Positions 1 to 64,000 of a stretch of 64,000 bases of DNA are shown here, piece after piece. Source of the stretch: an uncultured virus (IMG/VR IMGVR_UViG_3300007722_002942) (Duplodnaviria; Heunggongvirae; Uroviricota; Caudoviricetes); IMG/VR virus record IMGVR_UViG_3300007722_002942. The stretch is one strand, 5' to 3'. A program made the position numbers and the translations under genes. The notes below the pieces were generated by a model. It was not told the origin of the DNA. It saw nothing but the letters and a program-made list of their open reading frames with translations, and ran no database searches. Position 1 is the stretch's first letter. Every line of letters starts with the position of its first letter.

Positions 1-199
1 AGAGATTAAAGAGATTAAAGAGATTAAAGATGTTGTAAAGATAAAAAAGAAATCATGGTTTAAATGGAAGTTATGGAGACTAGCATTTGCTCCAAATTAT
101 CCAACTTCGTCTGTTTGCGAGGGAAACAATCGTTGGTATAGAATATTCCCTGGATTTTTCTGGCGTTACGACAAGACAGGCAGTGGAACTAAAAACTAA
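1..199 (+). CDS. 3' end of hypothetical protein (partial), with (EIK)3 repeat
   Basis: Frame 2 is open from the window edge to TAA 197-199; 9-bp repeat AGAGATTAA x3. Confidence 0.55.
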   Translation, partial: EIKEIKEIKDVVKIKKKSWFKWKLWRLAFAPNYPTSSVCEGNNRWYRIFPGFFWRYDKTGSGTKN

Positions 200-271
200 G
201 CCGGATTAGTTTAATTGGAAAAACATAATTCTCGTAAAATTAAGTTACCAGTTCAATTCTGGTATCTGGCT
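200..271 (+). tRNA. tRNA-Thr(CGT)
   Basis: Acceptor GCCGGAT/ATCTGGC; anticodon arm TAATT-CTCGTAA-AATTA; T arm ACCAG-TTCAATT-CTGGT. Confidence 0.85.
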
Positions 272-304
272 TATTATTTAATAACATGTCGATATAGAGA
301 ATAC

Positions 305-377
305 GGCGATATAGCTCAATTGGCAGAGCAAGCTCTTCATACGGGAAAGGTTGCAGGTTCGAGTCCTGCTATCGCTA
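305..377 (+). tRNA. tRNA with CAT anticodon (Met or Ile2), weak anticodon stem
   Basis: Acceptor GGCGATA/TATCGCT; canonical D arm; T arm GCAGG-TTCGAGT-CCTGC; loop TTCATAC with two mismatches in the stem. Confidence 0.7.
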
Positions 378-379
378 TT

Positions 380-781
380 ATGGAAAAAAATACTAAAACA
401 AAGTCTATAATACCAACTAAAGTGAAACATACTACGGGTAGTATAATAATACCTAAAAATAAAACTGAAACTGAAAAAGATGAGTATTATAATGAATGTA
501 CTGCTAATTCATATTATAATTTTTACAAAATTTGTAGAAATGCTGTTTCTTTTGCTAAAAGAAAATTATTATTAGAAACTCCAAATGACAAGTTTAAAAG
601 GTGTCCAATTAGATTCTTAGGATTCAAATGGAGTAGATTATCAACTTGGTTTATTAGTAAAGATAAAAAGATTAATAATTTCAAGAAAAATTATTGCAAT
701 TCAAATTCTACGAATGAGAAGATTGACTTATGGTTTGAAAGAAGTGGATTATCTCTTACTAAGACAAAATGGATGCAATAG
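380..781 (+). CDS. hypothetical protein
   Basis: Track ORF 215..781 trimmed to ATG 380 because its 5' part overlaps two tRNAs. Confidence 0.6.
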   Translation: MEKNTKTKSIIPTKVKHTTGSIIIPKNKTETEKDEYYNECTANSYYNFYKICRNAVSFAKRKLLLETPNDKFKRCPIRFLGFKWSRLSTWFISKDKKINNFKKNYCNSNSTNEKIDLWFERSGLSLTKTKWMQ

Positions 782-799
782 TGTAACAGGAGTTATAAA

Positions 800-1318
800 A
801 TGTATAACATCGGAATTAAACTGGATAAAAGTTTTTACGGTAAAGATTACAAAGTAGGATGGGATATGACTGCTAATTATGCAGTTGTTACAAATATGGT
901 AGATGACAGACAGCCCGGCCTACTAGGAAAATTAGAAAGGCTAATAGCCAGCGGCATAGCATACTCTCACTTAGAATATGCGTTTTTTGATCGCAATTTT
1001 CTATGTGAACAAAAAACATTCGTAAAAAAAACTGAAGCAGAACAAAGAAAATGGTTAGAGCAAACTTGGACTAGATTTACAGACTATGAAATGGGACATG
1101 GAATACCAAATGACCATATGAAAGATGTAGAAGAACGTGCTTATACATTATGGATTAACGATGGAAAACCAGAAGGTAAGGCAGGAGAGCATTATCAAAG
1201 AGCCAAATTTGAAATACGAGGCTCACCGCCACAACATAGTTCTAACTCTGATTATGGTCGCAAGCACTATCGAACATACTGCAACAATGATGATGGATAT
1301 TGGCCTCATGAAGCTTAG
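800..1318 (+). CDS. hypothetical protein with DUF2934-like segment
   Basis: RBS AGGAG; motif VEERAYTLWINDGKPEGKAGEHYQRA. Confidence 0.65.
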   Translation: MYNIGIKLDKSFYGKDYKVGWDMTANYAVVTNMVDDRQPGLLGKLERLIASGIAYSHLEYAFFDRNFLCEQKTFVKKTEAEQRKWLEQTWTRFTDYEMGHGIPNDHMKDVEERAYTLWINDGKPEGKAGEHYQRAKFEIRGSPPQHSSNSDYGRKHYRTYCNNDDGYWPHEA

Positions 1319-1371
1319 TTTTATTAACAAGTAGTACTTAGAATACTTGTTTAAAATATAGTAATAACATT

Positions 1372-1443
1372 GCCGTGTTAGTTATAATGGTAGAACACAT
1401 CTTTGGTAAAGATGAGGAATGGGTTCAATTCCCATACATGGCT
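1372..1443 (+). tRNA. tRNA-Thr(GGT)
   Basis: Acceptor GCCGTGT/ACATGGC; anticodon arm CATCT-TTGGTAA-AGATG; T arm ATGGG-TTCAATT-CCCAT. Confidence 0.88.
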
Positions 1444-1446
1444 TAT

Positions 1447-1698
1447 ATGATTAAAATCATAATATTATTTATTTTTATTATACAAACATCTGGATGTTCA
1501 AGCATATATAGATTATCAGATATATATAATAATTTTCCTGTAAAACCTATTGGTTTTAGAATAAAAAACACAGATAAATCAGAAGTAAAATGGATAATTA
1601 TGTTTGAATTTAATTTTGGTACAAATTATGAAAAAAGAAAAATCATATTTTTTAGTTTAGAAAAAGAGGATTACGGAAAAGAAGCATATCGTCATTAA
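1447..1698 (+). CDS. small putative lipoprotein
   Basis: ORF trimmed past the tRNA; hydrophobic N-terminus followed by TSGC lipobox-like motif. Confidence 0.45.
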   Translation: MIKIIILFIFIIQTSGCSSIYRLSDIYNNFPVKPIGFRIKNTDKSEVKWIIMFEFNFGTNYEKRKIIFFSLEKEDYGKEAYRH

Positions 1699-1815
1699 AA
1701 CTCCGGAAAGACTTTATAACAGACATTACTGAATGACAGTGTTAATGGCTTGTGTCTTTATTGTGTTAAAGATATAAAAGTCAGATTAGATTCTATTGTC
1801 TATGGAGTGTCAACG

Positions 1816-2142
1816 ATGCCAGATATTGATCCATGTGAGTTAGTACCTAATACAGAGCATATTAAAACAGAAGACGTAAAATTAGATCATAATCAAAAAG
1901 CCACTGCTGGAAGAGAAGAAATTTTTCTTAATTACGAAAATAGTTTTTTTGAAAAATGTAAATCATTTATTTTATCAACTGTATTTGTTATATTTTTTGT
2001 ATTTTTATTTTTACTATTTACAATGATGGTATTAATTTCAATTAATAGTTTATTTAAAACAGATATAGAGATAAATTTAAAAACAATGTTTTCTGCAATA
2101 TTTCTGCTTGTTTCTATTTTTATTATAACAAGGCAGTCATAA
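1816..2142 (+). CDS. membrane protein (2 TM)
   Basis: GGAG RBS before ATG 1816; two hydrophobic segments. Confidence 0.55.
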   Translation: MPDIDPCELVPNTEHIKTEDVKLDHNQKATAGREEIFLNYENSFFEKCKSFILSTVFVIFFVFLFLLFTMMVLISINSLFKTDIEINLKTMFSAIFLLVSIFIITRQS

Positions 2143-2143
2143 T

Positions 2144-2497
2144 ATGAAAACAATATCTGATTATATGAAGTTTTTTGGAGATAAAGAATGGGTTGAATTA
2201 AAACAAGTAAGGGATTTAACCTTTTCAAAGGATGATCCTAATTCTTTTGTTTTTTTCAGTGAAAAAGGAATTCAGATTACATCATCCATAAATACTTATG
2301 GAAATAAAAAAATATTAAAAGTGTCTTTATCTCCATTATTTTCAATTAGAAAAGATCTTTCATGTTCTGAGTTTGAAAAGTATATATTGCAATCATCCTC
2401 TGCTATTTTGAAGTTGTTTTTTGGAGATATAAAATTCTGCGATCCAATTAATAGTAAATACAACTATGCATCTAAATTATACGAAGCAATAGTTTGA
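2144..2497 (+). CDS. hypothetical protein
   Basis: Tightly packed ORF. Confidence 0.6.
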   Translation: MKTISDYMKFFGDKEWVELKQVRDLTFSKDDPNSFVFFSEKGIQITSSINTYGNKKILKVSLSPLFSIRKDLSCSEFEKYILQSSSAILKLFFGDIKFCDPINSKYNYASKLYEAIV

Positions 2498-2573
2498 AAG
2501 AATATATTCTTTAGAAATTGGTTAAATTGAAAAAGATTAAGGAAAGTTTAATAAAATATCTGAATATATTACT

Positions 2574-2759
2574 ATGAAAGATAAAATTATAGAAAACGGA
2601 ATTTCTTACACTATTATGGATGATGGAAAAAATACTTGCATAATATGTAAATTATGTAAGATAAAAAGTTATAATAATAAGGATATATCTAATAAATATT
2701 GTGAAAAATGCCATATATGGCATTATGATATAGAGAGAATTATTTGTGACGCAGATTAA
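2574..2759 (+). CDS. small Zn-finger-like protein
   Basis: CKLC...CEKC pairs. Confidence 0.55.
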   Translation: MKDKIIENGISYTIMDDGKNTCIICKLCKIKSYNNKDISNKYCEKCHIWHYDIERIICDAD

Positions 2760-2774
2760 TAATAGGACATAATT

Positions 2775-3128
2775 ATGAAAAAAGAAGGAAAGTTCGTAAG
2801 CAAAGGCTGGGGGTATGAGTTTTGGATCGTTAATAAAGAAGAATATTGCGGAAAGATATTATTTTTCAAAAAAGATAAGAAGTGTAGCTGGCACTATCAT
2901 AGGTTGAAAGATGAGACTTTTTTTATTCAATCTGGAAAATTAAAATTGATTTATTCCTATGGAGATGATAAATCAAAAGCCACAGAAGTTATCTTAGAAA
3001 AAGGTGATATTTTTCATATTACAGTTGGACTTAGGCATCAAATGACAGCAATTATGGATACGGAAATGTTTGAATTTAGTACAGAACATTTTGATGAAGA
3101 CTCAATAAGAGTAGAAAGGGGAGATTAA
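2775..3128 (+). CDS. cupin-domain protein (sugar isomerase-like)
   Basis: KGWGYE, SWHYHRLKDETF and H-containing second cupin motif. Confidence 0.85.
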   Translation: MKKEGKFVSKGWGYEFWIVNKEEYCGKILFFKKDKKCSWHYHRLKDETFFIQSGKLKLIYSYGDDKSKATEVILEKGDIFHITVGLRHQMTAIMDTEMFEFSTEHFDEDSIRVERGD

Positions 3129-3652
3129 TGTCAACATATTTTATTGATTTAGATGGAACTATTTTCAATCATGGAACAAATGATTTTCTTCCAGGATCAA
3201 GAGAATATATTGAAGAATTAAAAGAAGATGGTCATATGATAGTCTTCACGACCAGAAGGGGTCAAGAATTTGAAGGTCATCCTGTATATGATAAAAAGAA
3301 AACATTAGAGGCTTTGAAAAGGCTTAACATAAAGTATGATTCTATAATTTTCGATTCTCCTAGTCCAAGAATAGTTATTAATGACTCAGGATGCAGTTCT
3401 ATTAATTGCATATCAAATGAGGGATTAGAAGAAGAAAGAATAAATATTAAAAAAGAAAAAAAAATAGCAGAAGATATTATAAATGATATTTTTGGTTACC
3501 CTGCATTTTTTCTATATAAAGCAAACATATTAGGAAATTATAGATGGTATAGAGCAAATAATAGGAAAGAAGCAGCTAAATCTTTTATAGACGGAGAGAG
3601 TATAAAACTTATGGATGAAGATGAACAAGAAGAGTATGAAAAATCCTTATAA
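3128..3652 (+). CDS. HAD-superfamily phosphatase
   Basis: FIDLDGT motif I; FTTR motif II; INDS. Confidence 0.8.
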   Translation: MSTYFIDLDGTIFNHGTNDFLPGSREYIEELKEDGHMIVFTTRRGQEFEGHPVYDKKKTLEALKRLNIKYDSIIFDSPSPRIVINDSGCSSINCISNEGLEEERINIKKEKKIAEDIINDIFGYPAFFLYKANILGNYRWYRANNRKEAAKSFIDGESIKLMDEDEQEEYEKSL

Positions 3653-3664
3653 TATGGACACAAT

Positions 3665-4114
3665 ATGAAAGAATCTATAACAGTAGCTACACAGAAAATA
3701 GATATTGAAATAAAGCCTATTACCTTGCTTGTTCCATCTCATGAATTTTCTGCTGGTCCTAGAATTGACTATCCAAGCAGACTCAAGATAGATACGGACG
3801 CTACGGTACATCATGCAAGAAATGTCAAAAAATTACATAAAAAATTTATAGAAACATGGAAAACTTTTATGCTTAACACAAGTTGCAAGGAATATGTTAA
3901 GTATGAAATTACAGCAGATAATATTAGAACTTTTGGTATGGGTTCTATTCATTTAATGGGACTTATTGATTTGTCATTAAAATTCAAAGATATAAATATT
4001 CCTTTTGTATGGGTTTATCCAGAGTCTTTTCTTCATCCAAGTTGGCATGGTGCATTGGTAGATTTAGCAATATCGCTATCTGAGGATCAAGATATTCATT
4101 CTCCGGAAAATTAA
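3665..4114 (+). CDS. hypothetical protein
   Basis: ORF; YPESFLHPSW resembles an ABC-ATPase D-loop remnant. Confidence 0.55.
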   Translation: MKESITVATQKIDIEIKPITLLVPSHEFSAGPRIDYPSRLKIDTDATVHHARNVKKLHKKFIETWKTFMLNTSCKEYVKYEITADNIRTFGMGSIHLMGLIDLSLKFKDINIPFVWVYPESFLHPSWHGALVDLAISLSEDQDIHSPEN

Positions 4115-4277
4115 TCAAAAAGATTATACAGTCACGATCATTATCATAAAATAAGGAAAAATATCATGATTTCTTTCGCAAAAAACTCATTTGGCTCAGG
4201 TATGGAACTAAATATCACTATTAGGTTATGGACTAATAGTAATATATGTAGTTCTAACACTAACCAAAGGAGTCCCT

Positions 4278-5135
4278 ATGCGCAGCGACATGTCAAAATT
4301 GATTACAGAATGTTATCGTACTAGCGGTGGTCCCTATAAAAAACATCGTTCCAAGTTGAAACATGAATTAAGATTATCATTAATAAATGATGATTATGAT
4401 TTTCTTTGCAAAAGAGAATCGATTATTGGATGGGCAGTTCGAAGCTGGAATAATAAAGATTTTGGCGAGAATCTAGCTCCTTTGAGAAGATTCCTTCTAG
4501 GTAGTATTGGTAAGTTATGGAGTGATGTTCACAGCGAGATGGCTGAGCATATCAGTTATAGCTCCACTGTACAGAGACATATTTGGGAGCATGTTTTTCA
4601 TTATGTAGAAGAAAAAACTTTTATCGAAGATGAAAAAGTTTATTTTTATGACCGTTTCTCTTACGGATACCAGGGATCGAAAAGAGTTATTGAAGACAGT
4701 TATGCTATTGTTTATATTTGTCCTGAAACATTTGTATTAAAAGCCGTTCCTCCTAGAAAAAAGCTTCCTCAGAGAGAAGATTATAAAATTAGATACCTTG
4801 TTTTGGATAAAGATAATCAGGCTCATTGGATTTTCGGGGAATGGTATAAAATTACTCTTGCTAAAACTCCTGAGCCTTATTATATCAATACTCTTGATGA
4901 TATATTTGGAAACGGTAAAGCAAAAAGAGAATTATTTTATCCATCTTTTAAAGACGTTGCAACCGAAGACATAAAGAATACCTGGAACGCCATCTACGGG
5001 ATGTCTGTCTTTTACCAAGGTTACAATAGACCTGATGATAAAAGAAGAGAAGTTATATATGGCATCAAAAATGTCTATGCTATCAAGAAGAAACAAATTA
5101 ATAAAAGAGAAAAAAGAAAATTAGGATTGAAATAG
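4278..5135 (+). CDS. conserved hypothetical protein
   Basis: Strong RBS AAGGAG; ENLAPLRRFL..GKLWSDVHSE motif resembles a widespread uncharacterised bacterial family. Confidence 0.7.
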   Translation: MRSDMSKLITECYRTSGGPYKKHRSKLKHELRLSLINDDYDFLCKRESIIGWAVRSWNNKDFGENLAPLRRFLLGSIGKLWSDVHSEMAEHISYSSTVQRHIWEHVFHYVEEKTFIEDEKVYFYDRFSYGYQGSKRVIEDSYAIVYICPETFVLKAVPPRKKLPQREDYKIRYLVLDKDNQAHWIFGEWYKITLAKTPEPYYINTLDDIFGNGKAKRELFYPSFKDVATEDIKNTWNAIYGMSVFYQGYNRPDDKRREVIYGIKNVYAIKKKQINKREKRKLGLK

Positions 5136-5164
5136 AGTGTAAAAAATTATGATATAAGTTTGAT

Positions 5165-5995
5165 ATGGATTATAAGCCAATACCAACAAATGTGGGCGTT
5201 GGCTTTTCTTTAAATAGTAGAGTAGCATTATCTGAGATATATACGGAAATAGAGAAATTTGGCAAATTTTATTATCTGGTTAGGGATTTCAGCTTTAATA
5301 TGCCATCCTATAGATCGAGTCTTGAGATAAAAGAAAACATTATCATATGCTCAGCATACTCGTCATTTCTTGATAATATAAGAGCATTATCTATTTCATC
5401 TGTTCTTTCTAGGCTTCTTCCTAAAAACAAAGTATATGTAAAAATATCTGACGATTATGGGCTTATTGATATTTTCGATAAAAATATAATTATCAATCCT
5501 GAATCATTTGATGCTAAGATGGTAAATATAGGAAAGGTTAATTCAGATTATAAGTATTCTAAGATTGATATTCATTTTGCTATATTTGATATGCTATGCT
5601 ATAAGCATAATAATATAATACATAAAAATATAAGAAATTTATCTGAATTGTATTTTAGTATAATAGGTGATATAAAAAATAAATTTCACAGCATATCTGA
5701 AAAAATAGAGCCTAACTATAAATTAAAAGTTTTATCTCAGCATAATTCTTATTTGCTTGGCTTTGGATGCTACGATGAATATTATAGAAACATGGCATCA
5801 GAAAATAAAATTCATATTTTTATTAAATATTCTTTAGAGTTTTGTAAAAGAATATTACGAAGATTAGAAGAAGGTGCATTAAATTTGTCAGCAGACTTAC
5901 ACTGGACAATAGAAGAATGCCTGTCTATGCTAGAATCGCATATGCAAATTATTTTTGGATCAAAATTAGGTTCTTATGTATGGGAGACAATATAG
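5165..5995 (+). CDS. hypothetical protein
   Basis: 276-aa ORF. Confidence 0.6.
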   Translation: MDYKPIPTNVGVGFSLNSRVALSEIYTEIEKFGKFYYLVRDFSFNMPSYRSSLEIKENIIICSAYSSFLDNIRALSISSVLSRLLPKNKVYVKISDDYGLIDIFDKNIIINPESFDAKMVNIGKVNSDYKYSKIDIHFAIFDMLCYKHNNIIHKNIRNLSELYFSIIGDIKNKFHSISEKIEPNYKLKVLSQHNSYLLGFGCYDEYYRNMASENKIHIFIKYSLEFCKRILRRLEEGALNLSADLHWTIEECLSMLESHMQIIFGSKLGSYVWETI

Positions 5996-6345
5996 TGCCA
6001 AAGTATACTCAAGAAGATATTAATAGGTGGGATAAGATAATCGAGGAAGATAGTAGCATTCCATCTTTTATAAAAAGACCTAAAACAAATGGAAGAGAGC
6101 TTTGTAGAATATGCATGTGGATAGGAGAGCAACTTATTACAAAAGCCAATTATACAGTTAAAGAGGTTAAGGTTACGGGAAGAGCCTTTGCTATGAAGCA
6201 TATATTAAAAATTAGTAAGCCATCTTTAATATGGACTCATGCAGAGGAATTTGTGTTAGAAATATGTAATAATGTTGCTAACGCATCTAACAATTCATCA
6301 GGAGCATCTAATAATGAATCTTCCCATAAAGGTAAAGATAAGTAG
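5995..6345 (+). CDS. hypothetical protein
   Basis: Track ORF 5917..6345; likely GTG start overlapping the upstream stop, GGAG RBS. Confidence 0.5.
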   Translation: MPKYTQEDINRWDKIIEEDSSIPSFIKRPKTNGRELCRICMWIGEQLITKANYTVKEVKVTGRAFAMKHILKISKPSLIWTHAEEFVLEICNNVANASNNSSGASNNESSHKGKDK

Positions 6346-6646
6346 TGACATACTAGATTACGACATGAGAATTCACTGGGAAGGATATATGTATAGGAAA
6401 TATATAGAAAATAAGAAATATATTCATTTTTGCGATGTAGAAATAGAAGTTATTACTGAGCGTAATTTCTTAAAAAAAGAGATAATTTTAGGTAATACTG
6501 TATATATTTGGAAATCTGGTCCTTTTTGGTGGGGATATAGCGAAGAAAGTAAAAATATAATATGTTGCTGGTATAGAGGACAGTTGGTATCGAGTTTTTT
6601 AAAGAACAGAATTAATTTTAGGAATATAAATGAAAAAGATAATTAA
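6272..6646 (+). CDS. hypothetical protein (start uncertain)
   Basis: ORF fills gap in the operon. Confidence 0.5.
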   Translation: MLLTHLTIHQEHLIMNLPIKVKISSDILDYDMRIHWEGYMYRKYIENKKYIHFCDVEIEVITERNFLKKEIILGNTVYIWKSGPFWWGYSEESKNIICCWYRGQLVSSFLKNRINFRNINEKDN

Positions 6647-7613
6647 TATTTCTTACAGTAGGTTTAAAGACCCAAATAGGCCAGATGTAGATTATGATAC
6701 TAATTTTAGATTTGTAATTAAAAATATATTCATAGATCATGATTACATATTTAATCTAGTTCCGCTTTCTATGGCAGACTATGTTATTTATTTTGGTCAT
6801 GAAACTAGAGCTAATGGGTTAAAGCCAGGGATGTTTGAAACAGATCCTACTCATTCGCACATAAAAATTCTTGTAACATGGGAACCTCCATCTTTTGACA
6901 GTTTTGATGATTATGATTGGATATATTCATGGTGTTATGATGATATGGTTTGTAAAGATAATCATCTTAGAGTTCCTTTCTATTATTTCTTTAGATCATA
7001 TGAAAATATAAAAAATGATATAAAAAATATTAAAAATATATTGTGCAAAAAAACAGAATTTTGTCATTTTGTATATTCTAGAGAAGTTGAGATAAGAAAT
7101 GAATTTTTTAGAAGATTAAGCAAGTATAAAAAGATTGATGCTCCTGGAAAGTGTTGTAATAATATGCCTGTATTAGAAAAGCCACCCGCAGGAGGAATAA
7201 CTTCATATAAACCGTTTGATTTTTTAAGTAAGTATAAGTTTTCAATATCTTTTGAAAACTCATCCTTTTTAGGATATACAAGTGAAAAAATATTAGAATC
7301 ATCATTATCAGGGGCGATACCTATTTACTGGGGAAATCCATGTGTACATAGAGATTTTAATATAAATAGAATAATAGAAATTAACGAAAATGAATCTGCT
7401 GTTCCTGTTTTTGGTAAAAATAGACCTATTCATGATTACGCAAAAAAACCAAGTAAGTTGCTATTGGAAAAGATGGATGAAGCTATAGAGAGAATAATTA
7501 TATTAGATAATAATTACGATATGTATATTGAAATGGCTAGTCTCCCTTATATTGATTCTTCTGATATATTCTACAATGGTATTCTAAAAAGAACATCAGA
7601 AATATTTGGATAA
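6630..7613 (+). CDS. glycosyltransferase family 10 (alpha-1,3-fucosyltransferase-like)
   Basis: YKFSISFENSSFLGYTSEKI...GAIPIYWG signature. Confidence 0.9.
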   Translation: MKKIINISYSRFKDPNRPDVDYDTNFRFVIKNIFIDHDYIFNLVPLSMADYVIYFGHETRANGLKPGMFETDPTHSHIKILVTWEPPSFDSFDDYDWIYSWCYDDMVCKDNHLRVPFYYFFRSYENIKNDIKNIKNILCKKTEFCHFVYSREVEIRNEFFRRLSKYKKIDAPGKCCNNMPVLEKPPAGGITSYKPFDFLSKYKFSISFENSSFLGYTSEKILESSLSGAIPIYWGNPCVHRDFNINRIIEINENESAVPVFGKNRPIHDYAKKPSKLLLEKMDEAIERIIILDNNYDMYIEMASLPYIDSSDIFYNGILKRTSEIFG

Positions 7614-8322
7614 AATTATGAAAAATAAAGACATAACAGAATATTTAAACGATAACTCCTTAAAATATATATCTGATGCTATAAAGAAGTGTCTGAAAGA
7701 TAATCCTACTTCATCTAAGTGGGATTATAAGTTTGATCTTGTTTCTGGGAAAATCGTTAATAAGCAAGCTAACACCTGGTTTATGTTTGATGCCGTTGAT
7801 GGAGGAGATATCCTTGTAGATTTTATGAAAGCGTTATATAGTAGAGAATTTACATCAGATGAGGATGTATCTGTAAATGAGTTTATGTCAAAAATAGCAT
7901 TGTCGTTAATGAATGACTCTAATTCTCAAAATCTAAGGGATCAAATTCGAAAAAATGTTATGCCACAATCTGATCCTAGATTTTTCCCATTAAAAGACAT
8001 ATATATAGAATCCATAGATATATTAGATTTTTCTGGCGTTAGAAGTGATCATAAGCATCTTGTTAGATGGAAAAAAATACCAGGATGTCATATTAATATA
8101 AAGAAGATGACAGACTATATCAATAGCAAAATAGGTGATGATGAATCCGTATCTCTTACTGATATCGTTAAGCAAGAGATAGATAACGCTAATCCTATTT
8201 TTGATGGAGTTTTAGGTGTGGAAATTGGAGATAAATATCTTTTCGATATTAATATTTCACTTTTTGCAGACTATTCACCAGAGGATAGGGATAGGGTTGA
8301 GGCGGCAATAGTAGCTGGTTAA
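7606..8322 (+). CDS. hypothetical protein
   Basis: 238-aa ORF. Confidence 0.6.
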   Translation: MDKIMKNKDITEYLNDNSLKYISDAIKKCLKDNPTSSKWDYKFDLVSGKIVNKQANTWFMFDAVDGGDILVDFMKALYSREFTSDEDVSVNEFMSKIALSLMNDSNSQNLRDQIRKNVMPQSDPRFFPLKDIYIESIDILDFSGVRSDHKHLVRWKKIPGCHINIKKMTDYINSKIGDDESVSLTDIVKQEIDNANPIFDGVLGVEIGDKYLFDINISLFADYSPEDRDRVEAAIVAG

Positions 8323-8386
8323 ACTCCGGAATGTTCTGGATCATATGCATATCTGTAGATAAATCCAAGAGTAGTGAAGTTATATA

Positions 8387-8659
8387 ATGAAAATTTCTGA
8401 AAAAAAAGCTTTAAAGTTTGCGACTCTTGAATGGAAGATGAGATTTGCCCAAGAAGGAGACGAATTCGAAGAGGAACCAAATAGTGATGATGTAAAATTC
8501 TGGAAAAAAGATGCTCCATCAATGCTTGCCACTATGATTTATGACGGCTTATTTCAAGAATTGACTAGAAATAGTATTCAAAAATACATCAAGGCATTTG
8601 GTAAAAACATTTGGTATGAGGCTGGAATACTCATCGCCCTACGAAATCATGATACTTAA
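8387..8659 (+). CDS. hypothetical protein
   Basis: ORF downstream of TCCGGA motif. Confidence 0.55.
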   Translation: MKISEKKALKFATLEWKMRFAQEGDEFEEEPNSDDVKFWKKDAPSMLATMIYDGLFQELTRNSIQKYIKAFGKNIWYEAGILIALRNHDT

Positions 8660-8684
8660 TTGTGATTAAATCTGGTTTATAAAA

Positions 8685-9032
8685 ATGGATAAACTTGAAA
8701 AGAAAATTTCATATCATTCTGGTTACGATTGCTTTACTCCAGATATTGGAGAACATAAAGAGATGAAGTGTTTAGCTTGTGGCGAAAACATGAATAAAGC
8801 GGTATGCTCTTATGGCCCCACGGGTATGATAGAGGCTATGGCCGGTGGAGAGCATTTTCATGATACATTTACATGTAGCAATTCCGGTAAAGAGTGGCAT
8901 GACCAGGTTATATTTTTATTAAAATATATTACAAATTGTCCCAGCAAAGTTATTTCTGATTTAATTAGTAAAGAAGTTGATGATATTATTAAATTTAAAA
9001 CTGCCACAAAAACTAGCTATTCAAGGTGGTAG
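8685..9032 (+). CDS. hypothetical protein, possible metal-binding
   Basis: CLAC...HD.F.C...WH pattern. Confidence 0.6.
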   Translation: MDKLEKKISYHSGYDCFTPDIGEHKEMKCLACGENMNKAVCSYGPTGMIEAMAGGEHFHDTFTCSNSGKEWHDQVIFLLKYITNCPSKVISDLISKEVDDIIKFKTATKTSYSRW

Positions 9033-9053
9033 ACATTTCCTTAAAATGGATCA

Positions 9054-9632
9054 ATGATTGATCCCACAGTAATCACTAATTTTAACAGGACAGAGAGAGA
9101 ATTGCAAGAATTCTTGCTGTTTTGCATTTGCGTTGCTGGTAAAACAGCTTGGCAAATTGCGAAGAAAGTAGATAGTCTTATAAAGGTATCTTGTTTATCT
9201 ACTGGGGATTCTGATATTTTTCTGTCCCTATCAAAGCAGGATGATCTGTATAGTTTTCTTATTTCTCGGAAAATAGGAAATTATAAAAAGCATACAAGGT
9301 GCTTTAGAGAGTTAATAAAGGCTAATTTAGATTTAAGAACTTCTTCTGTTGAAGATTTAGAAAAGATACACGGTATAGGCCCAAAGACAGCCAGATATTT
9401 TGTGTTGCATTCTAGGGATAATTCCAGAGTAGCATGCCTTGACCGTCACGTGCTAAAGTGGTTAGGAGAAAAAGGTCACAAAGTTCCAAAATCAACTCCT
9501 TCTGGTAATAAATATAAACAATTAGAGTCGATATTTATTAAAGAAGCAGATATGCAAAATATATCTATATCTAAACTTGATCTTAATATATGGAATTTAT
9601 ACGCTAGGGCTAAACCGGAATCATGGACATAA
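9054..9632 (+). CDS. HhH-GPD family DNA N-glycosylase/lyase
   Basis: LEKIHGIGPKTA HhH motif followed by ACLDRH. Confidence 0.8.
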   Translation: MIDPTVITNFNRTERELQEFLLFCICVAGKTAWQIAKKVDSLIKVSCLSTGDSDIFLSLSKQDDLYSFLISRKIGNYKKHTRCFRELIKANLDLRTSSVEDLEKIHGIGPKTARYFVLHSRDNSRVACLDRHVLKWLGEKGHKVPKSTPSGNKYKQLESIFIKEADMQNISISKLDLNIWNLYARAKPESWT

Positions 9633-10465
9633 AGTGGAATACAATCTATACAGATGATAATCTTACTGTTCTTAAGGAATTAGTAGATAATAAGGTTCTA
9701 TTTGATTTAGTACTAACAGACCCTCCTTATAATATAGGTAAGGATTTTGGAAATGATACAGACAAGATGCCATTAGAAGAATTTCTTGAAGGTTTAGAAA
9801 AACGCATAGAACTTATTGACGGATTGCTTTCTAATGTAGGAAGTATTGTTTGTTTTTGTACTCATCGTTATGTAGGGCATTTGCAGATGCTAATGTATAA
9901 GAGATGGCAATACAGAAGATTAATGATCTGGTTTTATAAAAATGGAATGAGTAGGCAAACAAAAGAGCCTGTAACAGAATACGACCCGTTTTTATGGTTT
10001 AGTAAAACAGAAAATTATACATACAATATGGAAGATATAAGAGTTCCATATAGATCTGATAGGGTTAAGAATCCTGTATATAAAAAAGATACTCATGGTA
10101 ACAAAAGAGCGTGGCATCCAAACCCAGATGGTGCAAAAAGAGGGGATGTATGGGAATATCCAACCTTATCAGGTAAGGTTTTTGAAAATGAAAGAACTGA
10201 GCATCCTACTCAAAAACCAGAAGATTTAACTATCGATTTAATAAAGGCTTTTTGTCCTAAAGGTAAAGATGGGAAATATGAGGGTAATATACTAGACCCA
10301 TATTTAGGATCAGGAACAACAGCATTTTGTATAGAAAAACTTAATAGGCTTTATGGTCATAGGATAAAATGGATTGGAATAGAATTAGAGGAAAAATGGG
10401 TTAAAGTGGCGAATAATAGGATAGAACAAGAAAGGAATAAACAACCACAAATTGATTTATTTTAA
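9623..10465 (+). CDS. N6-adenine/N4-cytosine DNA methyltransferase (beta class)
   Basis: TDPPY, HPTQKP, LDPYLGSGTT. Confidence 0.92.
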   Translation: MDIKWNTIYTDDNLTVLKELVDNKVLFDLVLTDPPYNIGKDFGNDTDKMPLEEFLEGLEKRIELIDGLLSNVGSIVCFCTHRYVGHLQMLMYKRWQYRRLMIWFYKNGMSRQTKEPVTEYDPFLWFSKTENYTYNMEDIRVPYRSDRVKNPVYKKDTHGNKRAWHPNPDGAKRGDVWEYPTLSGKVFENERTEHPTQKPEDLTIDLIKAFCPKGKDGKYEGNILDPYLGSGTTAFCIEKLNRLYGHRIKWIGIELEEKWVKVANNRIEQERNKQPQIDLF

Positions 10466-10470
10466 TTATT

Positions 10471-10713
10471 ATGGAAAAAACACAAATAGAAAAAGAACTA
10501 ACTGTTGCAATTCAAAACCAGATGAAAGCAAAAGATACTGTTAACAAAGCATTAAATGAATTTTTCGAAGCATCTAGATTGAGAATTGAAAAAGAAATCG
10601 AAGCAAATGCTCTTGGTGTCGTTATTCAGAAAAAATCTTGCTGTAAGAGTGAGAAACGCTGCGATAATAACTGCAATAATAACTGCGATAGTGGCAATTG
10701 CAATTGTTCTTGA
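10471..10713 (+). CDS. small coiled-coil protein with Cys/Asn-rich tail
   Basis: C-terminus CDNNCNNNCDSGNCNCS. Confidence 0.55.
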   Translation: MEKTQIEKELTVAIQNQMKAKDTVNKALNEFFEASRLRIEKEIEANALGVVIQKKSCCKSEKRCDNNCNNNCDSGNCNCS

Positions 10714-10849
10714 TTAATTTTCTCCGGAAATTAAAAGTAATAATCTAAATCTCAGATGCAACTTGCATTGTGTCTGATAATTTGTTAAGATGTAACTCTT
10801 GCGTTAAGAGTTATATAAGATGGTTGGTTTCCCCTAACAGGAGTTTGTT

Positions 10850-11815
10850 ATGAAGTGTTCGAAATTGTTTGCGGTTTTAATGGTTTTAGTTGTATCATTT
10901 GCATCGTATGCAGATGAGGCAGTTAAGACAGATGTAGCCAAGACAGATGTAGATGTAGCCAAGACAGATGTAGATGTAGCCAAGACAGATGTAGATGTAG
11001 CCAAGACAGATGTAATCAAGTCAAACGATACAATTATGACTGGTGGCAATCTGTCTGATGTTGCAACATTGAGCTTGAATTTTGGCTTTACAACCCACAA
11101 TGTCACAAGAGGTATTGTATCGGAAGATCAAGGTCTTATCTTCCAGCCATCTGCCACATTAACTCTAAAGGTTGCAGAAAATGTTTCGGTTTATCTAGGA
11201 ACAGCTATGAGTTTTCAGGATAACGAAACAGGCGCAGATCCTGGATCTAGTTTGGCATCCTGGGCAGAGGCTGATATTTTTACAGGTATCAGCGTAAATG
11301 TCACAGATAGATTATCAGCCGGAATAGAGTATAAGGGTTATACTCTTCCTAATAATTCAGGTGAAGATGTTCATGAAATTAATCTGATTTTATCATATGA
11401 TGATGCTGGACAATGGGGTAATGTTGAACTTCTATCAAGAGGTTTGCAACCCTACGTTATTCTTGGCTTTGAATTCTCTGGTTCACAGGCTCAAGATGGC
11501 GATGAGGGTATCTATATGGAGGTTGGCGTTCGTCCTTCATGGTTAGTGTTAGATAATAATGTTGAATTAGCACTTCCTATTGCTATCGGTCTTAGCTTGG
11601 ATGATTACTATGGCAGCGGCTCTAATGGTTATGCCTATACGTCGGTAGGTGCAGAGGCTATTATCCCTCTAAAATGTCTTGGAACAGGTTTTGGCGAGTG
11701 GCATGTTGCTCTTGGTGTAAATTTCCTATTCTTAGGATCAGAAGCACAAGCACTTAATGCTAGCGGAGATGATTTTGAACTAATCGGCAGAGTAGGCTTT
11801 GGCGTAGATTTTTAA
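10850..11815 (+). CDS. outer-membrane beta-barrel protein (Gcw_chp/TorF-like porin)
   Basis: Sec signal peptide (ASYA), alternating amphipathic strands, TxxVTRGI...QP motif, C-terminal Phe. Confidence 0.7.
   Translation: MKCSKLFAVLMVLVVSFASYADEAVKTDVAKTDVDVAKTDVDVAKTDVDVAKTDVIKSNDTIMTGGNLSDVATLSLNFGFTTHNVTRGIVSEDQGLIFQPSATLTLKVAENVSVYLGTAMSFQDNETGADPGSSLASWAEADIFTGISVNVTDRLSAGIEYKGYTLPNNSGEDVHEINLILSYDDAGQWGNVELLSRGLQPYVILGFEFSGSQAQDGDEGIYMEVGVRPSWLVLDNNVELALPIAIGLSLDDYYGSGSNGYAYTSVGAEAIIPLKCLGTGFGEWHVALGVNFLFLGSEAQALNASGDDFELIGRVGFGVDF
10925..11014 (+). repeat. 21-bp tandem repeat encoding (KTDVDVA)n
   Basis: AAGACAGATGTAGATGTAGCC x3 plus partial copies. Confidence 0.95.
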
Positions 11816-11845
11816 TCTATGTAGTATTAGGTGTAACCAGTCGTC

Positions 11846-11873
11846 GGGTGCTGCATGGGCAGCACCCTTTTTT
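11846..11873 (+). terminator. intrinsic terminator
   Basis: GGGTGCTGC-ATGG-GCAGCACCC followed by T6. Confidence 0.9.
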
Positions 11874-11942
11874 ATTTTTAAATTCTCCGGTTATTGTGAG
11901 AATGGGACAAGTATAATGGGTATTTAATCAGGAATTTATAAC

Positions 11943-13424
11943 ATGGTATCAAAAGAAAAATTACTGTTTTGGATTGAAAAAAACTATAATGTCTTATTTG
12001 AAGGCAAGCATGGTGTAGGTAAGACAGCGAGGGTTATTGAGGCTTTTAATGAGGCTGGGCTAAATTGGGCCTACTTCTCCGGGGCAACAATGGACCCGTT
12101 TATAGATTTCGTAGGCGTTCCTGTTAAGATAGATACACCTGATGGTTCTCATATAGAATTAATTCTACCAAAGAATATAAATCCAAACGAATTAGAAGCA
12201 ATATTTATAGATGAATATAATAGATCTCATAAAAAGGTTAGGAATGCCACTCTGGAACTTATTCAATTTAAATCTATTAATGGCAGGGAATTCCCGAAGT
12301 TAAAAATTGTATGGGCCGCAGTAAATCCTGAATCAAAAGATGGAGATACTCAAGAATACGATGTGGACAGGATGGATCCTGCTCAGAAGGATAGATTTCA
12401 TGTTCATGTAGATATACCATACAGACCTGACATAGAATGGTTTACTAGTCAGTATGGTGATACTGTTGCAAAGCCTGCAATACAATGGTGGGAGGAACTT
12501 ACAGAAGATGGAAAGAATGCTGTTTCTCCTAGAAGATTAGAATATGCACTGTCTATGTATAAAGATGGAGGAGATATATCTGATATTCTTCCTCCTATAT
12601 CTAATCCATCAAGATTAAAGGCTATGATTCATATAGGACCAGCCGAGGATCAGCTTGAAAATATAATGAAAGAAACGAATAGGGAAGTTATAGATAAATG
12701 GATTTCTTCTAGCAATAATTTAGATTATGTAATAAATACTATAAGAAGAAAATCAAAATATAGAAAATTCTTTTTACCTATTATGCCTCAAGAGAGAGTC
12801 TCGTTATTACTTGGAACAGATACTAGATTAAAATGGGATGTACTTACTGATTTGGAAAAAAATAAAGAAAATAGCATTTATTTAGAATTATTACAAAATA
12901 TAGTTACGGCTAATCTTAATAAAAAACTTGCAAGATCTATAAAAGATAAAATGATAGAAGTAGGAATAGGACTTCCTATTATTAAGAATATTCCTATTTA
13001 TTATTCTGAGGTTAATTCAGGAAATGATGTTATGTCTCGTTTGGCAGGAGAATCTAAAGCGTCAATGTCTGCTTACAAAAAAAATAAAATATATGAAGAA
13101 TTGAAAAGTAATTTTCCAAAAGATATGGATATTGATACATCAAATTATGCCGTTCATGTTATAGCTATGATTATTGAGAATACAAGTGATAATTTGATTA
13201 ATAGAGATTACCCTTTAATATACCAAATGTTAAATCATGCTTTTTCATGTTTAATTATTAATAATATTTATCATAATGATATATCTAAGGAAATTGGAAA
13301 TAAGTATTCAAAACTAAGCAGACATATAAGAGAGGGAAAAACTATAAGTCCTATTGAAATATATGACTATATTAATAAAATTACAAATTCAAAACAAAAA
13401 ACAGAGATACTATCTGCAAATTAA
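11943..13424 (+). CDS. MoxR-like AAA+ ATPase
   Basis: Walker A GKHGVGKT, Walker B IFIDEYNR, AAVNP, DPAQKDRF. Confidence 0.85.
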   Translation: MVSKEKLLFWIEKNYNVLFEGKHGVGKTARVIEAFNEAGLNWAYFSGATMDPFIDFVGVPVKIDTPDGSHIELILPKNINPNELEAIFIDEYNRSHKKVRNATLELIQFKSINGREFPKLKIVWAAVNPESKDGDTQEYDVDRMDPAQKDRFHVHVDIPYRPDIEWFTSQYGDTVAKPAIQWWEELTEDGKNAVSPRRLEYALSMYKDGGDISDILPPISNPSRLKAMIHIGPAEDQLENIMKETNREVIDKWISSSNNLDYVINTIRRKSKYRKFFLPIMPQERVSLLLGTDTRLKWDVLTDLEKNKENSIYLELLQNIVTANLNKKLARSIKDKMIEVGIGLPIIKNIPIYYSEVNSGNDVMSRLAGESKASMSAYKKNKIYEELKSNFPKDMDIDTSNYAVHVIAMIIENTSDNLINRDYPLIYQMLNHAFSCLIINNIYHNDISKEIGNKYSKLSRHIREGKTISPIEIYDYINKITNSKQKTEILSAN

Positions 13425-13433
13425 GTAAATAAT

Positions 13434-14693
13434 ATGAACAGAGATGAATTTTTCGAAATTAGCAGACAGCTTGAAATACATCATGCGGTTTTTTATCGCT
13501 TCTGGGAAATGGGTCAACCATATTTTACAGAAGAGATAGAAACCGCTGCTGTCTCTTTCGATCCAAAAACTGGCAAGTTGATTAGGTTTATTTTTAATAA
13601 AGGCTTCTGGGATTCATTAACTCCTAATAAAAGATTATTTATTATTTGTCATGAAGCTTTACATGTGGTTTTAGAGCATGGTAAGAGATCTTTAGGGGCA
13701 ACTAAACAGGAACATACGGCTGCTAATATAGCTATGGATGTCGTTATTAATCATTCATTAGTTGATAAATTTGGATTTAGCAGGGAAGAAATAGATCCTG
13801 ATAATAAATACTGCTGGATAGAAACCGTTTATCCAAATGATAAAACAATTGAGAAGAATAAATCTTTTGAATACTATTATAATAAGATTGATTTTTCATC
13901 AGAAACTATTGGAATACCATTACTTGTTGATGACCATAGTGGATTTACAGGTATAGGGGATGACGAGGCATCAACTGTTATATCAAGACTTGGAGAGCAG
14001 CTTTCTAAAGAAGATAAAGATGGCATAAAGGATTTTATAAAAGAGCAACTAGAAGATAAGGATAAAAAATCTGGAAAAGAAGCAGGTAGTATAGCAGGAA
14101 CATCTTGGGTTTTTATGGATACCAATGCTGTCCCTAAAAAGAAAAAATGGGAGACTATAATACATAATTGGTCAAAACCATTTATGCCAAGAGATTTTGA
14201 GCCTAAAGAGCAATGGCTTAGAATAAGTAGAAGATGGACCAACTTATCTCAAGATATTATACTTCCAAGCGAGATGGAAGTCGATGAAAAAGAAGAACAA
14301 GGTAAGATAGATGTATTTTTCTTTTTAGATACATCTGGCTCATGCTCTGGATTAGCAAATAGGTTCTGGAATGCTGCAAAATCATTACCTACTTCAAGAT
14401 TTAATAAAAGATTGTTTTGTTTTGATACAAAGACTTATGATGTAAATGAGAAAGATGGAAAACTATACGGATTCGGTGGAACAAGATTTGATATTATCGA
14501 GCAAAGAATACAAGATATAGTATTGTCAGAAAAATCCAAATATCCATCTGCTGTTTTCATTATAACTGACGGATATGGTAATATTGTTATACCACAAAAG
14601 CCTAAAAATTGGTATTGGTTTTTAACAGAATATTCTTATAAAAATTACATACCAAAAACTAGCCGTATTTTTCCTCTGAAAGATTTTGAATAA
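13434..14693 (+). CDS. metallopeptidase-like + VWA domain protein (DUF2201-like)
   Basis: HEALH zincin motif; MIDAS DTSGS; GGT; ITDG. Confidence 0.85.
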   Translation: MNRDEFFEISRQLEIHHAVFYRFWEMGQPYFTEEIETAAVSFDPKTGKLIRFIFNKGFWDSLTPNKRLFIICHEALHVVLEHGKRSLGATKQEHTAANIAMDVVINHSLVDKFGFSREEIDPDNKYCWIETVYPNDKTIEKNKSFEYYYNKIDFSSETIGIPLLVDDHSGFTGIGDDEASTVISRLGEQLSKEDKDGIKDFIKEQLEDKDKKSGKEAGSIAGTSWVFMDTNAVPKKKKWETIIHNWSKPFMPRDFEPKEQWLRISRRWTNLSQDIILPSEMEVDEKEEQGKIDVFFFLDTSGSCSGLANRFWNAAKSLPTSRFNKRLFCFDTKTYDVNEKDGKLYGFGGTRFDIIEQRIQDIVLSEKSKYPSAVFIITDGYGNIVIPQKPKNWYWFLTEYSYKNYIPKTSRIFPLKDFE

Positions 14694-14705
14694 CCAAGGA
14701 ATATA

Positions 14706-15173
14706 ATGGAAACAGAATCATACATAAAACATAAATTAATAATAGTTCCTCAAGATGAAGATAATTGTATAGAAATATCAATGATATCTTCATCTTTATA
14801 TACAGATCCATCTCCATCTACAGATTATGTTAATTCTATTTTTACTTATGACAAGATTGAGATATGCGGTGGTTTTGTAGTAATATATAATGGCTTTTTT
14901 AAAGTTCATTGTTATCCTAAACTTGATAAGTATGCTGATTTTGCCAAAAAAGCATATAAACAAAATGCAGTAAATTTTATAGCATTACCTGCGTCATGTA
15001 TTAAATTCATTAAATTTGAAAATAAATTAGGTTGGTTCAATGTAACAGAAGATGAAGCATCTAGGGAATCTGATAATATATACAATACTGTAAGAGGAGA
15101 ATGGCTTAAAAAGAGTTTTTTATATAAAATGTTTTGTAACTTTAATGAATACGGATCATATCATAATGCTTGA
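14706..15173 (+). CDS. hypothetical protein
   Basis: ORF with AAGGA RBS. Confidence 0.6.
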   Translation: METESYIKHKLIIVPQDEDNCIEISMISSSLYTDPSPSTDYVNSIFTYDKIEICGGFVVIYNGFFKVHCYPKLDKYADFAKKAYKQNAVNFIALPASCIKFIKFENKLGWFNVTEDEASRESDNIYNTVRGEWLKKSFLYKMFCNFNEYGSYHNA

Positions 15174-15660
15174 AGTCATTATATCAGGAGGACAGACAGG
15201 TGTTGATATTGCAGGACTGATTGCTGGAAAAGCATCAGGATTAAAAACTGGAGGTTGGATGCCAAAGGGCTTTAGAAGGCTAGACGGTAATTTTCCAGAT
15301 ATGCAAATAGAATTTGGTATGAAAGAACATGAATCTTGGAATTATAAGTTAAGAACTTATTGTAATGTTAGAGATGGAGATGCTACATTAAGAATTGCTC
15401 ATAACTTTTATTCTCCAGGTGAAATATGCACTAAAAAGGCAATTTCCTATTATGAGCGACCATTTTTAGATTTATGTATAACAAGCCTTGATCCTGTGGA
15501 TAAAGTAGCAGAGTGGATAATTAATGGGAATTTCAGAGTTTTGAACGTCGCTGGAAATTCCGAGCAAACTTTCTCCGGAATTCAGAAAAAATCGGTTACA
15601 TACTTGACAGCGGTTTTTGGGCTTGTCGCACAAAATCGTGGAATTTTGAAAAAAATTTGA
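15145..15660 (+). CDS. SLOG-family protein (putative molybdenum-carrier-like)
   Basis: IISGGQTGVD, GGWMPKG, RT..NVRDGDATL, LNVAGN. Confidence 0.85.
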   Translation: MNTDHIIMLEVIISGGQTGVDIAGLIAGKASGLKTGGWMPKGFRRLDGNFPDMQIEFGMKEHESWNYKLRTYCNVRDGDATLRIAHNFYSPGEICTKKAISYYERPFLDLCITSLDPVDKVAEWIINGNFRVLNVAGNSEQTFSGIQKKSVTYLTAVFGLVAQNRGILKKI

Positions 15661-15680
15661 AGGATTATTCAAGATAGCAT

Positions 15681-15708
15681 TTGAAGTGATACGATAAGAC
15701 GGTATAAT
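15681..15708 (+). promoter_or_regulatory. sigma70-type promoter giving a probably leaderless transcript
   Basis: TTGAAG-N16-TATAAT; ATG 15715 lies 7 nt after the -10 box and has no RBS. Confidence 0.7.
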
Positions 15709-15714
15709 ACCATT

Positions 15715-15792
15715 ATGAAACAGAACTTATCATCTTCGTTGTCTTGCCTCTATTTGAGTCTATCAAATAGGGCTTTGACATTGCAAGGATGA
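15715..15792 (+). CDS. attenuator leader peptide MKQNLSSSLSCLYLSLSNRALTLQG
   Basis: 25-codon ORF; codons 5-17 are only Leu/Ser/Cys/Tyr; overlaps the antiterminator strand. Confidence 0.8.
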   Translation: MKQNLSSSLSCLYLSLSNRALTLQG

Positions 15793-15825
15793 ATCACGCA
15801 TCCAAATTAGCAATATCAAAGCCCT
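15769..15825 (+). promoter_or_regulatory. antiterminator hairpin
   Basis: AGGGCTTTGACATTGC (15769-15784) pairs 15/16 with GCAATATCAAAGCCCT (15810-15825), which overlaps the 5' strand of the terminator. Confidence 0.8.
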
Positions 15826-15851
15826 GTCAGAAATGATGGGGCTTTTTCTTT
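15818..15851 (+). terminator. conditional intrinsic terminator (attenuator)
   Basis: AAAGCCCTGTCA-GAAA-TGATGGGGCTTT followed by TTCTTT. Confidence 0.88.
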
Positions 15852-15863
15852 GGTCTTTGACAA
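15852..15863 (+). promoter_or_regulatory. boxA-like Nus antitermination site
   Basis: GGTCTTTGACAA resembles rrn boxA (GCTCTTTAACAA), just ahead of the first tRNA. Confidence 0.55.
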
Positions 15864-15889
15864 GTGAATAGATTAACGCATTTATCACA

Positions 15890-15971
15890 GGGCGGTTGTC
15901 GGAGCGGCTAACGAGCTCGTCTGCAAAACGAGTGGAGCAATCCTTCATGGGTTCGAGTCCCATACTGCCCT
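15890..15971 (+). tRNA. tRNA-Cys(GCA) with long variable arm
   Basis: GGGCGGT/ACTGCCC, U73; CTCGT-CTGCAAA-ACGAG; variable arm GGA-GCAA-TCC. Confidence 0.88.
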
Positions 15972-15981
15972 TTTATAATAT

Positions 15982-16066
15982 GCCGCTATGACGGAATTGG
16001 TAGACGACCTGGATTCAAAATCCAGTGAGCTAAAAACTCGTGCAGGTTCGAATCCTGCTGGCGGTA
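15982..16066 (+). tRNA. tRNA-Leu(CAA)
   Basis: CTGGA-TTCAAAA-TCCAG; long variable arm; A73. Confidence 0.92.
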
Positions 16067-16074
16067 TTTTCTTT

Positions 16075-16158
16075 GTGTCGGTATGCAAACTGGATAAGCA
16101 GGCAGACTGTAAATCTGCTGCCTAACGGCGATTATAGGTTCGAGTCCTATCCGGCACA
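16075..16158 (+). tRNA. tRNA-Tyr(GTA)
   Basis: GCAGA-CTGTAAA-TCTGC; long variable arm. Confidence 0.92.
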
Positions 16159-16173
16159 TTGGTTTAGAGTATT

Positions 16174-16255
16174 GCGGGTGTGGCGTAATTGGCAGCCGCG
16201 CCAGATTTAGGTTCTGGTCTCGAAAGAGGTATGGGTTCAAATCCCTTCACCCGCA
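16174..16255 (+). tRNA. tRNA-Leu(TAG)
   Basis: CCAGA-TTTAGGT-TCTGG; GCGGGTG/CACCCGC. Confidence 0.92.
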
Positions 16256-16268
16256 TTTTTTATGATAT

Positions 16269-16353
16269 GCCGCCATGCCGGAATTGGTAGACGACCTGGA
16301 TTTAAAATCCAGTGAGCTAAAAACTCGTGCAGGTTCGAATCCTGCTGGCGGTA
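16269..16353 (+). tRNA. tRNA-Leu(TAA)
   Basis: CTGGA-TTTAAAA-TCCAG; near-copy of tRNA-Leu(CAA). Confidence 0.92.
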
Positions 16354-16431
16354 TTTTTCTCCGGAAGTATTTTATAATGTCTTATCTTTAGGGCATGTTT
16401 AACCAAATATTCTTTAGAAAAAGGAAAAACC

Positions 16432-16770
16432 ATGATTATCCTAGACGGTGGAAAATCTTTAGAAAAAGAACAATATCTTTCTGGTAGAGTTATATTTTTC
16501 AAAGGTGATACGGCAGGTCGAAATTATCAAGAAGGTGAGCAATGCGCCTTTTATTGCGGACCAGAATCAGAGACAGAGGGAATGCTCAGTGATTATGAAT
16601 CTGTTAATGATATTATGAATGAAGCTTTTGAAGGCTCAGGACTTAATATTGATATAGGTGCTTCCGAATCATATCATCTTATATGGTATGATTCTACTAA
16701 GTCTTTTGAAGAAGTTTGGGAAATAGTCAAAAATAGATTAATTCCCCTTGGATTTATTGAAATAGATTAA
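16432..16770 (+). CDS. hypothetical protein within tRNA array
   Basis: AAGGA RBS; acidic 112-aa ORF. Confidence 0.65.
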   Translation: MIILDGGKSLEKEQYLSGRVIFFKGDTAGRNYQEGEQCAFYCGPESETEGMLSDYESVNDIMNEAFEGSGLNIDIGASESYHLIWYDSTKSFEEVWEIVKNRLIPLGFIEID

Positions 16771-16798
16771 TTTCATATTGGTATGAAAAATTGATAAA

Positions 16799-17014
16799 AT
16801 GAATAACAAACTCCTGTCATTAAAAACCGTGTCCAAAAGATTAATAGAAATTCATGTAAAAAAGAAGAAAATGTCGGAAAAGTTTGCATTAGAAGAGAAA
16901 GAAGTTAAAGATAGATGTCCTCATAATTTTGTATACGAGCCAGATCCTTCTGGGAATAATGATTCAGGTTACTATTGTTCAACATGTGATAAGTGGGTAA
17001 AAAATATCACATAA
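16799..17014 (+). CDS. small Zn-binding-like protein
   Basis: CPH...CSTC. Confidence 0.6.
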   Translation: MNNKLLSLKTVSKRLIEIHVKKKKMSEKFALEEKEVKDRCPHNFVYEPDPSGNNDSGYYCSTCDKWVKNIT

Positions 17015-17041
17015 ATAGAATATCATTACGTATGTTTTTAA

Positions 17042-17126
17042 GTCCTTATGGCGGAATTGGCAGACGCACCACTTTAAGGTAGTGGCAACCGAAAGGTTAT
17101 TGCAGGTTCGAATCCTGCTAAGGATA
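17042..17126 (+). tRNA. tRNA-Leu(AAG)
   Basis: GTCCTTA/TAAGGAT; CCACT-TTAAGGT-AGTGG gives anticodon AAG; long variable arm. Confidence 0.88.
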
Positions 17127-17135
17127 TTATAGTAT

Positions 17136-17274
17136 GCTGCGGCAAACGCTGCGGAAGCGTTGACAGGTTGCCAGTCAAATCGATTGAGTCTGCTACGTCT
17201 GAGACTGGTGATTGTCGTCATACATGTGGACTCCCGTGTATTGATTTAGATAGGTTCGACTCCTATTCGCAGCT
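17136..17274 (+). ncRNA. tRNA-like RNA with extended anticodon and variable arms
   Basis: Acceptor GCTGCGG/TCGCAGC and T arm ATAGG-TTCGACT-CCTAT flank oversized arms. Confidence 0.7.
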
Positions 17275-17339
17275 TTGATAAGATAAAGGATTGTAAACAT
17301 TAATCTTTATCTTTATGGTAAGTCAATAGAATGAAATTT

Positions 17340-17428
17340 GGAAGTGTGGCCGAGCGGCTTAAGGCTCAAGTTTGCTAAACTTGCGGGTTAAATTGATAGC
17401 CCCACAGGTTCGAATCCTGTCACTTCCG
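17340..17428 (+). tRNA. tRNA-Ser(GCT)
   Basis: CAAGT-TTGCTAA-ACTTG; G73. Confidence 0.92.
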
Positions 17429-17429
17429 T

Positions 17430-17617
17430 TTACAGTTGCGATGCCTTAACTGGCTGAGTGCAGGAATATGGTAAAGCTAGAAATTATGACAAAAGGGCGT
17501 ACTCTGAGTTTGTTCTAAATGAGCAATAGGATAGTTAAGACTGCATCTAGGCTATCATCAGACCCGGCCATGAGCCGAGCGGGAACCGTCATAATACCAA
17601 TTAAGTCGCAACTGTAA
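17430..17617 (+). ncRNA. unidentified 188-nt structured RNA
   Basis: 12-bp perfect closing stem TTACAGTTGCGA/TCGCAACTGTAA with nested helices; fills the gap between two tRNA-Ser genes. Confidence 0.65.
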
Positions 17618-17619
17618 TT

Positions 17620-17705
17620 GGAAACGTGACTGAGTGGCTTAAGGTACTTGTTTCGAAAACAGGAGGCGGGAATCCCGCCCGCGAGTTCGAATCTCGCCGT
17701 TTCCG
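17620..17705 (+). tRNA. tRNA-Ser(CGA)
   Basis: CTTGT-TTCGAAA-ACAGG; GGAAACG/CGTTTCC. Confidence 0.92.
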
Positions 17706-17719
17706 TTGAAAGGATTTTT

Positions 17720-17869
17720 ATGAAAAGGTATCCATGTGGATTATCAAAATATGAATGGTATAGCATTATGGATAAAACAAAGGAATTAGACGACTTATAT
17801 TATAGATATATAAGAGACTATAAGCCAACAATTATAGAAAGAATTTTTTGTTTTATAAGCAGATTGTGA
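17720..17869 (+). CDS. small hypothetical protein
   Basis: AAGGA RBS; track ORF trimmed past the tRNA. Confidence 0.45.
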   Translation: MKRYPCGLSKYEWYSIMDKTKELDDLYYRYIRDYKPTIIERIFCFISRL

Positions 17870-18021
17870 TATTCAATAAGGTTAATAATGAATAGTGTGT
17901 TTGCAAATTCTTATATAAAAACAAAAAGCGATGCTGTTAATAACAATATAATATCTGTATCTTTTGTATCAGAAGATTTTATAGAATGCGAAGAAGAGAT
18001 ATTTATCAAATAGGTAATAAG

Positions 18022-18412
18022 TGGTATTTAGCAATATCAGATATTAACAATGACGGACTGATAATTTAGGTGTTCCTACTTCAGATTGGACAACAGCAGC
18101 AAATATTGATCAGATTAATGGATCTGCTTCACAAGCAGAGCCAAGATTTGGTGGAGTTCCTTTAGGCTCTACTTATATGTATTTCCTTGTAGCAGGAGTG
18201 AGATATTGGGAATGGAAGCTTTCAGAAACAGCGTTATCAGCTCCTTAAATTTCTATGGAGATCCATTATATCCTGGTTCAATTACTGTCCCACAATACGC
18301 TAAGAACGTAACTAGTGACTTAACATGTATTGATGGTGTAATTTCTGGAACAGTTGTTCTTAAGGCCGTTACGGTTCCTGCTGATGGTGATTTGACTTTA
18401 ATTTTTGGCTGA
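18022..18412 (+). pseudogene. frameshifted fragment of a probable virion/structural-type gene
   Basis: Protein-like text (WYLAISDINNDG / TDNLGVPTSDW...RYWEW / FYGDPLYPGSIT...LTLIFG) continues across frame changes, with no clear start. Confidence 0.35.
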
Positions 18413-18420
18413 AAAGATTT

Positions 18421-18506
18421 GGTAGGTTTGGGCATTGGCAAGCCTCCTCGATTTGAAATCGAGCAAGCCTGAAAGGGCTTTGTCGGTTCGACTCCGGCAC
18501 CTACCG
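18421..18506 (+). tRNA. tRNA-Ser(TGA)
   Basis: CTCGA-TTTGAAA-TCGAG; GGTAGGT/ACCTACC; G73. Confidence 0.9.
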
Positions 18507-18510
18507 CTTT

Positions 18511-18597
18511 GGAAGATTAACCGCCTGGGCACAGCGGCCTCGTTTGGAAAACGAGTGGTGGTCTAAAAGCCATAAGGTTCGAGTCCTTAGTCTTCCG
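18511..18597 (+). tRNA. tRNA-Ser(GGA)
   Basis: CTCGT-TTGGAAA-ACGAG; GGAAGAT/GTCTTCC; G73. Confidence 0.88.
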
Positions 18598-18600
18598 TTT

Positions 18601-18798
18601 ATGGAAAAAAAAGAATCAGATATTATTTTAGATAGGCTTTGTGATATAAGGGATAATCTTCTTTCTGCTAATTATTATAATGCAAATCTTATATGGGATT
18701 TGATAAAATCAAAAGGTTGGGAAAAGAAAATCATTTCAGGAAGATTGGCTGCTCACAAGGGTAGTACTGAAGTTAGTATATATCACGAGTCTCATTAA
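18601..18798 (+). CDS. hypothetical protein
   Basis: Track ORF trimmed to ATG 18601, after the tRNA. Confidence 0.45.
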   Translation: MEKKESDIILDRLCDIRDNLLSANYYNANLIWDLIKSKGWEKKIISGRLAAHKGSTEVSIYHESH

Positions 18799-18893
18799 TT
18801 CTCCGGCAATTACTCTCTTACAAAAATCCTATTTGAAAGAATAACGATTGTTCTTAATAAAATTTTAGATGCATTTGAGAATGAATTTGATTT

Positions 18894-19076
18894 ATGGATA
18901 AAAGCACAATAGAAAACGTTGTAAGATTCTCAGAAATTAAACCTGGATCATCTTTTTCATATCGAGGTGAAAAGTATATAAAATTGGAAAAAAAATATAA
19001 GCCATCTGAAAATTCTATCAAAATAGAAACTAATGAGCTTCTTGTTTTTAGCGGGAAAATGATAGTAAAAAAATAA
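18894..19076 (+). CDS. small hypothetical protein
   Basis: F.EIKPG..F.Y.GE.YIK motif common in small phage proteins. Confidence 0.55.
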   Translation: MDKSTIENVVRFSEIKPGSSFSYRGEKYIKLEKKYKPSENSIKIETNELLVFSGKMIVKK

Positions 19077-19162
19077 ACATAAAATAATATTTAAAAACAT
19101 CTCAAAGGTATAAGTTACTTTTTGTCGAAATCAAATTAGACAAGTAATTTAGGACCAAAGAG

Positions 19163-19573
19163 ATGACACTAATATACAATGTTAAAAATCTAAATGAGTT
19201 AAAAATTTGGGTAGATGAAAGAAATAAAATATTTAGGCAGATTATATCATGCAGTCATACATTTATATTTTCATTTAGGAAAAAAAAAGTCATATTAGAT
19301 ATGATAGAATTTCAGGACATAATATCTGATTTAGAAGAAGTTATTAGAGATGCAAAAATACTTCTTAGAAGTACGGAAAAAATTATCATCACATCTGATC
19401 TTTTAGATTTTACTACAATAAAGAATAAAGCAGAAAGTGCTTATGAGGATAGTTTGAAATATAAAGAAAAATGGAATTATGTCATGACACTTGGTGAGAA
19501 AGCAAGAAGAATAATTGAAGATATTAATAGTAGTGAAAAAGAAGCAGATAGGGATATTGAATTTGATGGGTGA
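19163..19573 (+). CDS. hypothetical protein
   Basis: ORF with AGGA RBS. Confidence 0.6.
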   Translation: MTLIYNVKNLNELKIWVDERNKIFRQIISCSHTFIFSFRKKKVILDMIEFQDIISDLEEVIRDAKILLRSTEKIIITSDLLDFTTIKNKAESAYEDSLKYKEKWNYVMTLGEKARRIIEDINSSEKEADRDIEFDG

Positions 19574-19625
19574 TTATTAGATAGGTTATATTGTTCCTTG
19601 TAATTTCAATTTATAAGGAATACCC

Positions 19626-20051
19626 ATGAATAATCAAAAATTTGCTATCAGAAAAGTAAACACATATGTTTTAGATTTTGCTGGTGAATCTAAAACCGTA
19701 AACGAATGCGTTAGGGTTGGAGAATGCAGATTGACCATTTCCGATGATGACCTAAAATCTTTAGGTGATCTTCCTGATCCTGATATAGAGAAAACATATA
19801 TCGGAAACACTACAATACTTATACAAAATCCTTCTGGGCAAGTTATACCTCAAAGACTGTCATTTCCAATTGTAGCTAGTGATGTGGAAGATGCTTTTGG
19901 TAAGTTTGATGAATTCTTCTCTGCAAAAGTTAAAGAATTACAGGATGCAGAGAGGCGTTCTTCTCTTGTTGAAGCAACACCTGGAGAATTGTCAGCAGTT
20001 GCTAATTCTAGATCATCTAGGAAAACAAATAGTGGTATAATAATGCCATGA
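19626..20051 (+). CDS. hypothetical protein
   Basis: ORF with TAAGGA RBS. Confidence 0.65.
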   Translation: MNNQKFAIRKVNTYVLDFAGESKTVNECVRVGECRLTISDDDLKSLGDLPDPDIEKTYIGNTTILIQNPSGQVIPQRLSFPIVASDVEDAFGKFDEFFSAKVKELQDAERRSSLVEATPGELSAVANSRSSRKTNSGIIMP

Positions 20052-20422
20052 TTAAAAAATCTAAAAAATCTATGCTAATAGACAATATGTTTAAGGTATC
20101 AGGTGTAGATGAGGATTGTAGAAATTGGCTTGCATCAGTACTTATAGATATGAAAAATAGATATAGAGATATGACAATTAGCCATGTAGAAATACTTGAA
20201 AAAAAATATATAGATATTCTAATAAGTAATATTAAAAATGTATATATGTTCTTTTTAACAGAAGATGATATATCTCAAATTATAAAATTTTACAGCAGTC
20301 CGTCATTGACAACCGCTACTAGTAAAAAAGTAAAATTAAAAATACAAGATGAAATATCATCTTTAGCTTCTGCTATACTTGATGATTTTAATTCGATTTT
20401 AAATGGAGATAAAAATGGCTAA
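20048..20422 (+). CDS. DUF2059-like protein
   Basis: Y..FLTEDDISQIIKFYSSP motif. Confidence 0.6.
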   Translation: MIKKSKKSMLIDNMFKVSGVDEDCRNWLASVLIDMKNRYRDMTISHVEILEKKYIDILISNIKNVYMFFLTEDDISQIIKFYSSPSLTTATSKKVKLKIQDEISSLASAILDDFNSILNGDKNG

Positions 20423-20819
20423 GTATCTTAAAAAAGAAGATAGAGAAAAAGGAATTTCAAATATCAAGAGATTATTGAAACACATGGAAGAAAGCTACTT
20501 ATTTTATAAATCAGTAATAGACTTTTTTCAAACAGAAGATATAAAGAGTATTATTGATAGTATCATTCTTGAAGATTCTATAAAAGAGTTATATAATAAT
20601 ATAAGAAACATAAGAATAATAACAAGAAGAGCAGAATTATTTTTTAATAAAATAAGTATTAATAAAGATGCTAAATATATAAATTCTAGTATTTCTGATA
20701 TAGGAAAATTATTTATGTCATACAAATATGGTGTTATTAATATTGATAAAAAGATTAAATATATATGTAGCACTATCGATGTTGAAGAAAAGGTTGAAGA
20801 TGACTGTTCTGAATTATAA
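20403..20819 (+). CDS. hypothetical protein
   Basis: ORF; likely start at the second Met after GGAG. Confidence 0.55.
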   Translation: MEIKMAKYLKKEDREKGISNIKRLLKHMEESYLFYKSVIDFFQTEDIKSIIDSIILEDSIKELYNNIRNIRIITRRAELFFNKISINKDAKYINSSISDIGKLFMSYKYGVINIDKKIKYICSTIDVEEKVEDDCSEL

Positions 20820-20866
20820 CTCCGGAATAGCATCAAGTTCTTCTATCATAGTAGAAAGGTTACAAA

Positions 20867-21649
20867 ATGGCTGAAAAAATTAACATACTAATAATTGATC
20901 CTCAGAACGATTTTATTGATGAAAAGGGATCATTAATGGTTAAAGGGGCTATTAACGATATGAATCGTTTATCTTTATTGATTAATAATAGAGTAAAAGA
21001 TATATCTAGTATAACTTTATCCCTTGATAACCATCATAGGTTTAATATATCGCATCCCTTATACTGGGTTGGAAGAAATGGTAATCATCCTAACCCATTC
21101 ACAATTATTGATCCAAGCGAGGTCTTAGATGGACACTGGGTTCCTTCTAAAAAGGAATTATTAGATATATCTTTAAATTATCTTAAAGAGTTAGATAAGC
21201 CTCATTGTATTTGGCCTTATCATTGTCTTGTTGGATCATGGGGTTCTAATATACATGAGTCTATAGATTACGCAATATCAAATTGGGAAACAGAGAAAAA
21301 AGATATGGCTTTTAAGATAATTAAGGGCTTGTATCCGTATTCCGAATGGTTTAGTGCGATAGAGGCAATAGAGCCTAATGATGATAATCCTGAGACTCTT
21401 CCTAATAAATCTGCTCTTGATAGAATAGAAAATTCAGATAATACTCTTATAGCAGGAGAGGCTAGTTCTCATTGTGTTTCAGAAACTGTAAGAAGCATTG
21501 TTAAGCATAGACCTAATGCTATTTCAAAGATTGTTTTATTAAAAGATGCTATGAGTCCTGTTTCTGGTTTTGAAGAGTATGAAGATAATTTTTTTAATGA
21601 AATGAAGATACTTGGAGTCAGGGAAGGCTTTACGTCAGATTTTTATTAA
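20867..21649 (+). CDS. pncA: nicotinamidase (isochorismatase family)
   Basis: LIIDPQNDF, D.H, WPYHC, KG, AGEASSHCV catalytic motifs. Confidence 0.85.
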   Translation: MAEKINILIIDPQNDFIDEKGSLMVKGAINDMNRLSLLINNRVKDISSITLSLDNHHRFNISHPLYWVGRNGNHPNPFTIIDPSEVLDGHWVPSKKELLDISLNYLKELDKPHCIWPYHCLVGSWGSNIHESIDYAISNWETEKKDMAFKIIKGLYPYSEWFSAIEAIEPNDDNPETLPNKSALDRIENSDNTLIAGEASSHCVSETVRSIVKHRPNAISKIVLLKDAMSPVSGFEEYEDNFFNEMKILGVREGFTSDFY

Positions 21650-21691
21650 ATTTAAAGGAATGGAAAGTCATTTCTTAATATTGGAAGTAAT

Positions 21692-22261
21692 ATGTTTTCC
21701 GAAAAAGATCCTTATATTGGAAAAGTATGCGCATCATCTGATGGTTCTATTGCTATAGTTTTGTCTAAGATAGATATTACACCCAAGGGTGTAAAGTGGT
21801 TTGGATTATCTATTAATGGTGGAATATGGAGAAGCAGGCATCCAAAGGTTATTTCTAATAATATTTTTGAGTATATAAATATAAAAAAAATAAAATTAGA
21901 AAATGTAAACTCTATGGTTTTAGGAATTTCCGAATATATAGATTCTACAAAAAAAGAGAAAGAATTATCAAGAGATGCTTTTTTTATATTATCTAGAGAG
22001 AATGAAAAATTACAAAATAAACTAAATAAGATAGATGAGGATAAAAAAGAATTAATTATAAAACCATTAGAAAAAGAACCAGAACAAGAGATAGTTGACT
22101 TAATTGACAAAGCAGTTGATAACGAAGTTAAATCATATATATCAGTAATTAGAAAGATAACAGATAAAGACCCAACGGGTATTATATCCAAGGTTGTTTT
22201 AAAGATACAGGAAAGAAATAAGGAAAGAAAGATTATGAGAAGAAAGAAGCAAAATGCTTAA
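21692..22261 (+). CDS. hypothetical coiled-coil protein
   Basis: 189-aa ORF. Confidence 0.6.
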   Translation: MFSEKDPYIGKVCASSDGSIAIVLSKIDITPKGVKWFGLSINGGIWRSRHPKVISNNIFEYINIKKIKLENVNSMVLGISEYIDSTKKEKELSRDAFFILSRENEKLQNKLNKIDEDKKELIIKPLEKEPEQEIVDLIDKAVDNEVKSYISVIRKITDKDPTGIISKVVLKIQERNKERKIMRRKKQNA

Positions 22262-22469
22262 ATTATATTTAACTATAATGGATTACTGGGATGGTAACTT
22301 TATTATCTCAAGAATTTTTTTATGTAATATAATTGTGTTATTTATAATCTTATTTCCAATTACAATAGTATTTTCTATATATACTATGTATTTATATTTC
22401 TTAGATAAATGTATAAAAAAAAGGTTTAATAAATTTTACAATGGCAAACTCAGAAAAATTAATCGTTAG
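22254..22469 (+). CDS. small membrane protein
   Basis: Long hydrophobic stretch with basic tail. Confidence 0.5.
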   Translation: MLKLYLTIMDYWDGNFIISRIFLCNIIVLFIILFPITIVFSIYTMYLYFLDKCIKKRFNKFYNGKLRKINR

Positions 22470-22860
22470 AAAAATTAGCTTAGAAGAGATAAAAAATAAT
22501 CTTTACACTTATAAGGCTCATGTTTTAGATGTGTATGATGGAGATACTATTACTGTAGCTATAGATTTAGGTATGGATATCTATAAGAAAACAAAAATTA
22601 GATTTTATGGAATAAATGCTCCAGAATTAAATGGTAGTAGATTAAGCGATAAAGAAAAGGCAGAAGCTAGGAGAAGTAAGAATTACGTTTATAGAAAAAT
22701 ATCATCAAAAGAAATTTATATTCAAACTGTAAAAGATAAAACTGAAAAGTATGGTAGATATTTGGGAATTATTTGGGTATTAAATGAAAAGAATAAATAT
22801 TACGAATGTCTTAATGATATGATGTTAAGAAATAATCTTGCTAAGTCTTTGCTATATTGA
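22441..22860 (+). CDS. thermonuclease (SNase) family protein
   Basis: VYDGDTI, IRFYGINAPE, EKYGRYL. Confidence 0.9.
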   Translation: MANSEKLIVRKISLEEIKNNLYTYKAHVLDVYDGDTITVAIDLGMDIYKKTKIRFYGINAPELNGSRLSDKEKAEARRSKNYVYRKISSKEIYIQTVKDKTEKYGRYLGIIWVLNEKNKYYECLNDMMLRNNLAKSLLY

Positions 22861-22908
22861 GGATTATATTCTTATCCGGAATTTCAAGATAATTGGTTAT
22901 AAGAGTAT

Positions 22909-22980
22909 GCACCTGTAACTCAATTGGTAGAGTACGGTTTTCTAAAAACTAGAGTGAGGGTTCGAATCCCTCCAGGTGTT
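22909..22980 (+). tRNA. amber suppressor tRNA (anticodon CTA)
   Basis: GCACCTG/CAGGTGT; D arm ACTC/GAGT; CGGTT-TTCTAAA-AACTA with CTA at 22942-22944; T arm GAGGG-TTCGAAT-CCCTC. Confidence 0.8.
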
Positions 22981-22990
22981 TTAAAAGGAT

Positions 22991-23557
22991 ATGATTATGA
23001 GTAAGATATTAAAATCCGCTGAATTAGCAAGATATGCTCATTCCGAGCAGGTTAGGAAATTTAGCGGGTTGCCGTACGTATCTCATGTTGGGAGGGTGGC
23101 AGGAAGAGTAGCTGTTCATAAATTTTCTACAGAAGATATGATTGCGGCTGCTTTTTGTCATGATATACTGGAAGATACTAGGATAAATTATGAAGAATTA
23201 TCTCTCGTAATTGGAAAAAATGCTGCTAATATTGTTTTAGAGTTAACGAATCCTTCCAAGAATAGTTCGTTATCAAGATCTGAAAGAAAAAGGATGGATA
23301 GGGATCATATTGTTAAAATTAGTAAAGAGGCAAGGATTATAAAGTTTTTCGATAGAATAGATAATATATCAGAACTTTTAAGAGATTATTTCGTACTATC
23401 TAAATCAGAAAAAGAATTTTCAGCAATATATGCCTATGAATCAAGGTTGCTATTAGATGTTCTTAATGGCTTAGATGAAGATTTGGAAGCAGAACTTCTA
23501 TTTGTAATAGAAGGATTGGAAAAAAATATATCACAAGGAAAAACAATCATGGCTTAG
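22991..23557 (+). CDS. HD-domain (p)ppGpp hydrolase-like (Mesh1/SAH-type)
   Basis: AH..QVRK..G.PYVSH, HDILEDT, IKFFDRIDN; ends in TAG. Confidence 0.88.
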   Translation: MIMSKILKSAELARYAHSEQVRKFSGLPYVSHVGRVAGRVAVHKFSTEDMIAAAFCHDILEDTRINYEELSLVIGKNAANIVLELTNPSKNSSLSRSERKRMDRDHIVKISKEARIIKFFDRIDNISELLRDYFVLSKSEKEFSAIYAYESRLLLDVLNGLDEDLEAELLFVIEGLEKNISQGKTIMA

Positions 23558-23902
23558 GACAATACACCGTATACGTATGTAATTACAAGAAGAGATTTAC
23601 CCATTTCTGTAGCTGCTGTTCAGTCAGCACATGCTGCAATTGAAGCATCAAGATATCTAATTCCTCCATAGGAAGATCATCCTCATCTGGTTCTTTGCGC
23701 TGTAAGCAATGAGAGTAAGTTATTGCATTGGTCATCTAAATTGCAGTCTTTAGGATTTGCAATTAAAGAATGGCGTGAGCCTGACCGTAATAATGAGCTT
23801 ACGGCTATCTGTACAGGTATTATTCGAGGAGATGATCGTAAGGCATTTCGTAATCTTCAATTATTCAAAACACAGGAAATTACATCTACATGTTGTGGAT
23901 GA
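23549..23902 (+). CDS. peptidyl-tRNA hydrolase 2-like protein with two in-frame TAG codons
   Basis: Manual translation MA*DNTPYTYVITRRDL..AAVQSAHAA..PP*EDHPHLVLCAV..WREPDRNNELTAIC..FRNLQLF; own RBS AAGGA; TAG at 23555 and 23669. Confidence 0.82.
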
Positions 23903-23929
23903 GATATCACTTTTTTTAAGGAGTATGTT

Positions 23930-24301
23930 ATGTTACAGGATCAATTGCATCAGACTAAGTGGGGATTTGTTCCCTGCGACTTTGAAAAGTATAAGTTTTT
24001 CAAAGAGTTGAATTTACGCTGCTTTCAGGATGTTCGTGCTGTTGCAGCAAGGGATAGATGGCATCGTAAGGAGCCTCAGAATAGAGTTATTAGAAAATGG
24101 ATTAGAAATACAAATGGGCAGAAGATAGGTTCTGTAGTGATAGGCCCAAGGACTGAACCATCTGTTAGTGGATTATGGAAATACAGATGTGAAATAGAAA
24201 GAGCATACTATCTTGCCAGGTATCCAGATTCTAAAGAAAAGGCTATATTGGCTTCTAAGGAAATTGAAGAGATTGAAAAACAACTGAATGGTAAAATATA
24301 A
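23930..24301 (+). CDS. hypothetical protein
   Basis: RBS AAGGAG; 123 aa. Confidence 0.7.
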   Translation: MLQDQLHQTKWGFVPCDFEKYKFFKELNLRCFQDVRAVAARDRWHRKEPQNRVIRKWIRNTNGQKIGSVVIGPRTEPSVSGLWKYRCEIERAYYLARYPDSKEKAILASKEIEEIEKQLNGKI

Positions 24302-24307
24302 TTACAG

Positions 24308-24341
24308 ATAGCAGATGAATAAACTCATCTGCTATTATTTT
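24308..24341. terminator. hairpin terminator between convergent genes
   Basis: ATAGCAGATGA-ATAAAC-TCATCTGCTAT followed by TATTTT. Confidence 0.7.
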
Positions 24342-24595
24342 GTTACAGCATTGAATTTTTTCAAAGGACATGCAAATAAAGGATCTCTTGTTATACTATT
24401 TACAAGTTTGTTTACTTTTTTACAAACACTAGATGTGGTTAATCCATTTGTAGACTTGTATCTTGCATGAGGATTTTTGGTTGCAAATACGCATGATCTG
24501 CATGAATCTCTTCTTGTATGAACTGTGCTAATAGCGAGCTGACCCTGTTGATTTATGTTTGTAGTATTTTTATTTTTTTTACATCCGCATGACAT
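24335..24595 (-). CDS. small Cys-rich protein
   Basis: MSCGCKK start; CRSC, C, CP.KKF. Confidence 0.65.
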   Translation of the reverse strand: MSCGCKKNKNTTNINQQGQLAISTVHTRRDSCRSCVFATKNPHARYKSTNGLTTSSVCKKVNKLVNSITRDPLFACPLKKFNAVTK

Positions 24596-24658
24596 ATTTT
24601 TTATATCGACAGAAATATCTTTTTTGATTCTTGACGATTATATTTAGGAGTGTAATTT

Positions 24659-24958
24659 ATGATTGATAAGTCTATACAAAAATTAGCATCAGACTGGGCG
24701 GAGAAGATTCTTCACAGTATATCTCTTTCTGTAAATTCTGAATATAAAATTGAAGGAGAAGCACTTTCTATATATAACAATCTAAAAGAGTGGGGATGGT
24801 TTGATCTACATCCTTTGACAGATGAAGAAGAAGAAACAACCAGGTTACTACTTACTATGAATAAGTATGCTAAGATGAAGTGGGCGAAAGATCACCCTCC
24901 TAGAGAAAAAAGATCAAAATGGGAAATGGTTACAGGAAAGGCTAAGAAAAAAAGATGA
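24659..24958 (+). CDS. hypothetical protein
   Basis: AGGAG RBS. Confidence 0.65.
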   Translation: MIDKSIQKLASDWAEKILHSISLSVNSEYKIEGEALSIYNNLKEWGWFDLHPLTDEEEETTRLLLTMNKYAKMKWAKDHPPREKRSKWEMVTGKAKKKR

Positions 24959-25293
24959 TAACTCATATTTTAATTTCGTTTCTTATAACGTACGGATTGA
25001 CTGTTCTTATTGTAGAAAAGGGAGATGAGTATCCTATAAATATTATAAAGCAACCAATAGTAAATTTTCTTACTCTTATTGATATAAGATCAGTATCTGT
25101 TTTTGATTGTATGGTTTGTTTTTCATTCTGGGCATCATTGGTTTCAGAATTGAGTATGTATTTCTTTGTAGACAATATGTTTTTATGGCCACTAACGGGG
25201 CTTATATCTACAGGAATCATCTGGACAGTTATCCAGGTTCTAAATACGTTAGATAGAGAGGTAGTGGAGGAAAAAACAGAAGATGGAATATAG
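24955..25293 (+). CDS. membrane protein (DUF1360-like)
   Basis: TM segments with CMVCFSFW motif. Confidence 0.6.
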   Translation: MITHILISFLITYGLTVLIVEKGDEYPINIIKQPIVNFLTLIDIRSVSVFDCMVCFSFWASLVSELSMYFFVDNMFLWPLTGLISTGIIWTVIQVLNTLDREVVEEKTEDGI

Positions 25294-25306
25294 TGTATAA
25301 TATTTT

Positions 25307-25963
25307 TTGGAACAAATGATGAATGGAAAGCAAAATGATGCTTGGAAATTACAAACTGCCAAGACACTTGATGAAGTGACATCTGCTTGGAGATTAGTTT
25401 ATAGAGAATATCTATCTTTTGGATTTGTTAATCCTAATAAAAATAGAATGGTATCCCCTCTCGTTATAAATGAAAATTCTCTTGTTTTATTTAGTAGTAT
25501 TTACCATATCTGTATTTCAACTATGACATGTACTATAGACAACGGCAAAGGAAGTGGCTTAGATGATATTTTTCCAGATATAATGAATGATCTTAAAAAA
25601 GATGGTAAGATCATGGACATATCTATGTTTGCTAGTGTTCGTGGCAAGGCTGATTTAAATTCTCTATCTAGGGATATGATAGATTTTATAAGATATTCCT
25701 TATCTTATGCATTACATAATAGCGTATCAACAATTGTTATGGGGATTAATCCCTTATGCTCTGAATTTTATTCTAAAGTATTTAATTTTAATGTAACTAA
25801 CGTAATTAAAAAGTATCATAAATATAATAACATACCAGTTGAACTTGTTTACATAAAAACAGACAGTATAAATAATATAGAAAATAAAATACTCAGAAAC
25901 GTCTTAACAGAAAAAGTAGACAAATCATTCTTTGAAGATAGGTATATTATGGATTCTTATTAA
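25307..25963 (+). CDS. GNAT-fold N-acyl amino acid synthase (FeeM-like)
   Basis: A.TLDEVTSAWRLVYREYL..G.V, TMT, GINP...FY...F.F. Confidence 0.6.
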   Translation: MEQMMNGKQNDAWKLQTAKTLDEVTSAWRLVYREYLSFGFVNPNKNRMVSPLVINENSLVLFSSIYHICISTMTCTIDNGKGSGLDDIFPDIMNDLKKDGKIMDISMFASVRGKADLNSLSRDMIDFIRYSLSYALHNSVSTIVMGINPLCSEFYSKVFNFNVTNVIKKYHKYNNIPVELVYIKTDSINNIENKILRNVLTEKVDKSFFEDRYIMDSY

Positions 25964-26007
25964 GAAGGATTTATTGTTTAATATATTAAAATCATAGTAC
26001 AGGAGTA

Positions 26008-26937
26008 TTGTCTATGATTTCAAAAAACACATTTCTATTCTTGTGGTTATTATTTATAACTACAACACTATTAGTATCATGTTCTATTAATGGAAAATTA
26101 CCTAACGCTTTTGATAACAGTGCATCGGATGGAATAAATATAGTTTCTAAGGATATCACAGATGCTAATAACAAAGTAAAAAATTCAGGTGATATTATAA
26201 AAAAAGAGGCTAACAGTATAGAAGGGAATGTTATAAATATTAGAAGTTCTATTCCCGAAGACGTTAAAGCAAAAGTACATGATCCTCTCGAAAATATATA
26301 TAAGAGTGCTGGTATTATAAAAGGTCAGGCTGGAGAGTTGGAAATAGCAAGAGTATTGTTATCTAAGTCTCAGTCTGATTTAATATCTATTGCTAGTAAA
26401 ATTAAAGAAATAGAAAAACAAGCTCAAAATATACTTAATGATAAAATAAAAGTAGAGAAGGAAAGAGATGAAGCTATATTAAGAGAGCAGGATGCTACAT
26501 CAAAAATGATAAGATGGTTAATAGTAATATGTGTTATGGGAGTAGGATTGTCAGTTCCATTGGGCATCTTTGGGAGTCCTTATACCGGCATGGCGTTAGG
26601 AGCTTCATCACTTACTATTATGATTGTTGCTATTACAGTTAACGCTTATTTTGACTATATAGCAATTGCTGGTATTATCCTGATAGGTCTTACCGTGGCA
26701 ATGCTGATTTACAAGATGTTTATAAAAGACAAGGCTATAAAAGAAGTAGTGCAGACTGTAGAGGCAGCAAAGCAGCAGTTACCTACCGAAGAAAGAAAGA
26801 AAATATTTGGAGACGGTGCTGTTCCAGGATTAGCATTTCAGATGCAAAGTTCATCTACTGAAAAAGTAGTTCAAGGAGTTAGATTAAGAATGAAAAATAT
26901 GTGGGAAGAAACAATATCAGGTTCAAGAAAAAAGTAA
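26008..26937 (+). CDS. lipoprotein with coiled coil and C-terminal TM helices
   Basis: LLVSC lipobox, heptad region, three hydrophobic segments. Confidence 0.65.
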   Translation: MSMISKNTFLFLWLLFITTTLLVSCSINGKLPNAFDNSASDGINIVSKDITDANNKVKNSGDIIKKEANSIEGNVINIRSSIPEDVKAKVHDPLENIYKSAGIIKGQAGELEIARVLLSKSQSDLISIASKIKEIEKQAQNILNDKIKVEKERDEAILREQDATSKMIRWLIVICVMGVGLSVPLGIFGSPYTGMALGASSLTIMIVAITVNAYFDYIAIAGIILIGLTVAMLIYKMFIKDKAIKEVVQTVEAAKQQLPTEERKKIFGDGAVPGLAFQMQSSSTEKVVQGVRLRMKNMWEETISGSRKK

Positions 26938-26946
26938 AGTTGTGTT

Positions 26947-27351
26947 TTAGAAAGTATTTCTATCTACTTCTCGCTGATGGGATATCCATTTATTAAAATT
27001 TCCTAAAAATTTTTCATTGTTTATTTCGTCAATTATATCTAATATCTCATCTTTAAATTTGGTATCATCTGGCTTATACCTGCTATTATGGTAAATATCA
27101 GTTAAATACGAATGTACCAGTCTGTACAGTCGGTGATCGTTATCTGCTTTTACTGCTTGCTCTCCTGCCAATTTCTTACTTTCTTCCGTAACATCTTCTC
27201 CTCTTGTTTTTCTGCATCTTTCGCAATTACATTTTTTTCCTGGTATAAAAGATACTAATCCACTTCTGCAATTTGAAGAAAATGTAAATGGAACATTAAA
27301 AATGGTTTTAAGGAGTTCCTGAGATTCGTCATGTGGTTTATCTTTATTCAT
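26947..27351 (-). CDS. hypothetical protein
   Basis: Overlaps the nadE stop; CNCERC. Confidence 0.55.
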   Translation of the reverse strand: MNKDKPHDESQELLKTIFNVPFTFSSNCRSGLVSFIPGKKCNCERCRKTRGEDVTEESKKLAGEQAVKADNDHRLYRLVHSYLTDIYHNSRYKPDDTKFKDEILDIIDEINNEKFLGNFNKWISHQREVDRNTF

Positions 27352-29296
27352 TTTTCATAACCTTTTTAAGTAGTATTTCTTTAATTAAAGAGTTTGCCTC
27401 ATTGGAGAATTCGAAAGGAGGGAGTATAGGTTCTCTCCAGTCGTATCCGAATGCCGTTTTGGATGTAATAATAATTGGAGGGCTTTGAACTCTTTTATAT
27501 GCTGCTTGTCTGAATTTAGTAAATACCCATTTTAAGTCTTGTACAAAATTTTCAGCAATATCCATCTTATATTTAGTAATAAGATAAGGATCTATATTTA
27601 GATTTTTAGCAAGTGTTCCTTCTAGCCACCATCTTAAAAAGTCAGATGGTGATTTTTTATTATAATTCATCCATGAGTTTATAATAGCACAGTGATATCC
27701 TATTAATATAGGATCTAATTGATTATATTTAAGCTCAGCACTAGGAGCTATTTTATCTTCTGTGAATTCAAATTTATCATCAGGAAGCATTTCATTAGGA
27801 ATTATTTTTCCTAAATACTTTGCCATCTCATATACCTCTTGTTTTGTTAGATCTCCGATTGGAGATATAGCTCCTCCCCAGTCTCCGTACAAAGTTGCAT
27901 ACCCAAGGGCTATTTCTATTTTATTACCATTGTTTGTAAATATAACTGGTGTATTCCTTTCTTCAGAAATACACTGTGCGAGGTTGGATAATATAGATGT
28001 TGCTCTTATTTTTGCTTGTATATTTTCATCAGCTAAAGGCGTAATTTTTTGACCAGAATAATTTTTTAATGTTTTCTTGGTTTCCTCATTTATATCTTCT
28101 ATTGGAATTACTAAATACTCTATGCCTAAATTATCTGCTAATTCCTTAGCTGCATTTCTTGTTTTTTCAGAATTGTATTTTGATGGCATATTAACGCCAA
28201 TAACTTTGTTTTTACCAAAGGCGTATACGCATAGTGCTGCAACAACAGCAGAGTCTATTCCTCCGCTTATTCCTATTACTACCGTTGGAAAATCATTTAA
28301 TCCATTAATAGTTTTAAATCCTATTAGCCCATGTACTATTGCTAAAAATTTCTGTTCTATTTTTTCTATATTTTTTCTTGGTTTACTATCTTGTATACTA
28401 TTTGTATCGAAAAGCAGATCTTCTGGAAGACCTTCTTGATTAGCAAATACTACAGTATCTCCATTGTTATTATAAACAGTAGAGCCTCCGTCAAATGTTA
28501 TTATATTTTTACCGTTATTCTGTACGCCAACACAATTCACATAAAAGAATGGAACAAATTTAGATACGTATCCCAATCTTTTTTTACAATCATCTCTTAC
28601 CTCTTTTACTCTTCTATCTCTTGCTTCATTTTTACCGCATGTCCAGGGGCTTGCGGATAGATTAATAATAAATTGAGCTCCGTTTTTTATAAAGTAACAA
28701 GTTGGATTTAATGATTCTAATGCAAACTCGTAATCTGAACACCACAAATCTTCACATAGTTCTATTCCAACAGGAATGTCTCTAAATGAATTGTCAGTTT
28801 GTTTTTCTTTAATTAGAATTGGATGGAAAAAATCTTCTATTTTATTTGATCCAATAGAATTAGAAAAATCTACAGTATTGGAAAAATATCTTTTATCATC
28901 AAATATTCTATAATTTGGAAGATTGCTTTTTACAAGAAAGCTGCTGAAAGATCTATTAACAATATCTTTATCCCTATATACGTATATAGCATTATATAAT
29001 CTAAATCTTCCATCGTTATTTTTATTCTTATAATCCGGAAGAACACTTCCAAAAATTATAGTTATATTATCACTTGCTTCCTTGATAATATCATGAGCAG
29101 ACACTATTTCATCTATTGTTTCCCTATCTCTATAATAATCTCCTAGCATATATCCGCCAATACACATTTCTGGAAATGCAATTACATCTGATTCTTTTTC
29201 TTTAGCTTCTGCTATAGACGCAAGCATATTATTAATATTCTTTTTAATATTTCCAGGTACAACATTCATTTGAGATAATGTTATTTTCATTTCCAT
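27344..29296 (-). CDS. nadE: glutamine-dependent NAD+ synthetase
   Basis: Nitrilase domain (FPEM, LPNYRIFDDKRYF, CEDLW) fused to synthetase (GISGGIDS, ENIQAKIR, GYATLYGD, APSAEL). Confidence 0.95.
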   Translation of the reverse strand: MEMKITLSQMNVVPGNIKKNINNMLASIAEAKEKESDVIAFPEMCIGGYMLGDYYRDRETIDEIVSAHDIIKEASDNITIIFGSVLPDYKNKNNDGRFRLYNAIYVYRDKDIVNRSFSSFLVKSNLPNYRIFDDKRYFSNTVDFSNSIGSNKIEDFFHPILIKEKQTDNSFRDIPVGIELCEDLWCSDYEFALESLNPTCYFIKNGAQFIINLSASPWTCGKNEARDRRVKEVRDDCKKRLGYVSKFVPFFYVNCVGVQNNGKNIITFDGGSTVYNNNGDTVVFANQEGLPEDLLFDTNSIQDSKPRKNIEKIEQKFLAIVHGLIGFKTINGLNDFPTVVIGISGGIDSAVVAALCVYAFGKNKVIGVNMPSKYNSEKTRNAAKELADNLGIEYLVIPIEDINEETKKTLKNYSGQKITPLADENIQAKIRATSILSNLAQCISEERNTPVIFTNNGNKIEIALGYATLYGDWGGAISPIGDLTKQEVYEMAKYLGKIIPNEMLPDDKFEFTEDKIAPSAELKYNQLDPILIGYHCAIINSWMNYNKKSPSDFLRWWLEGTLAKNLNIDPYLITKYKMDIAENFVQDLKWVFTKFRQAAYKRVQSPPIIITSKTAFGYDWREPILPPFEFSNEANSLIKEILLKKVMKNE

Positions 29297-29577
29297 TTAC
29301 TCCTTAGATTCTTAGAGATATATGATATTGATTTTAGAATATCTTCTCTATTTTCTATATTAAAAATTTCATCAGCTGTAATACATCCTTCGAGTAAGCA
29401 TTTATTACAGCATATTTTTACTGGTAATTCGTTTTCAGATGCTTTGTCTAAAGAATTCTGGTCTACCCATACATCTTGCTTGCAAAATTCACAAGTTGTT
29501 TTTACGCAAGATGTTTTTGGATCTTTTAAATCTTCAACTCTAACGCATAAGAGTATGTTTTCTTCTGGATTGTTCAT
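29287..29577 (-). CDS. small Zn-finger protein
   Basis: CEFC...CNKC between pncB and nadE. Confidence 0.6.
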   Translation of the reverse strand: MNNPEENILLCVRVEDLKDPKTSCVKTTCEFCKQDVWVDQNSLDKASENELPVKICCNKCLLEGCITADEIFNIENREDILKSISYISKNLRSKWK

Positions 29578-29579
29578 AA

Positions 29580-30773
29580 TTATACCAATAGGGTTTTTTT
29601 ACAAAGAGCAACGGTTTCTGGATCGCCAGTATGTTTTCCTTGAACATCTGATAGCTTGATTGTATGCAGCCAGTCTGAGTTTTTATCTGGTTTACATTGA
29701 ATCATTTTTATAACCATATTTAACGGTAAGGCTCCAACATCATTTGTAAAGTGTGTTCCAATACCAAATGATATTTTTATTCTATCTTTAAAATATTTTT
29801 GAATTCTAACGGCTTCATCTGTAGTTATACCATCAGAAAACACTATGGTTTTTCCTCTTGGATCTATTCTTAGATTATTATAGTGGCTTATCGTATTTTC
29901 CCCAAACTTAATAGGGTCTCCGCTATCGTGTCTAACGCCATCAAATAGTCTGGCGTAAAATGAGTCAAAAGACTTCCAGAAATTAGATGTTCCAAAAGTA
30001 TCAGGTAAGACTATTCCTAAATTCCCATGATACGTGTCTACCCATTTTCCCATAGCAGATGTATTAGCCATCTTAAAGCCATACTTAGCTCCGTGAAAGC
30101 TAAACCATTCATGAGCTTGTGTTCCTATGGGAGTAATATCATTTATCATTGCTAAATGAATATTTGATGTTCCGGAAAAGAGATTTCCTCCATACTTCTT
30201 AAATGTTTCAACAACTTTGTTTTGAACATTATAAGAGAATCTTCTTCTTGTTCCAAAGTCTGCGTATTTAATGTTTGCATCTTTTAATTTTGTTAATTTT
30301 AATATAGCATTCTCTTCTACCTGAGTAGGCGTATCTAGAAGATTTGGTGCTGTAAGAATAATATTTTTAGATACCTTAAAATATAATTCACTTATCATAG
30401 CCATAAGAACAACTTCCCATCTTATAGCACTGTACCACGGTCCTTCAATAGATATCTCAAGGTCATCATCAACTTGAAATATAGATACTTCACTTGGATT
30501 AAATTTAAATCCATAAAGAAAATCAATAAAAGGTGGATGTAAGAAATAGCATTTCCTGGAAATAAATTCCTTTTCATCCATTGTCATGCTTAGGTTGTTA
30601 CAAAGATCAACCTGCTCTCTTAGCAGGGATGCAAATCCTTGTGGAAATTTAGTTTTTCCCCTATTTATAAACTGGTATCTAGCGATAGCATTTGGGTATT
30701 GAGCAACGACAGCATTTTGCATCGTTACTTTATACATATCATCATCTAAGACGCTTTTTATAATCTGATCCAT
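29580..30773 (-). CDS. pncB: nicotinate phosphoribosyltransferase
   Basis: LDDDMYKVTMQ, DFGTRRR, GTQAHEW, GVRHDSGDP, FGIGT. Confidence 0.95.
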   Translation of the reverse strand: MDQIIKSVLDDDMYKVTMQNAVVAQYPNAIARYQFINRGKTKFPQGFASLLREQVDLCNNLSMTMDEKEFISRKCYFLHPPFIDFLYGFKFNPSEVSIFQVDDDLEISIEGPWYSAIRWEVVLMAMISELYFKVSKNIILTAPNLLDTPTQVEENAILKLTKLKDANIKYADFGTRRRFSYNVQNKVVETFKKYGGNLFSGTSNIHLAMINDITPIGTQAHEWFSFHGAKYGFKMANTSAMGKWVDTYHGNLGIVLPDTFGTSNFWKSFDSFYARLFDGVRHDSGDPIKFGENTISHYNNLRIDPRGKTIVFSDGITTDEAVRIQKYFKDRIKISFGIGTHFTNDVGALPLNMVIKMIQCKPDKNSDWLHTIKLSDVQGKHTGDPETVALCKKTLLV

Positions 30774-30872
30774 ATCCCTATAACCTTTTAATTAAAAATT
30801 CCGGAGTTAATTCAATATCAACTTATATCCGATAACATTAATGTTTTGCTTATCATTTAGTTTTACAATCCT

Positions 30873-31706
30873 ATGGAGACCTGTATGAAAGAAAAAATAG
30901 AAGATTTATGGGCATCATTTTTAAAAAATAGAACTAAGGAAAATAAAAATCCATTAATAGAGTATTATTTTCCTTTTGTCCAGAAAATATCATACAAATT
31001 ATCTAAGAAATTAAATTGGAAAGTAGAACCTGAGATTTTGGCAAGCTACGGGGTTGATGGACTGTATAGGGCAATAGATGGGTATGATGTTTCTATAGGA
31101 GTGAAATTTGAATCTTATGCTAGTACAAGGATAAATGGCTCTATGATTGATGGATTAAGAAGGGATGATAATATTCCTAGAAGCGTAAGAATAATAAGTG
31201 ATAAATTCGAAAAAGGTAAGCAAAAAGTTCAACATGAGAAGGGCTATAAGGTTCAGGATACAGATGTATGTGAGAGTTTAGGAATAGATGAATCCTATTA
31301 TCATAAACATTTTAGAAAGTATTCTCCATCTATTTACGCAAGTTTAGAAACAGGTCTTGAAACAGGACAAGAGGATTTCAAAGAGGATTATAATTATATT
31401 CTAAAGGATGATTCTGATATGCCTGATGATAATATTATAAAAAAAGAATTTTTTAATAAACTTACAGGTAATGGATTTTCTTCTTTAGAAAGAAAGATAA
31501 TTTGGCTTTACTATTATAAAGGATTAACAATGGACAAGGTATCAAGAAAGATTAATTTATCGGAATCAAGAATTAGTCAAATGCATAAATCTATTCTTCC
31601 AAGATTAAAAGATAAGATTAAGCGTAATCCCGAATATTTTGAAGAACTAAAGCGGCTTATCCCAAAAAGTGAGAGAGAAGAATCCTTCTCCGGAAAACCT
31701 GAGTAA
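30873..31706 (+). CDS. RNA polymerase sigma factor, FliA/WhiG (sigma-28) family
   Basis: GVKFESYASTRINGSMIDGLR..D..PRS region 2; region-4 HTH LSESRISQMH. Confidence 0.9.
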   Translation: METCMKEKIEDLWASFLKNRTKENKNPLIEYYFPFVQKISYKLSKKLNWKVEPEILASYGVDGLYRAIDGYDVSIGVKFESYASTRINGSMIDGLRRDDNIPRSVRIISDKFEKGKQKVQHEKGYKVQDTDVCESLGIDESYYHKHFRKYSPSIYASLETGLETGQEDFKEDYNYILKDDSDMPDDNIIKKEFFNKLTGNGFSSLERKIIWLYYYKGLTMDKVSRKINLSESRISQMHKSILPRLKDKIKRNPEYFEELKRLIPKSEREESFSGKPE

Positions 31707-31714
31707 TTCGTTAT

Positions 31715-32230
31715 ATGTATAAAATCAAGCATGGGAATATTTTAGAATCTAAGTGCAAATCGTTAGTTATACCATCTAACGGTTGCGCTATAATAGGTAG
31801 CAAAAGTTTGGCTTCCTTTTTGTGTGACGATCTTCTTGGCGGAAAGTCTATAGAACAGTCATCAAAAGCGGTTGTAGTTCAAAATGGAAAGCCATTTGAG
31901 GCAGGATCATTTTTTGTGACCCACTCCTGTGGATTGCAGAAATTTGGATTTATATCTATATATCATGCAGTCTTGTCTAAGTATCCTGGAGAATTTAGTA
32001 GTTTGTATTTTATAAATAAATCTATGAAAGCTATTTTAGAATCTGCAATAAGTGTAAAATTGTCTTCAATAGCATTTTCGTCATTAGGAACAGGTATGGA
32101 AAGATTAGATTACAGATCGGTTGCTTCTAATATGGTTTCTCTTATAAGACAATATCATGTTAGCATAGATATAAGCGTTGTAGATGTTAATAAGAGTTTT
32201 ATTAACGAAGTAGAAAGATTAATTTCCTGA
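31715..32230 (+). CDS. macro-domain protein (divergent)
   Basis: GNI, VIPSN, IYHAV, SIAFSSLGTG. Confidence 0.75.
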   Translation: MYKIKHGNILESKCKSLVIPSNGCAIIGSKSLASFLCDDLLGGKSIEQSSKAVVVQNGKPFEAGSFFVTHSCGLQKFGFISIYHAVLSKYPGEFSSLYFINKSMKAILESAISVKLSSIAFSSLGTGMERLDYRSVASNMVSLIRQYHVSIDISVVDVNKSFINEVERLIS

Positions 32231-32234
32231 ATGG

Positions 32235-32864
32235 ATGTGTTTTATGTCTTCTTTACAAAAACCTGTTTTAATTCTTAACAAGCATTGGAAGGCGGTTCGT
32301 ATAGAAACCGTTCGAGATGCTATAACTAAGGTATTTTGCGAGAATGCAAAAATTCTTCATGAATACGTTCTTTATAACATAGAAGAATGGTTGGAATTTG
32401 AAGTTAAAGATGATGAAAAATATATCATGGCTAATCATCAGAAGAAGGTTAAACTTCCAAAAATAGTTGTTCTTTCTGAATATGAAAAGATTCCTAAAAT
32501 GGAAGTTAAATTAACTCGTAAAAATGTTATGATTCGTGATGGTTTTATTTGCCAATATACGGGTGTTAAGCTAAAAGCAAGCTTTGCAACTATTGACCAT
32601 GTTGTTCCTAAGTCTAGAGGCGGTAAGAATGTTTGGGAAAATGTAGTTACTTCTCATCCTGATGTAAATAGAAGAAAAAGCGATAAAACTCCTGACGAAG
32701 CTGGGTTAAAGCTTTTTCGGGATCCTTTTAGGCCATCATGGAGTCCATTATTTGCCTCAGTGGTTCGTAACCCTCCGGAAGATTGGAAAGCATTCTTGAC
32801 GACTAAGGAGCAAGAGCGATTTGCTAATGTCTGGTCAAATGAATATGATTCGAAAGAGGATTAA
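32235..32864 (+). CDS. HNH endonuclease
   Basis: VLILN, TRKNVMIRDGFICQYTG, TIDHVVPKSRGG..W.N. Confidence 0.9.
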   Translation: MCFMSSLQKPVLILNKHWKAVRIETVRDAITKVFCENAKILHEYVLYNIEEWLEFEVKDDEKYIMANHQKKVKLPKIVVLSEYEKIPKMEVKLTRKNVMIRDGFICQYTGVKLKASFATIDHVVPKSRGGKNVWENVVTSHPDVNRRKSDKTPDEAGLKLFRDPFRPSWSPLFASVVRNPPEDWKAFLTTKEQERFANVWSNEYDSKED

Positions 32865-33540
32865 AAGTCAAAAAGTAGGATACCAAAGGTCAATTAAAGG
32901 CTGGACGAACACTCTTGTGGACGTTCCAGCCTTTATACTTGGTAATTGCCCATATTTGCCTCAGAAGGATTTAAGGTTATTAAAAAATCATTTTACTATT
33001 GGAATAAATAGAGCTTTCTACGTACTTGATCCAACTATCTTAATGTGGCAAGATTCTGAACTCTGGTATACAGAGAAGAGTAAAATTGTCAAAACAGAAG
33101 CAATCAAATTTTGTAGAGATTCTGCTGATATACAAGGTAGATTTTTACACTTTAGAATTTCAGGAAATTCTTTTGCAATACCAGATTCTGCCGAGGTGCT
33201 TCACGGAAGAGGTAGTACTGGCCCCTTGGCTTTTCAGTTAGCATGGATATTAGGATGTAACCCTATTGTCTTACTAGGAATGTCCTGTAAATACCATGAT
33301 GGGAAGACTGATTTCTATGGTAAAAATGCATCGCATAAACCACATACTCTGCGAAATTGCTCTAAAGGCTTAGAGTGGATATCAAAGTGTGAAAGAATGG
33401 GAAGAACGATTTATAACTGCTGTCCTAGTTCTCACTTCGATAAACATTTTACATTAGATTCTGTTTTGAAAGATATCGGAGAATCAAGTACTTTCTCAAG
33501 AGAGTTTTTTATAAAACGTCTTTTAAAATCAGATAAGTAA
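32821..33540 (+). CDS. MptE/Maf-like glycosyltransferase-fold protein
   Basis: AFILGN.P.L, TIGINR, ST..LAFQLAWILGCNPIVLLGM. Confidence 0.6.
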   Translation: MLMSGQMNMIRKRIKSQKVGYQRSIKGWTNTLVDVPAFILGNCPYLPQKDLRLLKNHFTIGINRAFYVLDPTILMWQDSELWYTEKSKIVKTEAIKFCRDSADIQGRFLHFRISGNSFAIPDSAEVLHGRGSTGPLAFQLAWILGCNPIVLLGMSCKYHDGKTDFYGKNASHKPHTLRNCSKGLEWISKCERMGRTIYNCCPSSHFDKHFTLDSVLKDIGESSTFSREFFIKRLLKSDK

Positions 33541-33711
33541 TTTGCTTGTGACAGCATATTGTATAATATATATGTTGACTATATGCCTATTTCTTGCGTT
33601 ATTATTAAAATAGTGAGTATATATGATATTTTTTAAATTAATAAAGGGGAAGGAACTTATAGCATCAACAAGAATTAGGTTAGATAGATTAAACAATCAA
33701 AAGGAGATAGT

Positions 33712-36700
33712 ATGTCTGAATTCTTTGTAAAAAAACGTAATGGTAGATTAGAAAAATTAAACTTAGATAAGATAAATAAGTGTGTAGTAAGAGCATGTCA
33801 AGGTATACTTGATGTTTCTGCAAGCGAGGTTATACTTGATGCACAAGTACAGTTATTTAATAAAATAACAACAAATGAGATAGATAAAGCTCTTATTATG
33901 TCTGCAAGAAGCAAAATAGAAAAGGATCCAGGATATTCTATTGTTGCTGCTAGATTATTGCTTAATACAATATATAAAGAAGTTTTCGGTGAAGGAGTCG
34001 ATTCCGATGTTTTCGGTATGCAGTACCATAAGTCTTTTGTAACAAATTTAAAAGAATTACAAAAAGCAGGCCGTATCGATAAGAGAATGTTAACAGACTT
34101 TGATTTAAATAAGATAGCAAAATCACTAGTTCCTAAGAGGGATGATATTTGGAAATATCTTGGCATACAAACAGTGTATGACAGATATCTACTCCATATA
34201 AATGGTAGAAGAATGGAAACTCCACAGGGCTTCTGGATGAGAGTAGCTATGGGGCTTGCTATTAATGAAGAGAATAAGGATGATAAAGCTATAGAGTTTT
34301 ACAACTTGCTTTCTGAAAATTTATTTATTAATGGAACTCCAACGCTTTTTAACAGTGGTACAAACCATCCTCAATTAAGCTCTTGCTATCTTTCAACCGT
34401 TGACGATTCTATTGATGGTATTTTTGGGACTATTCATAATCAAGCTAAGCTATCTAAATTTGCTGGAGGACTTGGAGTTGATTGGACTCCCATACGAGGT
34501 TCATCTTCTTTTATAGCTGGTACAAATGGTAAATCTCAAGGTCTTGTTCCTTGGCTAAAAATATTTAACGATACGCTAGTAGCCGTAAATCAGTGTTTTG
34601 ATCCAGAAACATATGTTTTTACCGGAAAAGAAATTAAGCAGATTAAGAATGTCCAAAAAGGAGATTTTATTCTTTCCGGGAACGGAGAGCAATGTGAAGT
34701 TGAAGATGTTATGTTTTATGAGCAAAACGATGACATGGTTGAAATAGATATAAAACATTCTATCGATACTGTAAAAGTTACAACAGGACATCCATTTTTG
34801 GCTATACAGAATATACCTGCTGGAATTAACAATCAAAGAACTTATAACAAATTTGGCAAAGGTATAATTTCTACTGAATGGGTAGAAGCAAGTCTTCTTA
34901 AAACTGGAGATTATGTAGCATTTCCTATTCCAACGGACACTATAGCCGTAAATAACTTCAGTGATGACGATGCCTATTTATACGGACTAATGCTTGGAGA
35001 CGGACATATTTCATCAAATAAATCTGAATGCGGTGTATCTTTTAATATTAATACTAACCAGAAATCTATATTATGGATAAAAAAATATCTGGATAGTAAA
35101 AACATTCATTACTGGATAGATACTAGGGACGAATATTGTCAGGTAAGATGGAGTTTAAATGGTAATTTGCCTTTTGATTACGAAGATCTTTATAACAATG
35201 AAAGAAATAAAAGAATATCAGGAAAATTCATGCATCTTCCTAGACCTCAATCATTGATGATTATAAAAGGGCTACTTGATTCTGATGGAAATATTTCAAG
35301 AGGAAAAGAAATTATATTTAGTAATACATCTAGACTTTTAATAGAAGGATTGAGATATCAGATTCTTAGACTAGGAGCGCCTTCAGCAGGAAATAAAAGA
35401 ACAAGAGAATACGATCATGAAATTACCAGAGGAGATGGATCGATCTCTTTGATTAAGGGGACTACTGTTTCTTATGATTTAATAATACCTGCTATTAAGG
35501 AAATTGCTAGATTAATAGGGTCTAAAGCTTTAACAAGGAAAAATTGGCTTGTAATTAATAATTATATTTTTAGTAGAGTTGAGTCAGTTAGGAAAATAGA
35601 TAAATTGCCCATAGTTGTTGATTTGAAGGTTAAGAGAGATGAAACCTATACAACAAGTTCAGGATTGGCACACAATGGAGGAAAAAGGAAGGGTGCCGGT
35701 TGTGCCTATCTAGAAACATGGCACACAGATATAGAAGATTTTTTGGAACTTAGAAAAAACACAGGAGACGATAGGAGACGATGCCACGATATGCATACTG
35801 CTAATTGGATACCAGATCTCTTTATGAGAAGAGCAAAAGAAGATGGAGATTGGTATCTGTTTAGTCCAAGTGACTGCCCTGATTTACACGATTTGTTTGG
35901 AAAAGCTTTTGATAAAGCTTATATCTCGTATTGCAAAAAAGCAGAAAATGGAGATATACCATTTAAGAAAGTATCTGCAAAATCTCTTTGGAAGAAAATG
36001 CTTGTTTCTTTATTTGAGACAGGTCATCCTTGGATAACTTTTAAAGATCCATCTAATATTAGGTATTCTAATCAGCATGTGGGAACTGTTCGTTCTTCTA
36101 ATCTTTGTACGGAAATACTACTGCATTCTAAGCCTACAATGTATGATTCTTTAGGAGATGTATCGGAGATCGGGGAGACAGCCGTTTGTAATCTAGGATC
36201 TATAAATTTAGCAGCTCATGTGGAAAATGGAAAAATTAATTATGAGAAGCTAGCAACTTCTATATCTATTGCCATGAGAATGCTAGATAATGTTATTGAT
36301 ATAAATTTCTATCCAACAAAAGAATCTAAAAAATCAAATATTTCTCATAGACCAGTAGGACTTGGAATTATGGGATTTCATGATACTATACATATGCTTG
36401 GCATAGATTATGATTCAGACATGGCAGCAGAAGAGTCTGGAAAGATACAAGAGTTTATATCATATCATGCTATTTTGAATTCAAGCATTTTAGCCAAGGA
36501 GAGGGGAAAATACTCTACATACGATGGTTCATTATGGAATCTTGGCAAACTTCCTCAAGATACTCATGAGGATGTCATGAATTACAGAGGAAGTGATGAT
36601 AAGATAAAAGAGACATTAGATTGGAGTATTGTTAGAAAACATATTTCAGAATATGGTATGAGAAATTCCAATACACTAGCTATTGCGCCAACTGCTACGA

Positions 36701-37248
36701 TTTCTTATATTGCAGGGTGTTCACAGAGTATTGAGCCTGATTTTTCAGTATTGTTCGTTTACAGCACATTGTCTGGTGAATTTACAATGATAAGTGATTT
36801 TTTCGTAAATGATATGAAGAAAAGCGGACTTTGGGGAAAAGATCTCACAGATGCTGTAAAGGCAGTAGATGGAGATATAGAGATGCTTAATTTACCAGAA
36901 AATATTAAGAAAAGATATAAAACTGCTTTTAGAATTAGTCCTCTTTCATTAATAAAATGTGCAGCTGCAAGGCAGGTTTGGATAGATCAGGGTCAAAGCC
37001 TTAATATATATGCAGATACAGATAGTTTAAAAATATTAAATGATATTTATATGTACGGATGGGAAAAAGGATTAAAAACGACATATTACCTTCGTGCTAA
37101 ATCAGCCAGTAAAATAGAAAAATCAACATCTTCAAATGTCTCTAATGGATATTTAAGTGGTGATAAAACAGAATCACAAACCACAGAAGTTAAAGCTTGC
37201 TCACTTGAAGCAAAACAGCGTGGTGATATATGCGAGGCTTGCCAATAA
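33712..37248 (+). CDS. nrdA: ribonucleotide reductase class Ia alpha subunit, intein-containing
   Basis: ATP cone VKKRNG; TPTLFNSG..QLSSC; SSNLCTEI; VCNLGS; APTATIS; C-terminal CEAC. Confidence 0.97.
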   Translation: MSEFFVKKRNGRLEKLNLDKINKCVVRACQGILDVSASEVILDAQVQLFNKITTNEIDKALIMSARSKIEKDPGYSIVAARLLLNTIYKEVFGEGVDSDVFGMQYHKSFVTNLKELQKAGRIDKRMLTDFDLNKIAKSLVPKRDDIWKYLGIQTVYDRYLLHINGRRMETPQGFWMRVAMGLAINEENKDDKAIEFYNLLSENLFINGTPTLFNSGTNHPQLSSCYLSTVDDSIDGIFGTIHNQAKLSKFAGGLGVDWTPIRGSSSFIAGTNGKSQGLVPWLKIFNDTLVAVNQCFDPETYVFTGKEIKQIKNVQKGDFILSGNGEQCEVEDVMFYEQNDDMVEIDIKHSIDTVKVTTGHPFLAIQNIPAGINNQRTYNKFGKGIISTEWVEASLLKTGDYVAFPIPTDTIAVNNFSDDDAYLYGLMLGDGHISSNKSECGVSFNINTNQKSILWIKKYLDSKNIHYWIDTRDEYCQVRWSLNGNLPFDYEDLYNNERNKRISGKFMHLPRPQSLMIIKGLLDSDGNISRGKEIIFSNTSRLLIEGLRYQILRLGAPSAGNKRTREYDHEITRGDGSISLIKGTTVSYDLIIPAIKEIARLIGSKALTRKNWLVINNYIFSRVESVRKIDKLPIVVDLKVKRDETYTTSSGLAHNGGKRKGAGCAYLETWHTDIEDFLELRKNTGDDRRRCHDMHTANWIPDLFMRRAKEDGDWYLFSPSDCPDLHDLFGKAFDKAYISYCKKAENGDIPFKKVSAKSLWKKMLVSLFETGHPWITFKDPSNIRYSNQHVGTVRSSNLCTEILLHSKPTMYDSLGDVSEIGETAVCNLGSINLAAHVENGKINYEKLATSISIAMRMLDNVIDINFYPTKESKKSNISHRPVGLGIMGFHDTIHMLGIDYDSDMAAEESGKIQEFISYHAILNSSILAKERGKYSTYDGSLWNLGKLPQDTHEDVMNYRGSDDKIKETLDWSIVRKHISEYGMRNSNTLAIAPTATISYIAGCSQSIEPDFSVLFVYSTLSGEFTMISDFFVNDMKKSGLWGKDLTDAVKAVDGDIEMLNLPENIKKRYKTAFRISPLSLIKCAAARQVWIDQGQSLNIYADTDSLKILNDIYMYGWEKGLKTTYYLRAKSASKIEKSTSSNVSNGYLSGDKTESQTTEVKACSLEAKQRGDICEACQ
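34594..35676 (+). mobile_element. intein (361 aa) with LAGLIDADG homing endonuclease
   Basis: Starts CFDPET, block B TTGHPF, LYGLMLGDG and IKGLLDSDG, ends AHN; removal restores AVNQ-GGKRKGA. Confidence 0.92.
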
Positions 37249-38270
37249 TGTCTAAAAAAGTTCAAAAAAAAGCAGGGTTACTTACTGACGATATCGCTGG
37301 TGTAAACCAGATATGTCCGGTTATTTACAACTGGGCATGGGATACTTATATTAAAGCAGTTGCCAACAACTGGGTTCCAACAGAAGTTCCAATGAATCGG
37401 GATATCGAGCAATGGAGATCTAAAACAGATTTAACCGAAGATGAGAGAACGGTTATTAAAAGATGTTTAGGCTTTTTTGCAGGAAGTGAAAGTCTTGTAG
37501 CTAATAATTTATTACTATCTATATTCAGATGGGTTACTAATCCAGAATGTAGACAGTATATAGGTCGCCAGAATTATGAAGAACTTCTTCATAATCATAC
37601 TATAGTTTATATTTGCGATAGTCTTAGTTTAGATATATCTGAGATTTACGAAGCTTATAAAACAGTTCCGTCTATTAAAGCAAAAGATGATTTTCTTATG
37701 GGAATAACATCTGATATATCTAGGCCAGAATTTAATACTACATCGGTTGAGGGGAAAAGAGAGCTTGTAAGAAATCTCTTATCATATTATATCATATGTG
37801 AAGGCATTATGTTTTTTAGTGGTTTTGCTATGCTTCTTAGTTTTGGAAGACAAAATAAACTTCCAGGAATATCAGAGCAGATTCAGTATACTCTCAGAGA
37901 TGAGTCTCTTCATATACAGTTTGGTGTAAATTTAATTAATACAATTAGGAAAGAACATCCTTCTGTTTGGAATCCTGCTTTCGAAAAAGAAACAATAGAA
38001 CATATTAAAAAAGCTGTAGATTTAGAAATACTATATGCTTATGACGTTATGCCAAATGGGATATTAGGACTAAATGCTCCTATGTTTATTGATTATGTTC
38101 AGTATATTGCAAATAGAAGATTAGAATCTTTAGGATTGGATTTTAAATATAATTCAGATATTAATCCTTTCCCCTGGATGAGTGAAGTTATAGATTTACA
38201 GAAGAATAAAAACTTCTTCGAATCTAGAGTTACAGACTATGCAACAGGTATCGTAAAAGACGACTTTTAA
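37248..38270 (+). CDS. nrdB: ribonucleotide reductase class Ia beta subunit
   Basis: NNWVPTEV, EELLH, EGIMFFSGF, RDESLH, NFFESRVTDY. Confidence 0.95.
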   Translation: MSKKVQKKAGLLTDDIAGVNQICPVIYNWAWDTYIKAVANNWVPTEVPMNRDIEQWRSKTDLTEDERTVIKRCLGFFAGSESLVANNLLLSIFRWVTNPECRQYIGRQNYEELLHNHTIVYICDSLSLDISEIYEAYKTVPSIKAKDDFLMGITSDISRPEFNTTSVEGKRELVRNLLSYYIICEGIMFFSGFAMLLSFGRQNKLPGISEQIQYTLRDESLHIQFGVNLINTIRKEHPSVWNPAFEKETIEHIKKAVDLEILYAYDVMPNGILGLNAPMFIDYVQYIANRRLESLGLDFKYNSDINPFPWMSEVIDLQKNKNFFESRVTDYATGIVKDDF

Positions 38271-38280
38271 GGAGATTTTT

Positions 38281-38673
38281 ATGACAGAACGGATGACATC
38301 AGATAACTATCAATCTAACATGTTAAGAAGCAAAAGCTCTCAGTATCATATAGATAAGATTGATCCAGATCTTCTTCATGCGGCTATGGGTTGCGAGACA
38401 GAAGTTGGAGAGATTATGGATGCCATAAAGAAAACCATATTTTATGGTAAGCCACTTGATATAGTTAATATAAAAGAAGAATTTGGAGATTTGTTATGGT
38501 ATATCGCTTTAGGATTGCATTATTGCGGTTGTAATTTCGATGAAGTTATGACTGCTAATATATCTAAGTTAAAAGCTAGGTATCCTGATAAATTTACATC
38601 AGAAGCCTCTATGTTTCGAGACTTGGATAAGGAGAGAGGTATTTTAGAACAAAATTATAAAGAACAACTTTAA
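38281..38673 (+). CDS. MazG-like nucleotide pyrophosphohydrolase
   Basis: TEVGEIMD..KK, KEEFGDLLWY, N..KL.ARYP. Confidence 0.88.
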   Translation: MTERMTSDNYQSNMLRSKSSQYHIDKIDPDLLHAAMGCETEVGEIMDAIKKTIFYGKPLDIVNIKEEFGDLLWYIALGLHYCGCNFDEVMTANISKLKARYPDKFTSEASMFRDLDKERGILEQNYKEQL

Positions 38674-38765
38674 GTATATTATAAGATATTAGATGTCTGG
38701 TTGTAAAATACAAGTAGGTAAAATCATATAATTATCGAAATAACCTCCAAGTGGAGGTTTTTTTC

Positions 38766-40523
38766 TTGGCTATTACTAAATCAAATATAATTATAACGTA
38801 TAGAAGTGGAGATGCAGATAGCGAATCTGTAGCTGATCTTTATGTGTCTAAGCATGGGCTAAATGCTGCTCAGAAAATATCTATTCCATGTTCTGCTACG
38901 GAGATATTAAATAATGAATCAGATTTCAATAGTGAAGTAAAGAATCCAATTTCTAGTGCCATTTCTACCTTAGAAGGCTTAGGGTATAGTATATGGGCTG
39001 TTGTTCTTGGATACAATATACCAGGTGGGTTTCTTGATGGTAGCAATATCATATCATCAACATCTCGTATATCGAGATATGATCACTCTTATAGTAGGAA
39101 GATTAGAAACCCATTATTTGATAGAAGGGTTTTTTCTAGATATTCCGAGAATGATACTTCTACATCTATAATATGTTCTAGAATAGATGCTCCAAATGTT
39201 GAATTAGCTTTAGGTATGATTAACAAAGCTGATAAGATTAGAATCCAAAGATTTCCTAATGGAACATTTTATTTAGATCCTTATTCTGATAGACATGGCT
39301 TAGGTGCAGAAGATTATCAAAATGAGATATTAGATTTTCAAGACAGAACGTTACCGTTATTAAATTTGAATTCTTTTATTACTACATTTATCGATCCATA
39401 TGAGGATGTTATTGTACCATTTGTTGAAAATGATTCATTTGTTTGGTCATGGTTTACAGACAGGGCATCTCTTTCTTTTTTCAGAGAAACATCCGCATCT
39501 AGAGTATTTTTATACAATGCTGATTTTGATGGAGCGGCATCTATAAGAGATATAACAAGCAGGAGATGGCCTACATTAGCATTAAGAGCTGGATATGCCT
39601 GTTTTGCCGGGTCTATGTCTAATCCAACTATGTTTGGTTTTTTAAGACCAAGACCATTCTTCGAGACTTTAATTAGAGGAGGAACTATCGGAGAGGCTAT
39701 GTTGTTTAGTATGCCATTTTTCGATTGGTCTATTGCATGCTTTGGTGATCCGTTATTAAATATTACTTTTCCCGCGGAAATAAAAATTAATGATAATAAA
39801 CTATCAGAAAGTGAAAGTATAAGATTGGCAGCAAATAATCTAGCAAGATCTATATCTTATATGTTAAAGAAAGAAGGATATATAGAGCAGATTAGAGATA
39901 GAGTCATTTTAAGCCAAGATATACCAGTAGCAGTAGATCTTCTAATAAAATCACTTGACATGTATAATCAATCTTCTTTACAATATATAAATTCTATGTA
40001 TTCCGATATATCATCGGCATTGGCAATATATATAGAATCAAGAAATAAGTTTACAAATTTTTCTAATACTTTCCAGAGTACAAGCAACTATTTGGATGAA
40101 AAAGATATACAGTTTAGTGAATTAATACAAGATGCTGATAAGAATATTAATAGATATACATCTGATAATATATATGCTAACGGATATTGGGAATTAGAAT
40201 TTGAACTTACCAACGATGCCGAATCTTTTGCATTTTATCATTTTGAAATGGATGTATCAGATTCTAGTGATTTCAGTTCAATCTTATTTAATATAAAAAG
40301 TCAAGAATCATTATCAGGATGGACTTTTGAAGAGAATGAAAATGAATTTTCAGAATTAAAACCAGATGGAGTTCGTTCTTCCTTTATAGGAAGAAGAATT
40401 AGATATAAATCTCAAATAGATCAGAAATTGTCCAGATCTGGAATATACTATTTTAGATTTAGACAAATAGATCAATTAACTACTTATGATTACAGGGAAA
40501 TTTCCGATATAATATTTACATGA
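38766..40523 (+). CDS. TIGR03790-like domain protein
   Basis: S..VA..Y...HG N-terminus, RIDAP, GEA...S.P...W....GDPL; TTG start after GGAGG. Confidence 0.6.
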   Translation: MAITKSNIIITYRSGDADSESVADLYVSKHGLNAAQKISIPCSATEILNNESDFNSEVKNPISSAISTLEGLGYSIWAVVLGYNIPGGFLDGSNIISSTSRISRYDHSYSRKIRNPLFDRRVFSRYSENDTSTSIICSRIDAPNVELALGMINKADKIRIQRFPNGTFYLDPYSDRHGLGAEDYQNEILDFQDRTLPLLNLNSFITTFIDPYEDVIVPFVENDSFVWSWFTDRASLSFFRETSASRVFLYNADFDGAASIRDITSRRWPTLALRAGYACFAGSMSNPTMFGFLRPRPFFETLIRGGTIGEAMLFSMPFFDWSIACFGDPLLNITFPAEIKINDNKLSESESIRLAANNLARSISYMLKKEGYIEQIRDRVILSQDIPVAVDLLIKSLDMYNQSSLQYINSMYSDISSALAIYIESRNKFTNFSNTFQSTSNYLDEKDIQFSELIQDADKNINRYTSDNIYANGYWELEFELTNDAESFAFYHFEMDVSDSSDFSSILFNIKSQESLSGWTFEENENEFSELKPDGVRSSFIGRRIRYKSQIDQKLSRSGIYYFRFRQIDQLTTYDYREISDIIFT

Positions 40524-40888
40524 TAAGCAATTCTGATTACAAGTTCATATCTGATAGGATTGGATTATCGCAGTTTTATACTAGCGATGCAGCTTCTGCG
40601 TTGAGAAGTATGGTTACTAATTTTATAAATAATGATGTTAAATATAATGACAACTTAAAATTATGGATTATTAATATAATAATAAGAACCTACGATACAC
40701 TAGTAGACTCTCATGTTGTTTTGAATCCTGTTATAGTCTCATTTGTAAAAGCTCTACAAGAACATGTGGTTAAAAGATTTGGATCGGTTGATAATTACTT
40801 GTCAACTAATAATTTACTTGTATCACCAGAATTTGCTGCAATATCAAGTTCCGCAGGATATGATATTTATTTTATAAATATAGAGTAA
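40520..40888 (+). CDS. hypothetical protein
   Basis: Overlaps the upstream stop. Confidence 0.65.
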   Translation: MISNSDYKFISDRIGLSQFYTSDAASALRSMVTNFINNDVKYNDNLKLWIINIIIRTYDTLVDSHVVLNPVIVSFVKALQEHVVKRFGSVDNYLSTNNLLVSPEFAAISSSAGYDIYFINIE

Positions 40889-40915
40889 TTATATAAAATT
40901 TACAGTATTATACCT

Positions 40916-42832
40916 ATGGCGAAGAAAAAAACATACGATAATTTATTAGATAATATTAGAAACAGCCTGTCTGGCGGAGAATCTAATTTTATACCAGATA
41001 TAGTGACATTTGTTGAAAGTGAAAGATATCTATCATTAGGTTATGGACCTAATCCTATCTATTTAAGACCAGCACAGAAACTCATATTAAAGGCTTTTTA
41101 CAGAGGGTCTATAGGAAATGAGAACCTAGAGATAACAGAAGATGATATAGAATTATGTAAAAAACTTAAGCTTACAGACCATGATGATAGAGGTAATGTC
41201 CTAGAAAAACTAGATAATAAGGAAGTTTTTAGAGAACTTGTTTTAGTTTGGGGAAGAAGAAGCGGCAAGGATTTTATAACTTCAATTATAGCTTGCTATG
41301 AGGCTATGAAACTACTGGAACTTCCTGGCGGAGATCCTTATAGATATTACAATATAGGTTCCGCTGTTCCCATATCAATTCTAACAGTCGCCAATTCAAA
41401 ACCTCAAGCTAGAATTGCTTTTAATGAAATTAGGCAGAAAGTATTATATAGTCCTTATTTTAAAGATAAATATATATCAGATGGTATTGAGGCAGAAGCT
41501 ATTTATCTTCTTACACCACAGGATAAAACTCTTAATGAGCATTTTTCAGAAAAAGGCTTACCTCTTAAAAAAGGGTCAGTATGTATAGAAGTAGGTCACT
41601 CAAATTCTGATTCTCTTCTTGGTAAGGGCGTATTTGCATTACTATTGGATGAAGTTGCTACTTATAAAAATACAGGCGGCTCGTCATCCGGTGATAGAAT
41701 ATATACAGCTTTACAGCCTGCATTAACAACATATTTTAGAAGAATTCCAAAAACAGACGAAGAAGGAAATCTAAAACTAGATGAGGATGGCAAACAGGAA
41801 TATAGAATTATATTTGATAGTAAGATTGTAAGCATATCATCCCCTAGAGGAAAAGAGGGAAAGCTATACGACCTGTTCATAGGTGCTGCTAATACAGAGG
41901 ACAGATTATCATGCAGATTACCAACATGGGATGTTAATCATCTAGTTACAAGAGAGTCTCTTAAAGAAACTAACTCCGATATGAGTGAGGAAAACTTCAT
42001 GATGGAGTTTGGAGCAGAATTTTCAGGTACAGCAGGCGAAACTTTCTTTCTTAGAGATGCAATTGAAGATTGTTTTAAGAATCATAAATATACAGAAAAT
42101 AGACTTATAGGAGAGCCTGGCAAGATATACTTTGCCCACCTAGATCCGGCAACTAATAGTCATAATTATGCTCTTGTTGTATTACATAAAGAGCTTGTTA
42201 TGAATAGGGAAGATAATAAGTCTGATTTTATAATAATTGTAGATCATATTAAAATATGGTCTCCACATGTAGATAGACCTATAGATCCTAATGAAGTTGA
42301 TGAATACATGATACAGTTGAGAAGAAGATTCCATTTATCATGTGTTACATACGACCAGTGGCAATCTGCCGCAAGTATAATGAAATTGAAAAAACATGGT
42401 ATACCTGCTAAACTTACCAGATTTAATCAGCATTATGAAATGGCAATTTACACAGAATTAGAAAATCTTGTTAACTCAAGAAGAATCAAAATACCTTATC
42501 ATCAATTATTAAGAGATGAAATGCTTTCTTTACAGAGAAAGTATACAGGAACAGGATTTAAGATATATCCAAATCAAGAAGGAGATGGATGCCATACTGA
42601 CGATATATTAGATTGCGTGGCTGCTGCTTCTTATATGATTATGTCTCAAGAGAATATAAGACTTCCAAGATCTAAGTTAGTCAATACTGGATCTCATGGA
42701 TCTCATGGGTCTTTTAATTCAAATAACATTGCATGGAAGAATATGCAAGGTGGCGTTTATGGCGTTGGAAGCGGAGGATCCGTTAGCAGGAATTTAGAAA
42801 AGAGGAATTCCTGGCCACAATATAAAAGATAA
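40916..42832 (+). CDS. terminase large subunit
   Basis: Walker A WGRRSGKD, Walker B LLLDE, ISSP coupling motif, nuclease HLDPA, YDQW, DDILD. Confidence 0.93.
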   Translation: MAKKKTYDNLLDNIRNSLSGGESNFIPDIVTFVESERYLSLGYGPNPIYLRPAQKLILKAFYRGSIGNENLEITEDDIELCKKLKLTDHDDRGNVLEKLDNKEVFRELVLVWGRRSGKDFITSIIACYEAMKLLELPGGDPYRYYNIGSAVPISILTVANSKPQARIAFNEIRQKVLYSPYFKDKYISDGIEAEAIYLLTPQDKTLNEHFSEKGLPLKKGSVCIEVGHSNSDSLLGKGVFALLLDEVATYKNTGGSSSGDRIYTALQPALTTYFRRIPKTDEEGNLKLDEDGKQEYRIIFDSKIVSISSPRGKEGKLYDLFIGAANTEDRLSCRLPTWDVNHLVTRESLKETNSDMSEENFMMEFGAEFSGTAGETFFLRDAIEDCFKNHKYTENRLIGEPGKIYFAHLDPATNSHNYALVVLHKELVMNREDNKSDFIIIVDHIKIWSPHVDRPIDPNEVDEYMIQLRRRFHLSCVTYDQWQSAASIMKLKKHGIPAKLTRFNQHYEMAIYTELENLVNSRRIKIPYHQLLRDEMLSLQRKYTGTGFKIYPNQEGDGCHTDDILDCVAAASYMIMSQENIRLPRSKLVNTGSHGSHGSFNSNNIAWKNMQGGVYGVGSGGSVSRNLEKRNSWPQYKR

Positions 42833-42854
42833 TAGTAACAAAAGGAAAATATTC

Positions 42855-43571
42855 ATGGCTTTTAACTTATCAAAAATATCATCGAAACAATCAGAAGTAA
42901 AATCTTACGAGGCACAGCTAAGAGAGAGCAATAGCTATCATGGCTTACATGCCGAATCCAATCCTGGTAGTACTGACTATCAATTAAAGGAAAAGGGTCA
43001 CAAAAACGCAGACAATCTTATCCCATTTGAAAAGCAAATGGAAAATGCAAGGGCTAAGAAAATAAATAGTGGAAATACAGAAAAGTCATTAAATGATAAT
43101 GAAAAGCTATTTTTAGATAGAAGAATAGACAAAACAAATAAGACTACTGTTAAGCCACTTGATCTTCTTGCAGAAGCATACGAGCAAGTGAGAAATAATG
43201 CTTTTGCTAAGAAGAATAAATCAGGCAAGGCTTTTCAAAATAAAAATCCTGGTGAGCAAATGATTGGGGAAAAAACCAAGATAGTTGGTAATTCTCAAAA
43301 TAGTCAATTAGCAAATAATAAAGATAGATTTGAGGGACTTTCCGAAACGCAACCAATTCATACAGATCATAACAAGAATGCAGATGCTATGAAAAAAGAA
43401 GATAATATAAAACCTATGTCTTCCGCAAAAGAAACTATAAAAGAAGCAGATGCTATGCTTTTTCATCTTTTTGCCAAAGCTGCCTCTGAAGGCAGAGGAT
43501 TGACATATACAGAAAGTCAAATGGTAGTTGATATAAATAGCAGAAAAGCAAAGATATTATCAGAATGCTAA
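42855..43571 (+). CDS. probable internal head protein
   Basis: Head module; MAFNLSKISS start; E.QL repeats. Confidence 0.55.
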   Translation: MAFNLSKISSKQSEVKSYEAQLRESNSYHGLHAESNPGSTDYQLKEKGHKNADNLIPFEKQMENARAKKINSGNTEKSLNDNEKLFLDRRIDKTNKTTVKPLDLLAEAYEQVRNNAFAKKNKSGKAFQNKNPGEQMIGEKTKIVGNSQNSQLANNKDRFEGLSETQPIHTDHNKNADAMKKEDNIKPMSSAKETIKEADAMLFHLFAKAASEGRGLTYTESQMVVDINSRKAKILSEC

Positions 43572-43580
43572 TAGTGAAAT

Positions 43581-44174
43581 ATGAAATTTAATATTAATAA
43601 ATATTCAAGTTCATGTGATTTTATATGCAAAAAGTGCGGAATGATTAGCAGTTATAAGACTGCTCGTCAAGGATGCACTGCATGTAATAACTATTTATTT
43701 AAAATAGCATTAAAGAATAATCCAATTATGAATGATCGTCATAATAATGATGATCCTTATAGATTGGAGACAAGCAGGCCAGGATCGGAAAAACCCTGGA
43801 AATTAACGACTCCAGGTAGCGAAGATACGAATCCAAGCGGATTTGGAGGAAGAAACAGGGATGGGCTATCTACGGATGAAAAGGACAGAGAGAATAAAAA
43901 AGAAATACCAGGTTCTACTGCAACTATGATAGACGATCCTCCTCCTGCTGGCTATGGTAATGGTCCGTCTTTATCTGTTAGCGATGTATTTACTGATCCC
44001 ATAGATCCATTAAGTGCTGCAAATAGAATAAATAGGAGTTCTGGAGACGATTTAGATTCAGGATCGCAAGAGGCAGGATTAAATAGGTCAAGGCAAGTTG
44101 GAATATATGACGATAATAAGTTAAATAGCCCGTTCAGTTTTGTCGGGAAAAACCAAAGAGGAGCTTATAGATGA
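43581..44174 (+). CDS. Zn-ribbon protein, probable virion component
   Basis: MKFNINKYSS; CKKC..CTAC. Confidence 0.55.
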   Translation: MKFNINKYSSSCDFICKKCGMISSYKTARQGCTACNNYLFKIALKNNPIMNDRHNNDDPYRLETSRPGSEKPWKLTTPGSEDTNPSGFGGRNRDGLSTDEKDRENKKEIPGSTATMIDDPPPAGYGNGPSLSVSDVFTDPIDPLSAANRINRSSGDDLDSGSQEAGLNRSRQVGIYDDNKLNSPFSFVGKNQRGAYR

Positions 44175-45013
44175 TTATTGTCAAGGTTAAAAGTAGTTTT
44201 AAGGGAGAGCTGGTTCTTGCATCCATAGGATATCCTATCAAGGCAGGATATGAAGTATCACTAGATAGAGTTTCATACTATTCTTCTGATATACAAGTTG
44301 CTTTAAGAATGGGACTTTTAGAGTTAAAGGATAAGTCTTTAGCATCTGCATGGTCTCCATCTAAAAACTATAAAGTAAAAAATATAACAGGCAAGGCTTT
44401 GACAATAGGAGAGGATTTATCATTTCTAAAAGATGAAGTTAAATATATAGGAGAGGATAAATTCCTAACAGGAGTTGTTCAAGCTTCTATAAATAGAGGA
44501 TGGCTGTATTCAGAAGAAGCAGTAGAGGTAGAAAAGGTAGAAAAGGTAAAAAAGAAGCCTATAAAAAAACATGTAAAAAAAGAAGTATATAGACCAAAAG
44601 ATGTAAAAACAAAAATGTCATCATGGAATGCTGAGAAGCAAAAATCAATAAGTAAAAAAGATAGTAAGAATAAAGTCATAGCAAAGACTTCAGGACATAT
44701 TCCAAAATCAGAAAGTGAAGAGATTCAAGTTGGAGAGATAGATTTTTTAGATATATACGAGCCATCTGAAATATTATCTAAAAAAAGAGGAAGACCTTCA
44801 AGTGCTTCTAAGTCTGCCAGGACTATCAAGACTGGAAAATCTATTCGTCCCGTTGGAGAAGTCAGGGAAAGCATTACTCCAAATTTAGGCCCAACTATTA
44901 ATATTCCAAGGCCATCGTCTGACGATGTTACATTTGTAGATTCAGAACAGCATTTGAAAAAACTTGCAGTTCATCCTGATAAAAGAATAGCTAGAAATAA
45001 TAGTGAAGTTTAA
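44171..45013 (+). CDS. hypothetical basic protein
   Basis: Two similar N-terminal modules and a Lys-rich tail. Confidence 0.6.
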   Translation: MIIVKVKSSFKGELVLASIGYPIKAGYEVSLDRVSYYSSDIQVALRMGLLELKDKSLASAWSPSKNYKVKNITGKALTIGEDLSFLKDEVKYIGEDKFLTGVVQASINRGWLYSEEAVEVEKVEKVKKKPIKKHVKKEVYRPKDVKTKMSSWNAEKQKSISKKDSKNKVIAKTSGHIPKSESEEIQVGEIDFLDIYEPSEILSKKRGRPSSASKSARTIKTGKSIRPVGEVRESITPNLGPTINIPRPSSDDVTFVDSEQHLKKLAVHPDKRIARNNSEV

Positions 45014-45052
45014 AAGAATGATTTTTATAGGAATCTATTGTATTAATGGATC

Positions 45053-45808
45053 ATGGACCATGGCTCATATGACATATTGAAAAAAGAATTACTATATCAT
45101 GGTATAAATGTTATAGGTAATAATGTAATTGAAGTAGATAACGTCAGGAAAAATCTAGACAAATACTTATTTATAGATTTAGAAAAAGACATGTCTCATA
45201 ACGTTGATATATTAAAAATGTTATGGAGAGAAGTTGTGGATATACTTTTTGCAAGAGAAAAGTATCCGAATGTATCAAGCAATTCCGAAGTAGAATTATT
45301 TATATTTTCATTAAAAGATATGGCAAGATTTTTAGAGATGTTTGAGTCTCTTGATAAATCTTCTTTAAAGATATGTTTACAAAAAGCATTGAATTGCGAT
45401 ATAATAGAGTATAATTATAAACAAATAAGTGCTATACCTGACTATAAGATATCTATAGATTGGATATTTAGAGTGACTGATAGGTTGTGTTATATAAAAA
45501 ATATGCTAAAATCTCTAAAAAATGCAAATAGAAAATTGGCTTCTGGAGCATCTGGTCCTTGGTCAAATCTAGATCTTCCCATGTTGGAAAGAGTTTTTTC
45601 CTGGGATGACGTAGATGCAGAAACAAGAGGAAAAGATAGAGATATTAGAAGACAGCAAAGATACAGAAAAGGATTTGAGTCATATAACAATGACGGCTCT
45701 GTTGGCGAGGGACATTACTGGAGAGAATTAAAAAACGAGTGTTTTAGCTGGTATGATCGCAAAGATGAAGACCCTTATTACCAAAGATATGTTTTAGATG
45801 GGAGATAA
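45053..45808 (+). CDS. hypothetical protein
   Basis: 251-aa ORF. Confidence 0.65.
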   Translation: MDHGSYDILKKELLYHGINVIGNNVIEVDNVRKNLDKYLFIDLEKDMSHNVDILKMLWREVVDILFAREKYPNVSSNSEVELFIFSLKDMARFLEMFESLDKSSLKICLQKALNCDIIEYNYKQISAIPDYKISIDWIFRVTDRLCYIKNMLKSLKNANRKLASGASGPWSNLDLPMLERVFSWDDVDAETRGKDRDIRRQQRYRKGFESYNNDGSVGEGHYWRELKNECFSWYDRKDEDPYYQRYVLDGR

Positions 45809-46232
45809 TATTATGAAAAAAATTAGCCAATCACTTATAGACTCATTGATTCAAATGATGCCATCATTGCTTAATTCTTTAAAATCAAGAAGTGATTCAA
45901 ATGATAAAGCAGCTAATGGCTTGTTTTCTATTTGGAATAATGAGAAAAATAAAATAAGAGATAATATATATAAAAGACCAGTAACCATATCTCATGAAGA
46001 CATTAACGATATGCAAAAAGCTGGATTTATAAGGCGAATAGGAAATGATATAGAAATAACATCAAAAGGAGAGTCTGCTATTAAGATAATGATACTTGGT
46101 GATAATTCATCCTCTTTTGAAGATAAAAATACAACATATTCAGAATCATTAGCTAATACAAATACACCTGTTACTAGAACCGCAAAAAACAAAGTTGCAT
46201 CTTGGTGGGATAGATATGAGAATAAAAAATGA
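45798..46232 (+). CDS. hypothetical protein, possible winged helix
   Basis: M.KAGFI.....IEITSKG pattern. Confidence 0.55.
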   Translation: MGDNIMKKISQSLIDSLIQMMPSLLNSLKSRSDSNDKAANGLFSIWNNEKNKIRDNIYKRPVTISHEDINDMQKAGFIRRIGNDIEITSKGESAIKIMILGDNSSSFEDKNTTYSESLANTNTPVTRTAKNKVASWWDRYENKK

Positions 46233-46639
46233 AGAAAGATATACTTATATACTTTAAGAAAATAAATTCTAAAGATAAGACAAATATATCAAAAGATATT
46301 CTATGGTACGATAGTCTGAGAAAAAAAATGCAAAAATATCGTGGTGGAAAAATGGTCATGAGACATAGACTTGAAAATAATGATGAAAAAGAAGTAAATA
46401 GAAAGCCAGTTTTAAGATTTCTTCCTGTTATAGAAGACGATTTTGAGATACAGAAAAAAGTTAATATAGATAGTAATTCAGTAAAAGAGTGGTATAAGAT
46501 ATATACAAGGTATAATAATTCAGAATCTGAAATATCTAGTATATCCTCTGATGGAGTAATTATATCTGTTCCAAAAGAAGAAATTGAAGATGTATCATAC
46601 GATCTTGATAGAAATGGGTTTCATTACAATTTGATTTAA
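46229..46639 (+). CDS. hypothetical protein
   Basis: Coupled ORF. Confidence 0.6.
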   Translation: MKKDILIYFKKINSKDKTNISKDILWYDSLRKKMQKYRGGKMVMRHRLENNDEKEVNRKPVLRFLPVIEDDFEIQKKVNIDSNSVKEWYKIYTRYNNSESEISSISSDGVIISVPKEEIEDVSYDLDRNGFHYNLI

Positions 46640-46672
46640 TATGCTTTCGACAGAAAGGTTTAAGAATACAAA

Positions 46673-47602
46673 ATGCTACATGTTGAAATAGCAGATACAA
46701 GGTATAAGCAAGAGGAAGGCTTGATGTTTAGAACAAGTCTTGGCCCCGATTCTGGTATGGCGTTTCTATTTAAAAAACCAGATGTACTTAGCTTTTGGGG
46801 AAGAAATACATTAATACCATTAGATATAGCTTTTGTAGATAATGATGGCGTTATATCTAATATTTCTCATATAAATACTAATTCTATGAAATCTGTTTCA
46901 AGTAGTAAAAAATGTCTTATGGCTATAGAAGCTAATCTGGGATGGTTTGAATCTAACGGTATTAAGCCAGGATGCAAGGTTAATTTAGATAAGCTAACAT
47001 ATGAATCTGGAGTAGTTGTATTCGATAAGAATATAAAAACTGCACAATTTGGACATTATATGAATAGTCTCAAAAAGGAAAATGATCCTAATATTGTTCC
47101 TGATAGAATAGAACCTAAATCCGGAGATGAAGTAAAAACTATTCAACAAATTCCTCAAGATGGTCAGAATTTACCAGTTCTTACAGAAGAAAATATAGGA
47201 AAATACTTAGAAGATTCATTTGATGAAAATGAAGAACAGTCTTTAATAGGAGATCAGATTCCACAGGACGGATCTGATGAGATTGAAGAAGAAATCCAAG
47301 AATTAGAGGCTATTGAGCCAAACGAGGACGAATATCCGGAATTTTCATCCACAACAGAGGCTATTAAATGGGCTGAAAATAACGATGAAAGTATTAGAAT
47401 TTATTATATAACAGATAAAGGAAGAGACCTGGTTAGGGATGTTGAGCCTCATGGGGAATTTTATGCAAGAACAACTGGTAATAAAATATTAGTTACTTTT
47501 GATAAAAATGTAGGAGATATTAGAGCTTTTATAGTAGGTAATATAATGCATCATCAATTCATTGGTGAAAAATTCAATAGAAAGTTTGTAGTTCAGAATT
47601 AA
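46673..47602 (+). CDS. DUF192 domain fused to WYL-like domain
   Basis: VEIADT..QEEGLMFR..GMAF.F..FW.RNT.IPLDIAF; C-terminal I.Y....G...R.VEP......L...D.....RAF....I. Confidence 0.75.
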   Translation: MLHVEIADTRYKQEEGLMFRTSLGPDSGMAFLFKKPDVLSFWGRNTLIPLDIAFVDNDGVISNISHINTNSMKSVSSSKKCLMAIEANLGWFESNGIKPGCKVNLDKLTYESGVVVFDKNIKTAQFGHYMNSLKKENDPNIVPDRIEPKSGDEVKTIQQIPQDGQNLPVLTEENIGKYLEDSFDENEEQSLIGDQIPQDGSDEIEEEIQELEAIEPNEDEYPEFSSTTEAIKWAENNDESIRIYYITDKGRDLVRDVEPHGEFYARTTGNKILVTFDKNVGDIRAFIVGNIMHHQFIGEKFNRKFVVQN

Positions 47603-47617
47603 TTTAAGGATTAAAAA

Positions 47618-49237
47618 ATGCTAAAAGCAATAGGGATATTAGATAAAGTAGCTGGTAAAATGGAGTCTAGTGGCTTGCAAAAGATTTCTAGCAATATAAC
47701 TATCGCTATGTCCGATATCTTGAAAATCAAAAAGGCTCAGTATCTTGGCGTACAAGGATACTGGATAAGAAATAAAAGATGTTGGGAGAATTGCTACAGA
47801 CACAAGAGGGCTGATAAAAAATCAGGACATGATGCATGGTTCGATTGTCATAAGGAATATTTAGAATCAATTAATAACGATGACGCATCTTGGAATAAGT
47901 ACGCTGATGATAATTTGAAGAGTATAAAAATTTCTAAAAATATACTTGATAGAGAACAAGACTTTTTCTTAAAAAGTGTAGCTTCCAGAATGAAAGAGGG
48001 AGAAGGCTACGGGGAATCTGTAATAAATACTATAAAGGCAGGATCTAGTAGATTAGATAATAGTGTTATAGATGTAACGAAAAAATTAATGTCTATTATA
48101 TCAGACTTAAAATCTGCTGGATTTGATGACAATGCTAGTGATATAGTTGCAGCTAATGAGGAAGTTATAAAGGATGCCTTGTTTGGAAATCCAAAAGTTG
48201 CAGGATTATGGGATAAATTTAAGGGAATGTTCGGAAAAAACAAAGTAGACACTCTTAATCCTGCTAATAATAAGGGTAATCAGCCGTTGCAAAATCAAAA
48301 TGATTTAGAATGGGGAGAACCTGGAAACAGAACAGGAATAATGGGTGATAAGTATGTTGGTGATAAAAATTCTATAAATAAAGTTGTTGATCACGATCTT
48401 CAAAGAGAAAACAGAACATGGGGATTTAATGCTATTAAGATATATCTTTCAGAGCCTTGGCTTGCAGATATATTAGTAAAAGCTTTAAATGGTAGTGGAA
48501 AATACTTTATAGAAAAAGGAAGATCTAACCAGTATAAGCCTGTAACAGCAGATTCTAAAAAATTTGGATTAGAAGATGTATATGATGTCGTAGTTCAGAA
48601 TCCTACAGGTATTATTAATGATCTTATAAGTAAAAATAAAATTAATATAATAGAAAGCCCAGAGCTTTTAAGAGATTTTACAAATTTTGGATACTCTGTT
48701 TCCAAGATCGATTCAGATGGAAGTAAGGTTCTTTTAAATCGTGAAATAGGATATGATGCTAATAAGCAATTAGGACAGCAGGGATATAATGCTGCAATTT
48801 CTGAAATAATTGTAAAACTTGTTAATGACATTTCTAATAAATCAGGAATTACTATTGACGATATGATTGGTGTTTTGGGGAAAGTAAATTTTAGTAATAA
48901 AGAGCAATTGGTATCTTTCTTGCAAAAATGTAAAAATACTAATAAGGCTGCACAAACATCTCAGCAATGGACATCATCATCTCCATCAGCGGTAGATCAG
49001 AAAAATTTACAAAAGGCAATTTCTTTCTTAAATTTATTAATTAAATATGGTCCATCTAGAGGTCTTAGTAATTATTATACAGGATTGGCAAATGGAGCAT
49101 TGAGTATGTTAAATAGTCCTCAATCTCAGCATAATCCAGATAATACAACAGTACAAACACCGAAGGCTGCATCTAGTATATATGATATTAAGAAAGTAAA
49201 TTCTTATTTAAATACGATCAAAAAAAAGGGTTTTTGA
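47618..49237 (+). CDS. probable internal head protein
   Basis: 539 aa; several K-x-A motifs. Confidence 0.6.
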   Translation: MLKAIGILDKVAGKMESSGLQKISSNITIAMSDILKIKKAQYLGVQGYWIRNKRCWENCYRHKRADKKSGHDAWFDCHKEYLESINNDDASWNKYADDNLKSIKISKNILDREQDFFLKSVASRMKEGEGYGESVINTIKAGSSRLDNSVIDVTKKLMSIISDLKSAGFDDNASDIVAANEEVIKDALFGNPKVAGLWDKFKGMFGKNKVDTLNPANNKGNQPLQNQNDLEWGEPGNRTGIMGDKYVGDKNSINKVVDHDLQRENRTWGFNAIKIYLSEPWLADILVKALNGSGKYFIEKGRSNQYKPVTADSKKFGLEDVYDVVVQNPTGIINDLISKNKINIIESPELLRDFTNFGYSVSKIDSDGSKVLLNREIGYDANKQLGQQGYNAAISEIIVKLVNDISNKSGITIDDMIGVLGKVNFSNKEQLVSFLQKCKNTNKAAQTSQQWTSSSPSAVDQKNLQKAISFLNLLIKYGPSRGLSNYYTGLANGALSMLNSPQSQHNPDNTTVQTPKAASSIYDIKKVNSYLNTIKKKGF

Positions 49238-49302
49238 TAAAACCTTTACAATAATAGTATACAACAGATAATGTCCTATCTGCACTTTATGGAGAAATAA
49301 TT

Positions 49303-50055
49303 ATGAAGTTTGTTACCGACAGAATTAACACAGGTAAGGGTAAATCGTTTGATGACCTTATCAGAGACTTTGTTTCCAAGAAAGAAACAAAATTAGCTTC
49401 TGCATCTAAACAAGTCAAGACAGCAAATCTTGGTAATTTTGGCGATAAAAAAGCTAAGCCTTTTGGATCCAAGGAAGAAGACAAGGAAGAAGACAAGAAA
49501 GAAGATAAGAAAGAAGATAAGAAAGAAGACAAGAAAGAAGATAAGAAAGAAGATAAGAAAGAAGATAAGAAAGAAGTAGAGGCATCTGGTAAGGGTAATG
49601 CTGTTAAGGATGAAGAAGGTGTTTCATCTGGACAATTGGATGTTGAGCCTTTGCATCAAGAAGGCGAATCCACTCCTAAGCCTCACAAGGGTGGCGATAA
49701 AAAGAAAGCATCAGCAGACAAGGGTGATAAATGCAAGGATGAATGTCCTTCAACTGGGCAACCAGAATGGGAAGGCAAGAATACTAATGATCCAGATGCT
49801 GGTAAGCACAGAGAGGGCGATGGCGATCAAAAGAAAGCTAATGCTAAGGCTTCTACAAAGAAGGCAGAAGCAGAATGCGATTGTGACAAAGATAATTGCG
49901 AGAAGTGCAATGAAAAGAAAGATTGCTCAGCAAGTTCTGAAGGCAAATTCATTCGTATTGCTAACTTAAATAATAAGAGCAAAAAATGGCTTGCTGAATA
50001 CTGGAAAAATCTTTATCCAGCAGAGTATGTTGACGCTATGCTTTCAGATAAATAA
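49303..50055 (+). CDS. highly charged probable head/scaffold-associated protein
   Basis: GGAG RBS; KKED repeats. Confidence 0.65.
   Translation: MKFVTDRINTGKGKSFDDLIRDFVSKKETKLASASKQVKTANLGNFGDKKAKPFGSKEEDKEEDKKEDKKEDKKEDKKEDKKEDKKEDKKEVEASGKGNAVKDEEGVSSGQLDVEPLHQEGESTPKPHKGGDKKKASADKGDKCKDECPSTGQPEWEGKNTNDPDAGKHREGDGDQKKANAKASTKKAEAECDCDKDNCEKCNEKKDCSASSEGKFIRIANLNNKSKKWLAEYWKNLYPAEYVDAMLSDK
49471..49575 (+). repeat. 12-bp tandem repeat encoding (KKED)n
   Basis: AAGAAAGAAGAY units, about 8-9 copies. Confidence 0.9.
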
Positions 50056-50094
50056 TTCAGATAAGTAATTTAGTAATCTAATTGGAGATCTTAA

Positions 50095-50868
50095 ATGAGC
50101 CTTGTTCCTGTTGGTAAAAGGCGCATGATGGTTGCTCAGATGCAGAATCCTGACCCTGCGGCTCAGGCAAATCTAGGCATAGAAGCTGATCCTGCGTCAC
50201 AAAATCCTGAAGTAGAAATAGATCCATCTCAGATAGGACAAGAGGAGGGCGATGTCGGTCAGTCGGTGGCCGACGAAGACCCTTCTGTGGATCCAAATGC
50301 CATAAATGATATCGAGAGCGAGGGAAGGTTAAACTCTGGCTCAGGATCAGAACCAAGTCTTACCAAAGATATAATTGAGTTTCTTGTATCCATAGGATAT
50401 CCATTTAGAAAATTACGAGACTATAAAGACAAGCTATATTCTGAAAAGGGCGGAAATGATGGAGGGGCACAAGTTACCATAACTTTGCCAAATCAGGTTT
50501 ATAATAGTCCTGATGCATCATTACCATCTGCTAAGGTTATAGAATTTGTTAGAGGTATAGAAAAATCGCATGGACTTCATTATGAAGGTTATAGCAAGAG
50601 CGATCTAAAACTGGTTTTGAATCTATCCAGAATGGGCGCTAATGATAAAATGCAGCAAATGCAAGATGGAACAGACGGAGGCGTTCTTGATAAGGTTTAC
50701 GGAAAACCATCCTCATCAAGTACCGGAGGCAAAGAAGCTTCTCCGTCTTTGAAATCTTCTGCATTATCAATGAGAGAATTAATCAAAACAGGAAAGATAG
50801 ACTTTTTCGCGGAAATGGAAAAGAATAGCGGTAAGAAAGATATACTAGACCTAGCATACGGAAACTAA
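50095..50868 (+). CDS. hypothetical protein (head module)
   Basis: GGAG RBS; acidic N-terminus. Confidence 0.65.
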   Translation: MSLVPVGKRRMMVAQMQNPDPAAQANLGIEADPASQNPEVEIDPSQIGQEEGDVGQSVADEDPSVDPNAINDIESEGRLNSGSGSEPSLTKDIIEFLVSIGYPFRKLRDYKDKLYSEKGGNDGGAQVTITLPNQVYNSPDASLPSAKVIEFVRGIEKSHGLHYEGYSKSDLKLVLNLSRMGANDKMQQMQDGTDGGVLDKVYGKPSSSSTGGKEASPSLKSSALSMRELIKTGKIDFFAEMEKNSGKKDILDLAYGN

Positions 50869-50871
50869 AAA

Positions 50872-51699
50872 ATGCTTCAACCAATCGGAAAATCAAAATC
50901 AATTCCATCCTTAGAAGTTGACTATAAAGCTCTAGGTATGGAAATTAAGGCTGCTGAGGATAAGAGACAAACTCGCCCAGTAGAACCTACGAGAATAGCT
51001 AAGCAAACATCTGGAACACTATATGCCAATGGACACAATCCTTATGGTATGGATAAGCAGAATGTTATTAACTTTCTTAATAAGACAGAAGTAAAAGCAG
51101 AAGTAAAGAAGTCTGAACCGATTAATGAGGCTATGGCATCCAAGCCAGTAACTCATGCAAGTAGAAAGCTAGAAAGCAATCCTTTGTTAACTGGAAAATC
51201 TATCATGAGAGCAGGTTCTGGAACAGACATGGATTCTGCTACACCTACTCATAGGGAAGAAACATCCAAGAATAGTATTTGGGATTCAGGAAAGGTTGAG
51301 AGATTATCTAATTCGTTTGCTGATACAACTGGAGAGAAGATTGCAGAAAATAAAGAGAGTAGACAGAGTGTATTGAAAGACTTAGAAAATGATAGAAGAA
51401 ATCATGTCTACAAGGGACTGGAAGATGTAGATACTAGAAAAGCATCAACTGTAACTCATACAGGAGGCGGAGAAACGGAAGTACAAGGTTCCTATCATGC
51501 ACCTAAAAGAAATATGAGTATATTTGATACTAAGTCATTTGAAACTTTTGCAAATGAACATAAGACAGATGGTGAAAAATCTTCAGAAAATAAAAGAAAT
51601 AACATGAAGGTTAATGAGAGCGTATATAAAGGTAGAGTTACAAGCACTAAGGGAATTATGAATAATTTATTCGATTCTCTTATTAAAAAGGAAGAGTAA
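50872..51699 (+). CDS. hypothetical protein (head module)
   Basis: Repeated NSIWD/MSIFD motifs. Confidence 0.65.
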   Translation: MLQPIGKSKSIPSLEVDYKALGMEIKAAEDKRQTRPVEPTRIAKQTSGTLYANGHNPYGMDKQNVINFLNKTEVKAEVKKSEPINEAMASKPVTHASRKLESNPLLTGKSIMRAGSGTDMDSATPTHREETSKNSIWDSGKVERLSNSFADTTGEKIAENKESRQSVLKDLENDRRNHVYKGLEDVDTRKASTVTHTGGGETEVQGSYHAPKRNMSIFDTKSFETFANEHKTDGEKSSENKRNNMKVNESVYKGRVTSTKGIMNNLFDSLIKKEE

Positions 51700-53879
51700 T
51701 GCCAAGTAAGTCAGCACAACAATATAATTTACCTACAAAGCTTAGGCAACCAATGACCGATCTAGGTCAGGCTGTTAAGACCAATCCTATGTCTCCAAAA
51801 GATTTGGCAGATGCCGCTGGAATAGAATTTGATCCTAACGATCCAAATAGTCAATCTCAATTCGCTACGGCTTTACCGGCATTAACTGAACAACATAATC
51901 AGGGTATTAAATCAAATGAGCAGATTTTAGAAGATCAAAAGAAGGTCGAACAAGGATTAATTAACATGCAAAATGTTCAAAAAGATTTAAGTACGGTTTC
52001 TTCAAGAAAGTCTTTTAATTTTAAAAAGGCTCAATTTAGCCCTGTTAGTCCTATGGACCAGAATATGGGAGACTTTCATGAGGTTGGACAAATGCAAGAA
52101 CCAGAAATGCCACATGAAAATAATCCTAAATTTAAAAGTCATGTAGAATTAAAAGAGTTCTTGGTTAGCAATATGGGAGATCAGGAAGAAATAAGACATA
52201 TGTTTTTTAATGATGCAGGAGATGATAATTTAGATAACATTAAAATGGCTCTTGAAAATTTCTTTTCTAAAGCAGCTATTAAGGAAGTCGGAGAGGAAGT
52301 ATTACTAGATGCAGCAAATATAGTTTATGATTTTATTCCTGAAAGTATGAAAGCTGCTAATCCTGATGGACAGCAAACTATAGTTACAGAAAAAACATCT
52401 CCAGATAGATTTTCTAATATTATGTCATGTTTAGAAAAAACAGCTAATCATATTAAGAAGCTTGCGGAAGAATATGTATCTAAAAAAATCAATCAAAAAA
52501 AGGCTTCCTATAATCAAAAGAAGATAGCACAGCACAAGACAGTTGATAATATGCTCCTATGGGGACCAGGCAACCCTAGACCTGATCCTTTTTTAAGAGG
52601 ACAACCTGTTTCTGATTGGCATATCGTTGAGAGAAATAAGGGATTTGGTCAAGATATTGATGGTGTTTGGAATATAGATTGGGAAGCAATGTGGAGAGGA
52701 AATGTTATGGACAAATATAGTCGTCCATACAGAGATAAAGAGGGCAACTGGGTTGGTGGGTATTTAGAAAAAAGATTTGAAGTTGATAAAAATATTCCAG
52801 AAGCTAATAATTATCAATTAAAGCCAGGTCAACGTCGTCGCCCATATCTTCCAGAATTTGGGTCTACAGAAGCTAGACTGGAAGATGCTAGAAAAAAGAA
52901 TAAAGAAGGCGGAAAGACAGAAGATTGGAGTAAGTCGGAATTTTCAGAAATGAAAGTTGCTTCACTTCGCTCATCTTCTGCTAAATGGCAGGGAATAAAA
53001 AAATTAGCCAATAGTAGTAGCAAGGGGCAAAGTAGCAAGGGGCAATTACTGTGGGATGCCCTAGGTGATCATCCAAATACTCAATCTTTAAGCCTTGCCG
53101 AATTTGGTAAGTTGTATAATTATCTTTTGAAACATATAGATAGTATTGTAAAATTTGATATGGAAACTCTAAGTATGGAAATAAGATCTTATTTAGGAGA
53201 CGAAAATTCTAATACTGTATCAACAAGTCCAATGGTTGCATCTTCTGGTTTTAATTTAAAGAAGATAGCATCTTTGGATAAAAAAAAAAGTGAACTAAAA
53301 GAATCTCAAATAGGATCTGGAATAGGCGGCGGGAGGCCTCCTAAAGATCCTTTCTCTATGACTTTACCTGGAGAAGAAGTAAAAGATACATCTCCTCAAA
53401 AAGCATGTGCAGTATGCGGCAGACATTGTAGTAAAAATGACGCTAAATGCCCATATTGTAATGGTCAAGTTGTTGATATTGGGCAAAAGGCAACACAACC
53501 TGCTGCTACAGGTGTACAAAAGCCACATAACGAATATCTAAACCAGAATATGCCTATAACTGCAAGTGAAGTTGTCTATGACAGCAGATCTGGTAAGTTT
53601 ACTATAGCACAGGTCGGTGTTATAAATCCTGGTGATGCTCAGTTAAGAAGATTTAGAGGCAGAAAAAAAGGCTATCCATTAACAGACAAGGACGGAAAGC
53701 CAGTAAAACCACTACCTCAGCTTAATGATTTTGTTGGTAAAGAATTTCAAACAAGTAAGGATATGGCCGATCCTAACGATCCGGATTATTGGAAAATAAA
53801 ATCTAATGACGATAGTAAGTGTAGGCCAAATCAGGATGAAATTAGTCATTCCTGTACATCTTTGGCTATAGACGGATAA
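51699..53879 (+). CDS. large head-module protein with Zn ribbon
   Basis: 726 aa; CAVC..CPYC; repeated FN.KK.A motifs. Confidence 0.65.
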   Translation: MPSKSAQQYNLPTKLRQPMTDLGQAVKTNPMSPKDLADAAGIEFDPNDPNSQSQFATALPALTEQHNQGIKSNEQILEDQKKVEQGLINMQNVQKDLSTVSSRKSFNFKKAQFSPVSPMDQNMGDFHEVGQMQEPEMPHENNPKFKSHVELKEFLVSNMGDQEEIRHMFFNDAGDDNLDNIKMALENFFSKAAIKEVGEEVLLDAANIVYDFIPESMKAANPDGQQTIVTEKTSPDRFSNIMSCLEKTANHIKKLAEEYVSKKINQKKASYNQKKIAQHKTVDNMLLWGPGNPRPDPFLRGQPVSDWHIVERNKGFGQDIDGVWNIDWEAMWRGNVMDKYSRPYRDKEGNWVGGYLEKRFEVDKNIPEANNYQLKPGQRRRPYLPEFGSTEARLEDARKKNKEGGKTEDWSKSEFSEMKVASLRSSSAKWQGIKKLANSSSKGQSSKGQLLWDALGDHPNTQSLSLAEFGKLYNYLLKHIDSIVKFDMETLSMEIRSYLGDENSNTVSTSPMVASSGFNLKKIASLDKKKSELKESQIGSGIGGGRPPKDPFSMTLPGEEVKDTSPQKACAVCGRHCSKNDAKCPYCNGQVVDIGQKATQPAATGVQKPHNEYLNQNMPITASEVVYDSRSGKFTIAQVGVINPGDAQLRRFRGRKKGYPLTDKDGKPVKPLPQLNDFVGKEFQTSKDMADPNDPDYWKIKSNDDSKCRPNQDEISHSCTSLAIDG

Positions 53880-53889
53880 GGAATAAATT

Positions 53890-56157
53890 ATGCCCATAAG
53901 AATGATAGTAGGAGATAGTTCTGAAAAGGGAAAAAAAAGATTAACAGCCTCTTCTGGAGCTTTTAATAAAGATGCAGTTAAGCCAATATCTGGTAAAAAT
54001 ATACCTTACGCAAAGACATCTGTATCTTTTACTCCTATAACTAAAAATTCTCAGTTTGCAGGTTCGGCTGCAAATAGTATTTTTACACAGCCCATGTTCT
54101 TTTCTCCAATGCATACGCCACAAAACTGGCAGATTGCATCTAAGAGGAGAGAGATCTATCAGTGGTCGAGATTCTATTACGAAAATGAACCAAAAGTTGC
54201 CGCCGGTGTAGATTTTTACGCTGGTTTTCCGATGAATGGTTTCAAATTAGAATGTAAATCTAAACAAATATTAGAGTATTATGAGCAGGCTGTAGAAGAT
54301 CTAGATTTGGCAGACTGGGTTGGTCATATAAGTCATGAGTATTTTCTTATTGGAGATGTATTTCCATTTTTAGAAATAGGATGTCCTGAATGTGAAGGCA
54401 AAAATCCAAAATGTAATCATCCTGGAGGATATTTTAAATCTATTAGACTTATGAATCCTGATTACATAGAAGTTCAAGATAGTGTTTTGGCTGACCAGCC
54501 ATCTATAGCTATGGTTCCTGATGAAGAACTTAGAATGCTAGTTCAAAGAAGAGAGCCTAAGAAGATTTATGACAAACTTCCTAGAGAATTGATAGAGATG
54601 GTTTCAACTGGAAAGCCAGTTCCATTATCTAATAGAAGTATAAGCCATCTGAAATATAACGGTAGTGCCTACGGTGTATACGGGACATCCATGTTACGTA
54701 GGTTATTTACTATACTTGCATATAAAACAAAGTTAATGACAGCTAACTGGATTGTTGCAGAAAGACTTATTCTTCCTGTAAGAGTTGTTAAGGTTGGAGA
54801 TAAGGATCGTCCTGCGAGTGAGGAAGATTTGGCTGATGTTGCAAACCAGCTAGCAGCGGTTGTTAATGATCCTAACTTATCTATTATTACCCATCATGCT
54901 TTTGAGTACGAGTGGTTCGGAGCTAGTGGCAAGATACATAATCTTACAAATGAGATGGAAGAAATAGGAAAAGAAATTCTAGATGGGTTGATGTTAAACC
55001 AGTCTCTTTTAAACGGAGAAATGCCTGGCTATAATTCGGCACAGGTTGGTGTTGAGATTATGATTCGCAGAGTTGAGAATTGGAGAAATAAGCTTTCTAA
55101 ATGGGTAGAAAATAAGATATTTAAACCTATTGCTATGATGCAGGGATTTGTTGACGAGGAAAGATCGGCAAATCTTGGAAAAACTGTTTATATGTATCCA
55201 ACCGTCAAGTGGAATGATTTGCGACTCAGAGATAAAACAAATTGGGTACAGCTTCTTATGCAGGGTTACGATAAGGGTATGGTATCTCTACAGACGGTAC
55301 TTGAAGAAATGAATCTTGATTACGATGTTGAAATTGAAAGACGTAGAGAGGAAACAATGGTTACTTCTGCTACTGGACAAGCTATGCCAGGAGGTCCAGG
55401 AGGCGGAGCAGGAGCTCCTATGGGTGGCGGACCAGGTGGTGGACCACCTCCGGGAGGCCCTATGGGTGGAGATCCAGGAATGCCTCCCCCACCAGGTCCA
55501 GAAGCAGGCGGCGCTCCTCCAGGAGGAGATATGGGAGCAGGCGGAGCACCAGGTGGAGCTCCAGGAATGGGAGCTGCTGCTGGAATTGGTATGAATCCAG
55601 GAGAGTCCGGACCTCCTCCAAAGGTTATGAAAAAAGGTAAATCATCCAAGGATGAAGTTGAAGCACCTGCTCCTAGGATATTCAAGCTTACAAAGCTAGA
55701 ACAAAAGATGAAGAAAATGCTTGAGACTATGGATATTCCATATACTATGTTTGGTCAATACGAAATTAAGATGCCTGGACATCCTCAGCCATTTCTTTTA
55801 GATTTTGCATATCCAAAAATAGGAGTTGGAATAGAAACAGATGGTGCTATATGGCATGAGAGAGCAGATTTAAAAGCAAGAGATAAGCAAAGAGATCAGA
55901 TATTGGCAAATGTAGGATGGAGAGTTTTAAGATTTAGTGAGCAAGCTATAAATGAGCATATGGATGTTATTAGAGATATAGTTTCTAAAAATATAGCAGA
56001 AGCTGCTAGAACTAGAAAAAAGGCTGAATCTGAGAATATTATTACAAAAAATGCATCTGTTTCTTCATTTGTTGAAGATAATTTAGAGGAATTTCATGTT
56101 ACCAGAGATGAATTAGATAATGGTATGGGGTATCGTCTTATTATAAGTCATAAATAA
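53890..56157 (+). CDS. portal protein with Gly/Pro linker and C-terminal DUF559/Vsr-like domain
   Basis: Position in head module; W.RFYYENEP.V, YGTSML motifs; tail LDFAYPKIGVGIETDG..WH...DKQRD..L...GWRVLRF. Confidence 0.8.
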   Translation: MPIRMIVGDSSEKGKKRLTASSGAFNKDAVKPISGKNIPYAKTSVSFTPITKNSQFAGSAANSIFTQPMFFSPMHTPQNWQIASKRREIYQWSRFYYENEPKVAAGVDFYAGFPMNGFKLECKSKQILEYYEQAVEDLDLADWVGHISHEYFLIGDVFPFLEIGCPECEGKNPKCNHPGGYFKSIRLMNPDYIEVQDSVLADQPSIAMVPDEELRMLVQRREPKKIYDKLPRELIEMVSTGKPVPLSNRSISHLKYNGSAYGVYGTSMLRRLFTILAYKTKLMTANWIVAERLILPVRVVKVGDKDRPASEEDLADVANQLAAVVNDPNLSIITHHAFEYEWFGASGKIHNLTNEMEEIGKEILDGLMLNQSLLNGEMPGYNSAQVGVEIMIRRVENWRNKLSKWVENKIFKPIAMMQGFVDEERSANLGKTVYMYPTVKWNDLRLRDKTNWVQLLMQGYDKGMVSLQTVLEEMNLDYDVEIERRREETMVTSATGQAMPGGPGGGAGAPMGGGPGGGPPPGGPMGGDPGMPPPPGPEAGGAPPGGDMGAGGAPGGAPGMGAAAGIGMNPGESGPPPKVMKKGKSSKDEVEAPAPRIFKLTKLEQKMKKMLETMDIPYTMFGQYEIKMPGHPQPFLLDFAYPKIGVGIETDGAIWHERADLKARDKQRDQILANVGWRVLRFSEQAINEHMDVIRDIVSKNIAEAARTRKKAESENIITKNASVSSFVEDNLEEFHVTRDELDNGMGYRLIISHK

Positions 56158-56158
56158 T

Positions 56159-56629
56159 ATGAAATTTAATTTAAAAAAATACGCTGGTCCTCATCGAATT
56201 AAAGATAGAGGTATCAATTGGAAAGAAGCTTATCAGGAAAAATCTGATGACTTAAAGATACGTTTCGACTCGATGCTTGGACCTGGTGGATATTTTAGAT
56301 GGGAAGGACATGACTATACAACAAATAGTAATTACTTTGTTGTTGTTGGCCCAGCTATTACGAAAAACGGTAAGAAAATGTTTTTTGCCGGAATTAAAAA
56401 ACTTCCCAAAAATAAAGATCAAAAACATCACTATGCGCCATATGGAGAATACTTTGGATCAATGCATAGTGCATTAAGTCATTGCGGTGAAAAGTGGGGT
56501 GTTCCTTTTCCAAAGGGAAGTCCTAACTATATAATGGCACAACTTGAACCATTAGATATTCCAAGACACGTAAAAGGATCTAGCTATAATTTTATAAAAA
56601 CATCACGAATTGATGCAGAATTATTATAA
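56159..56629 (+). CDS. hypothetical protein (head module)
   Basis: MKFNLKKYAG start. Confidence 0.65.
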   Translation: MKFNLKKYAGPHRIKDRGINWKEAYQEKSDDLKIRFDSMLGPGGYFRWEGHDYTTNSNYFVVVGPAITKNGKKMFFAGIKKLPKNKDQKHHYAPYGEYFGSMHSALSHCGEKWGVPFPKGSPNYIMAQLEPLDIPRHVKGSSYNFIKTSRIDAELL

Positions 56630-56735
56630 CAAATTAATAAATATGCGTCTTAAAGATAAAGGTTAATTACTACAATATATATAATGTAGTATATTAACGT
56701 TGTATAAAATTTTTTACTAATATACGAGGATTTTA

Positions 56736-59700
56736 ATGGCTTTTAAAAAAATAGCTCAATTACAAAATTATAAAATTGAAGCATTGAATAACCCAGGTTG
56801 GGATATTTATAATATGCCAGCAATGGTTAAAACAGCTTCTATTGAGAAATCAAAGGAACAAGATCTAGGAGGTTTCGATATCGAGGCTGCTGTAACTAAG
56901 CACCCAGATAACTTGTTTATTAAAATTTTTGCAATTAAAGAAGATGAGACAAATGACAATGGAGATTATTTCTCCGCTGATGAATTAGAGAAGTCAGCTC
57001 AGACGTTTGTTGGTGTTCCTATCTTTACAAATCATCAAAATGATGATATTGAAAAGTCAAGAGGAGAGTGTGTTCACTCGTGGTACGATAAGGAATTAAA
57101 AGGTATTTTTATTGTAGCTAGGGTTGATAAGGTAGCATATCCCAAATTAGCCAGAGGCGTAGAAGAGGGTTATGTTAAAGGAACATCGATGGGATGCTCT
57201 GTTGATCACTCTGTCTGTTCAATATGTCATAATAAGGCTCACACAGCTGATGAATATTGTACACATATTAAAAATCAAAAGACAAGAAAGTTATCTACTT
57301 CTTGCAAATGTAAATATCATGAAAGCAAAGTTCAAGTAGATGAAAAATGCCCTATTTGTTCTTGCACTAAAAAAGAAGCTAGTTCTCTAAAGCATGATAA
57401 TCAGCAAGTATTTGAATATAATTACGGATTAAAGTTTATTGAGAATTCATTTGTCGTTAATCCAGCATGTCATACTTGCGGAGTCGAATGTATTCTTAAT
57501 GAGCCAGAGCTTAATAAGAAGGTTGCAAGTCTTAGAGCAAGTGTAACAAAGTTATCTTCCAAATATGAAAATAATCCAAAATCAGTTAAAAATGCCGGAC
57601 AAAATGAGATAGTATCATTAAAGCAGGCTATGGATCAAATTGAGAAAGTAGCAAGAAGTATGCTAGCTCAAAAAGATCAAGTAGATATGGAATTTGTTAG
57701 CGAGCTTGTTAAATTAATGTCAGATTTACAGGGAACTACTGATGAGCTTATAGAAGTAGGATATGGTCAATTACCATCTCCTCCTATATCTACAGCTTCT
57801 AATGTAGGGGATGTATCTTTTCCAAGTATACAGTCAGGAAATGCACAGCCTCAACAAGCATCTTCGGCTCCTAGTGGACAAACAATGCAAAGTCATACGA
57901 CTAAGACACCTAATGCGATACAAACAGATTTAGGTGGCGGTATTGGTTCAATAACAAAACCAGCTAGCACTACTGTTGTAAATAAAAAGAAGGATTTTAT
58001 TCGTATATCTTCTAACTTACTAAGCAAGATATATAATCTTCAGAATAAAGTATCAAAGTCCGCAAGGAGAACTACTGTGTCAGATAGCATAATTCATATA
58101 TGGGATGATTCAGAGGATGTTTCTTCTCTAAACGTATCTTTAGATAAAGAGCATGTAACTCTGGCACAGGGCGATAAGATTTTGAAAATAGCCCATGTTT
58201 CACAGTTTTCCCCTGAGCTTCAGGATTTAATCAAATCTAATCCTTTTGAAGCTGTTCAAAGAATTCTAAATATTTCGAAGGAGTCTACAACTAACATGTC
58301 AGATAATCAAAACAAAACTGCCGCTATTGGCCCAGCGGATTCAGACAGTCCCGCTCAAAGAGAAGTTATTACTGAAAAACAATTAAAAAGTAGTCCTCCA
58401 ACGCTCCATCCAAGATGGGGTGATACTTACGAGCAGACAACTGAATCAAAGGATCAGATCGGAAGAAGTGATGATAAGAGTAATGATACAACTTCCGATA
58501 GTCCTCAGAAGAGACTTGGAACTTACGAAACCATAACTGAAGATCAGATGAGTACTATATCCAGTGGACATGTTGTTAGAACCAACGACTGGCCAGAAGT
58601 TATTACTGAAAAGCAATGGACAGATATGAGCAGATTAGTTTCTGCTGATTTGTCTGATGATTGGGATTCTAGAATTACAGAGTCTCAAATAAAAGATCTA
58701 TTAAGCAGTCATTCTTTTGTTGGACCTTATGAAACAACAACTGAAGATCAATTGAAAAAGCAAGATTCCGGCGTTAAAAGATGGGCAAGCAAAAATTATG
58801 TAGATGCCATCACTAAGGTCGCTGTAGAGTCTATCTCTGATGCAATCGCATTGTTCAACAAGTCTCCAAATGATTTATCTAAAGTTGTTTCATCTTGTAT
58901 GAATGATTCTGCATTGAAGAATAAAGTAGCTTTCTTATCGGTTGTTAATTCTCTTCCAAGAAAAAATGAAGATATTCATAATTTAATTAACAATGTTAAT
59001 TATTTTAGCAAGAAAGCATCTAAGAGTCTGGACACACCAGAGTCAGTAGATGCTTTGATTATTTCAATCGCAAATAATGCCAAGTCAGGAATTAAGTCAG
59101 AAGATATTATTGATACCATTAGCTATATTCTTTCTAAGAAAGAAGCGATGGCAAAGGTAGAAAATAGAGTACAAACAAAGATAGCTTCTAAGAAAGCTAA
59201 TATTGAGACTGTTTTTGATAAATTTTCATCTATTGACAGTTCGTTAGCAACGCTTGATCGTCCAAAGGATGGCCTTTGGAGAATTGAAGCTACATTGAAA
59301 GAAGTTAAGGCAATGGCTAAGGGCGAGGGCAAAAAGGCTTTTGTTTCTGCTGCTAAGAGATTTGCAATTGCTCAAATAGGTCCAGAATTAGGCGGAAAAG
59401 ACTTAACACTTTTAAGTATTAAGTTTGATCCAGCTACTGGCTCGGTAACAATTGATGCAGGCGATGCTTCTATGCTTGGTAATAAAGAGCCAGAAGTTGA
59501 TGAACTATTAGAAGATAATAATGTTATGGACAGTAACGGCCACGACGATGACGATATTTTGGCAGATGATCTAGTATCTGATGAAATGGATGACATGGAT
59601 GACATGGACGACTATGGCGACAATCTTGGCGATGAAGGCATGGAAGAGGATAATGATTGTGGCATGGGTATGGGCAAACCAGCAATGCCAGGCATTGGCT

Positions 59701-62700
59701 CGGGCGGTGCAGGTATGGGTGATACTGGAATGGGTCAAACAAAGCCAGCAATGCCAGGTTCGTTATCTCCAATGGCTTCAAAAAGAAATGGTATTAAGAA
59801 ACAAGCACAGATGATGGGTGGAGAAATGGGTGGACAGGGCGGAGCTTCTCAAGCACCAGGAGCAGGAGCTACTTTACCTCAGCCTCCTATGGCAGATGCA
59901 GGAATGGAATCAATAAGCGGTGGAGATGAAGAGTTGGCAGGAGAAGAAGAATTAGGAGATATGCAGCCAAAACCACCAGGTTCTATCTGTCCAGTTTGCG
60001 GTAGCGAAGATGTTGATATCGTAAGCGGAGAGGGTCATTGCTCCAATTGCGGATCCCAATTTAAATTTAAGGTTACATTGGAAGTATCTAAATGGAGCGG
60101 ACTTCTTGGTGAAGATCAGGAAGATGGCGAGGAAGAAGGAGATGGCTTAACTGAAGGAGAAGGATTCGAGATGCCAGGCGAAGAGGCTATGCCTCCAGCT
60201 GCTGGCGGAATGGGAGCACCAGGACCAGAGGTTCCTGTTGCCGCTATGACTCGTCTTTCACCAGAATCATTGCAAAAAATTGCAAAAATGATTTATAAGA
60301 TTAAGGCTACTTCCGGTAGCAAAAATGCAACTAAGTCAGTTTCCGAAGGCGGATATGGTCTGAATAATACTATGTTACAAAGCTATGCTTCTAAAGATAG
60401 CGTAAAACTTGGATCAATTAGTCCATTAACAGGAACAGATAATACTTTACATCTTGGCGGAAGCGAATACGTATGTCTTTCTACAGGAACAAAATATAAA
60501 GTTAGCTTTATTGCTGATAAAAAGAATCCCAAGTATGTATATGCTCAATGGTCATATACTCCAAAAAGCGATGCAAATGCTTGCCCAACATGTCAGAGAA
60601 TGAGAAACAAGTTTACTAAGCAATTAGCAGGCTTTGGGGTGTCTGAGACACAATGGGATCAAATGAGTATTGCAGAAAGATCTAAGACATTAGTTAATAT
60701 GAAGAAAGCAGGATCTCTTAAGGAAATTAAGACCGCTGATAAATTAGGAAGCGTTCTTGGAGATTATAAGAAAGCATATTCAATTTTCGGAGATAAATTC
60801 CCAGTTGAAAGTTGCAGAGAGAAGATTGCTCGCAGATATGGCGAAAACTCTCTTGCTATTAGCGGACCATGCGAAGGTCAGCCATTGGTAAATTGCGTAT
60901 GCGACCAGTTGAAAAATGCTGGCGTATATACAGACAGATTAGCTATTAAGGTTGCTCAAATTTGGAGCGAAGTTGATGGTTATGAAGAATGCGTTACAGA
61001 TCAGGTTAGAACAAAGCTTACACTTAGAGAAGCTGCCGTTGTCTGCACAGCATTAAAGTCTGCCTTAGCATCTGATGAAGATTTCTTCGCAGACGATTTA
61101 GGGGAAAGCAATAATGAACCAGATAACGATACAGATAATGATTCAGATGATTCAAATCTAGATGTATCTGATGACTCTGATCCTTTTGATGGAAATGATA
61201 CAGACTCTGGAGACTCATTCGGTGAAGAATCTAGTACCCCTGTAGTAGAAGATGGTCTTGGAGAAAAGAAAATAGTAATTGAACTTTCAGAACAAGCAGC
61301 TAAGGAATTAGATGCCAAATTGGATGCTTCTTTAGGTAGCGATCCTACTGACGACTTGGGAGGAGAAGGGGAGATAGGGGGAGCAGAGAGTGTTGGTCTT
61401 GAAGGAGATATGGGATCTGGCGGAGATTTAGATTCATTAAACACAGATCCATCAGTTCCTTCCGATGGAGGATTAGACGAAGTTCCAGGAATTGGAGCAG
61501 CAACAACAGAAGAAGCTGTTAGCGGTCTTGGTGATTTAGAGACATCAAAGCCAGCACTTGACCCAATGCAGGTAAAAAATAAAGGAATTCCAGGTGGAAA
61601 TATGGTAAGTAATCAGAACAACCCCGCTTTGCAACAGCCAGGCGATTTAAGAGGCGTTCAAGGCAGATTGGCCTCTGAAAATGTTAGTACTGAGAAGGAA
61701 GCTAATCATATGAGAAGCAGCTTTAATAGAACTGGAAAAATTGAACTTGATTTGCTTGCAGTAGCAAATAGTCTTAATTTGAAGAAAAAAGCTGGAGAAA
61801 AGCAAGTTTCAGTTGAGCTTGTTCAGGATTCTAAAGATATTGGAAAGATTAGCGATGGAGACCCTTTAGGAAAAGATCTTCCAGGGGCAATGGGGCATGA
61901 GAAAGAATCAGTTCCAACAGCAGTTCATCCTAGCGTTCCTCGTTCTGATGCACGTATGGGTCATGAAAAAGAAAATATTGATAAAGAAGAATCTCTTCCT
62001 TCTATTCCTTCTGATAAGGGGGCTATTGGACATGAAGATGAACAAGACCTATCAGGCGGAGATGTTCGCATGACAGGTGGAGTTGGCGCAACTGGAAAAA
62101 GTGAAGTAGAAGCTTCTAACGACGAGATTACCAAGGAAGCACAGATTCTTGATGAAGTTGCTTCTATGAGAGGTTTCGGAGGCGGAAGATCAAGTATAAT
62201 AGTACATAATTTAGTAAATAGATTAGTTGCAGCTTCTCAGAAGAAGCAGGCAGATAAGGTAAAAGATGCAAAGCCAGTATCCGATAGCGATTCAATTGGC
62301 AAGGTTGATGGTGGCGGAAAGGGTATGGCTAATGAGGAAAGCTTTTCCGCAGAAGAACCAAAGAATGTAAAGTCTGATGGTAATGGAAGTATGATGGGAC
62401 ATGAAAAGGAAACTCTTGGTGATAAGCCAGATTCTCCAAAAGACCATCCTGATATTCCAGCAGGCAATGCTCTTATGGGACATGAAGAAGACAGTATAAA
62501 TTCAGAAAAACAAACAGATATTAAAGGTACAGTCATTGCTGGTAGCAATGCAGAGTCCGAGGCCAGAGTTAAATTAGCAACACAGGTTGCAGCTGAGATG
62601 ATGCAAGCCGGTTTAATATCCGGTCAAAATCTTTATCAGAAGATTAATGAACTTAAACAATATGGGCCTAGCCAAATAAGGGATTACAGAAAGGCAATTT

Positions 62701-62897
62701 TTGCCAATCGTAAGGGACTCGACACAGTATCAGACGGGATTGAGAGACCCGTAATAATCAGCGAAGCAAGTAATCAGCATGGTGGACAGGGTGAGTTGTC
62801 CAGCAGGATTAAGTCAATGTTTACCCTTTCAAAGCAGACCGAAGAAGCTTTGAGAGACCCTGATTTCGCTCTCAAGTTTGCTCACAGAAGAATGTAA
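56736..62897 (+). CDS. giant prohead protease/scaffold polyprotein
   Basis: N-terminal protease motifs NDNGD.F, FTNHQN, GTSMGC, FIENSFVVNPA; long acidic low-complexity body; lies before decoration and capsid genes. Confidence 0.8.
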   Translation: MAFKKIAQLQNYKIEALNNPGWDIYNMPAMVKTASIEKSKEQDLGGFDIEAAVTKHPDNLFIKIFAIKEDETNDNGDYFSADELEKSAQTFVGVPIFTNHQNDDIEKSRGECVHSWYDKELKGIFIVARVDKVAYPKLARGVEEGYVKGTSMGCSVDHSVCSICHNKAHTADEYCTHIKNQKTRKLSTSCKCKYHESKVQVDEKCPICSCTKKEASSLKHDNQQVFEYNYGLKFIENSFVVNPACHTCGVECILNEPELNKKVASLRASVTKLSSKYENNPKSVKNAGQNEIVSLKQAMDQIEKVARSMLAQKDQVDMEFVSELVKLMSDLQGTTDELIEVGYGQLPSPPISTASNVGDVSFPSIQSGNAQPQQASSAPSGQTMQSHTTKTPNAIQTDLGGGIGSITKPASTTVVNKKKDFIRISSNLLSKIYNLQNKVSKSARRTTVSDSIIHIWDDSEDVSSLNVSLDKEHVTLAQGDKILKIAHVSQFSPELQDLIKSNPFEAVQRILNISKESTTNMSDNQNKTAAIGPADSDSPAQREVITEKQLKSSPPTLHPRWGDTYEQTTESKDQIGRSDDKSNDTTSDSPQKRLGTYETITEDQMSTISSGHVVRTNDWPEVITEKQWTDMSRLVSADLSDDWDSRITESQIKDLLSSHSFVGPYETTTEDQLKKQDSGVKRWASKNYVDAITKVAVESISDAIALFNKSPNDLSKVVSSCMNDSALKNKVAFLSVVNSLPRKNEDIHNLINNVNYFSKKASKSLDTPESVDALIISIANNAKSGIKSEDIIDTISYILSKKEAMAKVENRVQTKIASKKANIETVFDKFSSIDSSLATLDRPKDGLWRIEATLKEVKAMAKGEGKKAFVSAAKRFAIAQIGPELGGKDLTLLSIKFDPATGSVTIDAGDASMLGNKEPEVDELLEDNNVMDSNGHDDDDILADDLVSDEMDDMDDMDDYGDNLGDEGMEEDNDCGMGMGKPAMPGIGSGGAGMGDTGMGQTKPAMPGSLSPMASKRNGIKKQAQMMGGEMGGQGGASQAPGAGATLPQPPMADAGMESISGGDEELAGEEELGDMQPKPPGSICPVCGSEDVDIVSGEGHCSNCGSQFKFKVTLEVSKWSGLLGEDQEDGEEEGDGLTEGEGFEMPGEEAMPPAAGGMGAPGPEVPVAAMTRLSPESLQKIAKMIYKIKATSGSKNATKSVSEGGYGLNNTMLQSYASKDSVKLGSISPLTGTDNTLHLGGSEYVCLSTGTKYKVSFIADKKNPKYVYAQWSYTPKSDANACPTCQRMRNKFTKQLAGFGVSETQWDQMSIAERSKTLVNMKKAGSLKEIKTADKLGSVLGDYKKAYSIFGDKFPVESCREKIARRYGENSLAISGPCEGQPLVNCVCDQLKNAGVYTDRLAIKVAQIWSEVDGYEECVTDQVRTKLTLREAAVVCTALKSALASDEDFFADDLGESNNEPDNDTDNDSDDSNLDVSDDSDPFDGNDTDSGDSFGEESSTPVVEDGLGEKKIVIELSEQAAKELDAKLDASLGSDPTDDLGGEGEIGGAESVGLEGDMGSGGDLDSLNTDPSVPSDGGLDEVPGIGAATTEEAVSGLGDLETSKPALDPMQVKNKGIPGGNMVSNQNNPALQQPGDLRGVQGRLASENVSTEKEANHMRSSFNRTGKIELDLLAVANSLNLKKKAGEKQVSVELVQDSKDIGKISDGDPLGKDLPGAMGHEKESVPTAVHPSVPRSDARMGHEKENIDKEESLPSIPSDKGAIGHEDEQDLSGGDVRMTGGVGATGKSEVEASNDEITKEAQILDEVASMRGFGGGRSSIIVHNLVNRLVAASQKKQADKVKDAKPVSDSDSIGKVDGGGKGMANEESFSAEEPKNVKSDGNGSMMGHEKETLGDKPDSPKDHPDIPAGNALMGHEEDSINSEKQTDIKGTVIAGSNAESEARVKLATQVAAEMMQAGLISGQNLYQKINELKQYGPSQIRDYRKAIFANRKGLDTVSDGIERPVIISEASNQHGGQGELSSRIKSMFTLSKQTEEALRDPDFALKFAHRRM

Positions 62898-62927
62898 TGT
62901 AAAGCCAAAATTTAGGAGAAATTAACT

Positions 62928-63521
62928 ATGGCTCTTATTCCCGTATATCATCAATTCGCAGGTAACTTTAATGTTAATCCAAGCTCAACCTGGCAGGCAC
63001 TTTCAGGATCTTGGGTTAGATTAACAGAGCTTGACAGCAACACGTATATTCAGCCAATTACTGTAGCTACACAATCAACCCTTGGTGTCTTGGGTGATTC
63101 TCGCCACAGTTCCGCTTCAGGATCAGGGTATTCAGCAGATTTAATTATCGGTGCTTATCCTCTTTCCCCACCAGTAGGAAGAGTTCGTCCTACACAGAAC
63201 AGAGCCAGCGACATGTTCGATGAGACTCTATCTTCAGGTATGGCAACTGTATACTTTGGCGGTGGAGATTTCTGGACCGATCAGTTTGAAACACTAACCG
63301 GCGGAAGCCCAATTGATTATAACCCAGGCGATGATCTCTATCTTTCTGCCAATGGTATTATTACCAATGTAGGTACTACAGGCACAAATCCAAGAGTAGG
63401 TATTCTTATCGAAGATCCAAAGGCTTATCCAAGTGGAGTCCCAGGAACAGATACTCCTGATGGCTCTTTGTCTCTTGGAACGTTCATGCACTTTGTTATG
63501 AACATCCAGAACCCTAACTAA
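62928..63521 (+). CDS. capsid decoration/cement protein
   Basis: Between scaffold and MCP; SG.ATV..GGG.F.TDQF, Y.PGD.LY....G. Confidence 0.65.
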   Translation: MALIPVYHQFAGNFNVNPSSTWQALSGSWVRLTELDSNTYIQPITVATQSTLGVLGDSRHSSASGSGYSADLIIGAYPLSPPVGRVRPTQNRASDMFDETLSSGMATVYFGGGDFWTDQFETLTGGSPIDYNPGDDLYLSANGIITNVGTTGTNPRVGILIEDPKAYPSGVPGTDTPDGSLSLGTFMHFVMNIQNPN

Positions 63522-63617
63522 TTCGTAGAAATTAGTTGGAATGTATTAAAATTATTATCTACTATTATTAAGGTTTAAGGCAACTTGAGGATTTAATAAT
63601 AGATAGGAGAACGTATT

Positions 63618-64000
63618 ATGAGTCTTGCAAAAAATGGTCTTTCTGACCAAGAAAAAGAAATGGTAATCGCTCAGGCTTTGGAAACAGATGAAGGTCGTAC
63701 CGCTCTAGCCCAGGCTATGGTTGAGCCAATCCGTCGCTCGCTTGAGTATCAGGCAGTAGGTCGTAAGCTTCTTATGGTTGACGAGTTGCCACAGGGCGCA
63801 CTCGCTCGCTATGAGAGAGATATAGCTTCTATCGCTCATGTTATCGGACGTAGAGGTGCTGTACCTGACCAGATCGTAGAAGGCGAAGAAATTCTTGTTC
63901 CAACATTTGAAATTGCTGCTAACCCAACAATTCGTTTGTCGGAAATCAAGGCTCGTCGTTTCTACATCGTTGATAGAGCTCAGATTAAGGCTAAAGAAGC
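63618..64000 (+). CDS. major capsid protein (5' part, runs off window)
   Basis: Not in track. AGGAG RBS; MSLAKNG...GRTALAQAMVEPIRRSLEYQAVGRKLLMVDELPQGALARYERD...VPTFEIAANPTI. Confidence 0.85.
   Translation, partial: MSLAKNGLSDQEKEMVIAQALETDEGRTALAQAMVEPIRRSLEYQAVGRKLLMVDELPQGALARYERDIASIAHVIGRRGAVPDQIVEGEEILVPTFEIAANPTIRLSEIKARRFYIVDRAQIKAKE

Follow-up and report, generated by a model that had tools for sequence, protein, structure and literature searches.

The attenuators of amino-acid operons in enterobacteria (the trp, his, leu, thr, ilv, and pheA leaders) consist of a short ORF containing regulatory codons, 1:2, 2:3, and 3:4 hairpins, and a terminator with a U tract. A ribosome that stalls in the ORF favors read-through into the operon, and the multivalent thr and ilv leaders sample several amino acids. 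T-box riboswitches bind tRNA directly through one specifier codon, do not need translation, and control synthetase or amino-acid genes. The usual explanations for tRNA genes in phages are codon-usage matching and the replacement of host tRNAs cut by defence nucleases; to our knowledge, the timing and manner of their expression have hardly been described. The E. coli tRNA-Phe genes reportedly might have an attenuator-like leader; at pheV, the one we inspected, the upstream region has only a promoter adjoining the tRNA, and this candidate was set aside. The general mechanism of leader-peptide attenuation is laid out in PMC1183508 and PMC3082878, and mycobacterial leaderless short ORFs with a polycysteine codon run are described as attenuators that couple ribosome stalling to downstream expression (bioRxiv 10.1101/834739). 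A search of the full-text literature, whose coverage largely leaves out subscription journals, found no description of leader-peptide attenuation of tRNA genes. This agrees with an earlier note on the present DNA, which knew of no attenuator of such a kind.

We analysed 64,000 nucleotides from an uncultured virus (IMGVR_UViG_3300007722_002942), referred to here as the window, in which ten tRNA genes are preceded by an element that is likely, in our judgment, to be a ribosome-mediated (leader-peptide) transcription attenuator gating the phage tRNA operon. This reading draws on the sequence elements of the locus, the match between leader codons and tRNAs, the alternative folds of the leader, and the recurrence of the arrangement, with co-varying codons, in other phages. 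The promoter-like site, ORF, hairpins, boxA-like site, and array named in the earlier note are all present where it had placed them:

15681..15708, plus strand: promoter-like site TTGAAG, 16 nt, TATAAT (10 of 12 consensus matches), a putative promoter
15715..15792, plus strand: leader ORF of 25 codons plus TGA, with its ATG at 15715, 6 nt past the -10 box
15727..15765, plus strand: regulatory run of 13 consecutive Leu/Ser/Cys/Tyr codons (codons 5-17), ten of them distinct, at least one per downstream anticodon
15746..15773, plus strand: hairpin 1:2 (anti-antiterminator), 15746-15757 with 15763-15773, in the minimum-energy fold
15769..15825, plus strand: antiterminator 2:3, 15769-15784 with 15810-15825, 15 of 16 positions paired, from sequence reading and constrained folds
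15818..15852, plus strand: intrinsic terminator 3:4, a 12-pair stem with GAAA loop (stem-loop 15818-15845) and T tract, from folding and terminator search
15854..15865, plus strand: boxA-like element TCTTTGACAAGT, a single exact copy in the window, with an identical 12-mer in the syntenic relative L053
15889..18598, plus strand: ten tRNA genes of 84-91 nt, all with a long variable arm (ARAGORN, Rfam)
16355-17041 and 17707-18420: stretches of small ORFs that interrupt the array

The array reads Cys GCA, Leu CAA, Tyr GTA, Leu TAG, Leu TAA, Leu AAG, Ser GCT, Ser CGA, Ser TGA, and Ser GGA. Eight of the ten tRNAs reach the gathering score of the Rfam tRNA model; for those at 18421 and 18510, the tRNA-Sec model gives 45.6 and 35.0 bits (gathering score 47; E values 3e-8 and 1.6e-5). 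The small ORFs within both interrupting stretches have no family matches. Codons 5-17 of the leader ORF are TTA TCA TCT TCG TTG TCT TGC CTC TAT TTG AGT CTA TCA. Direct reading together with ARAGORN verified the statement of the earlier note that these codons include ten distinct ones and that exactly the ten tRNAs it named follow. All 13 codons belong to a 16-codon set and all 10 array anticodons are addressed, so that the regulatory codons are cognate to what the operon supplies. The run, which covers all 10 classes, is unique in the six frames of the window; the only longer run of set codons, 31 codons on the minus strand, covers 5. The chance of such a run is estimated at 2e-10 for a single position, which becomes ~4e-8 over the 200 positions upstream of the array and 2.6e-5 over all of the window. 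Wobble is required in four of the ten codon-anticodon matches: TCT, TAT, and AGT are matched by G:U, and CTC with anticodon AAG requires inosine or A:C reading. In 43 phage ORFs, CTC accounts for 2% of Leu codons, and TCG for 4% of those for Ser. Both are present in the run, which argues that the leader codons follow the tRNA list rather than codon bias.

The short ORF lies in the 5' leader with its start codon near the predicted transcription start; TTGAAG occupies 15681-15686 and TATAAT 15703-15708. Promoter-like hexamers show no excess over chance in this AT-rich stretch (22 found, 22.3 expected). The leader ORF has no Shine-Dalgarno-like motif, a feature seen at 19 of 38 other ORFs, and its translation would therefore depend on leaderless initiation. 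The promoter-to-ATG geometry suggests that the ORF may be leaderless.

The minimum-energy fold of the leader (-45.9 kcal/mol, z -4.4, with 0 of 200 shuffles as good) contains both hairpin 1:2, extended by outer helices that pair 15730-15743 with 15777-15792, and terminator 3:4. Antiterminator 2:3 appears in constrained folds, which bears out the mutually exclusive hairpins proposed in the earlier note; the trp/his-type layout is present and, in folding models, behaves as had been proposed. The U-tract terminator, a strong one, stands before the first regulated gene, ending 37 nt before the first tRNA, and the transcript 3' end would be expected near 15847-15852. In folds with the ribosome footprint masked, an A site at codons 1-8 or 16-26 leaves the terminator a probability of 0.84-0.96; an A site at codons 9-15 lowers it to 0.00-0.05, and antiterminator 2:3 forms. 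Across four footprint sizes, this sensitive zone of the equilibrium model shifts to codons 8-16. Ribosome position thus sets the choice between antiterminator and terminator in the folding model. In the masked folding that the earlier note had put forward, only codons 8-16 flip the switch, and codons 5-7 (TTA, the first TCA, and the first TCT) and codon 17 (the last TCA) lie at or outside the zone in the equilibrium model, so that isoacceptors may be sensed unequally. When the fold ends before the terminator's 3' arm (arm 4), the antiterminator is kept for a ribosome anywhere up to codon 15.

These features suggest a model in which transcription would begin at or adjoining the ATG of the 25-codon ORF, and the first ribosome would read 13 codons that jointly call on all ten downstream tRNAs. 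With fast decoding, the ribosome would proceed toward the stop codon, covering or unwinding strand 2; the GAAA-capped terminator would then form, and RNA polymerase would halt near 15850. Slow decoding of any codon in the run, which a scarce, cleaved, or uncharged matching tRNA could cause, would stall the ribosome on or just before strand 1; a host nuclease, starvation, or codon demand alone may be the trigger. Strand 2 would then pair with strand 3, blocking the terminator and letting the polymerase read through. The polymerase would pass the boxA-like site, which probably recruits host Nus antitermination factors, and transcribe the array. The newly made phage tRNAs would relieve the stall, and because what is regulated is the supply of these very tRNAs, the circuit would amount to negative-feedback, supply-on-demand control of decoding capacity for every Leu, Ser, Tyr, and Cys codon. 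The phage thus probably makes the array tRNAs only when ribosomes read the leader codons slowly.

The boxA-like 12-mer at 15854 differs at one position from CTCTTTAACAA of the E. coli rrnB leader, which is located 131 nt before the 16S gene and which we take to be boxA. Motifs of this class precede phage tRNAs more often than expected (11 observed vs 1.5) and are also found between tRNAs within arrays. A 17-mer form of the box has 82 instances in 80 loci, of which only 9 (8 unique) have a tRNA within 120 nt downstream; the remaining instances may be chance occurrences or other elements. The box starts 14-18 nt before a tRNA in L265, L262, and L295, and 25-27 nt before one in L324 and L380. At these distances a start site directed by the box-internal TTGACA (15857) would fall within the tRNA. 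As a promoter of the array, TTGACA was rejected on this spacing and because no acceptable -10 follows it in the window.

Profile scans with the vWA-like protein, which gave 80 viral-contig and 80 metagenome loci, and with cpYpsA, which gave 80 more, yielded a single syntenic relative with a tRNA array, G002/L053 (= L088), whose vWA protein and cpYpsA are 54% and 48% identical to those of the window. G001 and L165, which are 100% identical copies, are uninformative and were left out. With cpYpsA or the vWA-like protein as a lone query, viral contigs gave no matches, the exact pattern of both antiterminator arms recovered the same phage only, and blastn matches to cultured phages are confined to tRNA bodies. 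L053 has the promoter-to-ATG geometry of the window (TTGAAT, 17 nt, TAGGGT, 7 nt, ATG). Its ORF carries 10 Ser/Cys codons within an 11-codon stretch, has no Leu run, and precedes Cys, Cys, Ser, Ser, and Ser tRNAs (two of the five called by ARAGORN only), a composition that matches its array. Among 35,954 windows in 27 kb this stretch scores highest, and all L053 windows with at least 8 Ser/Cys matches fall inside the leader ORF. The ORF also has four Tyr codons, and no Tyr tRNA was found in the 186-kb fragment. The L053 leader has no recognisable terminator (fold z -0.9).

The layout is also shared by eleven unrelated phage records with other amino-acid sets, among them Trp/Val/His/Ile. Unrelated leaders include L262 (Gln/Asn), L249 (Gln/Phe/Cys), L294 and L265 (Pro/Gln/Arg), L300 (Lys/Gln/Arg/Asn), L268 (Thr/Lys/Gly/Met), L270 (Pro/Phe/Val), L276 (Glu/Pro), and L282 (Gln). 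The co-variation of leader codons with array content, which the earlier note had asked to be looked for, is thus seen in one syntenic relative and in these eleven records. An ORF-terminator-tRNA layout that is kept while the codons track the local array was scored in L053, L262, L249, nine inspected loci, L324, and L380. Every distinct array anticodon has a cognate leader codon in 13 of 14 selected leaders, a coverage that is partly built in since these leaders were picked by codon enrichment; an intrinsic terminator is present in 10 of the 14. Leaders cover 0.96 of the anticodons of their own arrays vs 0.53 of those of swapped arrays. Among 345 tRNA units drawn from 40 regions selected by tRNA density alone, 9 reached p<1e-6, compared with 3, 2, 3, and 0 in four array-swap controls and 0 in antisense. 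In a box-anchored test that makes no use of codons, all three array-heading motif instances (L317, L324, and L380) have a matched short ORF and a terminator, and their conserved terminator-box cassettes align with that of the window. CTC is used for anticodon AAG in two loci. The leaders of L262 and L249 fold with z values of -4.5 and -4.4. Full-length equilibrium folds of both keep the terminator at all ribosome positions and show no switch; the two leaders switch only in folds that end before the terminator's 3' arm, a kinetic proxy.

The swapped-array controls were not empty, with 0-3 units at p<1e-6. Of the top 25 rows of the unit scan, 12 were inspected, and a further one, L287, is the L156 locus again. 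Several candidates were discarded. In L176 the codon match belongs to a different reading frame within a longer gene, and the tRNA directly adjoins a plain promoter; in L174 the match falls in a longer protein's Lys-rich tail; in L252 and L261 the matches fall within longer ORFs or have no ORF. L268 at 4449 and L266 have no start codon, and L281 is a 52-codon ORF with a weak match.

Could the ORF sense decoding and act through something other than this terminator? The output might be Rho-dependent termination, 5' processing, or tRNA-precursor stability, with the 15818-15845 hairpin mainly ending a short leader transcript. Four of the 14 leaders (L053, L156, L286, and L297) have matched codons and no terminator by the criteria used, and their displayed leader regions look G+C-rich. 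Moreover, the L286 ORF ends 5 nt before the first tRNA, the 3' end of the L053 leader can pair with the 5' strand of its first tRNA, and the boxA-like site suggests that Rho matters in such untranslated operons. We nevertheless consider a non-intrinsic output improbable, since the window's textbook terminator overlaps the antiterminator, footprint-masked folds alternate between the two, and terminators of this kind are found in 10 of 14 leaders.

That the codon match is coincidental strikes us as very improbable. The ORF would be unused, the hairpins would merely terminate the upstream cpYpsA gene, and a constitutive promoter would drive the array through TTGACA at 15857. Such an account would suit the chance frequency of promoter-like sites, the perfect -35 hexamer within the box, and the absence of any terminator between cpYpsA and the leader. 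It is opposed by the chance estimate of ~4e-8 and by the recurrence of the layout, with co-varying codons, in L053 and eleven unrelated records, and the constitutive promoter fails on its missing -10 in the window and on a start that, in other loci, would fall inside the tRNA. We give as little weight to a functional micropeptide whose composition merely mirrors the available tRNAs, the peptide rather than the translation rate being the product. Leader peptides that function in trans exist, peTrpL being an example; however, the window and L053 peptides have composition trends and not sequence in common, what recurs across loci is the codon-to-array match and the RNA switch alone, and rare codons are chosen.

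If the attenuator reading holds, tRNA supply would become a regulated function driven by demand, through a leader that probes every isoacceptor of the array behind it, and classic attenuation would extend to a sensed molecule that is the operon's own product. Such a leader would also provide a sequence signature for locating functional tRNA modules in uncultured phages and possible natural parts for decoding-capacity sensors at single-codon resolution. The codon-to-array rule predicts which tRNAs are transcribed together as a unit and how the unusual anticodons AAG and ACG decode. More tentatively, and with considerable doubt, we propose that large phages carry modular isoacceptor-resolved sensors, in which one codon-census leader per tRNA block reports failing host tRNAs in real time and induces only the matching replacements. 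The window module, whose long-variable-arm tRNAs would alone serve all Leu, Ser, and Tyr codons as well as Cys, would then be a dedicated counter-measure to class II tRNA loss inflicted by host or phage, such as cleavage by nucleases at the variable loop or anticodon. The choice of leader codons (CTC for AAG) would in that case reveal how phage tRNAs decode, e.g., with inosine at position 34.

The proposed attenuator can be set beside several known systems. Like T-box riboswitches, it would couple the charging of specific tRNAs to a terminator/antiterminator choice; T-boxes, however, bind tRNA directly without translation. At gathering score, neither the T-box nor the Rfam leader families (Trp, His, Leu, Thr, Phe) match anywhere in the 64 kb, the best sub-threshold leader family being Phe_leader (15.1 bits vs gathering score 55, E 4.7). 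The boxA-like element, like the box of rRNA operons, stands at the head of an untranslated RNA operon, but in the window it comes after an attenuator and before phage tRNAs, and its binding of NusB/NusE is putative. The mycobacterial polycysteine attenuators share the leaderless short ORF, the codon run, and stalling-coupled expression; they differ in sensing a single amino acid, controlling protein-coding operons, and being chromosomal. Closest in architecture are the amino-acid-operon attenuators, whose regulatory-codon ORF, exclusive 1:2/2:3/3:4 hairpins, and U-tract terminator are all present in the window. The window element has no sequence or Rfam-family relation to them, is phage-borne, and is followed by a boxA-like site. 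Its codons are selected isoacceptor by isoacceptor and address ten anticodons for four amino acids, with rare CTC and TCG included, and it would regulate tRNAs rather than biosynthetic enzymes, so that the sensed molecule and the product are of the same class.

The window belongs to a large phage genome (33% G+C), and its genes include those for a terminase, a portal protein, ribonucleotide reductase, and NAD salvage. A 25-codon ORF (the leader) that precedes an array of ten tRNA genes is probably part of a translation-sensing attenuator of that array. The earlier note had described a promoter, a 25-codon ORF, competing hairpins, a terminator, a boxA-like site, and the array, all of which are present at the locus in the following arrangement:

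Ending at 15660: cpYpsA/SLOG-family gene, upstream of the leader
15681: promoter-like site, TTGAAG followed by a 16-nt spacer and TATAAT at 15703
15715: ATG of the leader ORF, six nt past TATAAT; 25 codons, with TGA at 15790–15792
15818–15852: terminator, formed by a strong GAAA-capped hairpin and the T tract that follows
15854–15865: boxA-like 12-mer (the box), TCTTTGACAAGT
15889: start of the ten tRNA genes

Shine-Dalgarno (SD)-like motifs accompany 19 of 38 other ORFs in the window; the leader has none. Translation of the predicted ORF would be leaderless, from a candidate start near the ATG. The gene directly 5′ of the leader encodes a circularly permuted YpsA (SLOG) protein (15145–15660), as does the corresponding gene of L053 (9267–9788), a locus of the sole syntenic relative, G002. 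Of 80 further phage loci that encode such a protein, only L053/L088 has a tRNA array immediately downstream of the gene. Elsewhere in the window, the large subunit of ribonucleotide reductase (33712–37248; 1178 amino acids) matches its family at residues 2–316 and 655–1169, and the poorly matched middle suggests an inserted element, for example an intein. The C-terminal region of the portal protein (53890–56157; 755 amino acids; residues ~600–730) matches PHROGs annotated as HNH endonucleases.

All ten tRNAs of the array are 84–91 nt long and have long variable arms. Eight reach the gathering score of the Rfam tRNA model, and the last two score 45.6 and 35.0 bits on the tRNA-Sec model (gathering score, 47). 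Together, the ten anticodons decode every codon for Leu (six), Ser (six), Tyr, and Cys, amino acids that make up 20.7% of the phage's codons; the array (15889–18598) is grouped by structural class, with long-variable-arm tRNAs only, and not by codon usage. Its first member, tRNA-Cys GCA (15889–15972; 84 nt), is atypical in that ARAGORN draws it with acceptor, D, and anticodon stems of 8, 3, and 6 pairs plus a long variable arm; it scores 51.7 bits on the Rfam tRNA model, which is above gathering. Sec-like or "allo" tRNAs bearing Cys anticodons have been described. A tRNA of the amber-suppressor type (anticodon CTA) is encoded in the window (22909–22980) and in G002 (L084, 5944–6016); TAG is the stop codon of 9 of 72 long window ORFs under the standard code.

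Leader codons 5–17 form an unbroken series of 13 codons for Leu, Ser, Cys, or Tyr. Ten of the 13 are distinct, and each of the ten array anticodons has a cognate codon among them. Six pairs are Watson-Crick, TCT, TAT, and AGT are read by G:U wobble, and the pairing of CTC with anticodon AAG requires inosine or A:C reading. In the leaders of the window (tRNA at 17042–17126) and of another phage locus, L297 (minus strand), the codon that matches the array's tRNA-Leu AAG is CTC and not CTT. This hints that these tRNAs read C-ending codons, for example via inosine at position 34. Because the leader uses codons that are rare in 43 phage ORFs (15,833 codons; CTC, 2% of Leu; TCG, 4% of Ser) and lacks CTT, which makes up 27% of Leu codons there, it does not follow the codon bias of the phage. 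In the six frames of the 64 kb, the leader is the single 13-codon run of this codon set and covers 10 classes; the sole longer run, 31 codons in a minus-strand frame, covers only 5, and the next longest has 10 codons. The 31-codon run (~49490–49580, antisense to the ORF at 49303–50055) probably lies in repetitive or low-complexity sequence. Calculated from triplet frequencies in the window itself, a run of 13 set codons that covers all ten classes has a chance probability of 2e-10 per position and 2.6e-5 over the whole window. The match of ten distinct codons to ten tRNAs proposed in the earlier note stands: codons 5–17 address 10 of 10 anticodons, with a chance probability of 4e-8 over 200 upstream positions.

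The predicted RNA structure of the leader region is consistent with a switch. The segment 15715–15860 folds at −45.9 kcal/mol compared with −30.2 (sd 3.6) for shuffled sequences (z −4.4), and none of 200 shuffles folds as well. This fold contains the terminator together with the anti-antiterminator (1:2) hairpin (15746–15773), which outer helices lengthen; the competing antiterminator (2:3) pairs 15769–15784 with 15810–15825 at 15 of 16 positions. We masked the ribosome footprint codon by codon and recomputed the fold ensemble each time. With the A site at codons 1–8 or 16–26, the terminator stem had a probability of 0.84–0.96; at codons 9–15, this value fell to 0.00–0.05 and the long 2:3 helix took its place, as the claimed alternation of hairpins predicts. 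Varying the 3′ edge of the footprint from +9 to +15 shifted the sensitive zone within codons 8–16. In a kinetic proxy in which the RNA was folded only as far as the terminator loop, strand 3 stayed paired (0.8) with the ribosome anywhere up to codon 15 and was freed (0.4–0.5) after the ribosome had moved beyond that codon. The masked folding models therefore indicate the classical direction, in which stalling leads to read-through and completion to termination. As the earlier note claims, the leader samples each isoacceptor of the array; in the equilibrium model, codons 5–7 (TTA, TCA, TCT) and codon 17 (TCA) lie outside the sensitive zone, so the isoacceptors may not all be sensed equally.

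Relatives were sought with a profile of the vWA-like protein (80 viral-contig and 80 metagenome loci) and with a cpYpsA profile (80 more viral-contig loci). Apart from identical copies of the window phage, these scans turned up a single relative in which the gene order is kept, G002/L053, whose vWA and cpYpsA proteins are 54% and 48% identical to those of the window. Behind cpYpsA in L053, which looks richer in G+C than the window around the leader, lie TTGAAT, 17 nt, TAGGGT, 7 nt, and a 29-codon ORF starting at ATG 9834 (36 codons if the in-frame ATG at 9813 is used). The encoded peptide has no sequence relation to that of the window. It includes 10 Ser/Cys codons within an 11-codon stretch, the highest count of any 11-codon window (35,954 stop-free windows across 27 kb), and all windows with at least 8 lie in the same ORF. 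The tRNAs that follow are Cys, Cys, Ser TGA, Ser GCT, and Ser GGA, two of the five called by ARAGORN alone; Leu is missing both from these tRNAs and, as a run, from the ORF. The expected correspondence between leader and array is seen for Ser and Cys but not for Tyr, for which the ORF has four codons and the 186-kb fragment (39% complete by CheckV) has no tRNA. L053 has no recognizable terminator at the leader (fold z −0.9), and an exact copy of the 12-mer box lies 3′ of its initial Cys tRNA, which is atypical.

The same design recurs in unrelated phages. A first screen of 21 arrays with at most 30 cognate codons, which used 270-nt segments of the same locus as the null, singled out the window, L053, and further loci that were then read individually. 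In L262 (a 476-kb record), TTGAAA, 16 nt, TATAAT, and an SD-like site precede a 24-codon ORF with 9 Gln/Asn codons within a 10-codon stretch; an antiterminator/terminator and T tract (z −4.5) end one nt ahead of tRNAs for Gln (CTG), Asn, Asn, Gln, and Gln. At 906–1133, this array has a 91-nt tRNA-Asn (GTT) whose variable arm is long and a ~135-nt stretch with a tRNA-like start and end, which may be a tRNA carrying an insertion. L249 has an 18-codon ORF with six Gln/Phe/Cys codons in a row, a terminator, and then Phe, Cys, and Gln tRNAs (z −4.4). In L156, whose displayed stretch looks G+C-rich, a 32-codon ORF with ATA, AGG, CGG, and GTC/GTT precedes tRNAs for Ile (TAT), Arg (CCT), Val (GAC), and Arg (CCG) with no clear terminator.

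A less selected set was assembled from the tRNAs listed in 50 phage records by taking 40 regions (675 kb) on tRNA density only. These contain 527 tRNAs and 345 units; any tRNA preceded by a gap of 90 nt or more was counted as a unit.

Units below each best-window binomial threshold, with four array swaps and the antisense strand as controls
p<1e-5: observed, 21; array swaps, 9, 7, 6, and 7; antisense, 5
p<1e-6: observed, 9; array swaps, 3, 2, 3, and 0; antisense, 0
p<1e-7: observed, 6; array swaps, 1, 1, 1, and 0; antisense, 0

Inspection of 12 of the 25 top rows led us to accept nine as short ORFs with a start and a stop. Terminators are unmistakable in six (L294, L265, L300, L276, L268, and L270) and weaker in L282; L286 and L297 have none by the criteria applied. 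One record, G037, carries two leaders, L286 (13407–13556; 13-tRNA array) and L156 (minus strand, 8637–8735; 4-tRNA array). Both regions look G+C-rich, neither leader has a terminator, and one ORF ends 5 nt before the first tRNA; these leaders may work through Rho or processing instead. Among 14 selected leaders, including that of the window, 10 have an intrinsic terminator, and in 13 none of the distinct array anticodons lacks a cognate codon (for example 10/10, 13/13, 9/9, 7/7, and 6/6; the exception is L276, 2/4). The predicted covariation of leader codons with array content extends to other amino-acid sets: coverage averages 0.96 when leaders are paired with their own arrays and 0.53 when arrays are swapped, an excess that is partly built in because the leaders were chosen by enrichment. 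A foreign array was fully covered in 30 of 182 swaps, mostly arrays of 2–4 anticodons.

In 3.54 Mb of phage loci, the short form of the box, TCTTTG(A/G)(A/C)AA, occurs 159 times, 11 of them within 80 nt 5′ of a same-strand tRNA (1.5 expected). As a test not conditioned on codons, we scanned viral contigs for the long form common to the window and L282. Nine of 82 instances in 80 loci (eight unique) have a tRNA within 120 nt downstream: four lie between tRNAs in arrays, one is the L053 site, and three head an array. The four inside arrays are 17-mers in L315, L348, L362, and L366 (at locus position 2501, counted along the strand that carries the motif). All three that head an array, in L317 (the L282 locus), L324, and L380, follow a short ORF and a terminator, and the ORFs cover 2/2, 5/6 (6/6 if UGG reads CCC), and 5/5 anticodons, respectively; the L380 leader has Ile, Val, His, and Trp codons ahead of a Trp/Val/His/Ile array. 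The cassette of terminator, T tract, and box can be aligned among the window, L380, L324, and L317, as can that of L265, whose box departs after TCTTTGACAA; for L053, clear alignment is limited to the box. The E. coli rrnB leader, 131 nt 5′ of the 16S gene, contains an 11-mer one position off the window box; this E. coli element is boxA, the NusB/NusE site of rRNA antitermination. The TTGACA within the box could be read as a promoter −35 element, which is unlikely: it is followed by no acceptable −10 element in the window, and elsewhere the motif begins just 14–27 nt ahead of a tRNA. We therefore infer that the box may be a processive-antitermination signal of the tRNA operon, a long untranslated transcription unit.

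The reading best supported by the sequence comparisons and folding models is that the leader would act as an attenuator of the trp/his type and control production of the very tRNAs called for by its own codons. A ribosome stalled on the leader would allow read-through into the array, and completion of the leader would cause termination. Because the product would be the tRNAs that the leader codons demand, the arrangement would exert negative feedback on decoding capacity. Possible triggers are codon demand late in infection, amino-acid starvation, and nuclease loss of host tRNAs. One study reports a defense system that cleaves tRNA-Tyr in its variable loop (PMC13096335); since the array consists of long-variable-arm tRNAs only, a counter-defense role is conceivable.

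Rfam leader families and the T-box have no match at the gathering score in the window. The E. coli tRNA-Phe gene pheV has no comparable leader, only a promoter next to the tRNA. Consistent with the earlier note, which knew of no precedent, a full-text literature search found no leader-peptide attenuation of tRNA genes, although older print could escape such a search. The window leader would work in the same way as the leader-peptide attenuators of amino-acid operons. The mechanism is classical; what is new is the tRNA-gene target, the choice of codons for each isoacceptor, and the phage setting.

Follow-up and report, generated by a model that had tools for sequence, protein, structure and literature searches.

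The gene prfB (RF2) carries an early in-frame UGA in its own coding sequence that is escaped by a +1 frameshift, its product being a release factor. The A1 protein of Qbeta and retroviral gag-pol are produced by read-through via host near-cognate tRNAs and RNA context, which yields a minor extended isoform, and the bar minigenes of phage lambda are free-standing and poison hosts deficient in peptidyl-tRNA hydrolase (Pth) via peptidyl-tRNA drop-off. Phages with a changed genetic code are a further case. The accessible text of the work on these recoded phages (10.1101/2021.08.26.457843) describes in-frame stops that delay late and lytic genes until the phage has produced suppressors, and mentions relatives in the standard code that have newly acquired a suppressor; the parts of the code change found there were tRNAs, synthetases and release factors, and the machinery was admitted to be incomplete.

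Here we followed up a locus in a 64,000-nt stretch of DNA from an uncultured Caudoviricetes phage (the whole stretch is referred to as the window), in which a tRNA with a CUA anticodon lies upstream of a Pth2-like gene interrupted by two in-frame TAG codons. Sequence comparison indicates that this is a conserved module of giant phages, consisting of a suppressor tRNA and an apparently stop-gated Pth2-like gene in genomes that use the standard code. The literature searched contained no description of such a module, and supplementary tables could still list such genes; the word ‘hydrolase’ had 0 occurrences in the accessible text of the work on recoded phages (10.1101/2021.08.26.457843), as had ‘peptidyl’ and ‘in-frame’ in that of a 2026 jumbo-phage survey.

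Layout and gene content of the unit

The features of the region (Table 1) would form a single transcription unit that begins with the motif at 22872 and is closed by the terminator at 24307. The promoter-like TCCGGA motif at its head, pointed out in the first-pass annotation of this DNA, is genuine and recurrent: with at most one mismatch, TTATCCGGAA has 11 copies in the window against 4.2 expected, a number that 0 of 100 shuffles got to. Several copies lie directly ahead of genes or tRNA arrays (4099, 10720, 15571, 16357 and 31686), and we regard the motif as a candidate promoter element.

Table 1. Features of the unit at 22872–24346 of the window
Feature	Position	Strand	Basis or remark
TTATCCGGAA motif, TCCGGA-type, candidate phage promoter element 5' of the tRNA	22872..22881	+	Recurrence in window
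Predicted amber suppressor tRNA with anticodon CUA, of class I and lacking an encoded CCA	22909..22980	+	ARAGORN, Rfam
HD phosphohydrolase gene (RelA/SpoT-type HD_4 by family match), stop TAG 23555-23557	22991..23557	+	Pfam, PHROG
AAGGA SD (23535-23539), 9-nt spacer, mini-leader ATG GCT TAG	23535..23557	+	Direct reading
Hydrolase gene with predicted Pth2 fold, 117 codons, TAG 23555-23557 and 23669-23671, terminator TGA 23900-23902	23549..23902	+	Translation
Putative second gate: TAG as codon 41, in the loop joining helix 1 to strand 2	23669..23671	+	AF2 model
Conserved partner gene, 123 aa, own AAGGAG SD	23930..24301	+	tblastn
Intrinsic terminator: 12-pair stem, 6-nt loop, T-rich tail	24307..24346	+	Closes the tRNA-HD-hydrolase-partner unit

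ARAGORN placed a 72-nt tRNA with anticodon CTA exactly where the first-pass annotation had it, and the Rfam tRNA model matched it with 58.9 bits (E 1.1e-11, model positions 1–71). The cloverleaf is canonical, has a CUA anticodon and shows a single C x A mismatch in the uppermost position of the anticodon stem. A similarity comparison with 152 ordinary tRNAs did not single out a clearly closest isotype for any of 34 suppressors, the best match to any ordinary tRNA being 0.71. The suppressor tRNAs are very diverse. As far as the scans go, nothing points to a pyrrolysine system: ARAGORN uses ‘Pyl’ as a label for this anticodon, and the scanned ORFs of the window and of the relatives' neighbouring genes include no pyl genes.

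The ORF following the tRNA matched Pfam HD_4 (38.8 bits, E 1e-9, cut-off 27.2) and HD (23.1 bits, cut-off 22), contains the H-D metal motif in the string ‘CHDILED’ of its translation, and corresponds to PHROG 990, a metal-dependent phosphohydrolase (E 1.2e-22). By family match it is a RelA/SpoT-type HD_4 hydrolase, which may hydrolyse (p)ppGpp. Its stop TAG does double as the first TAG of the Pth2 frame, as had been noticed from the letters alone, so ribosomes completing the HD gene would reach the same first UAG and some HD-hydrolase fusion may form. Using the 303-aa HD-Pth2 read-through product as a tblastn query, we obtained matches in 221 phage records; all 20 of the listed matches were confined to the HD part and no phage record covered at least 80% of the query. 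A blastn search of the locus against deposited phage genomes gave no match. An HD gene is found near the tRNA in two lineages only, the window's phage and that of locus L004; in the latter it lies 2.6 kb upstream as a gene of its own. The proposed in-frame fusion is therefore a local possibility in the window's phage and is not conserved, and membership of the HD enzyme in the conserved module is not supported by these loci. Natural fusions of an HD-type domain to a Pth2-like domain (P0136, P0198, P0227 and P0266) were tried as support and rejected; their N-terminal domain is unrelated to the window's HD protein (profile comparison, probability 0.07) and they thus have no direct bearing on a fusion here.

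The Pth2-like frame reads ATG GCT TAG GAC ... CCA TAG GAA ... TGA. Its only in-frame stops are the TAGs at codon 3 (23555) and codon 41 (23669), each followed by GA, which agrees with the first-pass reading of the frame and of its own AAGGA ribosome-binding site. A search of the read-through product against the PTH2 model, suggested there as a check, gave a divided result: the window protein itself stayed under the curated cut-off of Pfam PTH2 (PF01981; 19.5 bits against 23, E 0.0012), whereas 36 of 42 aligned family members matched the model at E ≤ 0.01, the best at 3.2e-13. The family profile also matched solved Pth2 chains (2zv3_A, E 3.5e-7; 24bt_A, 9e-7; 1rzw_A, 1.4e-4). In an AF2 model (pLDDT 93.8, pTM 0.84), residues 38–45 form a coil, and a Foldseek search with this model returned 14 matches at E ≤ 0.001, of which 13 were Pth2-family chains (TM 0.53–0.73, probability 1.00) and the remaining one was 2gax, whose function is unknown; E rose to 0.11 at the next match. 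The model thus predicts the Pth2 alpha/beta fold, and profile, predicted fold and family-wide PTH2 matches support the membership in the Pth2 superfamily that had been proposed.

The homologues share 35–54% identity with the hydrolase and carry the signature F/W-R-E-P-D-R-N-N-E-x-T-A. E77, D79 and T85 are invariant across 42 sequences, invariant residues flank the internal TAG on both sides, and no frameshifts occur in the family. In canonical Pth2 enzymes, the catalytic residues are a Lys in an N-terminal ‘GK’ segment and an Asp and a Thr in a C-terminal D-A-G..T segment. When the family profile was aligned to 2zv3, R-E-P-D stood opposite R-D-A-G and E-L-T-A opposite T-L-T-A, and the ‘GK’ pair fell on a two-residue gap in the phage family, which suggests retention of an acidic residue and the Thr but not of the Lys segment. 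As the ‘GK’-aligned residues are absent, the chemistry or the substrate may differ from peptidyl-tRNA hydrolysis; we consider the product probably to be a tRNA-ester hydrolase. The family comprises about 2,500 representative clusters at E ≤ 1e-10 and is near-confined to phage contigs, with 3 matches in a set of one genome for each of 185,579 species. Standard gene callers miss or truncate such genes. Several database homologues start at an internal Val or just past an internal TAG, so that the family is systematically mis-annotated.

The gene downstream of the hydrolase, overlooked in the first-pass annotation, encodes a conserved protein partner with the motifs WGF.PC ... W.RW.RK.P[HQ]NR. By tblastn, 12 further distinct lineages also have it 3' of the hydrolase gene, directly adjoining the latter in most lineages and following after about 430–800 nt in three. 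In 7 GC-rich relatives, M-[TL]-TAG precedes the partner, and two of these are without a canonical start after the TAG; as far as the sequences tell, the partner gene is gated by TAG in this one clade in the same manner as the hydrolase. None of its 196 database relatives is informatively named. The AF2 model of the partner (pLDDT 91.4) gave no convincing match by Foldseek (best E 0.93), no usable match in Atlas and, by VIA, a best Z of 6.3 to generic helical chains, a value within the uninformative range of that tool.

In-frame stops, suppressor tRNAs and the genetic code

We compared 63 distinct homologues from viral and metagenome contigs. In 31 of them, an SD and an ATG are followed by 1–7 codons and an in-frame stop just ahead of the conserved domain; these leader stops comprise 30 TAG, 1 TGA and 0 TAA. 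The conserved start of the hydrolase gene is hence a mini-leader of 2–8 codons ending at a stop; neither this leader nor the family-wide character of the pattern had been recognized in the first-pass annotation. Internal stops occur in 16 sequences, all of them TAG and all in two loop regions, and since about 11 changes are required on the tree, they arose repeatedly. At the codon-41 site, TAG is also present in L003, L004, L026 and L035 with differing synonymous neighbours, and CAA (Gln) in L008 and L027. The 47 in-frame stops of the family total 46 TAG, 1 TGA and 0 TAA, against TGA 33, TAA 17 and TAG 8 for the true terminators of the same genes. A purine follows the in-frame stop in 40 of 46 cases, compared with a background of 56% (P = 6e-6). 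The leader-stop clade has 31 rows (28 with a scored leader, L005 and L030 also with a leader, and L062 with its start cut off) and is weakly supported (SH-aLRT 84), with path lengths inside it of about 1 substitution per site or more. As 23 of the 63 homologues lack in-frame stops altogether, the family as such does not require gating.

Both TAGs of the window are real and not assembly errors, being kept in other near-identical contigs. L002, L020 and L021 differ from the window at 1–2 of 2301 positions, none inside a TAG, and four more runs, from three studies, yielded contigs of >99% identity with 14 variable sites that touch neither TAG. The habitats in which near-identical contigs were met are freshwater and microbial mats. 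The sole SNP in the hydrolase gene among these strain variants is synonymous, and the cloverleaf of the tRNA is kept, 22950 T>C changing a G-U pair to G-C.

A suppressor tRNA was found within the contig DNA examined at 30 of the 63 loci (28 CUA and 2 UCA), on the same strand as the gene in every case and often within 1 kb. Of 24 loci flanked by 1 kb or more of DNA on each side, 16 had a suppressor, 13 of them within 1.5 kb. In bins of cellular genomes, all 3 matches have a tRNA-CUA about 500–650 nt downstream. The sole TGA leader, in L008, has a tRNA-UCA 279 nt upstream in a record without a tRNA-CUA, and each larger TAG-leader record examined (relatives' records G002, G003, G005 and G007, and the window) contains at least one tRNA-CUA, although in G007 the only one is 148 kb from the gene and in G002 the nearest is about 10 kb away. 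L050 has a tRNA-UCA 39 nt away, yet no in-frame TGA. Covariation of stop type and anticodon is supported by these sequences, the TGA/UCA case being one lineage. In-frame TAG with a nearby tRNA-CUA thus recurs among homologues, a check that had been suggested, and the proposed dependence on a neighbouring suppressor gains from this covariation, from the leader stop kept across a deep clade and from the recurrent internal TAGs.

We then measured coding coverage with ORFs of at least 100 aa under code 11 and with TAG as sense in the window and five relatives' records, two of which are complete (499 and 307 kb). Reading TAG or TGA as sense shifted the ORF coverage by -0.01 to +0.04; for code 11 and TAG-sense, respectively, coverage was.874 and.896 in the window,.889 and.887 in G003,.853 and.846 in G004,.820 and.860 in G005,.800 and.810 in G007, and.851 and.859 in G002. 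TAG terminates 11–18% of ORFs in these genomes, including, in the window, 7 of the 63 ORFs of 100 aa or more that do not overlap, as expected from the earlier remark that other genes here stop normally at TAG. In the complete genome G003 (498,568 bp), 82 of 502 ORFs end at TAG and the hydrolase gene has both of the same TAGs. Long ORFs are split no more by TAG than by TAA or TGA (60, 40 and 117), and of the sizeable stretches left without genes under code 11, read-through fills only 23558-23929.

The large genes at 33–63 kb of the window have no in-frame TAG. When the six genomes were scanned by homology for conserved genes containing in-frame TAG, only the Pth2-like gene came back cleanly, and a few TAG-containing genes without homologues among the six could have escaped; a leader-pattern scan recovered the Pth2-like gene in all six with no other convincing match. 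Scoring by codon usage, applied to G003 and the window in search of genes containing TAG, was too noisy and did not recover the Pth2-like gene of G003; the two top candidates that were translated looked by eye like shadows of opposite-strand genes. A second read-through gene at 215..1327 (TAG 779) was also rejected, since upstream of the TAG it runs across two tRNAs without any ATG, and the ORF downstream is provided with an ATG of its own at 800. Coverage, gap, homology and leader-pattern scans agree with the first-pass view that the recoding is specific to this gene and involves no code change, and both marks of code-15 recoded phages, namely low code-11 density and TAG in many genes, are absent.

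Candidate explanations of the probable gate

Given the leader and internal stops of the homologues, the linked suppressor tRNAs and the standard code, it is very probable that hydrolase synthesis is gated by the phage's own cognate suppressor. Translation of the hydrolase would start at its own SD and ATG, reach a UAG at codon 3 and meet another at codon 41. As there is no other start codon, full-length enzyme would be made only where the phage tRNA-CUA outcompetes release factor 1 (RF1) at both codons, and with two UAGs to pass, output should rise roughly with the square of suppression efficiency. The enzyme would then hydrolyse ester-linked tRNA species in the manner of Pth2 enzymes, and its synthesis may be coupled to UAG decoding for the reason that this is the very process on which it works. 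We favour this account as a whole, that is, a self-gated suppressor cassette whose enzyme acts back on UAG decoding, with modest confidence.

In the version that we prefer, the enzyme would free the suppressor tRNA, or products of read-through, of their acyl or peptidyl group, and suppression would thereby be kept at a set-point tolerable for a genome with so many ORFs ending in TAG. That it exerts feedback on suppression, rather than serving general rescue or timing, is a tentative suggestion; the negative sign is argued from circuit logic, and rescue, a timer or positive feedback would fit the data equally. An enzyme recognizing the suppressor would need to read the anticodon or work on the ribosome. 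None of the 20 listed sequencing runs is of RNA. Bolder, and in our view doubtful, is the idea of a portable circuit controlling UAG decoding, in which the enzyme, itself made only by way of the suppressor and perhaps joined by the partner, acts specifically on the acylated or peptidyl form of the suppressor or on RF1- or suppressor-bound ribosomes. If true, such a circuit would set or switch the level of read-through in the infected cell. It would also be the protein component still missing from phage code switching, and standard-code phages would probably have taken it as their first step towards recoding.

The alternative that survives best, which we nevertheless think unlikely, is translation rescue: the gate would work as described, and a general peptidyl-tRNA hydrolase would clear the peptidyl-tRNA that accumulates when suppression passes TAG stops or RF1 is impaired, leaving the suppressor unrestrained. 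The Pth2 fold and profile match are consistent with such a role, and the share of ORFs ended by TAG implies many targets for read-through. The neighbourhood is divided on the point. The module has a phage-encoded tmRNA close by in L014 and one no more than 25 kb away in G003, and ClpB-type ATPase and RNA-repair domains occur among the neighbours, but a Pfam scan of 128 of 178 ORFs around 20 loci (50 mostly short or overlapping ORFs were removed by hand) revealed no recurrent family and no rescue factor as a consistent neighbour. The canonical ‘GK’ segment is also missing from the phage enzyme. Moreover, Pth of the housekeeping type is harmless when overproduced, so gate codons kept across a deep clade would seem unnecessary for it.

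Less probable still is a minimal code-switch timer, in which the late-gene model of recoded phages is shrunk to one operon, the suppressor delays a few TAG genes until the tRNA has accumulated, and the late role of the enzyme may be unrelated to UAG. Such a delay has its precedent in the late and lytic genes held back by in-frame stops in the accessible text on recoded phages (10.1101/2021.08.26.457843), and both the steep threshold expected from two gate codons and the gating of the partner gene in one clade would suit it. The gated gene, however, usually shares the operon of the tRNA instead of belonging to a late or lysis block, its neighbours are not structural or lysis genes, and the six genomes contain no other gated genes; in the same accessible text (10.1101/2021.08.26.457843), the genes of the code change are in the standard code, the opposite of the situation here.

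Genome-wide reassignment of TAG (code 15), with the hydrolase as one of many recoded genes, appears very improbable: a phage-encoded tRNA-CUA is present, phage recoding is often limited to part of the genome according to the accessible text of 10.1101/2021.08.26.457843, and the window is 64 kb of an estimated 390 kb (extrapolated from the CheckV completeness of 10% of a 39.3-kb near-identical contig), but standard-code coverage of the window is 87% with ORFs ending at TAG, the complete G003 behaves likewise with the same two TAGs in its hydrolase gene, long ORFs are not split more by TAG, and no other conserved TAG gene emerged from the homology scan. A decaying pseudogene, or a tiny upstream ORF with re-initiation and no suppression, is scarcely credible, as the sub-threshold PTH2 score of the window protein, the GTG directly after the leader TAG of L011 and an ATG, GTG or TTG between stop and domain in 10 of the first 29 leader genes scored are outweighed by the 19 of these 29 without any such restart codon, internal TAGs within the fold that could not be bypassed, stops biased to TAG unlike the terminators and fitting the anticodon of the neighbouring tRNA, the lack of frameshifts, invariant residues on both sides of the internal TAG and the pLDDT of 93.8.

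Comparison with known systems

A self-gated suppressor cassette of this kind would give a testable role to the suppressor tRNAs of giant phages without an alternative code, namely at least one dedicated client gene alongside, and it ties two unstudied protein families, the Pth2-like hydrolase and its partner, genetically to stop-codon suppression. Archaeal and eukaryotic Pth2 enzymes (PF01981; PDB 2zv3, 3erj, 1wn2, 1q7s and 1xty) have the fold in common with the predicted phage structure (TM 0.68–0.72) and, in the profile alignment, the motifs R-x-D-L ... Q..HA and ...TA..P. The phage family differs from them in its 13–25% identity to the solved chains, its two-residue ‘GK’ deletion, its own signature and its genetic linkage to suppressor tRNAs.

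As in prfB, an early in-frame stop would tie the synthesis of a translation factor to the decoding of that stop, and the early cognate stop is present and conserved here, but there is no frameshift: passage would be by in-frame read-through with a dedicated tRNA, and the product is a hydrolase that may act on UAG decoding. With Qbeta A1 and gag-pol, the locus shares a defined in-frame stop that is read through to a needed product; here, the virus supplies the cognate suppressor, the stop is at codons 2–8 and no product is expected without read-through. The mini-leader also resembles the lambda bar minigenes and their relation to host Pth, in that ORFs of two to a few codons ending in a stop are linked with Pth biology, whereas the mini-ORF here is in frame with the hydrolase gene and would gate that gene.

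The code-change modules of recoded phages combine a suppressor tRNA with an aminoacyl-tRNA synthetase as well as a release factor, and there, too, a phage suppressor makes in-frame stops a post-transcriptional gate; as far as the accessible text goes (10.1101/2021.08.26.457843), these phages have many late and lytic genes recoded, a low code-11 density and module genes in the standard code. In the phages described here, by contrast, the genomes keep the standard code, the gated gene is the neighbour of the tRNA and the protein partner of the suppressor is a hydrolase of predicted Pth2 fold. The arrangement would be a natural counterpart of the amber-gated gene circuits of synthetic biology, and an enzyme specific for suppressor tRNAs, if that is what the gene encodes, would be a useful tool for orthogonal translation.

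The cassette and its hydrolase

The first-pass annotation had proposed an amber-suppressor tRNA operon with a TAG-locked Pth2-like gene, and the elements that it listed were all found where it had placed them (see table). ARAGORN detected 14 tRNAs in the window, one of which has the anticodon CTA. The hydrolase frame follows an AAGGA located 9 nt 5' of its ATG and shares its reading frame with the HD ORF, so that its opening ATG-GCT doubles as the final two codons of the HD gene. The motif TTATCCGGAA precedes the tRNA and occurred 11 times against 4.2 expected, frequently 5' of genes. Copies of TT[AC]TCCGGAA (plus strand at 4099, 10720, 15571, 16357, 22872 and 31686, and five more sites) were frequently located directly 5' of genes or tRNA arrays, and this enrichment and placement make the motif a candidate promoter or other regulatory element specific to the phage. 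A near-identical 39-kb contig was scored as 10% complete, which by extrapolation suggests a phage genome of roughly 400 kb.

Features of the cassette and its surroundings (window coordinates)
Feature	Position	Details
tRNA, anticodon CTA, 72 nt	22909-22980	ARAGORN; Rfam tRNA model 58.9 bits
HD_4-type HD hydrolase ORF	22991-23557	38.8 bits (cut-off 27.2); PHROG 990; terminator TAG 23555-23557
Hydrolase frame, 117 codons	23549-23902	opens ATG GCT TAG (23549-23557); single further in-frame stop TAG 23669-23671; TGA at 23900-23902
Partner ORF, 123 aa	23930-24301	last gene of unit
Strong terminator	24307-24336	closes unit
ORF of 260 aa	20867-21649	farther 5' of cassette; no Pfam match
Staphylococcal-nuclease-like gene	22441-22860	immediately 5' of cassette
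Cys-rich ORF, 86 aa, candidate gene	24335-24595 (- strand)	within 357-nt gap 3' of terminator
FeeM-type N-acyl amino acid synthase gene, in phage	25307-25963	1 kb 3' of cassette; Pfam E 1.2e-19
13 further tRNAs in arrays	199-377, 1372-1443, 15889-18598	include Thr, Met, Cys, Tyr, 4 Leu, 4 Ser

Taken alone, the read-through product scored 19.5 bits against Pfam PTH2, below the cut-off of 23. Twelve clear homologues were obtained in the first search, PTH2 was matched by 36 of 42 aligned relatives (best E 3.2e-13), and the family profile matched Pth2 chains among solved structures (2zv3_A, E 3.5e-7). The AlphaFold model was confident (pLDDT 93.8, pTM 0.84), and the 14 Foldseek matches at E <= 0.001 comprised 13 Pth2-family chains (TM 0.53-0.73) and 2gax, a protein of unknown function. 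The family has a signature of its own, with R14, D16, Q25, H28, L58, R76-E-P-D79, E83 and T85 invariant among the 42 aligned sequences and without the two residues aligned to 'GK' of solved Pth2. It is large: a search of 1.84 billion proteins matched 2,530 representative clusters at E <= 1e-10. It is also nearly absent from cellular genomes, since 185,579 species, each represented by a single genome, gave three matches, all in metagenome bins.

In-frame stops and suppressor tRNAs across the family

Independent contigs confirm the in-frame TAGs of the window. Over 2301 positions at the locus, three contigs from what is essentially one and the same phage had 1-2 differences from the window, none in the TAGs, and contigs from four further sequencing runs of three studies (microbial mat, aquatic and sediment), more than 99% identical at the locus, had 14 variable sites, none of which was in either TAG. 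Among those runs the hydrolase gene had a single SNP (23725 G>A, synonymous Leu). A C x A mismatch (22935/22951, tRNA positions 27/43) tops the anticodon stem of the suppressor and leaves it with only four pairs; C27 was changed to A in one strain variant, and the pair next to the mismatch was strengthened from G-U to G-C in another (22950 T>C). tRNAs with 4-bp anticodon stems that read stop codons are described in an excerpt of a 2026 NAR paper (PMC13092985).

From viral and metagenome contigs, 81 loci were fetched, yielding 63 distinct gene sequences, and comparison of these gave our key result, that in-frame stops are a trait of the hydrolase family. A start of the window's type, namely a Shine-Dalgarno sequence and an ATG followed by 1-7 sense codons and a stop (hereafter the leader), was found in 31 of the 63, with the conserved R-x-D-L domain 7-37 codons after the stop. 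Examples, with # for the stop, are MA#, MT#, MS#, MSH#, MGFT#, MNDI#, MNEFQ#, M[ST]APFA# and MN[ES]KTGW#. The leader stop was TAG in 30 sequences, TGA in one and TAA in none. Across the family, the true terminators were TGA in 33 genes, TAA in 17 and TAG in 8. No ATG, GTG or TTG was present between leader stop and domain in 19 of the first 29 leaders scored. Internal stops, all TAG, were found in 16 sequences and grouped in two loop regions; the 'PP-TAG' site of the window was common to five sequences with differing adjacent synonymous codons, and two relatives had Gln (CAA) there. In E. coli, UAG is suppressed more readily when a purine follows, and the 'TAG-GA' context noted in the first-pass annotation extended family-wide as a purine 3' of the in-frame stop (40/46 versus a 56% background, P = 6e-6).

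In a tree of 61 rows, which excludes two sequences that lack the anchor motif, the leader stop marked one 31-row clade with an SH-aLRT of 84 on an alignment with few columns for its number of rows. The clade consists of 28 scored leader rows, L005 and L030 (whose leaders were shown separately) and one row whose start is lost at the contig end. Internal TAGs required about 11 changes on this tree. By this tree, the leader stop is old and has been retained, and internal TAGs arise repeatedly.

The suppressor tRNA is the conserved partner of the hydrolase gene. Many of the 63 distinct loci are contigs of only 1-3 kb; in the available DNA, 30 had a stop-anticodon tRNA (28 CUA and 2 UCA), on the strand of the hydrolase gene in all cases. 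Flanks of 1 kb or more were present on each side at 24 loci, and 16 of these had a suppressor, 13 of them within 1.5 kb. The sole TGA leader ('MK-TGA', L008) had a tRNA-UCA 279 nt upstream and no tRNA-CUA in its 124-kb record. Every larger record with a TAG leader had at least one tRNA-CUA: one in G005 (0.6 kb from the hydrolase gene), two in G003 (nearest 2.5 kb), three in G002 (nearest about 10 kb) and one in G007 (148 kb). The linked suppressors were very diverse and none was assigned an isotype, and Pfam detected no recurrent protein family in the neighborhood (128 of 178 listed ORFs scanned).

The only three family matches in cellular-genome bins, labeled Planctomycetia, Frigoriglobus and Saccharibacteria (L108, L109 and L110), had a tRNA-CUA about 500-650 nt 3', two of them with an MPAPFA# leader; because this tRNA adjoins a family member in each, the contigs probably come from phages or prophages, and their labels may hint at hosts of the GC-rich clade. 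L050 is a suppressor-linked but ungated case, with a tRNA-UCA (L050:6330-6402) 39 nt 3' of a family member without an in-frame TGA. G003 (L083-L107; 498,568 bp) is a giant phage, complete, that encodes 72 tRNAs spanning most anticodons, its two tRNA-CUA 4 kb apart, and a tmRNA (361529-361880); a phage tmRNA was also found 2 kb from the module in L014.

Genetic code, HD gene and partner gene

Genome-wide reassignment of TAG was rejected. In the window and five records of 124-533 kb, two of which are complete with terminal repeats, ORF coverage under code 11 was 0.80-0.89 and shifted by -0.01 to +0.04 when TAG or TGA was read as sense. TAG served as the terminator of 7/63 ORFs in the window, 82/502 in G003, 107/582 in G002 and 30/166 in G005, and TGA as that of 18/117 in G004. 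Long-ORF pairs in G003 were split by TAG no more often than by TAA or TGA, and the hydrolase gene was the only standard-code gap in the window filled by read-through. A leader-pattern scan of the six sequences recovered the hydrolase gene in all six and no other convincing match. Cross-genome BLAST for conserved proteins spanning an in-frame TAG cleanly returned the hydrolase gene; five of the six other matches were shadows of long ORFs in other frames, and the sixth was taken to be translated tRNA-array sequence, judged from position and peptide only. Beyond such shared proteins, a handful of TAG-containing genes may exist. These results support the earlier reading of gene-specific recoding with no code change.

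The first-pass annotation had read-through yielding either free Pth2 or an HD-Pth2 fusion. Only two phages, that of the window and L004/G003, had an HD gene next to the tRNA-CUA; in L004 it is separate and on the opposite side of the tRNA. Since the hydrolase of relatives starts at its own Shine-Dalgarno sequence and ATG, after an upstream gene that is unrelated or in another frame, the free, leader-initiated form is the conserved one; read-through of the HD stop could possibly give a 303-aa fusion specific to the window's lineage. Four database proteins (P0136, P0198, P0227 and P0266; 260-282 aa) are natural fusions in which one ORF joins an HD-type domain (H-D-x-G-K-P) to a Pth2-like domain; their N-domain is unrelated to the window's HD. 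This N-domain weakly resembles a tRNA A-adding enzyme (3wfp, residues 260-377, E 1.5e-4), a hint that the family may work on tRNA 3' ends.

Twelve other distinct lineages have a relative of the partner ORF 3' of the hydrolase gene, directly adjacent to it in most and about 430-800 nt away in three. In the GC-rich clade, the partner gene is itself preceded by M-T-TAG or M-L-TAG (7 sequences), with no canonical start after the TAG in L036 and L046, which argues that the same stop-codon gate is applied to the second cassette gene. None of the 196 database members of the partner family had an informative name or Pfam match, and its confident structure model (pLDDT 91.4) had no convincing structural relative.

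The proposed gate and known systems

Comparison of the loci shows a design in which completion of the hydrolase, and in some phages of the partner, would require the cognate suppressor to win against the release factor at one or two sites, which lie in the N-terminal leader or surface loops and would thus tolerate any residue. Two gates would make output a steep function of suppression. We infer that the product is an esterase on acyl- or peptidyl-tRNA. Circuit logic and the analogy of RF2, whose gene carries a self-gating stop, suggest that it acts on UAG decoding itself. In our preferred version, the enzyme would hydrolyse the suppressor in its charged or peptidyl form, or by-products of read-through, and so limit suppression in a genome that still ends many genes at TAG. 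General translation rescue, as first proposed, is a possible alternative, as are a minimal late-expression timer and a positive switch of suppression.

In the main texts of the open-access literature searched, we found no account of a Pth2-like gene tied to phage suppressors and no description of a suppressor-gated gene in standard-code phages. An excerpt of 10.1101/2021.08.26.457843 describes phage suppressor tRNAs and late-gene recoding, as well as 'code change modules' of tRNA, synthetase and release factor. That a stop codon can act as a gate which a phage tRNA opens is therefore already known, and, as judged by that search, a cassette dedicated to tRNA and hydrolase, with or without the partner, is apparently new for giant phages of the standard code.
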